A stretch of DNA of 64,000 bases from Calcarisporiella thermophila CBS 279.70 (Eukaryota > Fungi > Calcarisporiellomycota): NCBI RefSeq assembly GCF_041956535.1, contig NW_027192195.1:832785-896784 (forward strand), given 5' to 3'. Of the stretch, positions 1-64,000 are shown piece by piece; the stretch's first letter is position 1, and each line of letters begins with the position of its first letter. The translations under genes and the position numbers were made by a program. Under the pieces are notes generated by a model, which was not told the DNA's origin, did no database searches, and was given only the letters and a program-made list of their open reading frames with translations.

Positions 1-15
1 ATGATTAATTCTTAG

Positions 16-782
16 AAAGTGAATATAAGAATTCAAGATCTCGATCTCGAAGTCGTAGTCCCCGTCCTTCTCATATTAGCAGTAGTAAACTGAGTGGTTC
101 AGATCATGATCCAGGTATGCACTAACGATAAATTTTTACTTCTTTCCTTTAAAATTACAATATGTGCGATAATACTATTGTTTTTTTATCAGCAGTAGTA
201 TACATTTATCCTTGATTTTATTTTATTCAATTATTTGAAAAATTTAAGAGATTGCTAAATTTTCTTCGCAAGATCTCGAGATTATTTAACCTATCATTTA
301 TAGGACACTCTTTAAAAAGAAATTCCAGAAGTTCAAGTCGTGAAAAAAGGAGAGAGTCGAAATCGCGCTCTGTATCTTCCGATACTGATTCATCGAGAGG
401 TTGATATCTACCTGGTGATTTCTGAGTATCTTTCAAATACATTGAGTATTTTTATTGTAGAGGAAAGGAGGCGGAAAAAAAAGTACAAAAAAGACAAAAA
501 GAAGAGTAGAAAAAAGAGAAGAGCATCTTCCTCAGATGTGAGTCTTAACTAATCATTTTATTAATACTTGATTTATCTTTGAATATACTATAGGATGACG
601 GACCTCGCAGTGCTATTACTGGCAAAAAGGTTAGCTATTGCGTTAATAGCTTGGCAGTGCCCAATCTAACAAATTTTTGAATATTCAAGTTGAAGCTGAA
701 AATTCACAAATCCAGTGAAGATAAACTTCGTGATGAAAACCGTTCTGATCTCTTACAATTTTTAAATTCATCTTATGACTAA
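16..782 (+). CDS. SR/Lys-rich protein, 3' part (5' end outside window), spliced
   Basis: Exons read SRSRSRSRSP, EERRRKKKYKKDKKKSRKKRRASSSD, DDGPRSAITGKK and LKLKIHKSSEDKLRDENRSDLLQFLNSSYD* (TAA 780-782), joined by GT-AG introns. Confidence 0.7.
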
Positions 783-2011
783 AATCACTATTTTATGGTT
801 TGTCTTTTGCATAAAGATCCTCGTTTAATTCAATTACTAAGTTCTAATGCTATTGTAAAATTTATAGGATTACACTAAGGATGGGAAAAGAATTGAGAGT
901 GACATAATTTAAAATATTTTTTACAGTGGATGGCGAAGCAAGATACTATATATAGGATTCCAAGCCAAATACATATGGTCCTCTGCAGCGGTCCCTTCTC
1001 AGTCCCTTCTCTTCGTAAAGAAAATGTTAACTCCCAGACATTATAACTAATTATCCTAAGATTCCAATAAATTTCAATAAAAGACGCTTTCAAACTTATT
1101 ATCTTGATTTTACAAAATACAGAACATTGCATTCTTAATGCTAGAATGTGTTATAGGACTTAAGATATCCTAAGACAATAGAAAGTAGGCATTTTCATGT
1201 GTAGTGATAGTATTCTTTTGTTGCCTCTAAGAACTAGTTTAATTATAGTCGAAATTGATAAAAATACAAATGACAATATATTGTGCTTTTCCATTGGTGT
1301 ATTTTGCTATAATATATTTTTATTATATTTAATATAATTTTTCATCTCATTTTAATATCTAGATGCTTTTTGGCGCGCAATAATCTGATGCATTCATATC
1401 CTCATTAAATTTTTCAATAGTCTTGATTCATAATTCTCTTGAATTATATAAATCGAGAAAATTTTATACCTGAGAGAAAAGGCACCAATACACAAATGAT
1501 TTTAAAAGCAACTCAACAATGACGATATAATCCCTATATTATACAACGAGTATATTTGATTCCTAATGTTGATTCAGTAGTTGCATTAAACTCTTCTTGA
1601 AAATCTTGTATTTAATTTCTTGATTTTTTTTATAAAAAGCGACTCTAAAATAATAAAGACGCAATTTCTATATGCGTTAAATTAGATGGTGTAGAGTAAA
1701 CAAGTATAGCATAGAAGAAATTTGCGAAATTAATATCGTTTTAGTATAAGGTTGAAACTCACAATAGTGGAAAGTATTTCGATGGAATTAAATTGTTTTT
1801 TTAGTATAAATGCTATATCTGTTTATGTACTTGAAGTGACTGCATCTTAATTAAAATTCGATCATTATTGAAACCAGTCTAAAAACGCGTCAATTAAAAA
1901 GCTACAGAAAGCTTTTAAACCTTTCACAGATACACTCAATGGATTTTTTTTTTTTCATATTTCCAATATAATACTCACACATAAATTTATATTTCTTTTT
2001 TATTATTGTAG

Positions 2012-4289
2012 ATGATGACAATTGATAATGAAAGTGTTGAATATAACTCACCAGATATCGGGGCGAAAAGGATAGAAAAATTATCACCTGAGAAGGCTTC
2101 AATGGAACTGCCGCCTATCGAGAACTCTTTGGATAAAATCAAAGGAATGAAAGGAAACCAGGAGCAATCAACTCGAATTTCCACATCTGGAACCGAAAAG
2201 CCCATTATATATACCCGTGGATTAATTAGCACAGATGCGACTTTTGAGAGAGTGATATCAGCTGGTGAAAACACACAGGGTAAAGGAACAGGATCTTTGT
2301 TAAATGAAGATTGTAAACAAAACCACATTGCACAAGATTTGCCAACTGACTATAATCAAGACAATGTTGGCAACATAAAAAATGCGGGAGATGAAGAATG
2401 GCGGCGAGTCACAAGCTTGCACGAAGTCAGCCTACATGATGATGCACCCAATCCATTTTCACTTACTATCGAATGTCCAGTGGATACTGCTGATACTTCT
2501 TCAATATCTTCATTTCCTTTCCATGCACCACTCACCCCAACCTCACCTATTTGCGCTTCGCCAATATCAGAATTCCCGCCCAAGTTACAACGCTCCAACT
2601 CCTTCATCGAGGGTCTGCGCTCCACATTTTCGTTTCGTAGAGCCAGCACTTTCGGAAATGTTGATATGATGCTGGCGAGAATCGAAGTACAAACAATAGA
2701 GTTGGAGAAGGATCCGAGAGGAAAAGAAATTTGTATGAAGCTGCAGGAAGGAATACAAGCGAATTTCGATAGGGTCAGGACTGAAGCTGTTCTTGAAGGT
2801 ATTCAGGACGAGGTTGATTGGGGTAACTGAACTAGGCACTTCTCTCGCAATCATAATTAAATGTTCATTTATTATTGTAATCTTAGATTTCTGGGGACAG
2901 CTCATTTCAGATTTTGACAATGTTATCAAGACTCAACCCAAGAAAGTGACTGAAGTTGTACGACTCGGTATTCCGCCTTCTATACGTGGTATGATCTGGC
3001 AACTCTTTTCGAAATCGAAAGATCCGGAACTCGAAACGACTTACGCGGAGCTTATTAAGCAACAAAGTCCATACGATAAAATGATTGAGCGTGATATTAG
3101 CCGCACATTTCCTGATCACGAATATTTCAAGTTGAAAGATGGTCCTGGACAAGTTGGATTATTTAATGTTTTAAGAGCATATTCTTTATATGACGAGGAG
3201 ATAGGATATTGTCAAGGATTAGCATTTGTAGTTGGGCCATTATTATTAAATGTGAGGATAATGACATTTCTGCTATAAGAAATTAAACTCATAATTGCTT
3301 TTAGATGCCAGAAGAAGAGACTTTTTGCCTCTTAATCCGGCTAGTATCTCACTACGGACTTCGCGACCTTTTCACACCTGATATGGCAGGCCTGAACCTT
3401 CGCCTATTTCAATTTGATCGCCTCCTCGAAGACCATCTTCCGCATGTGTTTCGCCATCTGATGCGTAAAAATGTCCGCTCAACGATGTTTGCTGCACAAT
3501 GGTTTATGACCCTATTTGCATATAAATTTCCGATGGACCTTGTGCTCCGTATCTTTGATGTTATTATGGTAGAAGGAGTTGATGCAGTGTTCAGGTTCGC
3601 AATTGCGTTGATGAAGAGAGGAGAACGAGATATACTTGGGTTGGAGTTTGAGCAGTTGGTAGAATTTTTGAAGATAGGGTTATTTGAATTTTATCCAGTA
3701 AGTCAGAATTATATTCAAGCTTGTATTTACTTTTTCTTAAGACTCCAAATATTAGAATGCCAATGAACTTGTTTCGGATGCATACAATATTTCCATTACC
3801 ACCAAACAACTAAAGCGCCTTGCGAAAGCGTATACCGTTGAGCTTAAAAAGGCAGCTCAAGAACATCAGCAGCTCTTCGTATTAAAGCAAGCGAATTCAC
3901 AACTTGCAGCTCATATTAAGAGACTCGAGGCAAGCCTGGATGCGCTCAACTCAGAACATTGTACATTGACAAATGAGCTTATCACCACGAAAATGCAGCT
4001 TGCTCATACACAGGAAGAAAATGAGTCTTTAGATGCCCGATGTGAGGAATTAAAATTGAGGATAGAAGAGATACCCCACGAAATTGAAGAGAGGTTTAAA
4101 ACTGAGATGGATTCTTTAGCAAAGAAGAACGTAGAACTTGTACAGCGAAATACGACTTTAGAGGATCAATTAAATCAAACCGAGGTTCAACTGATCGATA
4201 CACGAGTCAAGCATGCACAGTTAGAGAGTGAGAGAGAGAGTTTGAAATGGACTCTAAATGAGTTAAGAAAGACTCTGGGAAACGTATAA
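2012..4289 (+). CDS. TBC-domain Rab GTPase-activating protein with C-terminal coiled coil (Gyp5/EVI5-like)
   Basis: Motifs GIPPSIRGMIW, IERDISRTFP (Arg finger), GYCQG (Gln finger) and QWFMTLF are followed by a heptad-rich C-terminus; 3 introns. Confidence 0.92.
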
Positions 4290-4442
4290 AAATTAAGCTA
4301 CATCTATTTTAATGCTCAATCCATTTATTGTGTCGAAGATGTTTTTTTTTCTTTTTTTCAGCATTTCGTATTATATATTTTTTTATTTCTAATATGTTTT
4401 GGAACAATCCTTCTCTACTCTCTATTATAATCCCAATGAAAA

Positions 4443-5048
4443 TTATTGTCCAAAAATTCGACTATATTCGGGGGGAATTTTGAATACGCGACATTTATCC
4501 TTAAAAACTTTCAAGCTTCGACCGCGAATTATACTTTCAACTTCCACTTCATTTGCTACCCACCTACGCTATTAACTCATGTAGATCATGTCAATTAGTC
4601 ACAATTAATTCCTAATCGAATATAGATGTATACCTTAGTTTCCTCTGCATATACTGCATCCTTAATATCGTAATCATCTGGATCTTCAGCCAATATTTTA
4701 TTTTTTCTATCAAGCTCTGCATCCATTATCTATATAATTGGATTTCATTACTTTAGTTTGAGTAAAATACTAAAGAGCTTATAAGAACCTTCAAGCATTT
4801 ATTAATGGCGTCTTCTCTTGTTCGATAGGCATTCATGAGCTGCTGGAAAAACTCTGCGCAGGCTTGTTCACTGTGTGTGTCGGTTGTATTCATGCGAAGC
4901 ATAATATTATCGTCGGGCTTACGAAGCTCTTTCATTATTTCTATACAATATAACTATTAACATAAAATATAATGTATTGTATATAACCTTGATATATACC
5001 CTTAAAATAAGAGAGATTATAACATGTACTCATCTCTATTTCAGGCAT
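4443..5048 (-). CDS. MIX23: Mitochondrial intermembrane-space protein Mix23/CCDC58 (Cid2 family)
   Basis: Spliced product MPEIEMSTCYNLSYFK-EIMKELRKPDDNIMLRMN...C..FF..L...R...I..C...NEVEVESIIRGRSLKVFKDKC, with the family Cys pattern. Confidence 0.85.
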
Positions 5049-5525
5049 CGTGGGTGGGAATTTAAATATGTATATATATGTGTGTGTAAATAGTATGATG
5101 GCAAGGCGCGTTTCAATGAGAAAGAAAATGTGACTGTTTATGTTTTGAACTAAAGGTTAAAATCTGAAACTATTTCTTATAGTATTATATGTGGCTGCGT
5201 TCAATTATACTTTCGGTATAGATGCCCAATTTCAAATGGCAATAAATCCTCTTCCAAAATTCAAGGTTGATTTGGCAGTTGTCATGATCATCTTGATATT
5301 AAGCCCAAATGTTTAAACAGTGTGTGATTTTAATTTTTGTTTTTCATAAAAAGAACGCATATAATATCAGAACACTTAAAATTAAATATTTCTTAATAGG
5401 AATAAATCATTAAGCTACAAGATTTTAGGCCTGCTATTTTTTTTTTACTGCATTATTCATATTTTAAATGATATTATAAATATAAAACATAATTTAAGCT
5501 CCAACCTATATTCATTCTCTTGCTT

Positions 5526-8083
5526 CTACCAGCTACGGAACACGATATTGCGACATTCACTCGTAGTATCAACGATAAAGTCTTGCTTTGCTGTAAGTAG
5601 TTTTTTAGGATCGATACGAACTTCAGGCTGAATCAATTCGAGTTTTACTTCCCACTTTTGTTTTGTATTAGAAGGCAAGTCACGTAATTCGAAGCTAAAT
5701 TTGTTATCCAAGTCAGGTTGAAGCTGGCCTTCTTTATACCATTTCACCAAGTATTTTTCTCCTACAATGCGCTGATCTTTTGGACGAAATTGGGCGAGAG
5801 GAATAGCCTTAAGTTCAACACTGTAACCGCGCCCGTTTTCCTGGAAATTTTTGGTATTATCGTCATGTTGATGTTGTAGGAAAGGTGTACCAAACTTGGT
5901 TTTGTTTGTACATGAAACATTAACCTCATCGATTAGCGAAATTTTTTTCAAAAATTGATGCCAAAGACATTCCTGGCAGACCGGACACCTAATAATAAAT
6001 ACGATATTTGAGCTATGAGTGAATATTAGCTTCAAGTATAAAGAATACAAATGAGTTCTCGTCATGTTTCGCATAAGGCACTGTTACATATTAGAGAGTT
6101 ATTTGAAAAAGGCTTAATAATTGAGTAGAAAGTTATTGCTTACCCCTAAAGAAAAAATAATTAATCAATACCATATCACTTCATGATATAAGAGAAATAG
6201 TACCTTCATTCGTTGGTCTATATGTCTTTCGTGTCTGTGATTCGGCGATGGTGGGATAGGCCGATATCTATGTTTTGAAGTTAATCAGTCCTCCTACCAT
6301 AAATAAGATATCTAAAAATACAGCATACATGCGAGGAGTCTAATACGAATTCATCTTCGCCCGCGTATTCCTGAACTGTGACACTACACAATTGGCGGAT
6401 AGGGGAACTTGGACCATTTTTAGGAAACCCTTGGCGGAATTCGAGCGTGTGCATCCCAGCCTTGAAGCCCCCATTGTTTCCTGTGCTAGAATATTCGAAG
6501 AAGTGTCGGTCCAGATCTCCTGTTGATTTCCATGGAATCGCCTTTCCATCTAATAAGATCTAATTTTAAAATTTATTAACCAATAAATTTATCAGTAGAG
6601 AAATTGTGATCAATATACTTTGAGGGATCCTTCACTTTCCACCCCAGAGGCTGAAATTCGAATCATCCAACGTGGAAAACGGCCAGTTGTATTGAATTTC
6701 ACTTTGTATGGACCTTGTGCCAGGTCATACCAGGCATAATCAGCTGCTGCTAGGTTGCTTTTCTCTTCCCGCACAGGACCAGTAAGCCAATGCTTCCATG
6801 GAATATCTCTGAGCGATTTTGCATTATTACATCCAGAATAAACAGAACCATTATCGTATTCCTCTGGAAAAATGTGTTATAAAAAGGAATAAATATAATC
6901 TATTAAATTGACACTTACCGCCGACTTCCAGAAAACTATGCCTGGTTTTATTTACAATTAGAATTAGCCATATTAGTTATTGGTTTATAATCGTAGTTAA
7001 CACACCCCATTTCGTGTCTAATGACAATTGTTCCCGAAGTCTCAGATGAAGTACTAATAATAAATTCGCCACCAAGCCCTCCGTAATATGGGTCGTTTCC
7101 TATGAGAGAAGGAAAATCACAGGAAGACTGTCCGATAGAATCACATGCTGCGTGGGCCTCTCTCCTTTTAGAAGCGTAAATCCCTCGTAGTTCTGATCCC
7201 TCACGGTAGAGACCGAAAGCAGTATCCTTTGGTTTTCCTTTAGAACCAATTCCGCTTTCTTTGGAAGGTCGGAAAAGTGCCCAGAGATTAAATAATGGTC
7301 TAACAGATGTAAACGTTCCAATCAGAAACATATCATTGGCGAGACGTTGGATGTCTTTGAAGAATTTATCGCGCTCTTGTTGTTGATATCCATCGCCCAT
7401 AAAAACGACATCAATACGGTTCTGTAGCTCAATACTTAAGTGAAGCTTTTTTTTTTCAATCATGGAAAAGAGGTTACCTTAGAGTCACCATTATCGAGAA
7501 TTTTTCTCTAATGATTATTACATTACGCTGTAAGTATTAAAATTCATTTCAATATTCCGAATTAATTCTTACCACTTCATCCGCCGTACCTACATCTGTC
7601 TTATCTAAATTATTTCCTTTAATTGCGAGAGTGCTAGCTAACTGCCGAGCTCCAAATAGACTTTTATCTTTTTTCCAGCCATTGACCCTAGAGCAGATAC
7701 GACTAAGTGCTTCGTTGACATTTTTTTGGTTATAACCATAGATTGTTATGAGCTCATCCCTATTGTGAGAGTCTCCAAATTGGCTAAACTCCTCTGAATT
7801 CAAGTTCTTGTGCCGTTGAATCAAGTTAGCTCCATTTCCTACTAATCCACGATGTAATTGCGAATACTCAGAACTTAAGATTTCACATTCTTTAGTGCTC
7901 GGATTGAAATACGCTTTAACTCGCAAAATATCTATCCCAGTACGGGCTATCGTCGTTGAAGCGGTTATACTAAGCATACAATACTTAGAAATTACACAGA
8001 CCTATTTTATTAGTAGATATTTACCCAAGAATAATTTGGTAAACCGATATTGCAAACAAAAGAAATTTGTTTAGATACCACAT
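5526..8083 (-). CDS. M64 (IgA peptidase-like) zinc metallopeptidase; start approximate
   Basis: NRIDVVFMGDGY, YYGGLGG, a Zn motif HEMGH completed by a microexon (HSFLEVG-EEYD), and CLMRNM...CPVCQE near the C-terminus. Confidence 0.85.
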
Positions 8084-9955
8084 TGTGTTTTGAGCATAAA
8101 GGACTATGAATAGGTTATCTAGAGACTCTTGATTATAATGTGGAGAGATCAAGTCTCTTTGTAATATATAAGTGAAATCTCAGCTTCAGGTCATGCCTCT
8201 ATCATAATTGCGCTAGTCATAAGATACTTTCGTAATCCTCTAGTAATATAACTTCCACGGGACACAAGGTGTTAAAATCACACGCAAAAAATTTGTACAA
8301 GAAAGTGCTAACCTTACAAAGTTAATTGTATGTTACACGCGATCGTCGATTAATTCTCCTAAAATAAATAACAGATGAGATGATCTTAGCTTTTCTCAAG
8401 CTATTCTAAGCAAATTGAGGAGACCATGGTTCAACGAATACTTATACTTATCATACCGTTAATACCAGAATATTCCAAGAGGACACAAAAATCATAATCT
8501 ATTAGGTAATATATCTATATCGTAATACATCTGGTCAGCACAAAAAATGAAACTATATCATTTGGAAGCACGAAATCAGCTGCATCATTCGTTTAGTAAA
8601 CTCAAAATTCTATATTTCTTTGCTTTTTACGAGGATCTTAGAGACACTAAGCTAATTATTGACCTCGAATAATTTGAATGTAATTCTGGCAAGGTAGGGT
8701 AGAATTGTACGTACAAATAAACCATCCAGTTAAAATCCCTTGGTATAGTTTGATATAGTTTTTTCTATTTGAAATAGATATGGTAACCTTGGGCACATCG
8801 TGCATCACGGATACTTGACATACTAAAGACATGACACTTTTTAATTTTTAGCGTTTTTATCATTATAACTACTAATTGTCTAATCAGTGAAATATCATTT
8901 GTGCACTTATCTAAATGTCAATTCCTTATACTTCGCTAGAGTTGATTAAGTCTGATTATAATTTTGATAACTTAAAAACCAAAATTTCAAAATTTTGAAA
9001 AAATCAATAAAATAAAAGTTTTTAAAAATTTTCAATTTTATCGAAAATTTCTAAATTTCATAGAATTTTTATAATTTGCGCCAATAATATTTTTATAAAA
9101 CAAAAATATTGAAAATGTTTATTATGTTCAAAAATTGTAATTCTCTTAACTGGTTCTTACATTGTCAAGTATAATAAAACTTGTTTGGGGATAATAAAGG
9201 CATTGTAAATTGTATGGCGATAATGTGAATCTAGTATTTTTGTATGAGCTATAATCTTTTGCAGTAGATTATAGAATTTTTTAATAGATGGCTACTTTTG
9301 TATCAGATGATGATTCCTTGGGTGAAATAGCCCTTAGTATTATATTTCCTTGGAGATTTACAAAAAAGTTGATTTACAAATATATAGTGTATAATTAAGC
9401 GTATATTTGTTCAATTGTACACTCGTCCACTTTTATTATGATTCTCATGTTTACTCAATGAAACTATGTTAAAATATTTAAATACATGGATTGACAAAAA
9501 TCCCAATGACTCATTATTTACAACAAGTATTATCTAATCTTCGATGTATCTCGATTTTGGCAATGAAGTTAATTGAGATTTTTATACGACTCAGAATGCA
9601 AAAAGGTTTGAGATAAATATTTTATTGGCATTGAAAAAAAAAAAATCATAAATCCGTAGGTCTTGTTAAATAATTCCCTTTATCCGAAGTTGCCTAAAAA
9701 AAATTGACATCCTGCGCAGTGACCCCGCCTGTTAATAAAAATAAACCAAAGTTTTCCATCATGAATAAGAAGCAAGTAGTAGTAGTGGCAATCATATGGC
9801 AATAATATCATTTTTCTATCGTGTTGAAATATCGTCGTTATTTAAAATTTGTATTAAAAGATAACTCTAAGGCACAGGTAGGAATCAACAAATATAAAAA
9901 GAAGATATATAAGAAGAAAGAGCGAAAAATATCTTAGAAAATAAAAGGTTATAAA

Positions 9956-11904
<1,949 letters not shown>

Positions 11905-12351
11905 TATTGTGAGGGTATGGATCTCAAAGGTTATCAAGATACCTTAGAATACAAGATATAAAATAGCTGCGCCACTCAACTTGAAATTGCCTAGATTTAT
12001 TATTAGCATGTGCTATTTCTTGGGTGCCAATAATGCCTTAAGCATACTTTTGGTAGTTTTAACATTTTTTAGAATCCTTTATATTGTAATGGGGTCTATT
12101 GAAGTTATGTTTATTTCAGCGAATATATCTTATAGCATTCCTTCGTTTGACTTATAATCGTATAGTTCATGCTATTTACGACTGTTTTGGAATATCATTT
12201 TTACCCAGGATACCTCTGAACAGCAAATCTTAGTCTCAACTCTGGTTTGAGAACCGTACCCAGCTCTCTCTGCTGAATATCAAATTAATTTAATTTATCT
12301 CTTTTTTCTTTCTTTCTTTCTTTCATGTACATAAACACGCAAAATTCCTCC

Positions 12352-12886
12352 CCTACAAAAACCCGCCTGGTGAAAACTGCTAGAAAACGTATAGGAGCAC
12401 GTAGAAAAGTAGGTAAAAAGTTTGTAAAAGTTTAGGGAATCGCAAACCTCCTCCATCTTTTCTACNNNNNNNNNNNNNNNNNNNNNNNNNNNNNNNNNNN
12501 NNNNNNNNNNNNNNNNNNNNNNNNNNNNNNNNNNNNNNNNNNNNNNNNNNNNNNNNNNNNNNNNNNNNNNNNNNNNNNNNNNNNNNNNNNNNNNNNNNNN
12601 NNNNNNNNNNNNNNNNNNNNNNNNNNNNNNNNNNNNNNNNNNNNNNNNNNNNNNNNNNNNNNNNNNNNNNNNNNNNNNNNNNNNNNNNNNNNNNNNNNNN
12701 NNNNNNNNNNNNNNNNNNNNNNNNNNNNNNNNNNNNNNNNNNNNNNNNNNNNNNNNNNNNNNNNNNNNNNNNNNNNNNNNNNNNNNNNNNNNNNNNNNNN
12801 NNNNNNNNNNTCGACCTAACCTCCTCCATCTTTCTACGTGCTCCTATACGTTTCTAGCAGTTTTCACCAGGCGGGTTTTTTGTAGG
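12352..12886. mobile_element. Inverted-repeat (MITE-like/hairpin) element spanning the assembly gap
   Basis: 12352-12409 is the reverse complement of 12830-12886 (about 57 bp), differing only in homopolymer lengths; no coding capacity is visible. Confidence 0.55.
12466..12810. other. Assembly gap (345 N)
   Basis: Run of N. Confidence 1.
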
Positions 12887-13931
12887 CGCTCTATGTTTTT
12901 TTTTTCCTTCTTCCAACTTCCAGTTCCTTCAAGGAAGCCCAGGAGCATTTCCTGAGTGATTTTGAAGTAGATCCTATCCTACCTTATTAACAGGATAGAT
13001 TACTTTTCAATAAAGGACCTTCGTAAAAAAAGTCTAGGAATATTACCTAATATTTCCCTAATATATCGCCATTTATAACTAGGTAATAACTTAGAAAAAA
13101 AGCAATAACTAAGGATGCGATGTCTTGTCAAACGGCTCAATAGTTAAGCGATTTTATTGCTTATACTCGATACGAAATATTGTAGTGCCAAAAAAAAACT
13201 AAAGGATAGTGGAAATGCATGTTGTTTCATAAACACGGAGCGTTTATCATCATAATCCTTTCGAGTGACCTAACTCAAATGTGCGGAGCGATTAGGGCAA
13301 ATAGGAATAATTCTAATATCGGAGCTAGAATCAACCCCATCTATATTACTGTTTTTCATATGAACATTTTACATAGCTAGTAGATGAGTCTGGCAATTCA
13401 GAGGCGATATTACCGAGTAGCATGTTGGGAGTTAAATAGTTGTAACTTCCATTGAATGGATAGGGCAATTGGTATATATTGAGTAACTTGCAGTATAGCA
13501 TTTTTTTTTTTTTCAAAGAAACGTCTTTTGAATTAAAGGCCAGATGTTGGGGTAGTTTTCTGAATTTCCTTGGCTGCCAAATGCATCAATCGGCTCAAGC
13601 AATTTACTAAGTCATGCTTGCCTGTTAGTGGGAGAAAACGGTGTAGACAGAGTACATATACACGTCTAGAAATAATGTGTAATTTGAATTTTGTGCAGAG
13701 ATACTTACTATGTTGATGGCATTCAAAAGTTCTTATTTAGTATGCCAATGAAAATATCCAAAAGGGAAAAAAGAGAATTGCAAAGACCAATCGCAAACTA
13801 GTATGTAAAGTCCGCGTGAGATCCAGTGTTCTCGCATATTTTTTTAACGCCTGACACTTATTTTGTTTTTCCTTTTTCTCTCTTTTTCCAACATTTTTTA
13901 ATTCGTTATTAATCTTGCTACTCATTTGATT

Positions 13932-15340
13932 ATGCTTGCGGCAGAACAGAGTTCCGATACCGCCACGCCTTCAACCATGCCCTCGAAAATTCAAAGACAA
14001 CATCGGATCCGTCATGCTGAGCGAGATCGTTTTCATCGCATTGGGTCATTAGTGAAGAATCTTCTTAGGAATCGGGGAGGCAAACGGGATTCTTTCAAGC
14101 AATTATTTATGCAAAGCCTTTATGAACTGGTCAAGAAGAAGCAAATTATTGAACCTGTTCCAACCATTGATGACACAATTGATCTATCGTGGGTTTATAG
14201 CCTAATTTTCTCTATTAATTATTTAATCAACTAATTGCTAAGTTTTTTTATTTTAGTCATTTACATGGAGATGATCTTCGAGATAAAGTCGTGCATTTTA
14301 TTCATCGTCTCGACATACCTGGTTGGCACGACATTGTGGAGCAGGATGTTCAGCTCAGCCGTATCTCCGGGGCCCTCACCAACTGTGTTTTCCTAGTTAC
14401 GGCACCTTCCAAACGGCAAAAGTTGCTATTGAGAGTGTATGGTGTTGGAGTAGAGCAGCTTTTTCATCGCGAAAAGGAGCTGTACTGGATGCGCCTTTTG
14501 TCACAACTTAACATTGGTGCACAACTACTGGGCATTTTCGGAAATGGTCGTTTTGAACAGTATCTAGAATCCACTACTCTAACCAGATTCGATCTTCGTG
14601 ATCCTCAAACTTCTCGCAGCATTGCACGCAAGCTCTATGAGCTCCATTCAATCGTGAATACATTTCCTCCTAAAAACGGGAGTGAAACCGTGCCGGAGGT
14701 CTGGGTAAACATTGACAAATGGTACGAGTTGGCGCTCTCGATGGTCACCGAATGGTACAAGAAGAATCCAGATGAAAAGCGGCGCGATATGCTTCGACAG
14801 TTCGATTTGTTTTCTCTTCGAGATGAGATTGACCAATTGAAGTGTGAAATCCCAAAGGCTGCTCCAAGTCCGATAGTATTCGCCCATAATGATACGCAGT
14901 ATGGGAACATTTTACGGCTTGATTCTCCTCCTCATGAATTGGTCATAGTGGATTTTGAATACGCTGGATATAATTTTCGAGGTTATGATATCGGAAATCA
15001 CTTTTGCGAATGGATGGCGGATTATCATTCTGAGGAACCCCATATATTGCATCTTGAACGATATCCCAATCATGAAGAACAGCTTAATTTCTTAGAAGCC
15101 TACCTTGACGCCGAACTTGTTGCTTCTAGCCGTAAGCTCGATGCAGCTGCACGCCAAGATGCATTGGAAAAATTGGCCGATGAAGCCAATAAATGGGCCG
15201 TTGTAAGTCATCTCTTATGGGGACTATGGGGACTTGTACAAGCTGCACAATCAGAAATAGATTTCGACTATTTCTCGTATGCTCTTCAACGCTTGGAAAT
15301 TTTTCGAACAATGTCTCGGAAATACGGTTGGACTCATTAG
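13932..15340 (+). CDS. Choline/ethanolamine kinase
   Basis: ISGALTNCVF, LLRVYG, GRFEQY, Brenner motif FAHNDTQYGNIL and VDFEYAGYNFRGYDIGNHFCEW; one intron near 14189-14256. Confidence 0.93.
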
Positions 15341-15677
15341 GAATTGATATGATGGACTTAGTAAACATTGAGGATATTTTACCGGCACGAATTTCTCTTA
15401 TATTCTCGAAACAGTATTGTAATATAGATGTTTCTTATGGTTTTCCTATATATATTTATATTATCCCCTATTCTTTTGTTTTTGTGGATACGCTTTATTC
15501 TTCCAAAGACTTTATGCAGTTTTTTTTTTTTGTTATTGGTAATCCGAATTATATCTATGCTATATAACTAATTCTATTCAATGTGATAACTTGCATCGAA
15601 TCATCAGTTTTTGAATAAAGCATCCTTTTATTTTTATATAGGGATAATGTATATAAAACAAAAAGCTTAGGATAAGT

Positions 15678-18376
15678 TCAGTTCTGGATCTCCTCTTTTC
15701 TAGCCAGAATTATGGCAGTGCGGCAGGGGATATATGCCTAGAGGAAAGAGTAAAATATTCGTTATAATATTTGCCTAAAAAACTGAGGAAAAAATATTAC
15801 CTGGAGAGAGTGTTTACGCCCATTCCATCCAAAATCAGAAGTAAAATAAGATTGGGCTTCATCAAGTCGATTATGTCCGCCAAATCCTTTTGAATCACTG
15901 TTGAGCACAATCTTATATTCACCCGGCAAGTCCACACCAATGCGATAGTCAGTAAAAGATTTGTTGGGATGAAAATTGAAAATCCAGAGCAGTTTCGCAC
16001 GTTCAAAAGCGATCACTTTGTCTTCTTCGTGTTTTAATGAAACCCAAGCCTGAATATTACTAAAGAATTAGTTTCAATAGATCGATATTTCGTTATATAC
16101 TATTACCTGGGGGGAATGAAGCCATCCATATCGTTCCTCCAAGTGTTGCATGGCTCCATCAAACGCATACAAATATTTGTACCGCAATAAATGGTCGTCT
16201 ACTAAATTGAATTGTCTACGAGCGTAATGGAAGCTATTATTGTTCCCTTCACGCGGAAAATCTAACCATTCAGGATGACCAAACTCATTGCCTTCAAAAT
16301 TAAGATAGCCTTCCCCTCCTAAACCATGTGTAAGAAGGCTATAGATTTAAATAACATATCGAGGAGAGCTTAGATCTTATTATTAGCAATCGAATATTAG
16401 AGAACTACTGACCGTATCATCTTATGTAATGCAATTCCACGATCGATGATTGGAGTCAACTCGGTTAAATCAGACATGTTCGTGTACATTTCTTTGTCCA
16501 TCAGCCAAAAAGCCAAGGTCTTGTCACCAACCAGTGCTTGATCATGAGATTCAGCATAAGCAATGGATTTTTCCTAAAAAAAACCGCGTGAAGATCAAAA
16601 AATTTGAACTCGATTGATATGAATTAAGAATAATTACCAGATGTCTTCGGTTTGTCAAAGTAAAAACAATGTTACCAATATTCCAGTCTTCATCCCGCAG
16701 CTCTTTTAAAATCTTAATCCACATATCAGGTATCGCCATGGCTAAGCGGTAATCAAAGCCTACGCCTCCCTCTGATACCGGTCGACACAAAGCAGGCATT
16801 CCAGACACATCTGCATTATAAGATAATAGAGCTGTTATTGGTTAAGCTTCTTATCATGCCACGAAAGAAAACCTACCTTCAGCAATGGTGATACACTCAG
16901 GGTAGAGTTTATGTAGCATGTCATTCGCAAGCATTAAATAAACAATGGCTTCTTCGTCGACAAGCTCATTAAAATAATCCGCATAGTTGCCCGAAAATCC
17001 GGTTCCAATGCCATGGTGAACGTAGAGCATAGAGGTCACACCATCAAAACGAAAGCCGTCAAAGCGGTATTCATGCATATAGAAGCGAAGGTTAGAGAGA
17101 AGAAAGCGGAGTACTTCATAATTTCCGTAGTTAAATAAGCGACTATAAGTACGTATATATCAAATAAGGTAAAATGGAAGAACCACTAAATTATAAGAAT
17201 AATGCTTGCCTATCCCACAATTCGTGGCGCCCTTTACCTCCTTCATGGAAATATTGATGGTCTGTGCCATCAAATTGATTCAGACCATCAAGGACGTTAT
17301 TACAAGCGTGGCTATGGACAACGTCAAGTAACACATATATTCCCATACTGTGGGCTGTATCAATTAGTCGCATTAAATCCTCTGGCTCACCGTAGCGGCT
17401 CGATACAGCAAAAAAATTTGTGACTTGATAACCGAAAGACGCATAATAAGCATGCTCCATTATTGCCATTAATTGAATAGCGTTGTAGCCGAGCTTTTTG
17501 ATGCGAGGTAGAGCATTCTCTGTAAAATCGTTGTAAGTGGCAACTCGGGGCTCCGGGCTGGATATTCCAACTATGAAAAGTCGATCCCATCAATAATCCG
17601 AATGACACGAATAATAAGTATTGTTTTCACCATGAGCTTCGTAAATTCGCAGGCTTTCAGGTTTATTAGGAGCTGTATGATTCCATTTGTATTTCTCGGG
17701 AGGATTCCAGAAGATGGCATCGTATACCGGACTAATGGATAGATTTTGTACCACACGTTTACTCCAGGCAGGTAGACGGTCAATACGTTCGCCGGCGGGT
17801 GTGATCATTGAAATCTACAAAATCATGGGTTAATGCAAATCATGAATCTCTAATATTGTATTATTTCTATATCATACTTTAACTTTTGTGTTGTGAGAAA
17901 TACCAGGCGAACCATCTTGATTATTCGGTACAATAACATGCCAAACTCCAAATTCGTCGCGCTTCATTGGATTAGCGTTAACATCCCAATTATCTTCGGT
18001 ATTATTAGTTAGTATAAGAAATTCAACAAAAAGAAGAGAACATACTAAATTCTCCAATAAGGCTAGCTTTTTCAACTCCAGGCGCCCATTCTCGATATAC
18101 AATTCCCTCTGGTGTTAAATTGAAGCCAAAATACTCAAAACCACGGGTAAATTTATCATATCCCCCCATAGTTTCGTCAATCTTTTGGACCCAATCTCGG
18201 TAATGAGAATATCTGCATGTAATTAATACGAAAGAAGACTTGTTAGCAAAATTTCTACGCGTTTAAGACCAAATTAACCTTTTTCTCAAAGAATCAGAAA
18301 ATGGAGCGAGCCAAGGGTCAATTTGAACAACTCCTGTGCCATCGGTGGGCATGGGATTTTCAGTGTCAGGTCGCAT
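15678..18376 (-). CDS. GLC3: 1,4-alpha-glucan branching enzyme (GH13)
   Basis: [35 protein letters not shown] (nucleophile), [18 protein letters not shown] and [18 protein letters not shown]. Confidence 0.97.
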
Positions 18377-18986
18377 TTTCAATTGTTTTTTTTTTCGCGA
18401 TTAGAGCGGAAACTAATATTTTACTGAGTGGCAAATAAATGCTATCGATTTATAGAAAACGCCCGCAGTGCTCTCGAATAGATCAGCCACGATAGGTTAA
18501 GTTGCTTCCAGGAAGATACGGGCCATTTTTAGAAGATATTCTCGAATTGGAGAAAAAGTTCAATTAGCGCGATAACCATTTGATAGCATTTTCGACATCT
18601 AATCAAAGAACCCTAAATATCTCGCCGTCTTTACACCCTTAACTTCCCATATGCATAGTAAAACTGTGATTTGGAATGAAACTAGAGCCTTTCTTTACTA
18701 CTCCAAAAACCTTGTTTGAAGGCTAATACGCAATAGCTTAGCCAGGAGAATTATGACGGTATGATCATATCCTATGGAGCTGCTGAATAATGGAGGCTTA
18801 TAACTTCATGAAATAGCTGAAACATTGAATTAATTAGATTCAATACATATAACCATTACAGGTACAAAAATCAATTTGCAGAGAAAAGGCGCAGTAATTG
18901 AATCGCGTTTCAAGTTCAAACTTCAATTACTTGATGCTCCATCGAATCAGCCTATAAACTTCAATCGGATTCAATCGTTCGCATCG

Positions 18987-21900
18987 ATGAGTGAACATGA
19001 AAAGTCCACTAAAACTGCAGATATAGGGGATGAGAAGTCTATACAAAATGGGGATGAAGACGATCGAATCGAGGAGGAAATGTTCGCGATGAGCTACGTG
19101 AGCTCAATCCTATCGGAACACGAGCCGCCACTCGAAATAGGAAGTCCACCTGAACGCGGTAAAAAGGGGAAAGAAGCGACTGGCACATTCAAAACAGAAG
19201 AACTCCTGGCTCAATTGCCTCCTGATCAAGCAAGACAACTAATTGCTGAATCGAAGGCCACGCCAAAACTCTATCAAATGACATTAAAAGAACAGGAGCG
19301 GGTAAGTAGTTATATTTATTTCAGATTTCGTAAATTAAGCAAGATCTCATGTGTACGATTATACCTTCTAGTATATTGATAAGACAACTAAAGAAAATTT
19401 CGATCTCAAAATGTGCCTTTTTTTCATGAGAGAGCGCTTGTCTAAAATGAGTAATGAAAATATTGAGCGAGTCTTAGCGGAAGCAAGTATATAATTATAT
19501 CCCTCTTTTAGTTATGTAGCTGATTATTTTGTTATTGATAGAATGATGAACTCAAAAAACGAATTAAAGAACTCAGTAACCAGTTAAAAAGTAATAAGAG
19601 CGAGCTACAAGAGGCTCTTGACGAACTTGAAGAGTTAAGGAGATCCCAGTTTGGTGACAATCAACTAGGACTAGGCGATGATGAAAGAAATGAATATAGC
19701 CATTCACTAGCAGCAATCGAACGTTATAGAGCGGAATTGAACGAATTACGACGTCAAATAGAAGAGCGCGATCAAGAAAATCAACAGCTACATCGAGTTT
19801 TAAGTGAAAGACGATTGACTAAAGAAGAAGAACTTCCGCCAACTGAAGGACATCAGTTGAAAAGCCGCTTGTTTGAATTGGAGCGTGAAGTTGACATATT
19901 ACGAGAGGAAGCTGAGCAATTGCGAGAGTATGCGGAGCACGAGCGGCAGCGAAATACGCTTTTGGAAGAAGAACACCAACAGATTAACGCTGAAATGGAA
20001 AATCTCGTTGAGCAAATGTTTCAATATAAGATAGAGCGAAGCAGTCTTATCCTAGAACGTGATCGTGCAAATTTAATATCAGAAAAAAATAGCAATGCAC
20101 TTGAAGCGGCTATCGCGAAGCTGCTCTCCCATGGCATTAATTTTAATCTCGATGAGGATGGGCTGCCGACTGAAGATATTACTTCCGCCCAGCCAGTCAC
20201 ATCACAAATGGATGACCTCAGAAAACGGCACCTTCAAAAAATCCGTCGCTTGAAAATGGTAAATTAACTCGGATACTTTTGATGAATACTAGCCATTTGT
20301 TACCTTTTTCTATTTGTTTAGTTACTTGTCAATCAACGAGCACATCTAATCGAACGGCTAAATCGAATAATGGGGGGCTCGGAGATTCGAAGCGGTGGAG
20401 ACATCTCGATAGAGGCTAATGAGAATTTAGAGGATTCTGATGCCGATGATGGTGATTCAGGAATTAGTAGTGTGGATATTGAGAATGATGGGGCTATTGA
20501 AGAAGTAAATGATTGTCTTCATATTCTTTTTTAATAATCTGCAATTGAATTTCTTATTGCCCAATAATTATTTAGGTCATCAATGGTGTTCGCGATCACA
20601 TAGCTGAACTTGCGTTGCGACAACGCCAGGCAGAAGAAGAATCAAAATCTCTTGCTCAAGAATTAGAAGAAAATATTCTGTCTCGGAGAAGAGAGGTTCA
20701 ATCGATTCAGGAATCTCTTGAAAGGGAAATTAATGAATTAAAAGATGTAATTGCTCAGCAGCGCGAAGTAATTGTTCAATTTTCATAGTTTACTCTTAAT
20801 TTCATTCTAATCTTTTTTTTCTCGCTTAGGACTATGCCCAGGAGCAATCGGAAAGACATAGGTTGGAAAATGACTTAAGGGTATTACGAGATAAAGAATA
20901 CGCTCACCGAGAGGAAATGGCTCGATTAGAAAGTGAGCTTGCTCTGGCTGCGAGTCGATTTGAAGAGGACGAAGAAAATATCGAAAAAGTTGAAATAATT
21001 GTGCCCTTGATTTTCAGGAGTTTATACTGATTTAGTATTCGGAAATAGTTATCACAACAAGTCAATCACCTGGAAAATGAAAAGGGCGAACTTTTAAATC
21101 GTGTAGAGAGACTCGAAACTCAATTAACAAGTACTGAAGAAGGATATGAAAAGCAGTTATCTACATTGAATCAGGTATGATTTGAACTTTTTACAATCAT
21201 TACTTTTCCTAATGATTTCATTTTTATTGAAGCGACTCGAAAAATGCGAGGAAGAGCGGGAGGAATGCAGTAAAATATTGCATGAAAAGGAAACAGATAT
21301 CTTATATATGCAAGAAGAGCTTGCTAAATGGATGGAAAAGAGCAAAGAATATGAAGAGGTTGGTTAAAACTCTTTATAATACTTATGTGAATTGTGAAAT
21401 GTTAATTTCTACACGTTTTTAGAGTAAAGAAACTTATTTACAAACTGTCAAAGAGACTTTTGTAAAACTCCAAGAAAAGGATAGCGAGCTGCAATTTATC
21501 AAAGAGCAGCTCAATATCCAAACTGAGCGTAATCGTGGGCTCAATGAGTCATGCATTGAAGCTGAGAACTGGAAGAAGGTATATCTCTATTCATCACATC
21601 TAATTTTTCTCTTGATTGAAATTTGACTTGATCTTTAGCAATTGATTCAGGCACGCTTAGATTTAGAAAAGACTGCGCGAGAGCTTGATGATTTAATAGA
21701 TCAAAATGAAAAACTGGTAACTTGTTGTAGTCTCAGGCATTCAATTTTAACATTCTTATTAGTCTTTTCTATTTTACATTACAGCATGAAATTAATGAAA
21801 GTTTAACTAATGAGAAAGCAGATGCAGAAAATTCATTACGAAACGCCCAAGAGGTATTATCATACATATCAACCTGCAAATACAAGCACGCCATAATGTT

Positions 21901-23499
21901 TGGATTCTCTTGTTTTTTGTCTTTCATACAGGAGCTGAAGGAAAAAGAAGACTATATTGGAAATCTTCTGAACGACTTAACTTCACTAGAATCTCGCATA
22001 TCAGAAGAACAAAGAGTAACTCAATGTTCTATATGGTTTCCTGTTTCGTATATTCAATTCTTTTTTAGTCTTCTGATACATCTGAATCTCAGCTACGTGA
22101 TATAATTTCTCAACGCAACTCGCTCTTGGTAAACATATACCGCAACTTAGACATCATACTAAATCGTGAACAGACAGTAACTATATTTCGGTGATTTTTG
22201 TTTTTATTACTTATTCACTCGCTATATTTACTCATAGGAACTGAAAATACCCAACCCTACTAATAACTATGACCTATTCCGCGAACATATCAATGACAAA
22301 GTCAAGCGATTAATTCAGCTTAATCAGTCGTATGAGCGGAGGATTAACGAGATTTATGAGCGAACTCGTGAACAGTTTAGGTAATTTCAATTACTTTTGT
22401 AAATGATTTGGCTTTTATTTATCTATGAATTTTATCTACGAATCTTAATGTATTAGAGTACTCTCAAATCAAATGAATGCGAAATCACACCAAGTGAATC
22501 AACTTGAGAGAAGGGTTGATAAGGCGGCATCCATTACTAAACAGTGGGCCGAGCGACTTAACATGTGTAAAAAGGAAAATGACGATCTTAGGGTTAGAAT
22601 CAACAATTCCTTACATATAAGTGAAATATTAAATGCTGAATCGTTTTTTAGCGAGAGATACGGGATATTTCAAAAAAGAAACTCGAGCTTGAATCCAGCT
22701 TTAATAGGTCCCCATTACGTAGTGATGCAAAAATAGGAGAGGCATATGAACGACTGCGGAAACTTGAAGAAGAACTCAAAGATAAGGAAAAAACTATTCA
22801 AAAGGATCGGAAAGCTGCTCGAAAGAGAATATTAGAATTGCAGTGTCAGATGAAGTAATTAGCAGAACTTATAGTCAATTTTCTCAATTTTTGCCATTTT
22901 ATTTACTTGTTTTCTCATTTTTAGGAACGCCGAGAAACTGTTGGAAGAAGCTAATACTCGAAAAGATCGGTTTGAACAACTTGTTAAGATGCAGCAGGAG
23001 GTAAAAGTGAGCATAACTAAGACATAAGTCATATTATTAAAAAATTACTCACATAGACGATGGCCACTCGCGTATCGCAGAAAGAAGATAGTTCAAGAGC
23101 TCCGTGGGAAGATATTGACTCGAAATATCGTGGAATGCTGGATCTCCATGCACAAGCTCTCGAGGCTGCAGAGAAAAAATCAGCTAGTCTTGAGAAAGAG
23201 GTAATATACAAGATATTTTAGAAATATTTAATTCTCGGTTAATTCTTGAAAAAATTCCTAGAATATGTCATTGAAACGCAAATGCGAAACACTTGACGAG
23301 AAGCTACAACGCCATGATCGTATTCTTGTGAAATTTATGAGACAAATTGAGGTAAATATATACCATTTTCCTCCGTTTTTTTTTTTTTTTTGCTTATGGA
23401 ATCTCGAACTATAAGGTTGTCAATGAACGGCATGATGTTGCTGAACAAGTACTGTTATATCTACGAGAAGTTGCGCAAGAAGCTAAAAGAGAAATTTAA
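18987..23499 (+). CDS. Centrosomin-motif (CM1) coiled-coil MTOC protein, Mto1/ApsB-like; start approximate
   Basis: CM1 motif MTLKEQER-YIDKTTKENFDLKMCLFFMRERL, long heptad exons, and a C-terminal ERLRKLEEELKDKEKTIQKDRKAARKRILEL resembling the Mto2-binding motif; many introns. Confidence 0.8.
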
Positions 23500-23793
23500 A
23501 ATGAGCTATTTGGTTGTTATTATCTGTAATTTTTTTTTATCAATATACTATTTGTAATGTCTTTATTTTTCCATACGCTTAAAGTACTCGCGAATTTTCT
23601 AATTATTTTAACTATCATAACTGTACTTATTTTATTCCTCCTTCCCGAAGTCAACATGTGAATAGTGATTACTTTTTATGGAAATGGGTATAAAAGACGA
23701 TATCATCCATGTTTAGTCCCTAATAGTATCATTATGCATGATACCCGATATAAAGGATATGTGATTTTATTCAACTTTTTCTTTAAAAATTAT

Positions 23794-23948
23794 GTCGGGG
23801 AAACCTAGTTCCCACTAACAAAAATTATGGTATCGAGACACCCGTTAGAGTGTTCGCACCAGCAACTGCTAGTCGTTTGTGCAATGCTAGCAAAAGCTGA
23901 TGAAGCCAAAGCCGTCTTGACCACTTTGACTTCTACCCAGGTAAGTAT
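23794..23948 (-). ncRNA. U1: U1 spliceosomal snRNA
   Basis: The minus strand begins ATACTTACCTGG. It has an SL1 loop GGTCAAGACGG, an SL2 stem with loop CATTGCAC (U1A site), SL3, the Sm site ATAATTTTTG and a terminal hairpin GGGAAC...TTTCCC; about 155 nt. Confidence 0.96.
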
Positions 23949-23978
23949 GAGGAAACAACAGTGTGTTGAGCGAGCTCC

Positions 23979-24017
23979 TTTTTATACTACAGGATACTTT
24001 GAGCTTAGGCAAGTTCC
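23979..24017 (-). promoter_or_regulatory. U1 promoter: upstream element GGAACTTGCCTA plus TATA box
   Basis: TATAAAAA starts 38 nt upstream of the U1 5' end, and GGAACTTGCCTA starts 31 nt upstream of the TATA. Confidence 0.6.
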
Positions 24018-24203
24018 ATTCTGGAATTTATGGGATTCTTTTTTTTTTTTGCAAATATCAGCGAATCAGAACAAATTTAGATAGTTGAGTATATAATTTA
24101 CGCGTTTTAAGTATTTTTGGCTGTTCAACATGGTACAAAAATTAAATGATGGTTTATTGAAAAAAAAAGAAAGAATCTCATCCATACAGCATATTCTCCT
24201 AAA

Positions 24204-25179
24204 TTAAAGCTTGGATTTTGGTTTATCATTTTCAGGGATATAGTACGCCATTTCAACTTCTTTCTTTTTGAATCTATTGATATAAAATCGATTAAAAAAT
24301 GACATCTATAAATTAAAAATAAACAGGCTCACCCGCATTTTTCATAAAATGGCACGTTCTGTTTGAATTATAAACAAAAAATATTGTTATAGATATAGTA
24401 ACATACACTATGAAATAAATCCATTTTACCTTTTCCGAACAATCAAGAATGACTATTAGTTTCAATTATAATTGCTCAGAATTAGAAATACCATCCTAGC
24501 TATATATATAGTTGGTAATACATACTCTTATAACATCCTAGTTTGGTCCCCACATACTTAAGCGCATCTATGATACTAGAGAGTATATAAGTGAAAGTGA
24601 TCAAAAAAACAATTCATGAATGTCATACCGAAATCCGAACTTCTTTCCTTGTTGATTTTTATCTACAGCAATATCTTCAATGTGCCCGACCTAAATACTA
24701 TGTTTTTTAATACACATATATATTAAATCTTGTGCGAGTGCGTAATTACTTACCAAACCAAGATGATGTACAAATTTTCGTTCTAAGAATATCGTGCCAG
24801 CAGCCACTATGCGACCTTGTGCGTTCTCAATTACAAGCGTGAAATCTTTTAAAATAATACTCGTATTATTTTTCGGTTGCTCTTTCTTTATGGATTCACT
24901 TACATTCGTGATTATGCCTCTTGAGATATGCAAACCTTTCTAATATTAAAGTAGAATGGAATTAGATATAGGATCGATTGCTAATTCAGTTACACTTATA
25001 CCTAAAAACTCTGCTTTCGACAGATTTCCTACTACCGTAAGTACATTCAAAGTGTCGAGAAATCCTTTATCATAATCCTCGCTGGATAATGGTCTCAACA
25101 GATAACCGTTCGGCAAGGCTGACTGCACATGCGGCGAAATGAGTTCAGTATCAAACAATAACACAGGATGTGAAGACAT
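24204..25179 (-). CDS. GNA1: Glucosamine-6-phosphate N-acetyltransferase (GNAT) ending in SKL
   Basis: Eight exons give LRPL..DYDKGFLDTLNVLT, ERKFVH, GHIEDIAV..QQGKKFG, GCYKIILDCSEKNVPFYEKCGF and ...KPKSKL*. Confidence 0.95.
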
Positions 25180-25498
25180 CGTAACGTCAGATTGGTTAAT
25201 TAATAGGAGTAGTTAGTATGAATGAATGAAAAAATACGAGAGATCGTATAATGAAATATTTAATTTATTTATGGCTTGAAAAATTAGTTATGTGGAGCAG
25301 GCATAGTTTATTTGAACATATTGCATTCTGTTTGCCACCTTGTTTTCTTTGATAATTGTTCATTTTGAAGACTTCAGTTTTTATAGTGGCTTTAAACTTT
25401 GACATCTCGTTCTGGCTACACAAGTACCTTTGGAATATACCTTTTTTAATTTTCTACGCGACTTTGTACCCATATTCGATTAGTTAGAAATATTTGCT

Positions 25499-28400
25499 AT
25501 GTTACGAGATTCGTTATCAACTTCGAATAAGTCTCGAGATTCCAGTATACAGGCACCATTATTGGAGAGTTCCTTGAAGATACAAAATAAACATGAGATC
25601 GGCCAGTATAATACTGTCGAACTAGCAGATCGAAGAGAGAGAGATGAATTAGAGCGCAACAATCATGCTCCCAAAACCAATGCTGTAGAATATATTTTTA
25701 GTGGTGTCAAATTACGTTTTCCATTCAAAGCCTATCCTTCTCAAGTGCAAATGATGTCAAAGGTATACAGACATTTTAATGGGTTAACCAAAGCGTTTTA
25801 TATGAATTCAATTTCAAATAGATAATTCAATCGTTACAAAAGAATGAGAATGCCTTACTTGAAAGTCCAACTGGTAAATCTTTAAAAATGATTATTAGGC
25901 TCATTATGCATTGTTCTAATATCTATTTTATTTTTAAAGGCACTGGCAAATCTCTTGCCCTACTATGCGCTGCGCTCGGTGAATTGAATAGTGTTCCATT
26001 TTAGGCTCTAACCCTTGATCATTAACTTTTTTTTATTTTTTTATTTTTATTTTTTTACAAAACAGCTTGGCGCGAAGCTGAGAAAGAGAAAATAGTCCAA
26101 GAGAACATTACGAACAAAAAGCAAAAAATGAAGATGGATCACTGTTATGAACCCTGTGAAAGCTCGCCCTATTTTGAAAGCTTACCCCATGGACCCGGTG
26201 CCATAGATAATGCTGCCAGTATGGAGAGAAGGGGTGAGGGCTCTGGATCGGTACAGAATTCTTCTGGACAGCCGGAAACATCACATGATGACGAGGATGA
26301 TTTTCAACAACCTGTTATAGCTAGAAAGCCTAATGTGATTAAGACATCAGCCGTAACTACAATGATGGAGAATGTTGATTATGATAGTAAGAGCATGAAT
26401 GCGCATCAGGAGCAAAGAGATGAATCTGAAGAAAAAAGGAGAAAGCTTCCGAAAATTTACTTTTGCAGTAGAACGTATATATACAACTTCTTTATATATC
26501 GTGAGCAGCTATTAATTTTGTTTACAATTTTATTCTTTAGGCATAAGCAAATTTCGCAGATAGTTAAAGAGTTAAAATCGAACACAATATATCGCCCACG
26601 TGAGTTCTGTATTAGACTGTGTATTATATTATTTTACTAATCAATCAGTTGTAGGTATGGCAATCTTGGGGAGCCGCAATCATCTTTGTAGTGAGTTTAT
26701 TACCCATATTGTTATCTTACTAAATCAAACACTGTATGCTCTTTACCTTTATTTTAGTTAATAAGAAAGTTGTTAAATCGGCAGATAAAAATCAAGAATG
26801 GTTTGAAAATTTCTGTTCCATTATATTTTATAATTTGTAAGCTTAACTCGTATCCGGCTAGCATTGACTTGATAGATCATGATGGGTGTCCGTATTTCCA
26901 TCGGGTTCGTATATTAAGCAATCACTCTCAGCTTCGTCGAAGTGGACCGCTTGCGATTTGGGATATAGAAGATTTGGTTTCGCTCGGTAGAAAGCAGAGA
27001 GGCTGCCCCTACTACACGGCGAGAGCATTAGCAGATGAAGCAGACATAATATTTTGTCCATATAACTATTTAATTGACCCAGGTTAATTTTTGAACATTT
27101 TATCAATAATTTTTCTTAACTTAACTATTCTTTTTTTATTTTATTAAGTGATTCGAGAAGCAATGCAGATAGATCTTGACGATAACATTGTTATCCTTGA
27201 TGAAGGTAATTTCAAGTTATCAAAAACCTAAGAACCTCATTAATCATTTTTATAAATATATATAGCCCACAATATTGAAGATGCCTCTCGAGAGGCCGGG
27301 TCTTTTGAATTAAATGAATCTCAACTCAGTGAACTGCAAAAAGAACTAGAAGCATTAGTCCGAGTTGAGGACGAGGAGTACGAAAACAAGCTGAAAACTC
27401 AATACAGGACTTTACTTCATGTTAGCTGAATAATTTAGTTTCTCTTTTATGTCTATCTAACGCCATTTATTATTAACATATATAGGTGGTAGAGTCAATG
27501 TTAAGCTGGATTCGAGATGAAAATATTACGTATCCCATTAAAGAATATGAAAGACAAATTAAAGTGTAAATCATTGCTTGAATATCTTTACAGATTTCCC
27601 TTTAGTATTAAACTCTATTATTAGATGGGCGAGCAAGGAAATATTGGAAAAGTTAGACTCTATTGGGATTAATGCAATTATCTTTCGGGCACGTTTATCC
27701 TCTCACCTTCAAGACGTAATTCAAGCAGCAAGGGATATGTGGCAAGATCGCTTTCAACTATTAAAACAGGGAGGCGAATATGATTCAGAAACTATGCAGA
27801 AAGAAGAAAATAGCCACATATTATCTGCAAAGAGTCTTCGCATACTAGAAGGTTTGGACAAACTAACTATTGAGTTAGTACAATGTATTTACAGACTCTA
27901 CTATGTAAATAGGGCTTTTTTTGGTGTTTGAGCATCTCTTTAAAGCAGGGAAGAATTACGCTGATGACTACCGTATGGCAATTATTAAAAGAATGAGTCG
28001 ATTCCAAAAAGGTACGAAAGACTGACTCATTACTTCATTAGTTGATGACGAAATTATAAGAGATGCTTCCTAAACATTGTAGATGGAACTACAATTTCAG
28101 AATGGACACACCAGCTAGCCTTCTGGTAATTTATTTATAAGATAAATTTTACAATTACAATTACTAAATCTTTAATTAGGTGTATGAATCCTGGTGTTTC
28201 ATTTTTAGAGATGGCATCTCGAACTCGGTCTATAATTTTAACAAGTGGTACACTATCACCGATGGATACATTTGCATCTGAGTTACAGACCCAATTGTTG
28301 GTATTTTTTTTATAATATTCCAAAGATTTAAGAAATTGATTTTTTTATTAGCTCTATACGCTTAGAGGCAAATCACGTCATTGACAGATCACAGGTACTA

Positions 28401-30531
28401 TTCAACTTATATTTGTAATTGGAAAAGCGTTGATTTCTATATTCCATTTTTCTATAGGTTTGGGTTGGGGTTGTGCCGACAGGGTAAATTCACAATTTCT
28501 GCAGTAAGGCTATCAATTTTGCTCAGTAGATATAGCAAATAGGCCTACAAACATAAACTTTAGCGGGCAGTATAAAAATATCGAGAGCTTGAGCTATCAA
28601 GATGAGTTAGGAAAAGGTAAACATTTTACTAGAATATTTTCTTCGATACAAATTTAATTTTCTGACTCATCTAGCACTTATTCGATGCGTCGAACACATC
28701 CCCGATGGTGTACTATGTTTTCTTCCTTCTTATAGTATGATGGATAAACTATTAAAACGCTGGAAGGTAATTTAAAGCTATCTTATAATATTTTTATCTC
28801 TGTGCTTATTTATAATTCGTAGACGACCGGTATTTACCATACTTTAGAAAACAAAAAAAGAGTATTTCTTGGTAGTCATTAAAATACTGCTGGGTGTTAT
28901 GTTGCTATCCAGACTAAACTTTTTTTTTGAACTTCTCTTAATTTTCCGCAAAATCAGAACCTCAAAGTGCCACCAAGTCTGAATTTGAAGCAGTGATTAA
29001 AGAGTATTATAAAGCAATTAAAAGGAAAGGAAAAACGTGGAGAGGAAGTGTTAATAATGGAGCTATTTTTTTTGCGGTATATATAATGCTTTTTTTTAAC
29101 GACTAGACACTAACTCTTGTATATTCGACCTAAACTATAGGTTTATCGAGGAAAAGTAAGCGAAGGGATTGATTTTGCCGATGAGAATTGCCGTGGTGTA
29201 ATTGCTGTGGGCATTCCATACCCTAACTTGTGAGAATTATTATTTTAATCACAAAAGTATCAATTTCCGTACTCTTTAATTTACAAATTTTGTTTTGAAT
29301 TTTTAGAAAGGATATTCAGGTTGGTCTAAAACGAGAATATAATGATATCCATTGTGCTGAAGGAAGTAAAAAACTATTGCGCGGAAGTGAATGGTAAACT
29401 TCTTTATTTTTTGTAATTAATGATATTTCTTACTGAAATAAGAAAATACACAAGGTACGATATCCAAGCATTCAGGGCTATAAATCAGGCTTTGGGCCGA
29501 TGCATTCGGCATCAAAAAGATTGGGGTTAGTTGGTTATTGGATAGAGGAAGTTCAGGAAATTAGAAATTAATACAATTGGTAATGGATAGGTGCGATTAT
29601 TTTAATGGAGCAAAGGTTCTTGCAATCGCGGAATATTGGAGGCCTCTCAAAATGGATTCGTGAAAGGATAATGCGGTTTGAGGGATTTGAATCTGCTATG
29701 TCAAATCTTTCCGACTTTATGTCTACTCGTGTTGCTGCTTCAGATATTTATGAATCGCCTGGAACTCTCAAGAGAATATCACCTGAAATAGACAATGAGA
29801 TTAGCGCGATTAGCTCAGGTGCCATCAATGGGTCTAGAATTTCAAATGGATCGACTCCTACGGATATCTCCGTTGGAGCTCCTTGCATTGAGATTAATAA
29901 GACATCCCTAAATTCTACAGAGAATGGAAACCTCTCATATGTGGCGAATCCCTCTAGTGCTGATGCAATTCCTAGAAGTGCAAACCTCGATCGGTTCAAA
30001 AACCAATCACGTCCATCCTCATCTCAAACAAATACTATAATTTCTCGCAGCGTTACTCAACTTACTCCTGCACACCAACAACATATCTCAATAGAGTCAA
30101 ATAGAGATCAACTAACTCTTCTCTATCGACCACGGAAGAAAGTTCATTGTGTGCACTGTAATGGAGAATTGCTTCGTGCAACCTTTTCATCGCAAATTTT
30201 TTGCGACCTTACTGGTCGCCCATATGCGCTATCAATACTTGCACGACAATCTAAACAGGCAATAGAAATAGCTGAAGCTTCAATCTATCAAGCAAATCCT
30301 AGATTTTTGCGGATCACGCAAAGCAATCAACCACTTTCAGTAATGTGGTGTGCTGAAGATGGGCTGTGTTATGAGACTCTTTCTTGCCCATGCAATCGTA
30401 TACTTGGTCTACGGGTGGTTGCCGCCTCTAATGAGATGGATATTGATTTAATAGGAAGAGTTTGGCTCTCATCGTTCGACACATATTTTCGCGACGACGA
30501 TGAGCAAGAGAAAAAAAAGAGAAGATTGTAA
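25499..30531 (+). CDS. FANCJ/BRIP1-like Fe-S DEAH helicase (XPD family)
   Basis: [33 protein letters not shown], four Fe-S Cys (LC..EC..GC..GCPYY), [26 protein letters not shown] and QALGRCIRH; more than 20 introns. Confidence 0.9.
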
Positions 30532-31229
30532 ATATTTTGAATTTCTCTATCCGAATAAAATAATTTCAAAATGTCTTTGCTTGTATTTCGGTCAAGTCGA
30601 GACTTAACATTTAGTATACGTTATCTTTTAACCTAATGAAATTAAAGGTTTAAAATACAGTACATTTTAGACTATTTGGCTAATTTAAAAGCTCAGAGAT
30701 AACCTGGGCATTGCAACTTAAATTATATCAGCCAACTCTTTATTGTATAGATTCTACATGAAAAATCGAATTGATGTTAAGAAAGTGTGCTTGATATTTG
30801 ATTTTGTGTATCCAACTCACTCTACTACTGTTCCTACACATCCTATTATAGATTGAAGTTAATGCAAGAAGGCCGTGTGGGTAAAGAATAAACGTCAAAA
30901 TCCTAAATTTGACACCTGATTCAATTTTGTATGGAACTGAGAGAATAGAGAGGTTAATGTTTAACCTTAATATAATTCAGTTTAGGCACAAACCCACGTG
31001 ACGCAGAGTATCCAGATAGCGGAGTTACAACAACGGATATAGAAAGAGAGAGAGTCTTTGCTGTTTGTTGTTTCTGCTAAATTATAGTGCAAAAGTAACC
31101 AGTGTAGGTATTTTACAATTTCACTATTTCATTATTTAGAAATGAAATTAGCTCTCTAGTTTTCTGATAAGATTAAATACTCTTTTTAACTGCTGCATTA
31201 TTATCTCTGTCAGAATAGAGTACTGTAAT

Positions 31230-33238
31230 ATGCAGGTCGTTCTTGTTCTCCTCTCCATCCTTACCATCTCACTTGCTTTTCCTTTTGAAATCCCCTTCAT
31301 TAAATCTTCTCCATTGCAACAAACACATTGGAAAAATGAAGCTTTAAATCAAAATCGACGTGAGGAGGTCAAAAGGGCCTTTAAACACGCATGGTCCGGA
31401 TACAGGAAATATGCTTGGGGACATGACGAGCTCAGGCCAAACACAGATACGCCTGCTGATCCCAGGTAAATTTTCCATATTCTTACTTGATATTTGAGTA
31501 ATTAACAAAATATTTTTAACCTTAAAAGGAATGGCTGGGGGGGTTGGTATTAGTTGTGAAGCTTCGATATCTGTTCCAGACTGACCTGTAAAATTGACTT
31601 GTAGCAACCATTTTGGACTCTTTGGACACCCTTATTATTATGGGTTTAGATGAAGAGCTCAAAGAGGCACGTGAACATGTCGCCAATCTAGATTGGCGCA
31701 AGACGAAATATCCAATAGTCCAAGTGTTCGAAACTAATATTCGGTATCTTGGAGGGTTGCTTTCTGCTTACGATTTAACTGGCGACCGTTTGTATCTAGA
31801 GAAGGCACGGGAGCTGGCTGACTTGCTTATGCCTTGTTTTGAGTCAGAAACAGGGATTCCTTATCAGAATGTAGACATAAGGAGGTATAGTTATATCTTC
31901 CATATTAGTAATTAATAGTTTGCTGAGTTCTCCTTCATAAACAGTGGGCGGCCCGTTAAATCTGGACTACCAAATGGTTCATCAGACCTCGCAGAAATGG
32001 GAACTTTGCAGCTTGAGCTTGCACACCTTAGCCATTTAACTAGAAATTACACATATTACGAGAAAGTAACTTGCTTCTGCCAAAGCTATTTTAAACAGTT
32101 AAAAATATAGTATTTGATACCATTGTTCGTTATTTATTAAGGCAAAGCGTGTTGTCGATATATTGGAGGGATTAGAACAACCTTATCCAGGTCTTTATCC
32201 TATATTTATCAACCCTACCAATGGCGACTATGAGACTAGTATGTATCTGATTCAAGGTTCAAGTGCATTACTCACCTATATTTTTTTAAATTAGATTATA
32301 TTACTATTGGAGGCGGCGGTGATTCATTTTATGAGTATCTTTTCAAAATGTATTTGTATGAGGGCAAATCTTCTCAACAATACCGCTCAATGTATGAGAA
32401 GAGCATGGATACAATTGAAAATTTGTTATTGGTTAAAACAGCCAATCGAAGTGATCTGGTGCAATTAAGCAGTATTCGTGGAAATCAGCTAATATATTAT
32501 ATGGACGAACTGGTAACTGGTTTAATGGTTTCTGTCTAATTTTAATATGCTGAATTCTTCCTTATGATAGTCTTGTTTTCTCCCTGGAAACTTACTGCTC
32601 GCCTCCAAAGTCCTAAACAACAAACGATACGAGAAAATGGCTGCTGACTTACTTAAAACGTGCGTAAATGCGTGGACTTCAACGGCTACGGGTATAGCGC
32701 CAGAAAGCTGGTATTATGTTGAAAGTACGGGAAAGAGATCCGCTGAATTTGGAAGCCTTGAAAATCAACATCGCGCAGAAACCTGGGGATTTTGGCCGAG
32801 CGCACCATTTTATATTCTTCGACCAGGTATTGGTTTATTTTTTTTTATATTTTAGTTGATTTTGACTTTCAATTCTCTACTCTTCAATAGAAACCATAGA
32901 AAGTTTATTTTACTTCTACCGGTTGACTGGAGATACCCAGTATCAAGTAAATTTAAAACTTGAGCATTTTAACACAGTTTCTTTAACTCTATATTACACA
33001 TAAATAGGATGTAGGTTGGAAGATTTTTAAGAGTATCGACCTTTATTGCAAGACTCCTTCTGGATTCTCTGGGCTAAATGATGTCACGCGCCTTGATGGA
33101 GGTCAGAACAATAATCAAGAAAGCTTCTTCTTTGCGGAGACCCTTAAGTATCTGTACTTGTTATTCTCGCCTGATACGATTCCTCTTGACAAATGGGTAT
33201 TCAATACTGAAGCCCATCCTTTTAGAATCCCCAACTGA
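31230..33238 (+). CDS. Class I alpha-1,2-mannosidase (GH47)
   Basis: Signal peptide, then [70 protein letters not shown] and FNTEAHP. Confidence 0.96.
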
Positions 33239-33728
33239 TTAAGATTCGTTTTAAATGTACTCGTATGTATTCAATTGATTATAACATTGATACTCTGAAA
33301 GTGGTATTTGGTCTAGAATTTGCTTTATTTCAAGCTTCCGAGGTTTAAAGCCTGAAATTCCTTTATGTATTCCCATTTTTTTTATACATATTTTTGAATA
33401 TTTTTATAGTATTGTATAGTTAATCATATAAATTTTTGAACCTTTATCGAGCTCAGCTACTTAAATGTTTGTTTAGATGGAAGAGATTACGAACAATCTA
33501 GGTCGCAAACCTGATTTGGCATCAGATTGGAATTCAAAACAGAATTTCGAGTGTTGAAGGAAATATATTCATTAAATGATTTGATATGTAAAATAGACAC
33601 TTAAAACAAAATATATCTTTGCTAAATTCAGAGAGAGGATGATCCAGAAGAACAACCATTTTGAGACAGCCCAGCACTCTATTAAAAAATCACCTATTAA
33701 CTGAAATGTGAATGATGCGCAGTTCATC

Positions 33729-35022
33729 CTAAGAGCTACTCGAAGATTCACGCATATCATCTGGATGTTTTGCTCTCTCGTCATCAACCTTATCCTCTTC
33801 CGATTTTGTTGATGGCGACTGATTATCAACAGTAGCCATGTCAGTGGCACTATCTGATATTTTTGGAGGATTTTCTGCCTCAATATCCTCTACAACGTCT
33901 TGCTTATCATCCGTGGTATCAGGAAGCGCTTGTCCTGTTTCCAGCATAGCTTCGTCTTCTTCAGCTAGTTCTTCTTCTCTTGCCACCAGTTCATCACTTG
34001 TCATTGATTCTTTATGCCCCAAAATATCGTCTTTCTCACTAAGTAATCTTATCTCCTCCTCTCTCTCCTTTAACTGCTGACTCCACTCTTCGTCCTCGCG
34101 TTTTATTTCCTCTTCAATCGCTGTCTTTTGCTCATCGAGAGCTACCTGTTCATCTTTTGACAGTAGAGCTGGAAGAAAATAGAGATGCGGTAGAGTTTTT
34201 GTCTTCATGAATTTTGCCTTTTCTAATTTATATTTCCGTCGGGTTTCTCTCTAAAGGATATATAAGAGAAATTTTGAATATATGCATATGATATCTCACA
34301 TGAAAAATATTCATACCACGAGAGTTTCGGAACGCAGCAACGATTCTTTTTCTCGCAGTTCTATCCGCCGTCCTTTTCTCTCCTTTCGCAGTCGTTCAAT
34401 TTCCGCAATTTCCTCGCGTTCTTGTCGTAATTTTTCTTGCAGTTTCTGTTCAATTTGCATTCTTTTCTGTGTCTATGATCGGCAATAATATCTAATTATT
34501 TATACTGATTGAAAGAGGAGCAATAAAAATATATATACCGTTTCCGAAAGTTGGCTGTTTTCATTTTTAAACTTGTTCAAAGTTCCTAAAATCATACCAA
34601 ACATACGTTGCCCGCGCTGCCGAATTTCTTTATTATCAAGAGCTAATCTCGGTCGCTTACGTATCTAAGTAAAATAAAATGAATAAATCGAGTTAAGATG
34701 ACAGTTAAGCTTTAAACATACCGTAGCGTCCTCAACACTCGTTTGACTCTCCCCAGCATTAAGTTCCTTTCGATCCCCGGTTAAAATGTCATGTTTATTG
34801 CCACTACCTTTGAAATGGTCACTTGAGGCTCTAGGAATCACGATGCTGGACGGAACGAAACCCACCGTAGCTTGTGAACTAATAAAAAAATCCAAAATTC
34901 AATATAAGATTATTTATGTATTAATTGAAAATATAACATCCATTTAAACAACGTAACATGTGAGTGAAAAATTACCTTTGTTCAAATGATTTTTCACTCA
35001 GAGATTGCTCGGAATCCGTCAT
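33729..35022 (-). CDS. Pinin/SDK/MemA-domain protein
   Basis: KRPRL...RGQRMFGMILGTLNKFK, a coiled coil, ANFMKTKTLPHLYFLP and an acidic tail. Confidence 0.85.
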
Positions 35023-35160
35023 TTCTTGGTATAATTTACTGATCTGAGAGCGTTTCAAGCAATTAAGAGCTTATCGTCATCAGCCACAGAATTCAGAAAT
35101 ATTAAATTATTGCAATCTTAATGCAGTAGATAGATTTATTATAATAGTTTTATTTGATTG

Positions 35161-35785
35161 TTAATATAAGTCTCCTTCGTGATGATCTATGCTAAAGCCC
35201 TGTTCATGTAGCATTCGACTTTTAAGCTTTTCTCTTCGCTGGCGTGCCTCAATCTCCTGCTTCTGTGCAAGTAGAATTTCTTCTACAGGGACTTCGCGAA
35301 GATTGGGCACATCCTCCTTATCCAAGTCCTTGAAAAAACAAGATAAAAACAAAATAGACATCTTTAATTTTCTTCTGAGTATGTAAACAGTACATTCATT
35401 ACTTACAATTTCACCCAGGAGAACCACATTCTCTCCTCGAATCAAAAAAATGCCTCGTGGAATATCACCATATGCATCGCCTACATATATTCTCTCAATA
35501 GTATCTTGCAATACGAGATTGGCTATTGACATTTTAAAATATTCTCATGAGTCAGAGTCGTGAAGAAGGAAATAGTTATTATATTACCAAATTGATCAAA
35601 CGATCTAAGAATCCCAATGAGTTTCCGTCCATCCCTAAGTACGACCATGAGTTTCTCTGGAATAGTAATAAAATTAATAATTTTTATTGAAGATTCTATT
35701 ATATCCATAATTTCATACTATCAACGCAATCCACTAGGCCTGTGGAAGTTGTAAAGATCTGACCCGATGAAATGAAAGGATCCAT
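35161..35785 (-). CDS. LSM1: Sm-like protein Lsm1
   Basis: [34 protein letters not shown]...[19 protein letters not shown]. Confidence 0.96.
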
Positions 35786-36106
35786 GGTAATATTATTAAA
35801 ATGTGCTGGTGGAAGAGAGATACCCCAAATAGTTATAATGTACGTATCAGACGTGATCGTTGGGTGTTGATTAGGTCCTCTCTAGACGCAATTTTTGTGT
35901 TGATCTTTCAAATTCAAACGCAATAAGTGCTTTAAGAAATAATTTATCGACCATATTATTATCTGATATTTTCTGAAATTCGAGATTTTGCTGGAATATT
36001 TATGAAATTAGTTGATCAGTTTGCTTCGTTTAATAATATACATTTTAATATGAATATGATTAAATAAAATGAAGTTGTACATTATGGTTTAATTTACAAT
36101 ATTAGA

Positions 36107-39100
36107 TCATAAAGGAGGCTCTAGCTCTCCCCTTGGCAAGCCTGTTTTCATGTCTGCTTCTAATCTTAATTCTTCTTCTTTCGAGAACTCATCTAACAAA
36201 GCTAGTAATACGAAGTGAATATACCAATTTATATTCGAAATAATATATAGATATCTTACTGGCCCAAACATTTTTAGCAACTAAACCCATCACAGCTTTC
36301 GCCTGAGTAGCGCTAATGTCTTCGCTTTCGATTCCCTGGATCAAATCCGATGTTGGCAAGGAGCTAGAATATTTTTGCCTAGTTATGCAAAATTTTCAAT
36401 ACAAGGCAATTTATAATATTCATATTTTTTGGCTATATAGAACTTACTCCTCATGGGGTGCAGAATTAGGTGAAGAGCTGCTAGTATGCTGGCGCGAAAG
36501 CTGTTGGGAAACGGGGAGGGTAGTTTGTTGATTTGCGGACTTCTGTAAAGATGGAGACTCTGTATTTCTATTACGATTATTAGAGGGTGATCGCACGAGG
36601 ATCGTGGGAACTAACAAAATCATAATACAGAAACAGAATTATTAGCTATACTCATTATTAGAAGATGATAATTTCATATGAACCTTGCTGGTTTCTGTTC
36701 ATCTCCTGCTTAATTTTCAAATAGCGTCGGCGCTGGACTAAAGTGCGTAAGAAACCATTCAACCTCTCTTCATTTACGGACTTTTCGAGATCTTGGATAA
36801 AATCGCGACGACGAACCATTTCCTCGAGACTATACAATGCATTAATTTCTTTGAGGCAATCTGCTTCTATGCCAGTTTTGCTTACCTAAGTGCTCTGTTT
36901 GTATCAACAAGCATATAGGAAAGAACAGACAATACACTATTAAAAGCAAGGCCACGAATACGAGCAGATAACATGATTTCCTACATTGAATAATTAGTAT
37001 TTTCTGGTTTTCCCTTCTAAGCTCCAATAATCTCACCTTATAGATTCTATTAAATAAATTTTTTCTCTCTCTCACAGTGTTCATATCCATGCCTTGTAAG
37101 ATTCCATTTAAATTCTGTAGATTCACTTTGGATGAATAATCTCGCTTATTATCAGGTGGGTCATTTGAATTAGCAACATTAAGGGTTCGGTCAACAGAAG
37201 CTTCATCTTGATATGAAGCGGAAACCGATGGGCGGCGCTTATATTCGGCATCGAGACTTGCTTTGAGAAGATTTGGTATGGTATATTGGTCGTCGTATAT
37301 GCGCATCCCGAATTTTCCTTTGATTCGCTTTAATAAGACACGTATTACTAAATGGCAAAAATGCTTAAGTAAAAAATTCAAAAAATGTAGAGATACCTTA
37401 ATTAGTTTGACAAAATCTTCGGGTGGAATATACCCAGTGCCCAAAGGGTCAAAGTGAGCCCAGCATCTCTTGAATCTATCCATAGAGATATATTAAATAT
37501 AAGTACATAAATGAAACACTCGATATTGTAACATAATTACTCATTTAAATCGTCCATCGTAATCAAGCTGAGGTCATCCTCTTCATAAATGTATGAGAAG
37601 CTATGGATGATTACGGCAATAAACATGTTCAGGAAAATGTAAGTGCAGATGACGTAAAACGAGATAAAGAGAATGTATGCCCATATTGCATGCCCGCAAT
37701 CACTATTTAACGGCTCCTTAGGATCATAAACACAATAGGGTGGTTCAACCATACAATCTTTAAATCAAATGTTAAAAAGCGAATACGAAACTAGTTTAAA
37801 TGTGCTTTTTTTTTACCGTGCATCACTTTATTCCAGTTCTCACCCGTCACGATGCGCACCAGAAGGAGCAGTGAATCCGAGAAACTTCGGAAATTGGCAT
37901 GGGGGTTGTACCATTCATTAAATCTAGTCAGTCCGAACACTTCAAATAGAATGATTTGTAAAAATCTATTCAATCACATAAACTAATTAATATTAAACAA
38001 ACCTTCCATGAACATGATTGCATAAATAACAAGCACCAACAAGAATACTGCTGTCACGTTTGCGATTGCCGGCATTGCATCGCTTCAAAAAGTGCAATAT
38101 GAGAAGAGTTCCAGTTCGAACTAGTAAAATACACTTACGCGAATGCCTTGAATAGTGTCTTCAAAGCACGGAATTTTTGAGCGAGTCTGAAAGCAATCGC
38201 CACCATAAATACGCTCTCAATTCTATTCACCCACTGAATATGCACCCAAAAACGTGGAAATACGCTCACAAGTGCGCCGGTTACAACGATTAAATCATAT
38301 AAATTCCACCCATTCTCTCGCCACTATTCATAATACATTAATATTGGGGGGTTAATTAATCCAAAAAAAAAAATTTACCTTGCGCCATCCAAGTCCTAAC
38401 ATTTTCACTAGAATTTCAAAAGCATAGAGCAGGATAAAGACAAGATAAAAGCATGCTAAATATATTGGAATAGTTAATATAAAGTGTTTCTTCTAATTGA
38501 AATGTATTTTTACCTCTCACTCTCTGTAAAATTTCAGGCTGCCCTTCATATTCTGTCGCCATAATTAATATGTTTAAAACAATTACTCCGGTCATAAAAT
38601 GTTGAAAATAGCCCTTTTTGTCCGTAATCATGTCAAAACATCTCGCACGCCAAGGTGAGGATGGTCGTACGGGCACACTGGAGGCTCGAATTAATTTTAG
38701 TTGACGTTGCAAATCACGCCATTGAGCTTGCTCTAACGTCAGGAGACTAATGCCACTCCGTTGTTTAAAGGTTTCCAAAATAATGCCAATGAAAATCTAA
38801 AGGGGTTGAGGTAGCATATTCATATTGAGTCGACCTATTTTATTTTAAAACAAAAGATAGTTTACCTGTACAACTGCAATTCCGCCTAAAAATACGAATG
38901 CTATGAAAAAAATAAAATAGAAGCGCTTCGAGTCATCCCAGCTGAAATTAGGCTGTTCGCCGATATTTTCTGGTATTTGCATGCCCGTTATCATGACATC
39001 AACCCATCCTTCAAGCGCTGCCATTTCAAATAACGCCAACATTGCTGAAGGAAAGTTGTCAAAATTGTAGCTAATGGGGTTGCTCCATACTCGAGGGATT

Positions 39101-42100
39101 AAAATTTCAGCTGCACCACTCGCATTAAGAACACCGTATTGCTGAGTGTTTGCAAAAAATTCGCCGGTACAATCGACCTCAAAATTAATCCCAGGGTCAT
39201 TACATGATGCAAACTTGCCAGCAAATAAGTTGACACCATAGAGCGCAAAGGGTACAATCATAAAAATTGAAAGCAGGGTCGCATCGATGATTCGGGGTAA
39301 TGCAAGGAATATATCATAGAACATCGCGCGAACTCTTGGAAAATAACGAATCAAACGCAAGATACGCATAGCTTTGGATGCACTTAGTACTCGATCGAAA
39401 TTGGTGCTAGTCGATTCCAAGAACATGCCCACGTATCCCAATAAGACAACTACAAAATCCAAGCGATTCCAACCGTTGCTCAGATAGCTGGAGGGTGTAA
39501 AAAGCAAGCCATCGGCAGTGACACGTATAAAAATCTCAAGCGTAAAAATTAGCTGGAGGCTGAGCTCTGTATACTTGAGTACATCTTTATCTCTGTCACT
39601 AGCCCGCATCCTAGTAGCTGGATCGTTCACAACCACTAGCACAACACTTGCTAATACGCATGCCATTATGAACCAGTTGAATATACTGCGTTTTTCCACG
39701 CTTTTGTCTGTACTAGATCCCACTATTCGTTGGCAGAACTTACGAAATGGGTGGTTGGGTGGAAGAATGCCCCAAGAATTATTGTAGTTTGGAAAGAGCT
39801 CGCGAAGTTCATCTTCTAATATATGTCTAAGACTTTGCTTTTGCTCTTGCTCTGTATCGTGATTGGAACTACGATGATAATAGGCATGGTTAAACATTTA
39901 AAGTAAAAACAATCTGACGCGACACAAACCGAAAAGTATCCTGTTTCTTTAACATTTTGTCGTTTAATTTTCCATCAACTTGCGAATGTCGCCACCATTG
40001 TGAAAATCTGTGTCGAGGACTATGTTGGCTACCTTGTCTGACCTCCTCCTCGTCATCTTTTCCATTTAAACTAACGGTAGTAATCTCAGATTTAGTCCTT
40101 TTAAAAAGCTTGTTGAACCAAGTAAACAGAAATTCTAGTCCGCCTTTCCGCTTTTCCTCTGTTTCCTGTATCAATAAACAAAAATCGTAATATCAAGAAA
40201 TGCACGTCGGCAGCTAAGTAAAGAAAATATATTTACATCTTTTTCTCCCACCATAAATTTATAGAAGTGCCCTTTTGAAAGATCAGGTACCATGTCCTGA
40301 GGTAAAGATTTCACGCGAAGTAGCCTTTGATTTCGCGGGAGAAATTTAAGAAATCCAATATACCTAATAAATGGGAGCATTTACAACCAGTTGATAAACG
40401 TAGCTCAATTATAAAATTACCAATATTTTCGCTTTGAATATCCTTCGTCTTCTTGTTGTATTTTTTTCTTGTTAAAATACTGCTCTACCTGTTGTGATAA
40501 TTTTTCATCGTCTTCAAGATCTAAGTTTTCGAGAACAATGGCAACGAAGAGACTGAGGACGATGTCTGTTGAATTGAAACAGAAAGATAGGTCAAGGTAA
40601 TAATGTAAATCTCTATATGTCCGAAAAGCTAGAAAGAAAGAAAAGGATACGATGTGCAACGAAGTAATAGAGGATGAAAAATATTGCTGTGTATCCTCGT
40701 TGAAAGCCAGATTGCGCCTCCATGGCATCATACAGAAAGTCGACCCAATTTTCTCCCGAAAAAATCTATTCGATTAAGCATTAGTAAACAATACAAACTA
40801 TAAACATTGAATGATGCTTACAATGAATAGCGCAACAAACGATTGATCGAATGTTTGAAATGGAATTTTTGGCTCGCCATTTTCCATTGGTTCAATCAAT
40901 CCACCGAAGAGTTGCATGGGCACAGGCGTAACTACGAACATAAATACAAATGTGAAGAGTATCAAATTGATGATTCCGCTTGCATTGCCAACGACGATTT
41001 GCTATTAGAATATGCATCAGTAAAAAGATCAAAATTTTGAGCAAATATTACTCACTGTCAGCTGATTCACTTTGGGAAAACAGACGAGTAAACGATACGC
41101 TCTTAAGATTTGAAATGCAGTGAGAAACCGGTAGCCACTCCAATTATGGATCGTTGGAACTTGAATAATAATAGTCGCAATGGCAAGGATGAGATCGGCT
41201 TTATTGCGATTGATTTGCCAGAAGTGACGAAGCGAAGGATATACCATCAAACGTACGACGATCTCCAACGCAAAGTACGCCGTAAAGGCAGTTTCGGCGT
41301 TATCTGTAAAATAAAAAGCGTATGTAGAGTCGCGTTATACTTCAAATAAAACAATCTGTACTTTATATACTCACCTAAAGCTTTTAATAATGTGGGAGAT
41401 GCACCGGCATGATTAATCGCCATAACGGCCATGTCAAGTCCTATAATGACTCCAGCGATATAAGCATATGCTGATCCGTTTATAAACAGCGATATTTTTT
41501 GTCTCCACGGGTGTAGTTTAGAATACATAGGATCAGATAGGGACCAGTCTCCATTTTCAAAATCCATCAAGATAGGAGCACTTCGGGTATCAGTGGTGAA
41601 GGCACCGTGTTTGCTCTCCGCTCGTATCTTAGAAAATGCAGTTGTAATCACAGCTAGAAACAAAGATGATAGTGTAGCCCATCCAATTCATTATAAAAAA
41701 ATCGCTACCTACCGATGAACAATTGGATCATCACCATCGCAAGAATGAACACCTCCAGAACGAAGTATATTGGGTCAAGCAAGGAGTCACCATCCATGAC
41801 CATATACATGACATCCGTCCACAACTCCATGCTTGATACCACGAACGCAGTGACAAAGGAATAGAAGACATTCGCATAGCTTAAAGTATCCTTTTTAGGA
41901 TTGTGATTGGGTATGCTAATGCATACTTGTCCCTGAGGACATATATAGGAGCCCATACGCGTCACATCGAATGGCTCAGGACCATTATTGCCATACACCC
42001 CAAACAACGATGTATTGTTCCAATAGCCTCCACAAATATGTTCAGGCATTGCAATATTTGCTGTAGAGTAAAATAGATGAAAAATCAGAGTTAACATATG

Positions 42101-43795
42101 TAGCTAGGCCACTTCTATACCTACTTATATTTATATCTCCATTTTCAATCAAAACGCATCTTCGCGTCAATGCCCCTTGGAACAATAAAAGTCCAATCAA
42201 AGCAAATAACAATAAGAAAAATGCGATGAATATCATCACGTTAAGAAGTAGTGGGACGCTGATTTTTATCGAATTCAATATTGTCTATGCAACCTTTATA
42301 TTAGCGTGGCCTCAATTTTCACTTAGAGAATACACATGTACTTACCGACATTCCCTGCGTTAAAGCTAAAAGCTTCAATGGTCTCAATGCGCTTAATCCG
42401 CGAAATAAGGCTATTCGAGGCAAACTCGTCATTACCATGATGAAGTCTATCCAGTAGCACAACACCACAATGAAATCAAGCACATTAGCACCACTTCGAA
42501 GATACGCGGTATGAGCGATCTTATTTGAGGTCTGCTCATTCCCAGGCTGTTCAACCCGGTTCACGCCCGGGGTTGGCTTTCCTCCAGAGGCTCCAGACTG
42601 TTGGGAGACTAAACTGGTGTGGGACCCCGAAGGAGCAATAGTGGAAACTGTTGGATTGAATAGGAATCCATAGACTATAATGCGACAGACTGCCTCAATT
42701 CTAATGATTTTAAAATAGATTTAATAAAATTAGCCTCATCTCGAAAACACTCTATTGCTTACGTGTAAATTATATAAATAGCGAATTGCACATAATCCGA
42801 CCACTTCTTTCCAAATTCTGCTCGTTCAAGTGGATCATATATCGGTGATATTGAAAGAATAACCCAGTTGAGCAATATCATTAAAAAAATAAACGTCTCC
42901 GTCCATCTAAAAATATGTATATAAGTATAAGTGTAATGGGAGCACCTTAAGGTAAGAAGCACCTGTATTTTAAAAATCGGGCAAGAGCAACGCGAAAGCC
43001 GTTCTTGGGGCCGAATAAGAACAGCGACTTTCCTTGCAATACAAGTCCACTCGAATTTATATTACTGTCAGATAAATCTTGAGACTGGCTTACTGGGTGA
43101 TTTAATGGAGTTGGAAGTTCGTCTTGGAATCTAGTAACAGGTAATGGCGAAGACTTCTCTCTATCCAAAGATGCAGAATGGCTTTCAAGAATAGGACTTC
43201 GTGGCACGGACCAAGTTATGGACGCTTGCTTAGCGGCTGCCAGCTTATTATCCGGGATAGATAAGCTGTCTCGTGAAGAAGCCTTGGGAGTCACAGTTCC
43301 GTCCCCCGACTTTTCAGAATGCCCATCATAAGACAATCTGCTTCTTTTGCTAGAAATAGATGATGCATCGCCCGAAGAATAGCCCTCATTTCTGTTCAAT
43401 CTGACGACACGATGTGACACATCCCGCAAAATATGCGAGATATCCGAACCAAGTCTATTTGCCCAGTTCCCGGGATCCTCTTCTTCATCGTGTTCACTAT
43501 GTGTATCTGGTGGCCTATGATGTGATATTTCTGGTGCGGAATATGAATATCGAGCGCGTATATAGGGCCTTATTGGACTATTGTTTACGGGGGAGTGCGG
43601 ATGATGTTCGTTTTGGAAATGTAATGTCTGACTTCTGTTAATTTGATGGGTCGGGCTAAAAAATGCAGGGAAAGGGGTGGGCTGCCGCTCCACAGCTTCT
43701 AAGGGGAACCCCTCCTGCCCCATCGACTCGACGTCAGAGTCTACATTCCCGGAACTGGAAGCAATAGAATGCCGGGGCTCGCTATGACCCGACAT
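36107..43795 (-). CDS. CCH1: Four-domain (24-TM) calcium channel, Cch1/NALCN clade
   Basis: Four ion-transport repeats with pore loops SMELW, SGENW, ALEGW and TGENW, a III-IV linker LLTLEQAQW, and an EF-hand-like C-terminus (W..FDP.GTGYI). Confidence 0.92.
40566..40650 (-). other. U12-type (minor spliceosome) GT-AG intron
   Basis: The 5' site is GTATCCTTTT and the branch point is ACCTTGAC, about 25 nt from the AG. Removal restores FFILYYFVAH-HIVLSLFVAIVLENL. Confidence 0.88.
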
Positions 43796-45370
43796 GTCGA
43801 AGACAATGATGGGAAGAAACAGGAAAAAATACTCAAGAAACCAAACCGACTCTATCTCTTTCAGATGTAAGAAGCGAGCCTTGGATAATATGGAAGATAA
43901 TAATAACTAGTTTACTCTTTTCTATGCTGGTCTGTGTGGTGTGTATAGACGGGTTTCACCTAAACCCTGGTTAAGTAAAATAGAAATATAGAGCCAAAAA
44001 TCAAAGGGCAACACCTAAGTGATTTTTGAACTTGGACTTCATAATCCCCAAAAGCAACAAACAGTCACAGGTATTTACTAACGAAAAAACCATCAATGAA
44101 AATGAGATATCTAATCTAATTGGTCTATGGATAATCAAAGAGAATCTCAGGATAGCAAGCATTATGCGACAATCTAAGCTCTGTTACACTCTCCCGTATC
44201 CAAAACTCGCCTCAATAAAACATACAAGTTTGGTGAAGTGGCTGCTCCTTAATTTGCATCACAAAATCTCGCTGATGAAAAGTTAAATAAATCGACGATA
44301 CGTAATGCACGCATAAAAGTACGAGCTCAAACTCCATACTGCATAAAATCAAATATAGCCGATCGCGTTATAGATATGGAATAAGCTCACGCCACAAGGA
44401 TATTCATAGTAGAGGAATAATAACAAAATGAATATGTTGAAGAAGATCATTTATTTTCTTTTATTTTTGATCTTTTAGTGTATTCCCAACAAACACTCTA
44501 AAAAGGGTCGTGCAAAGAATCTAGCACAAAGTCAATAGTTATTTTTTCAAAGTTCCTTAGATATACATCCCTTCCTTGAGAGCTCAGTCAACTATTCCCG
44601 TCCTAGTATCTCCAACTACCTGACATTCCAATTTTGGATATCGGAATTTACATAAAGAAGTATGCGGAACCAGTTTTCCTTTTTGGCTCTGAATGATAGC
44701 TAATATACAGTAATTTCAGACAAAAAATTAGCAAAAATTACATCTGCATAACGTAGAAGTACCCAGAGTGATTTCTATAGCTCTCTAGCACTTCTTAAAC
44801 ACAGAGGTTCACCTATTGGAATTAGTTTGTGAAAATTAAAATACGAAAACATAGATTTGCAGCTTAGGTGAAGTAAACTAGTTTTATGAGCCTCAAATTT
44901 TGAGGTAAGATTTCTCGTGGCCATGTCAAAATACTGCAAGCAATACTTTGGTGGATATACCGTGGCTTATATATTCTCCATATATATAGAGAATACCTTG
45001 TTATACTCAAGTTGAATAATACTCCCATGAACTAAGCCGTGACCGGATAAAATAGCTTTCGAGATTGCCAATCTACCCTGATTTCTATCTGTATAGATCA
45101 ATGGGGACCAACAGAGCAGGATCAGAAGAATTATTAAATCTGAGGTCATCTGCAAAGAAAATGTGTATTCTCATAAGTATATGAAGTAAAATTATTCTTT
45201 TTGAGTTTCAAATTTGAGAATATTTCACAATTTGCCAATATATAATGATATACTCATTTAAATAGCCACCTTGATACATATTCTAGTAACTTAAGTATTA
45301 AATAACAAAATGGGATTTGCATCATCGGAATTCGAATAGCGTATATTTGCTCATCAGAGGTTAGATCAAA

Positions 45371-47234
45371 TCACTCAATCCATTGAAATTTTTCCGATAT
45401 GCGTCTATCTAAAACTTCTTCGACCTTTTCACGTACACCGCGCTTTCCATGACGTTCTCTAGTAAGTATATCAATTACTTTCTTACGTGAGGATTCTAGA
45501 GATCCTGCATTTGGCTCTAAGCGCATAACAGCATTGCGCACTTCCTCTTCGCTAGGAAGCGCAAAGTATGCGTGTGGATAAGAGAAAAAGTCAGTGGAAT
45601 TGAGAAGTTCTAGAGTGAAAGGCTTGGGCATATCGAAGAATATTTGAAGGATCTCGGGGGATAGGTCTTGTAAGGTTGGAGGATTCCAAGATGGGGAATT
45701 TGTTTTAGTAATTAGAAGTGAACTGACTCCTTCGTGAAAATCATGAGTGACCTAAATATAAATAAGAAGAAGATTAATACGTGGAATCGGGCTTGACACA
45801 GGTCTAAATAAAATGACCAAAAATTGTTGCGCAAGTCGATATTCCATCTTAAAGCACTCAGCGATACTCATCTCCTTTCCTCTTCTGAGCTGTTCCAGAG
45901 TTACCCTTAAACTCGTTGGTGACATTTGCAAAAGAGTATCTTTTGTCATTTTCGCAAATTCGGATGGATCTTCATCTAATGCTTTTACAATTTCTTCGAG
46001 ATTATTATGGCAGAAACACTTATCAATTATCTTGCGAATTTCTCCGCCGAGAGAAAAGTGGTGGTGGGGATCCGAATCTGCAACCTCTTCGATCGCGGCA
46101 TTAATGACGCCGTAATCAGAGGATTCAAGTTCCATCAATCGTTCTTCAAGGTCAGTTAGACTTTTAGAGGGAACAAAGTGAGAGGCTATACCAGCTCGGC
46201 TAAAAAAAGAGTTAAAATCAATATCTCTAAGAGAAAAAATTGCAATAATGACTTCGCGTACAACACATCTTCGCCCTTGAGCCTTGCCCCAGTCAGTGCT
46301 AGATAGGTGCCAAGCTCGCCGTCCATCCGAGGTAAGAAAAATGATCCCCCCACGTCAGGAAAAAAACCAATTTTCGTCTCAGGCATGGCGAATACCGTGT
46401 TTTCAGTTGCAATACGAAAGGGGGCATGTACGGAAAGACCGACACCTCCCCCCACTACAAAGAGGTAATATAATATTAATAATAGTAATCAAAAAAATAT
46501 CCCTATTCACTCAACTCGTTACTCCATCTAAAATGGCAACAAAAGGAGTCTTCAATGTCGCAATTAGATGATTAAGCTGATATTCTTCTTCAAAAAATCT
46601 AAGTGCTAACGGATCTTTCTTTTGAGCAAGCTCAATGACGCCTAATAAATATTGAATTTAATCAGGTGGCAATTCCATTGAACACACAACTTATACCAAC
46701 TCTTGACATCCCCGCCCGCACAAAAAGCTTTACCCGCTCCCTTCAATATGACCACATGGCATAAATCCGATAAATCCCAAGCCTAAATTCTAAAATATAT
46801 TAATCTTTGTTGGAATGAATATACACACGCTCGAACTAGCTTTGATACCTGAAGCTGAGGTGTCATGTTTCGTACCATGCTGAGATTAAGGGCATTAAGA
46901 GCATTAGGACGATTTAAAGTGAAAAAGCGGGCGCCGAGAATTTTCTGGTGTAGCACATCTGTCTTGTACACTCATAGGGTAAGATTATGCAATTCTTTGT
47001 TGAAAATTCAACCTACTTGTTCCGATTCATCCAGCGGGTTTGAACTCGTCGACATCTTGTAATGTACTTGTTAAAATTTACTATTTCTTATAAAAATGTT
47101 TGTAGTATACTTACGCGCATTTGGCTATTGTTCAGGATGCTAGTCAGCTGTTTAATTCGGTTCTCTGCTGTCATCCTAAATGAAAATGGTTTTGGAGAAG
47201 AAAGTAGGGTAGAATTACGCATAAAGCGGTACAT
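45371..47234 (-). CDS. EHD3: 3-hydroxyisobutyryl-CoA hydrolase, mitochondrial (crotonase fold)
   Basis: Arg/Ser-rich presequence, [57 protein letters not shown] and DFHEGV. Confidence 0.94.
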
Positions 47235-47388
47235 CCTTTGGAAAATAAAAAGATTCTAAGGATTTATTGATGCTTTTAACTCGCAATATAATACAAAAAA
47301 AAAAAATCACACCAAAACTCCTTGATTCGATCCATTTTCGATAATAATAATTTGTTACGTGGGAAATTACTATGTTAGAACTTCAATT

Positions 47389-50234
47389 TCATAAATTACC
47401 GGCGAGGGACGCGTTCATCATATCTAATGCTTTCTTAAACTGCTCAGCCAGCCCAGGTTGTTCCCTCAGCGCTTGCGGTATAAGTTCTCTCCACCATTGA
47501 TACCACTGTGTTACCTCTTCGAAATTAGGATGATGAGCAAGCCACGTCTGCAATATCTGAAGCCATTGAGGGAACATTTCATTTTCCAGTAATTGTGCCA
47601 GTAGCACGGGGGAAACCAGCTCCTGCCAGGCAAGCACCCACTTCAGCGGCTCGAGGTCTTGTTTACGAGGGTTAATGCGGAATTCATCGCGGAGTACAGA
47701 AGCGAGTCTGGGCATGATTGCCTTGATAAGTAGTAGCTCAAAGTCAGCGGGTTGAAAGACGGTATGCCATGGACGAAGAATAGAAAGTGCTTTTGTGTCT
47801 GACGGATGCCAGTTTTGAAGATATACGCTAAGTTTATGTCGGATTATGGCATAGAGTGGCTCCATTCGATCCTCTATATGGATGATATACGTTAAATCTT
47901 TAGTTAGGGGTGGGGAAGGGAAAAGGGAGAAGGAAAGGTGTTAATTTACCAAGGATAGGGAGCCATGGGTGAAGCCATCGGTCAATGTTCTGCTCTCTTC
48001 GCGGTTCCCAGTTGTTTACCTCGCGCGTTAGTTTGGGCATCACTAGTTGATCCAAAATGTTTTCATAAATAAATACTGGCAGCAATGGCGGCTGCCAGCA
48101 CTCAAGGAGCGTGATTACGGGCTCAAAATCTCGAATATCCCACTCATTGCTAGATAACAATTAAAAGTAATGAATACTTGGAACTTGGAAGATCAGGGCT
48201 AGCAATAAGGCTAAGGAAGGTTACTTACTTTATGGCTGATCTAATCTTTGGTAGCCAAATACTATACATCATGCTCTCAAAAGGGGTCATTAACTGAGCA
48301 TCTCTGAATAGATAATGATCGTTTGGCGTGAGTAAATGGCGCTCGTACAATAAACAAAGATATAGGCATACCTTTGTCGTCCAGGCACTTCGTCTAGATC
48401 CATCCCTAGCGGATCGTTCAGAATAGGTGTGGGTGGGTTGGTTCTGAGAAGAACTCGCCATTTCTGGAAGATATCGAGTGCGAGTGAGGGATCTTTGAGC
48501 GGCTCCCAATTGGCAAGCATCTGCTTTACCTGTCGAAGAGAGCATTAGAGTGAATAATGGGGCAAATAAACTTTTTAAAAAAAGGCTCTGGTTTCTTACC
48601 ATGGGCGCCATCACGCTTATTACTAGAGAATCTAAGTGATATGATTCGTATTCTTCCATATAGTTGGTAATAATTTGACTAAATGGCTCTTCAAACAAGT
48701 CCATCGAGGGAGCCACAGCTGATTGCGCTAGCTTACTGATTCGTTCACATTCCTTAGCAAGATTCTTTAACTCGGCAGTACGTTTGATTTCTATAAAAAA
48801 AAGGTAAGGTAAAGTATTCTTCACCAAGCTATTCTAAAAAGTGTCAAAACTCACTTCTTGCTTCATTAGAGATAGACGCTTGAAGTCTATCCCGTTCCAT
48901 CTCCATAAATTTCACTCGTTCTGCCTGAATACGTTTCTCACGTGTGAAGTTTTCAAGATCTGCCTGTGACATATCGACAATGAGACGCAAATTATGACGA
49001 AGCTCAGGTAAACGTGTCATGGTTTCAGGTGCCATCCATTGTGAGCGTATCTCGCTAACGGAGCCCAGCTCGCGAGCCTGTAAAAAATATAAAAATTGGT
49101 CAATTGTCTCTCAACCATATTTACGGTTATGTTACCTCTGGGCCTGTCATATCAATGATTCTGACTTGTGGTGCTATTTCTGGTTGTTGATCTGCCTCTT
49201 GCATAATTTCCTCCGCCGTCTTGTATTTAATTTTTGCTTTTGTTGCTCCAGCAGTTTTTTTCCATGCATTGGCCTTTGGTCTGACTGACACAAAGTGCTC
49301 GCCTTCATTCTCGTCCCCACTCACCTTTCCTCCTCTTCTCCTTCGCTCTTCTGCTAATGAAGACTTCGCTCTCTCCTTGGTGCTTCCAAACCCAATCCCA
49401 ACCTTTTCAGGACGAAGCTGGACTTCAATAGGGCGCGCAATTCCCTCTCCACTCGAACCGAGGCCTTGACCCTCGCGCCATCCCATTTTTTGTAACATTT
49501 TTAGACCAAATCCCTTCGTGTGCCGTGAAAACGCTGCAAAATCCTTCTCTACAGGAGGAGTTGCAGAGCCGTCCCGTGTGACACCGTTGCCTAATCTCTT
49601 ATTCGGGAGACGGGGTTTGTTGCGCTTATTCCCGAATTGCATTGTACGTAAAGTTTCCATGGAGGCATCTGAGCCAGGACTTGGGGTATCTGCTGGTCCT
49701 GAAGAAGCGAAGGCAGCTCGTCTACTCGAACTCTCGCCAAAACCTAGCCCGCCAGTTCTGACAAGGCGATCATGGTCCTCATCTGAACTGTAAGCATCCT
49801 CCTCATTAGTTGCAGATTCTTTTAATCCCCCAGAAACAAAGGAGACGCCCCTAGATAAAATATAATCCAGTGGTCATTTTCTCAGTCAATTTCGGCTGAA
49901 AATTTACAACGCTCTTACTTAGTCCAGGATGGTCTGTCGCTGAAGTCATCGTCAGAACGATCGGCAAAGATACCTAGCATAGCATCTTCTTTTGTAAATT
50001 TTCTTCGTTTTCTCTGATACCCACCTATGATCGGGCAAGATTGTTAAAAAATTAGAATGATTTTTCGTGTATTTTCTAGGCGTGTTGTTAGATAGCAGCT
50101 CAGTTAATCTTACCAAATCCTTCTGCATCCAGCGCAGCATCATGATCCATTATCTTGAAATCTTCCATTTCTCTGTCCACTTCCTCCTCAGAGGAATCAG
50201 CTGTGTCATTAATACCATATTTTTTTCGAGACAT
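47389..50234 (-). CDS. TFIP11: G-patch spliceosome disassembly factor TFIP11/Ntr1
   Basis: G-patch motif GFGLKMLQKMGWREGQGLG..GEGI..PI, PELRHNLRLIVD, and a GCFC domain (LPVFIYENILDQLVMPKL..W.P, IRHKL...WHPSD, NP..Q). Confidence 0.93.
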
Positions 50235-50967
50235 TGCTGTTAAAAGTTATTAAATTTGGTTTTTGGATCTCGGTATAGAATACCTTGAATGTGTGGCTTA
50301 TAAATTAATAAGATGGTAAAAATGTGTCGCCTTTGAAATGGGAGAAAAAAATTGGCATCTCAAAAGGGTGTCTTATTTCTGTGAGTTTAAGGCTAGTATC
50401 CTAAGTGCATTATATTATGCGTCAAGCTGTATGCTTCTTTCTTCACATGTACAGCGAGTTTCTATCGATTGGAAATAGAGAAATGAAGGCTCTTTAACAT
50501 TTCCTTCCAAAGAAAAATTATTCGTCCAGAGTATATTTAATATTTATATTGCAATTATACCCAATACACCTTGGGGCATGGGCAATACTCGATTTTTAAA
50601 TCCAGAAGTCCTTAATTTCAAATTATTGCTCTAATAGTGCTTGACAAAACTATGTGTGCTAATTCTCCCGCTATGATGAAAAGAAGCAACAGGGATGAGG
50701 GCTTAAGCTTAATATTAGAACACACGCGTTTTTCCAAGATGATCATCTATTACAAATTTCCAGGGGATGGCTTTACACAAGTATTTCCATTTTCTTAAAA
50801 GCACGTTACGGCAAGGAAAAATGAGCCAAGTAGAGGGAGAAAAAAAAAAAATAGTCGTCGCGATGTCTAAAAGTACACGAGTAAAATAAACATTAAAAAG
50901 TTTTCCTATGTAGAATATATGAAAAAGGGTTATTGCTCTTCATAGGGCGAATGATGTATGAAATATT

Positions 50968-51798
50968 TCAAAAAGTCGACCAGGACCAATCCAGCGGAAC
51001 AGAAGGTGTGGGGTTCACATGAGGGTCCACTGCATATCATGATTTATATTGAGTTCAATGCAATATCCTCGTAGAAGGCAAAATAAGATAACTCACCCAT
51101 ATATCGATTCACGTTTATATTTTTTGGTTCCGGACTCTTTCTTTCTCCTTCTGCAACCATTCCATTTTCTTCCTCATCCAATTTTCTTTCATTAATATTA
51201 AGTTCACTGTCAACTAAAGATGTTGGCTTATCATCTGCCTGAAGATCTAGGTAGCATCGATCACATACGCGACTAAGCTGCCCGCGCGGGTGTGGTTGAG
51301 CGTGCTGGTCGAGGGGGAAATATTTTTTGCAGTGTCGAGAACAAAATATATCGCCGCAGCTATGCAAAAAGTATTGAAAATATATGTTATTCACGTTAGA
51401 GGGGGAATGTGATCTTGACAATGTTCTACCGTCGACAGTGATGCCGCCGCTCCAGCAGCCAAAAATGCACTCTACAATACGGCATCCCACATTTTCGCGC
51501 CTCTGAATCAGGCTAAAGTGTGGACTCTGATTTAACTCTAGCAGTATAAAATCTAGATTGCATTACTTGCCTTCCAATGTTCACGTGAGGGTGGTCCGAT
51601 GATTTCTTCATTTGTATTATCATTCATGGCCTCGGGATCAACACCTTTCAACTTACTCGAATCTCGGCTACCTTCACCTCCCTCATTTTCCTCTGCTATC
51701 ACAGGTCTATCGCTAATATTAGCGTTTAAAGTCCCATAAGTTGGGTGTTGGGGCCTTTGTTTACGAGTGAGGGAGTAGATGTCCGTGTGGTGATGCAT
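50968..51798 (-). CDS. Small FYVE zinc-finger protein
   Basis: WKPD..C...C...RRHHCRRCGDIFC..C...RVCDRC, ending in PLDWSWSTF*; 3 introns, one of them GC-AG. Confidence 0.9.
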
Positions 51799-52176
51799 CC
51801 CTCAGTACACTGATGAAACGAGGCTAGATATTATGAAAAGAATCGAGGCAAAATTAAATGGGGATGACGTCACGGAAGGTATAATTTTAACATTAGATCC
51901 TTGATGGTGGTGAAAACGATTATTTGTCAGGGTTAATGGAGAAGTCAAAATAGACTTAAATACATAAGATGACGGGAGAAAAGGGAGGTACAGAATTACG
52001 CAAGATAACTGACAGATAAAAAAAAAATGGAGTAGGTGCCATAATAGGGGAGGGCTAAAGGAAAAACATAAGAAAAAAAGAAAAAAAAAAAATGCAATAA
52101 TATCGTGACAATGTATAAAATTTTATCAATAAAAAAGGAATTGGGGAAATTAAGAGCATAGAATTAGAAAATAAGC

Positions 52177-52920
52177 TTAGTGCGTCCTCTTGTGATACAT
52201 GTCGAGGGTAGACTATTGTAAAAAAAGGATGGTGGTGATAAGTAAAAGGAACTCGAGGCTATATCAAGCATATTAAAGAGGTACCTTGAATGGGTCGGAC
52301 ATCCCACCTGGACCATATCCACTGCTGCTCACCTCCTCTTCATCCCATCCACTACGCCTTCTTCTCCTTAAAAACTTCACGGCTGCAAATGCAACAGCAC
52401 CTAATACAATCACGCCCCCAACTGTAGAGACAGCAATAATGATAGCGCGTGTTCTTGACCCACTTGAATCGTCATTTGGACTAGGCACAAGCGAACCGGT
52501 AGGAGCAGTTCGGGTGCTAGTGGAGGAGACAGGAATCGTAGATGTGGGAGAAGTTGGGTTGATAATGGTGGTAGAAGTAGAGGTGGATGGAGTGGTGGGC
52601 ACCGGGCTTGTGGTTGAAGAAGGTGGGGCGCTAGATGTAACTGGATCCGAGGACGTTACCGGCGGGGAACTGCTAGATGGGGGATTCGAAGAAGTGGGGG
52701 GATCGGTTGTAACAGGGGGTGTTGTAGAAGAGGGTGGGGTGGTGGTGGGAGGAGGGGTCGTGGTCGACGGAGGTCTAGTAGTGGGGGGTTCAGGATCGGT
52801 GGGCCTAGGAGACGGCGAGGGCTGGTTAGGGGGGTTGTTGCCTTGGCGTTTCTCTAGAGCGCTCGCCCATCCTAGCAAAACTGCATATATGAACACTATA
52901 AGCACGAGTTTCAACTGCAT
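52177..52920 (-). CDS. Ser/Thr/Pro-rich single-pass membrane protein (Mid2/Wsc-like cell-wall sensor architecture)
   Basis: Signal peptide with a KR site, an S/T/P mucin-like stalk, a TM helix followed by RRRRR, and a final intron giving DPFK-STLDMYHKRTH*. Confidence 0.75.
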
Positions 52921-53456
52921 CGGGGCGGAAAAGTCTCCGGTAGTCGATTAAAGATTAGGCTTGTGAAGAACGACTGGAACTATTTGTTCGATACTGAACA
53001 GTGTGTAAAACGGAAATAAAAGAGGTTAAAACAGAGAGATAAAAAAAGCGGACAAGAGGCGGAAAATAGGGGCGGAGAAACAATTCCATGGAAAATGAAG
53101 AGGTATGATCAAGGTGGCTAAACTGCCCTCAAAAGAAATTCCATTGGTGCGCGCTCGATTACTTGCGATCATTTGATGTTTATATTAGTTCCAAATAAAC
53201 CAAAAAGGCAAAGGACATTCTTTCCTCCAAACCCTTCGTATGAAAAAGTGCTAATTTATATAAGCAAAAAAAATAAAAATAAAATAAAATAGAGTAAGGG
53301 GGATTTTAGAACATTAGACAAAGGTCAATCAGTACACACAGTAAGAGTAAAATAGAAGTTCAGGCAGAAGTAGAAGAGAACGTACAACTAGCATGCATAT
53401 ATATAAGAGGCCAAGACAAAAGGGCTTTGGATAGGGAAGTTTCGCAGAAGCTCTTT

Positions 53457-54361
53457 TTAACTTGCTTCGTTCAACCGCATCAATGTCAATACCGCATCCA
53501 TGGTGTGTTCCTTGTGCTCCTTTTCATCCGTCCCAGCGACAGCGTCCGCCTCGGGATTTGCGGCTGTATTTTCTGCATTTGCGTCCATTTTCTCGGCGGC
53601 CCCATTACTGTTGTCTCCATTAGCTATACCGTTCCGCCCACGAGCACTTTCTGTTGCCAGAGCGGCGGCAAGAGCCGCAACCATCAACCGGTCATTCTTG
53701 CCAGCAACCTGAGCCAATTGATGCAAGCGTGCCATCAAGGCATCCTGATTCTCGGTACTTGCCACGTTTCCACTGGAGGCCGCCTCTCCGCCTTCGCCGC
53801 TGTTAGTGATTCTATCTCCAGAACCTTCATTGCCCTCGCGCAAAAGGCTTTTCAATATCATATGACTAAAGCCGGATCTCTCGCCCTTTCCGTCCTCAGC
53901 GCCGTTCATCATATTTCCACCGGCAGAGAGTTCGCCGACTGAAGTAGGTGTAAGAGATGGAATACCCGAGTGTTGCGGTGTGTGTTGTACAGCTCCCTCG
54001 ATTGCTTGCCGGCGCCTCTCTTTGTCTTGACGCTTACTACGCCGCTTAGAGAATTCGGTCTCGATCCAACGACGTTTTTCCTCTGTGTCTTCTTTCCCGA
54101 AGATCTTATTCGCTCGCTTATTAACCCTGCATCGCAGATCATTGTCCTTGTCTATAAATCGATGGTTGTCAGCGATCATCCTTGATCAAGATTGGGGCTC
54201 CAGGGAAAAAGAGAAAACTTACTTCTTTCTTCATTCAATTCCCTCCAGCGCTTTTTTCGCTCTCGATTCTCTTGTCGAATTTTCTCAATGTCTATAGGCC
54301 GTTTAGAGCCGGTTAGATGCTCGCTTGTGTTCATTGCTCCGTTCTGAGCGACTGGCACCAT
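53457..54361 (-). CDS. DUF3020-domain protein
   Basis: IRQENRERKKRWRELNEERN-KDNDLRCRVNKRANKIFG...W...EF.KRR; one intron. Confidence 0.8.
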
Positions 54362-54879
54362 CCCAGGGTGTGCGGTCCAAGATGAAAATGAAGCGAAAAT
54401 AAGCACTAGATTCAAAGAGCCTACTTGAAGAGCGTCCCCTTTCTAAAATGTGTAGTTCAAAGCCCTAGTAAAAATGGACGGGGAGATGAGATTCAGAGAG
54501 AGCCGCTGGGGGGGATGGCGGATTCGGGGGGAGGAAACTTACTCTTGTAAAAGGTTGAGATGCAGATACTCGATTTCTCTGGAAATGGATCGCAGGATAT
54601 TTATCAGAGAACAGCGGGGGAGAGAGCGGTGGGGGAAAATGCCCTCAAGGCAATATCAACTGGAGAAAAAGAGGAAGAAAAAAATCCTCGGTGGGCGCGA
54701 GAGAAAAAAAAACATCGCAGTCCAGCAGGGGACAGGATTTGTGACCGGTGATTGGTTTAGAAGTCACAAGCCAAAACTAATAGGAAATTGATAAATTGAA
54801 TAAATCAAAAAATGCGGAACTTCCTATTCCCTACTTGAGAGGCGCGTACAAATGGGCCGCAGCAACTCCACGGCGGTTA

Positions 54880-55276
54880 GAGGGAGCGATTCTTTCATTC
54901 CACCGACGCTGGCTGCCGTTAACCCATCGATACGGCATGGAAGCCCACCCACCTCCAGTAAGCTAAGCTGCTACTGACTGGAGCTGACCGCAGCGCAAAG
55001 CTAAACTCCAAAAGCAAATCTCATAGAATTCAGCGGGTTCCTTGATTCAACAGTGCGGACGGACTCGGATCAGGAGGGCGCCGTTCCACGTAGGAGCCGG
55101 AGAATTCAAGCGCGCTCTCTCCAGAGATCATTCAGAGGACGCCTTGCCTTCGTGCAGAGACTCGGAGTGGCTGTTAATCCGCTTCTCAACCTAAATCGGT
55201 GGCCAAATCTTACCGGGGACGGATGAATTTGGGCAGTCAAGGCTTTTCAACCCTTCTCGGGTTTCGAGCTCGTTTT
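54880..55276 (+). ncRNA. Candidate unidentified structured non-coding RNA
   Basis: GC-rich block with several stems and a long-range helix, preceded by a motif and TATA-like box spaced as in the U1 promoter; no family recognised. Confidence 0.35.
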
Positions 55277-55395
55277 CTAAGCTAATCATTCCCCGATCAC
55301 CGCCCGGCCTCTTATCTCTCTGTAATCATAACATATATCTTGTTTTACACCTTGTCATAAAATTAAAAAAGCATTCTGAACAATTTGTATGAGAG

Positions 55396-58300
55396 ATGTG
55401 TTCCAAATCGTTGCAAATCGCCAAAGAAATTGACACCGCCCGCTGTAATGGCGAGTGGGACGCCATCCCTGACTTGGTGCGGCGCTATTCGAAGCGTAAA
55501 TCAGCTGACACATGTAATTGAATATGTCCACCTATCCTTTACCTTCTAATGTACTTACCCCTTCATACTTTAGTCTTTTCGGATCTGATAACTTTAGAAC
55601 ACGAAATCGTCAATCAAATTCAATTGCATATCAAATCGCAGAATTTTACTTATGAGGGATGGGAGAAAGACGATCAACAGCATATATCTTTGACGCCCAG
55701 AGTTCCAGCTAACCTACTAAGAGAGGCTATTGAGAAATTAAAGAAAAAACTCAAATCGACAAAAAATGAAGAGCAAAAACATGTAATAGTTGTCTATATG
55801 CTATGTGAATTTTCTAAATTTCAAGGCTAATTTTTTTCGGCGACAGAGCTTGTTATTACTACTTTCAAGGGCATATTATGCGATAGGGAGCTGGAGGGAA
55901 ACGCGAGAATGTCTATCAGTGTCTCGGACAGGGGGGTTGAGTTTGAAGGGATATGATCTTGTATTGAAAGTGCAAGAGCTAGCAATGAAAGGTAGAAATG
56001 GGGAGTCTACTCAGTCGTATTGTATTTAGCTTATACTGGTTATATTTTGCAAGGAACTGCGTTTGAGATGATGAATGATCCTCTCAGAGCAACAGAGTGC
56101 TATGATGCCATTCCTGCTCTCCTTCAATACCCTTCTGACCCCATAGCATCCGATCAGCTTATGGCTTGGATTGAAGAGGGCTTGTATCGGTCCCCTTTTC
56201 TTTATCTTCGCATGGGAAATTCTACGGGTGCACTAGAGGCTTTTCGGACCTATTTTGAACATTCGGAAAATTGGCCTTTAACCTTCCGCATATATAAGCG
56301 CTTAGCGATATTGAGGCACTATGCCCGTAGTTTGGGAGATACTTATCGTACTGGAGAATATTGCCCACCTTCAGAAAATTTAAGGGTCCATCTACGATCA
56401 AAAATGAGCATGAAAGCTCGAACAGAGAAAGAGGACATTCATGAACTGGCACGAGTGGAATTCATTCGTGTGCATGACGTATATGCCAACCTGGTGTTTG
56501 CCTGCACTCCAGTTCCAAGGGCAGGCGAGATAAATGTGCAGGTGATGGAAATGGTGGATCGAGTTGCAAGCGACTGGGAGCTCCTTGGTAGAGGGTGTGA
56601 CGAGATGGAATTACGGCACGTGGTGGATATATTGTATCGGTCGACCGAGAAAGTATTTAATTCGCCAAGAGTGATGCGAAATCTTGCCCGGATGCTACAC
56701 CGCCTTGGAGAATTCTCAGATTGCATAAGAATAATGGATGTTTATTTAGCAGTAGCAGGGATGAGAGAAGTTGTATGCGGCGTCGGCGTTTGCATAGAGG
56801 AGGTGCATCTTCATGAAAGCAGTGAACCACCTCGCGAAGTGGTCAAAGTGCTCTTGTTGGGTTGCCATTTACTGGCCCACAAACTCATTCATGGGGAAAA
56901 GTGTCTCCAGTATGCAAAGAAGGCCTATGCATTATGCAAGGGAGAGGCATCTTTGAAGGACTTGAAAGAAAAAGTGCTGAGATATCTGGCCGCCGGATAC
57001 GGCATTCTTGCGAATAACTCGACAGATCCAGAGCAACGTTCCACTTTTAGACAGGAAGCAATTATAGCTTTAGAAGAAGCGATCAAAGCTGGTGGTAGTT
57101 GGCAGGCACAGTATCAGCTAGCATTGCAGCATGCAGAGGCAAGAGATATTCCCCTTGCAATTCAAGTAGTGCGAGAGGCTCTCTCCACACAGCCACACTG
57201 TATTCCTGCTTGGCATCTTTTAGTGTTACTCTTTTCTTGTTCCTGCCAGGATGACTTAGAAGGAGCACTACGGTTTTGCAATATTGCCCTCAGCGAAGCT
57301 GAAGCTCAGTTAGAAAGCACCGATATCGATGCATCGACAATATACGAAGTCGACCAGAGTCACATTGACATGGAGATATTTTCTTTGCGATTGACAGAGA
57401 CACTGCTTCTTAGTAAACTGCGTGGCCCTGCACAGACACTCCTTCATCTTCGTATACTCTTCGCACTCTATGCGCGAGTGTTCTCTTTCACAGACTCGAA
57501 TGCCCAAGCAGGGGAAAACCTGCTCAATAAGGGCGTGGCGGAAAATCTAACTGGGAAAAATCAATATCCTCAGTCTCAGCTCCCCACATCCCCCACAAAA
57601 ATTGATGCCCAAGCGAATGGCCAATTGCGAAATAGCGATCGTGGCGAGCACGCAAGTGCACGACTAAGCTTTAGTAAACTAAGTTCATTGGCAGGCCAAA
57701 AGAAGAAGAAAAAGGCAATGGACAATGCTGACAAGGCAGAATCGAATATGGCTCCAGGGAAAGAACGCCTTGATAACCGCCCTACTGCCCATTTTACTTC
57801 ATCAGATCCCTCTAGCCTACCTAGCGACTCTCGGAAATTTTCATCTCACTCCAACCCTTCCGAACGCAAAGAAGTCGAAGCAAATCGGTTATTGCGCGAA
57901 TACTCATGTGAAGTGCTAAGTCGGTTGTGGTTGATATCTGCGGAAGCCTTTCGGCGGCTAGAGAGAATGGACGAAGCACAAAAGGCGGTAGAAGAAGCAG
58001 CGAGATGCTTTTCGAGTGTAGGTGAGAGTGCAGACGTGTGGCACGAGTCCGGTAAACTTATGGCCGCTCAAAAAAATTATCCAATGGCAATAAAAGCCCT
58101 CCACAAAGCCTTGGCTCTGGATCCGAATCATGTTGGGACTAAAGTCTGCCTAGCGGAGGTTTATATAGCAATGTCACGAGAGAAAGAAACACACGGCATT
58201 CATGAACGAAAGTTTCCGGAAGATGTCAACAATCCAAAAGAAAAGGAGGAATTAGAAGAGAAAGCCGACGAGAAAAGTCGGAGAGGATTGAAGGTCAGCC

Positions 58301-58512
58301 CTGCTACCAGTGGGATGATGCTTGCGGAGGGCTTGCTTGAGAGTACTACAAAAGGGACTGGGTGGGATTCGGTTGAAGGCTGGATGCTACTTGCGCGCTG
58401 TCTCGAGTGGACTGGCCGTGTTGAGGAGGCCAAACACTGCTTGTTTTATGCACTTGACTTAGACGCTGCGAGGCCTGTGCGACCATTTTCTGTACTACCA
58501 CGATCTGTATAA
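55396..58512 (+). CDS. YPP1: Ypp1/TTC7-like TPR scaffold of the plasma-membrane PI4-kinase complex
   Basis: N-terminal EIDTARCNGEWDAIPDLVRRY, FNSPRVMR, TPR repeats, and the C-terminal GWDSVEGW...AL.L...PVRPF. Confidence 0.85.
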
Positions 58513-59260
58513 GCGTAAATACAAGACAATTACTTACTCCATTAGGTGACCTGAAGTTATAGAATCCAAGTTTTGGATTAATTCATTGTTATTCTTAATT
58601 TATCAATTCATGTGAATTAGAACCATGATGTAATTTTCCTTTGCCTTTATGCTTGTATATAATATAACTATTTAAAGGTGTACTAGCTCCCTTAACCTAT
58701 CATCTTTGCGCACGAAGGAGAACGAGCGTAGCGGGACTAAAATCAACCCTTTCCTTTCGCACAATGCAGAGAAGTCTGTGGAATAGTTGCGCGGATTTAC
58801 AATTTGCTTGAACAATTGCAGCGACTCTAAATTAGGTGTGGATTCGTCAATCCCAGTTATATGTAATTTGTATGAAAAAAGGTTTGAAAACCGAGCAGAT
58901 AAAGTCCTCTTAGATCCAAAAGTGCTATATGATAGGAGTTGCTTCCATTTACTTGCAATCATGCAATCATGTAATAGGGGCATTTATCTGTCAAATATGT
59001 GTAGGCATAAGTTCTTCAGGATGCGCCCTCAACTAGGTTTTTCGATTAACTAGCAAACGGTCGTTGAAAGAATTTATTGGATTGGTCCATTTTACGCGTC
59101 TATTATCCAAGTTCTTCAAAAAATCCTATATGGAGGGTACAGGCAAAAAAAGCACAACTTATCACTTTATTATTTATCACTATTATATGCAATGCTCTTA
59201 AAAATAAGTGAAAAAAAGGGGAGAGGAAGGGGGAATCTATTTCTGCGGAAAAGTATTGGA

Positions 59261-59656
59261 CTAAGACATATCCTTAGAGAAGTCTGATGCCTTTGACGCG
59301 GCTTTCTTCCCTTTTTTGTGCGCTTGTTTGTGCTTGTGTTTGCGGTGATGGCTGTGATGTTTCTTATGCTTCACGGGGTTGTCGGGTTGAGGAACACTCG
59401 TAGCGGTTGGGACTGGAACAGCATTTGAGGGAGCAGGAGTCTCTTTTGGATTTTTGCTAATGGAGGCAAAAGAGGTGATATCATGAATATCAAGGTAAAG
59501 ACGCTTTAAATATAGGGCCTCTGTTTACATTTGAATAAGCCCGTTCAAATCTGGAAGCATAAGTCCTTGAATGTTGATTTCTCTCCGTGAGGGAGGAGGC
59601 GCGGCCCTACAGGTGGTTACTAGCGCAGCTAGAAATACAATCCCGATGAACTTCAT
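59261..59656 (-). CDS. Small secreted His/Lys-rich protein (107 aa, two exons; absent from the ORF track)
   Basis: Exon 1 (59656-59529) encodes MKFIGIVFLAALVTTCRA-APPPSRR-EINIQ. A GT-AG intron occupies 59528-59457. Exon 2 is in frame to TAG and includes KHKKHHSHHRKHKHKQAHKKGKK. Confidence 0.8.
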
Positions 59657-60256
59657 CTCTTGAATATAGAGCACTATTCGAAGGTTTCTACTAAATATAT
59701 GTAAGGGTTGGGGGTGGATTTTGTGAAAATAGGAGAGGCACTAGTGGGCTAAGGAAGATAAGAGGCCTACGAGTATTGACGAGAAAAGGATTTGGCACAA
59801 AGTGAAATTTACCTGAACATTTCATGGGCAGAAAAGATAGAGTTTATATACCATCTCTCGAAGAAAGGCCATACTAAGCAAAAATCAGCAGCACAGTGCT
59901 TTACAGAATATGCATGAAGGCGATCCAGAGGATTTTCGGCTCCGCGCACACTATTTTTTTTTTAACTCGAGCGCACGGATATAATCCTGAGCATAGTCCC
60001 AAATTGACATTTAATTTGAGGTCGCCTGATTTGTAGCTAAAGCGCACGGATTTGTTTTATTTTCATCATTTGAGGAAACCCCACAGACAAAAATAGGATC
60101 CTAGGTTAAATCTAAAGAAAAAAAAACAAATTGCTTTAAAAAGACATAAAAAAGGTAAATAGGAAGTCGTATAATAATTTAAATATAAGTTGGTGTATAA
60201 TAAATAAGTGTGAGATCAATGAAAAAGGAAATATAAATCTATCGCTTCTGCTTATT

Positions 60257-63200
60257 CTACAATTGCGAGAGATAGTCCAACACACTTGGAATAACACTCT
60301 GCGACTTGAGCATCACCTCCTCCCACTCTTTTGCTGGAATCGACAAGCTTGTAATGGCCCCGCCCGCTCCAATGGAAATTTCTACGTATAATGACGAAAA
60401 CATTAGCCTATAAGCATAGTGCAATTCAACAAACTCATCAACCCTATCTACCCTTCTTTTCCTCATTCACTACTCCGGTTCTTATCACTACACAGAAATC
60501 CGATTCACCCACTTTACCGTCCTTACTAAAGGAAAGAAAACCAAGGCAGCCCGAGTAGACGCCACGTGGACGATGATGCTCCAATTCGTCAAGAAGTTGA
60601 ACGGAGCGTAACTTTGGTGCCCCTGTCATGGATCCTATAAAAAGGCAGAAATTTGTACCAGTTTTTTAGGAAAAAAATCTATAGATTTTAATTGTTTACC
60701 AGGTGGGAAACAATTTCTGATTGCCTGGACCGCATCTATTCCCTCCTTCAAGGGACCACGCACAGTTGTCACCATTTGGTGTACTGTCTCATACGATTCT
60801 ATCCCAAAGAGAGTACTAACATGCACTTTTTTGGGATCACAAAAATGGGATAGATCATTCCGTATCAAATCTACAATCTAATTGAGAGGGGGGAGGGGAA
60901 ATATGGTTGTATGAATATTGGCAAAGTAGTGAGCTCAAATCAATAAATTTATGGGTAGTTACCATAAGATTCTCCGCTCTTTCTTTCACATCTCCCCATA
61001 GATTCCATTTCCGACGCTCATCTACCAATTTTCTAATTTTTTCACAGCCTATACCTTTATCACAAACAACCCCCTCACTCTCGCAAAAACATCCCTTGGC
61101 GACGGCAATCGTCCCCTTTATAGGCTTCATCTCCGCCCATCCATCAGCGTTCACGCGGAAGAATCTCTCGGGGGAAGAACATAGCACACGGACACCGGCA
61201 GCAAAAGTGAGGTAAGCGGAGAAAGGAGCAGGATTCCGCTGACGTAGTAGTAGGAAAAGCTCGTGAGTCGAAATCGGAAGCGAGGAACGAAAGCGTGTTG
61301 TTTGACAGAGTTCATAACTCTCTCCTTCGTGGATATAACTTAGAGATTTTCGAATAGCAGCCAGATATTCGGATTCGGTAAGATCAGGGCTAAAATTGGG
61401 TATATGGCTGCTCGAAGGATTACGCAGCTTGTTAGGATAATACACGGAATTTTCTCGAGGTATCTGCTTATTCTGCAACATTTTTAAATTGCTTCCGATT
61501 GACTGCATCCATTCTTCTGCCTCCTGACCCAATAGGCCTATATTCTCTATTTTCGGTCGACAACTACGATTATTTCCGATTTCCTCTACACCATGTTCTT
61601 CTGCGACCAGACATATGGCCCATATTATATTTTCCGTACGATCAAATGCGAGGAAGCGGTTGATTAGATGAAATGCAGCATCAGGCTCTTGCTGGCAGGT
61701 CCTACAGTCTTCAGCCGAGTTTGAGCATCGGTGCTTGTCAGAGGGTGTGTATCCCGGAAGAGATTCACACTTCATTTCGTAACCAAAATAACCGATGAGT
61801 CCACCTTGGAATGCATGCGGGTAAATATCAGCACCAGGCGCAGAAGTGATCTGGAGACTCGACATTAGTTCTGAGCAAAAGTCAAAAAAGGATTCATTTC
61901 GAGGAAGTGATATTCTGCCATCCGGTTGAGATGAGTTATAGTATTTCAGATACACTGTACGATGTTGGGTTGAGTAGGTTAACGATGAGTGTGGGTCGAG
62001 ACTAAGATAAGATACTCGAGAAGATTGAGAGGATTTCTATAATAAGAAGTTCATTTAGAAATAGTTCGAGATATGCTAATAATTAAATAAATATACATTA
62101 GGGCTATCTAGCCATGCAATTTTGGCTTGCTCTGGTATCCGTTTTTGGCGAACCATATGTGTGAAAAATGTGTCAGTGTCGCACCAGAGGCCCTCGAATT
62201 TCTTAACACGCATGCTGAGCTTGGGCTTTTCGCTATGAATACTAGGGAGTTGAAGCGGAATGGAAGGCGCGAGAACGGATATTGAGCGTATTGAATTTGG
62301 AAGAGGGCCATTGTTAAATGTGCGCCCGCTCTGTTTAACAATATTAGATATCAGCCCACGTTTGTGAAGTTAGCTGATATGACTTTTACCTTAGTCACAT
62401 AGTCTATCGTTAGTTCGTGAAAGCGCGTCATCATCAGCTTTCCATATTCGGTGCATATGGACTAAAAGAGGAGTTGATGAGTAGTTGAAAATAATAATCG
62501 TAAAAAAATGCTATTTACCTCGGGGTGAAACTGGACCCCCCAAATTGGCTTCCATGCGTGTTGAATACCCATGATTGTCTTCAACTTTTTTGTAGTGTTT
62601 TTCTCTATGTCTTCTCGTTTGATCTCATGCCCAGCACGTATAACTTCTTCTTGCAATTTTTGCATATCCTCGTCGTCCTCGTAGCACCAAGCAGTCACTA
62701 GTAATTCGGGTGGTAGTTCTGATATAAACGAAATATGTCAACTCCAACTATGCAGCCATTCTAGGTATTTCACTACCTTCCCAATCGACTACTAAAGAGT
62801 GATATCGCACCGCCCAGAATGTCGAAGGCACTCCCTCAAATAGTTTCCCTTCTTTTTCACAAAATATTTGAGATAGTCGACCATGCATAATACGACTAGC
62901 ATGAGTAATCTACCAAAATAGGATTATGAAGGAATTGTCTAAGAATAATCATCTTTCTGCAAAAAGTACCTTTCCTCCAAACGCCGCTGCAATACCTTGA
63001 TGGCCAAGGCAAACACCAAGAACAGGAATAAGATTCGTAGGTTCATAAGCTTGCCATTCCAATAGTTGCTTGCATATGCCAAAATCCTATTAAAGAAAAT
63101 TATATTAAAGAGTTTACAAGCAATAGTTTCCTAAATATTTTTTTTACTGCAATATGTTCAGGACGACCAGGTCCAGGCGAAATTATCACATTGTCAAAAT

Positions 63201-63409
63201 ATGGTAAGATTTCTGTACGAAACATCTTCCTAAAAACTCAAAGATTAATTACTGAACGAAAAAATGATTAATTTAACTCTGATAAAAATTTACCAATTAA
63301 ATTGATCGTTCCGAATTACAACTACATTTTCCGAGTCCAACAGATGTAAAAGATTAAAGGTGTAAGAATCATAGTTGTCTATGATGAGGGTAACCGGCTT
63401 CTGCCTCAT
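60257..63409 (-). CDS. ABZ1: Aminodeoxychorismate synthase (PabA-PabB fusion)
   Basis: Glutamine amidotransferase domain ([38 protein letters not shown]) and chorismate-binding domain ([47 protein letters not shown]). Confidence 0.96.
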
Positions 63410-64000
63410 CTTCAAAACTTCTCTTGAGGATGAACTTTCTAACCCCCTTTTATCGATAAATTTACAATCAATTGTGACTTGGAAATTCTGAGCTGCAATA
63501 TCATTGACAGGTGCCACAGTTAAATTACAGTCAATAGAGAAAAAAGTTTTCATTGTCTTGAATAACATCTATATAATTGGTCAATCAGCACTTCTAAATA
63601 TATAGGTAAAAACTATAACAGAAACTGAAAAGTTAAGTATATAGCTTCAAAGCTCAACTATAATCGAATAATTTAAAATCTATTTTGTAGGAGCAACGAA
63701 CAATTTCGATCAATGTTTAATAATTATAATAAAATTAAAATTTATTTAATAATAGGAATTTTAGGATCAATTCAAGATAAAAGTCAAACACAATAAACAC
63801 AATAAACGAAAAAAAAATACAAGCCTTAAAAATTAATTATTTTGCATTAAAAAGATTATACATTCATTTCATAATCATATGGAGTAGTAGTGCATACTGC
63901 CAAACATTCAGTAGCAGTTGGATCGCACTTCTTTTTAGCTGTTACAGTGACGGTTGTATAGACAATTTTAGGGGTAGGGCAATCTGTACGGCTAAATGGA

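What the first reader, a model, noticed from the sequence alone, without database searches (positions are those of the whole stretch)
54811..55300. Unidentified structured RNA candidate behind a U1-type promoter
Seen: between the divergent DUF3020 and YPP1 genes lies a 0.4 kb GC-rich block with no unspliced ORF of 60 aa or more. Upstream, GGAACTTCCTA (54816) sits 31 nt before TACAAAT (54847). The U1 gene in this same window has GGAACTTGCCTA 31 nt before TATAAAA. Applying the U1 offset puts the start near 54885. The block folds readily. A long-range helix pairs GAGGGAGCG-ATTCTTT (54880-54895) with GGAGAATT..CGCTCTCTC (55099-55121). Local hairpins include TGCCGT/ACGGCA, CTCCAGT/ACTGGAG, GAGTGG/CCGCTT and CTCG/CGAG. 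An Sm-like AATTTGG lies near 55226, with T4 runs at 55243 and 55273. I could not match it by eye to U2-U6, U11/U12, U3, SRP or RNase P/MRP. Inference: a novel snRNA-promoter-driven RNA. Size and enclosing helix are telomerase-RNA-like, but only TAACCC and AACCTAA are present, not a full TTAGGG template.
Basis: partly seen in the sequence, partly recalled or inferred. Interest (0 to 1): 0.8.

Follow-up and report, generated by a model that had tools for sequence, protein, structure and literature searches.

The report
GC-rich orphan unit, not an snRNA
The GC-rich 0.47 kb block upstream of YPP1 in Calcarisporiella thermophila is real and looks non-coding, but the public annotation already models it as a two-exon orphan gene. 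It lacks the promoter elements, stable fold and family matches that the true snRNA genes of this genome have.

Summary
The block (about 54835-55310) is the most GC-rich ORF-poor stretch in the 64 kb window: 0.55 against 0.34 +/- 0.05.

The interpretation mostly fails.
- Promoter: fifteen snRNA/snoRNA genes of this genome (U1, U2, U4, U5, U3, U12, U6) were examined. Fourteen carry a clear (A)TCCCAYA upstream element (U2c is degenerate). The thirteen U1, U2, U4, U5 and U3 genes carry TATAAA or TATATAAA. U12 and U6 have TTAAATA. The candidate has neither element. GGAACTT-CCTA occurs at only one snRNA gene (U1a) and is not enriched genome-wide.
- Fold: the block folds no better than shuffles (z +0.7). 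Real snRNAs here give z -1.2 to -5.3.
- Families: no Rfam family matches at E up to 10.
- Telomerase: the telomere repeat is TTAGG, so AACCTAA is a formal 7-nt template. Such 7-mers are expected 0.08 times per 450 nt, and the site lies too close to the 3' end.

GenBank already annotates a spliced 101-aa orphan protein here (VTP21DRAFT_9454). That ORF has no relatives, a weak codon-usage score and no confident fold.

Best reading: a small lineage-specific Pol II unit, probably non-coding or newly arisen. No RNA data or relatives could be reached, so transcription is untested.

A moderate similarity to the U5a promoter (P 0.002-0.09) remains unexplained.

The parts
54835..55310 (+). GC-rich, ORF-poor block, the body of the putative unit. 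GC is 0.55 overall.
   Evidence: It is the most GC-rich 400-nt window without a long open frame in the 64 kb (0.548 against 0.34 +/- 0.048). It is single copy in the genome.
54770..54830 (.). AT-rich trough upstream (GC 0.28), the likely promoter region. It holds GGAACTTCCTA at 54816-54826.
   Evidence: The best upstream-element score in 54650-54870 is only 4.3 bits.
54847..54853 (+). It overlaps the annotated ATG at 54852.
   Evidence: The 13 Pol II snRNA/U3 genes examined have TATAAA or TATATAAA instead.
54852..54957 (+). Exon 1 of the annotated orphan ORF VTP21DRAFT_9454 (GC 0.60).
54958..55026 (+). Annotated 69-nt intron (GTAAGC ... GCTAAAC ... CATAG). GC is 0.48 overall and 0.41 in the 3' half. 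It removes the only two in-frame stops.
55027..55226 (+). Exon 2 of the annotated ORF, including the TGA stop (GC 0.56).
   Evidence: (100% match to P0004).
55188..55194 (+). AACCTAA, 1.4 repeats of the C-strand of the TTAGG telomere. It is a formal telomerase-template-like 7-mer.
   Evidence: Such 7-mers are expected 0.077 times per 450 nt per strand.
55226..55232 (+). Sm-like AATTTGG. It overlaps the annotated stop codon.
   Evidence: It is weaker than the Sm sites of this genome's U1, U2, U4 and U5, which have four to six U.
55310..55395 (.). AT-rich trough downstream (GC 0.23-0.27). It is the likely terminator of the unit and core promoter of YPP1, whose ATG is at 55396.
23797..24044 (-). 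The U1 snRNA gene used for comparison, with its promoter. The upstream element AATCCCATAAA is at 24037, GGAACTTGCCTA at 24017 and TATAAAA at 23986.

Best explanation
The block is the body of a small (about 0.45-0.5 kb), single-copy, lineage-restricted transcription unit lying in tandem just upstream of YPP1. RNA polymerase II probably transcribes it as an mRNA-like, once-spliced transcript. The GenBank record of Calcarisporiella thermophila CBS 279.70 already models it as the two-exon orphan gene VTP21DRAFT_9454 (101 aa). The ORF lacks the marks of a conserved protein, so the product is more likely a non-coding or newly arisen, weakly coding transcript than a functional old protein. It is not an snRNA-type gene.

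Shown here: composition, boundaries, the annotated model, absence of snRNA promoter elements, no excess folding, no homologues.

Inferred: that it is transcribed, spliced and made by Pol II.
For: A discrete unit:
- A sharply bounded GC-rich body lies between two AT-rich troughs.
- GC dips inside the annotated intron: 0.60 / 0.48 / 0.56 for exon 1, intron and exon 2.
- The intron has canonical GTAAGC and YAG ends. Its 69-nt length is like the YPP1 introns, which total about 186 nt.
- The public model is identical to the exon structure I derived.

Not an snRNA-type gene:
- The upstream element scores 10-16 bits in 14 of 15 snRNA/snoRNA genes. The candidate's best is 4.3 bits, matched by 41% of random 220-nt windows.
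- No TATAAA lies between 54700 and 55400.
- The exact GGAACTT-CCTA pattern has 17 genome hits against 68 for the reversed control. None but U1a lies beside an Rfam RNA.
- Fold z is +0.73, against -1.2 to -5.3 for eight real snRNAs.
- Rfam finds nothing real at E up to 10. There is no tRNA and no C-box.

Weak as a protein:
- The in-frame codon score is 0.02. Real ORFs, including the GC-rich DUF3020 hold-out at 0.25, score 0.05-0.33. An antisense shadow ORF scores -0.02.
- GC by codon position is flat at .58/.58/.57, against about .57/.41/.43 in real genes.
- No Pfam match in any frame.
- In 1.84 billion representative proteins, the only hits are two tandem-repeat junk translations whose E-values are inflated by repetition.
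- ESM Atlas model pLDDT is 0.40 and pTM 0.17. The genome holds no paralogue.
Against: - No transcript evidence could be reached. No RNA run was listed and the genome's own records are left out of the contig look-up.
- The annotation pipeline, SnowyOwl, accepts short orphan models if they contain an intron, even at low read coverage (PMC4084796; PMC11393059). The model therefore does not prove transcription or splicing.
- A spliced ORF of 101 codons or more arises in 3-13% of shuffles of the block.
- The upstream region is more similar to the U5a promoter than chance predicts (P 0.002-0.09). If the proposed TACAAAT were the TATA box, transcription would start after the annotated ATG.
- A GC-rich non-coding body in an AT-rich thermophile is also what a structural RNA would look like.
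Confidence: 0.5

Rival explanations
1. One reading: a novel Sm-class, snRNA-promoter-driven structured RNA of about 350-460 nt, starting near 54885. The gene finder then mis-annotated it as an orphan protein.
For: - The body is GC-rich and non-coding-looking in an AT-rich genome, as for U1b, U2 and U4 (GC 0.53-0.57).
- The upstream region aligns collinearly over 48 nt with the U5a promoter. GGAACTTCCT..CCTAC lies 12 nt before TACAAAT where U5a has GAAATTCCT..CCTAC 10 nt before TATAAAT. P is 0.002-0.09 for the best of nine promoters against shuffles.
- A GRAAYTT(N)CC-like middle element also appears in U1a and U1b.
- An AAUUUGG Sm-like site is present.
Against: - The (A)TCCCAYA element is absent: 4.3 bits against 10-16.
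- There is no TATAAA.
- The A-rich 3' box seen 10-30 nt after every Pol II snRNA/U3 gene is missing. The first comparable A-run is about 130 nt past the Sm-like site.
- Fold z is +0.73, and no 150-nt window on the plus strand is below -1.4.
- No Rfam hit.
- The similarity to the U1a promoter itself is ordinary: 8-13% of windows score as well.
Confidence: 0.1
2. The block is, or contains, the telomerase RNA. AACCUAA (55188-55194) would template the TTAGG repeat, and the hairpin at 55165-55184 would act as the template boundary.
For: - The telomeres of this genome are TTAGG arrays at four contig ends, so AACCUAA is a formally sufficient 1.4-repeat template.
- A 6-bp hairpin ends 3 nt upstream of it, and an Sm-like site follows it.
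Against: - Telomere-type 7-mers occur 22 times in this 64 kb window, or 0.077 per 450 nt per strand. Longer 8-9-mers occur elsewhere, one of them inside the YPP1 coding sequence.
- Only 31 nt separate the template from the Sm-like site, and about 200 nt separate it from the YPP1 ATG. Known fungal and vertebrate telomerase RNAs place the pseudoknot and three-way junction 3' of the template (my knowledge of the family), and there is no room for them here.
- No telomerase-RNA family of Rfam matches.
- There is no fold signal.
- Other first-stage readers flagged two other, longer candidates elsewhere in this genome (untested).
Confidence: 0.02
3. A genuine small protein gene, as annotated: a 101-aa, Arg/Ser-rich, lineage-specific protein with an MGxxxS start that could be N-myristoylated.
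For: - An ATG-to-stop ORF of 101 codons opened by one canonical intron arises in only 3% of shuffles under strict splice signals.
- The GC dip coincides with the intron.
- GenBank and UniRef carry the model.
Against: - Codon score and codon-position GC look non-coding.
- The composition is what random translation of GC-rich DNA gives: R 14, S 13, K 1, E 1.
- No homologue, domain, paralogue or confident fold.
- The GC-rich block runs 85 nt past the stop codon.
Confidence: 0.15
4. Not a unit of its own. The block would be an unusually GC-rich upstream regulatory region or long 5' leader of YPP1, or a decayed relic of a former exon.
For: - It lies 170 nt upstream of the YPP1 ATG on the same strand.
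- SnowyOwl's authors note that many short models beside longer genes are non-functional ORFs in UTRs.
- There is no independent evidence of transcription.
Against: - A 90-nt AT-rich trough (GC 0.23-0.27) containing ATATAT separates the block from the YPP1 ATG. It looks like YPP1's own core promoter.
- A leader starting at the block would carry several upstream ATGs.
- No frame matches any protein family, so there is no sign of a relic.
Confidence: 0.2

Closest known systems
Orphan (taxonomically restricted or de novo) genes and short spliced lncRNAs of fungi, as annotated here: VTP21DRAFT_9454
   Same: Single copy, short and with one canonical intron. No homologue in 1.84 billion representative proteins, no domain, a low-confidence predicted fold, and codon statistics like non-coding sequence.
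   Different: The body is far more GC-rich than other non-coding DNA in the window. Its upstream region resembles one snRNA promoter (U5a) more than chance predicts.
snRNA/snoRNA genes of this genome with a plant-like upstream element plus TATA promoter (U1, U2, U4, U5, U3, U12, U6)
   Same: A GC-rich body between AT-rich flanks. A GGAAYTT-CC-like element about 30 nt before a TATA-like heptamer, as in U1a and U5a. An AAUUUGG Sm-like site.
   Different: No (A)TCCCAYA element, TACAAAT instead of TATAAA, no nearby A-rich 3' box, no excess folding stability, about twice to four times the length of the snRNAs found here, and no Rfam match.
Fungal telomerase RNAs (Pol II transcripts with an Sm site, such as TLC1, TER1 and the Neurospora telomerase RNA)
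   Same: A possible 7-nt template for the organism's TTAGG repeat, a hairpin just upstream of it, and an Sm-like site downstream.
   Different: The template-like 7-mer is at chance level and lies 31 nt from the Sm-like site. There is no room for a pseudoknot or three-way junction. The unit is much shorter than known fungal telomerase RNAs.

Membership tests
snRNA-type promoter of this genome (upstream element + TATA) | The upstream element (A)TCCCAYA, about 29-52 nt upstream of the TATA box | tested here: not met
   A weight matrix built from 15 genes scores 10.0-16.1 bits in 14 of them. The candidate's best site in 54650-54870 scores 4.3 bits, and 41% of random 220-nt windows do as well. No CCCAYA lies in 54700-55400.
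snRNA-type promoter of this genome (upstream element + TATA) | A TATAAA box about 34-46 nt before +1 | tested here: not met
   The 13 Pol II snRNA/U3 genes have TATAAA or TATATAAA. The candidate has TACAAAT, and no TATAAA lies in 54700-55400.
   There are 17 genome hits against 68 for the reversed control. Only U1a is an snRNA gene, and the other 15 loci hold no Rfam RNA except an rRNA fragment. Looser GRAAYTT-CC forms occur in U1b and U5a.
snRNA-type promoter of this genome (upstream element + TATA) | Overall promoter similarity beyond chance | tested here: inconclusive
   Against U1a, 8-13% of windows score as well. Against U5a the candidate is in the top 0.02-0.14%. The best-of-nine statistic against shuffles gives P 0.002-0.09, depending on scoring.
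snRNA-type gene | An A-rich 3' box (A-run, then G and purines) 10-30 nt after the RNA end | tested here: not met
   It is present after all 13 Pol II genes examined. After the Sm-like site, the first comparable A-run is at about 55364, 130 nt away and just before the YPP1 ATG.
Sm-class snRNA | An Sm site RAU(3-6)GR flanked by stem-loops | tested here: inconclusive
   AAUUUGG is present at 55226. My estimate is about 0.15 such sites expected per 450 nt. Real Sm sites here have four to six U.
Sm-class snRNA or compact structured RNA | Folding energy clearly below shuffled controls | tested here: not met
   z is +0.73 on the plus strand and +0.23 on the minus strand for 411 nt. Plus-strand 150-nt windows range from -1.4 to +1.5. 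Eight real snRNAs give -1.2 to -5.3.
Any Rfam 15 family (U1-U6, U11/U12, U4atac/U6atac, U3, SRP, RNase P/MRP, telomerase RNAs) | A covariance-model match | tested here: not met
   Only two chance-level hits at E 6-7 in 54500-55500. The gathering-threshold scan of the whole window finds only U1.
Telomerase RNA | A template complementary to more than one telomere repeat | tested here: inconclusive
   The telomere repeat is TTAGG. AACCUAA is 1.4 repeats, but 0.077 such 7-mers are expected per 450 nt per strand.
Telomerase RNA | A pseudoknot and three-way junction 3' of the template, within a core-enclosing helix | tested here: not met
   31 nt separate the template from the Sm-like site, and about 200 nt separate it from the YPP1 ATG. 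The proposed enclosing helix (54880/55113) closes upstream of the template and is not in the minimum-free-energy fold.
Telomerase RNA | Association with TERT and templating of telomere repeats | not testable with these tools
   This needs RNA immunoprecipitation or template mutagenesis.
Protein-coding gene | An open reading frame with canonical splice sites | tested here: met
   101 aa from 54852-54957 plus 55027-55226, identical to P0004. An ORF this long arises in 3-13% of shuffles.
Protein-coding gene | Codon bias and codon-position periodicity like the genome's genes | tested here: not met
   The score is 0.02, against 0.158 +/- 0.039 for training windows and 0.05-0.33 for most hold-outs. 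GC by position is flat. Two presumably real hold-outs also score low (0.02 and 0.05), so the test is not absolute.
Protein-coding gene | Homologues, a domain or a confident fold | tested here: not met

The most novel reading that the evidence does not exclude
The block encodes a lineage-specific, Pol II-transcribed, Sm-binding non-coding RNA of about 350-460 nt. Its promoter would have descended from a U5-type snRNA promoter and lost the upstream element. It would now be mis-annotated as an orphan protein. In the most extreme version it is an unusually small telomerase RNA for a TTAGG-telomere fungus.
Probability: 0.1. Interest if true: 0.6.

Novelty: already known. Interest (0 to 1): 0.2.

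Why it matters
As it stands the finding matters little. The locus is already in GenBank as a hypothetical protein, and nothing here shows a new RNA class.

Two things are useful. First, the orphan model VTP21DRAFT_9454 is probably not a conventional protein and needs RNA and peptide evidence. Second, the control work gives a clear, testable definition of snRNA-type promoters in this isolated fungal lineage: (A)TCCCAYA plus TATA plus an A-rich 3' box. That definition can be used to screen other RNA candidates in the genome, including the two telomerase-RNA candidates flagged elsewhere. The TTAGG telomere repeat sets what their template must be.

Tried and rejected
- RNA evidence: no RNA run was listed for 53400-57400, so read laying could not be used.
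- Synteny and covariation: the nearest YPP1 homologue is 28% identical (Cokeromyces). No relative turned up in metagenome contigs. The contig look-up for P0001 returned nothing. No alignment of relatives could be built.
- Big HMMER search of the annotated protein: two hits with good E-values (2e-25 and 1e-12). Both are translations of tandem satellite repeats, matched 19 and 7 times at 33-46% identity over about 40 residues. I rejected them as inflated chance matches.
- Genome-wide pattern TCCCAYAA-N28-50-TATAWA: 41 hits against 101 for the control. Beyond the known snRNA genes none holds an Rfam RNA, and none has a telomere-type 8-mer within 1.5 kb downstream. A three-copy hit is a repeat element. 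A GC-rich stretch after one hit (L057) looks like a gene on the other strand.
- Other RNA classes: no tRNA or SINE, no box C/D snoRNA because there is no C-box, and bacterial-type promoter and terminator sites are at chance level.
- CpG island: observed/expected CpG is 0.98, unremarkable.
- Pfam on every stop-free frame of 43 aa or more on both strands: only a sub-threshold 14-residue Stealth_CR1 match.
- Spliced model: it was searched exon by exon by reference. No typed joined sequence was sent to any search tool. The full-length searches used the database's own record P0004. Exons were joined only inside scripts, for codon statistics.

Full report
**Organism and setting.** The large exon of the downstream gene is 100% identical to VTP21DRAFT_9455 of Calcarisporiella thermophila. 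The genome is that of strain CBS 279.70, JAZGQU000000000, annotated with SnowyOwl (PMC11393059). The window is contig 5, 832785-896784, of a 28 Mb assembly. A DUF3020/SPP41 ORF lies at 53460-54179 on the minus strand. A TPR protein with a weak TTC7_N match (Ypp1-like) has its annotated ATG at 55396. The lineage is isolated: the next best YPP1 homologue is 28% identical.

**The observation.** The U1 gene (23797-23948, minus strand) does have GGAACTTGCCTA 31 nt before TATAAAA.

The block is a real compositional outlier. Among 400-nt windows with no stop-free frame of 80 codons or more, those over 54801-54951 have GC 0.54-0.55. The mean is 0.34 +/- 0.048, and the next best elsewhere is 0.44. A finer profile puts the body at about 54835-55310, between AT-rich troughs at 54770-54830 (GC 0.28) and 55310-55400 (GC 0.23-0.27). 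The block is single copy.

**Is it behind a U1-type promoter?** I collected 15 snRNA/snoRNA genes of this genome with Rfam models: U1 x2, U2 x3, U4, U5 x3, U3 x4, U12 and U6. The U12 hit is below the curated cut-off.

Their promoters share three features.
- An upstream element, (A)TCCCAYA. It resembles the plant snRNA upstream element described in PMC545797.
- A TATAAA or TATATAAA box in the 13 U1, U2, U4, U5 and U3 genes, 29-54 nt after the element and about 34-46 nt before +1. U12 and U6 have TTAAATA instead.
- An A-rich purine box 10-30 nt after the 3' end, again in those 13 Pol II genes.

A weight matrix of the upstream element scores 10.0-16.1 bits in 14 of the 15 genes. The candidate's best site in 54650-54870 scores 4.3 bits, and 41% of random 220-nt windows reach that. 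No CCCAYA and no TATAAA lies anywhere in 54700-55400.

Apart from U1a, no hit lies beside a known RNA.

The alignment of the candidate's upstream 110 nt to the U1a promoter is ordinary: 8-13% of windows score as well.

One thing does stand out. The alignment to the U5a promoter is collinear over 48 nt and ranks in the top 0.02-0.14% of windows. As the best of nine promoters against dinucleotide shuffles, it gives P 0.002-0.09, depending on scoring. In that alignment the CCCAC core of the U5a element faces ATCAA in the candidate. A shared middle element (GRAAYTT-CC ... CCTAC) may therefore be real, but the parts common to nearly all snRNA promoters are missing.

**Is it a structured RNA?**
- The 411-nt stretch 54880-55290 folds at -124 kcal/mol against -128.4 +/- 6.1 for shuffles (z +0.73). 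The minus strand gives z +0.23.
- Sliding 150-nt windows on the plus strand give z from -1.4 to +1.5. Eight real snRNAs of the same genome give -1.2 to -5.3, seven of them below -2.8.
- The minimum-free-energy fold does not contain the proposed long-range helix.
- By simple counting, helices of that size and an RAU(3-6)GR site are expected by chance in 450 nt. This estimate is my own arithmetic, not a tool result.
- Rfam 15 finds nothing in 54500-55500 at E up to 10 except two chance hits.
- There is no tRNA-like element and no C-box.

**Telomerase RNA?** Contig ends show the telomere repeat is TTAGG. (CCTAA)n arrays lie at the 5' ends of contigs 10 and 13, a short one at the 5' end of contig 3, and (TTAGG)n at the 3' end of contig 4. 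TAACCC is therefore irrelevant, and AACCTAA (55188) becomes a formal 1.4-repeat template.

Three points count against the reading.
- The 64 kb window holds 22 such 7-mers, or 0.077 per 450 nt per strand. Longer 8-9-mers occur elsewhere, one of them inside the YPP1 coding sequence.
- The site is 31 nt from the Sm-like heptamer and about 200 nt from the YPP1 ATG. That leaves no room for the pseudoknot and three-way junction that follow the template in known fungal and vertebrate telomerase RNAs (family knowledge, not tested here).
- Other first-stage readers flagged two longer candidates elsewhere in this genome. I did not test them.

**What the public record says.** Searching the second exon by reference returned a 100% match to a 101-aa protein, VTP21DRAFT_9454 (P0004). 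Its sequence equals exon 54852-54957 plus exon 55027-55226, with a 69-nt GTAAGC...CATAG intron between them. The intron removes the only two stops in that frame. GC dips within it: 0.60, 0.48 and 0.56 for exon 1, intron and exon 2.

SnowyOwl accepts short models without homology if they contain an intron. It bypasses read-based scoring when coverage is low (PMC4084796). The model is therefore not proof of transcription.

**Is the ORF a protein?**
- The in-frame codon log-likelihood is 0.02 (-0.02 with the stop codon). Windows of real genes give 0.158 +/- 0.039.
- ORFs held out of training score 0.05-0.33, including the equally GC-rich DUF3020 ORF at 0.25. An antisense shadow ORF scores -0.02. 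Two presumably real hold-outs also score low, so the test is not absolute.
- GC by codon position is flat at .58/.58/.57, against about .57/.41/.43 in real genes. The composition (R 14, S 13, K 1, E 1) is what GC-rich non-coding DNA gives when translated.
- There is no Pfam match in any frame and no paralogue in the genome.
- The ESM Atlas model has pLDDT 0.40.
- The exhaustive HMMER search of 1.84 billion representatives returned only two junk tandem-repeat translations, with E-values inflated by 19 and 7 repeated weak matches.
- A spliced ORF of at least 101 codons appears in 3% (strict splice signals) to 13% (any GT..AG) of shuffles of the block. Its length is only marginal evidence.

**Conclusion.** The block is a discrete, single-copy, GC-rich unit that is neither a recognisable structured RNA nor a convincing protein. 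The best reading (about 0.5) is a small lineage-specific Pol II unit that is already annotated, probably non-coding or newly arisen.

The rivals are a leader, regulatory region or relic of YPP1 (0.2), a genuine small protein (0.15), a novel Sm-class RNA (0.1) and telomerase RNA (0.02).

No RNA run could be listed and no relatives were reachable. Transcription, RNA ends and covariation therefore remain untested.

**Handling note.** The spliced model was searched exon by exon by reference. No typed joined sequence was sent to a search tool.

Noticed in passing
G000 contig ends: C10:1-90, C13:1-75, C3:1-10 and C4:1346477-1346566 (L032, L085, L025, L077): The telomere repeat of this fungus is the five-base TTAGG (arthropod type), not TTAGGG. 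Arrays are in the correct orientation at four contig ends. This fixes what a telomerase RNA template must look like in this genome.
   Followed up: partly
L001-L003, L036-L041 and L094-L099 (U2, U4, U5, U1, U3, U12 and U6 loci): Fourteen of the 15 snRNA/snoRNA genes found share a clear plant-like upstream element, (A)TCCCAYA (U2c is degenerate). The U1, U2, U4, U5 and U3 genes have TATAAA or TATATAAA 29-54 nt downstream of it, plus an A-rich purine 3' box. U12 and U6 have TTAAATA. Together with the scan's notes of SNAPC3 and SNAPC4 homologues, this suggests SNAPc-type snRNA transcription in this fungus.
   Followed up: partly
L001, L002 and L003 (three U2 genes), about 15 nt upstream of TATAAA: All three U2 promoters carry TAACCTAACCTA, which is 2.4 copies of the telomere C-strand repeat. 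This suggests a telomere-repeat-binding Myb factor acts at U2 promoters. U1 and U4 carry single CCTAAG or GCTAAG copies.
   Followed up: partly
G000:C1:926673-926772 (-), L098: A U12 snRNA candidate scores 44.4 bits, below the Rfam cut-off of 53. It has a perfect ATCCCATAT upstream element. That fits the U12-type intron another reader noted in this window.
   Followed up: no
G000:C9:17699, C16:291590 and C29:133378 (L058, L064): A three-copy repeat begins with TCCCATAAATTCGGGG and holds ATATATA about 50 nt on. The copies diverge after about 150 nt. There is no Rfam match, and it is probably the end of a mobile element.
   Followed up: partly
window 51483-51575 (+): A good upstream-element match (CATCCCACATT, 13.7 bits) is followed 52 nt later by TATAAAA. 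It lies inside the stretch where another reader placed an intron of the FYVE gene. It may be chance.
   Followed up: no
window 12466-12810, and L001 1250-1443: Runs of N, which are stretches withheld by the operators. I did not work on them.
   Followed up: no
P0005 and P0006 (hits): Two 1300-aa 'proteins' in the public library are translations of tandem satellite repeats (52-aa and about 40-aa units). They gave misleadingly strong E-values against a 101-aa query because many weak repeats were summed.
   Followed up: yes
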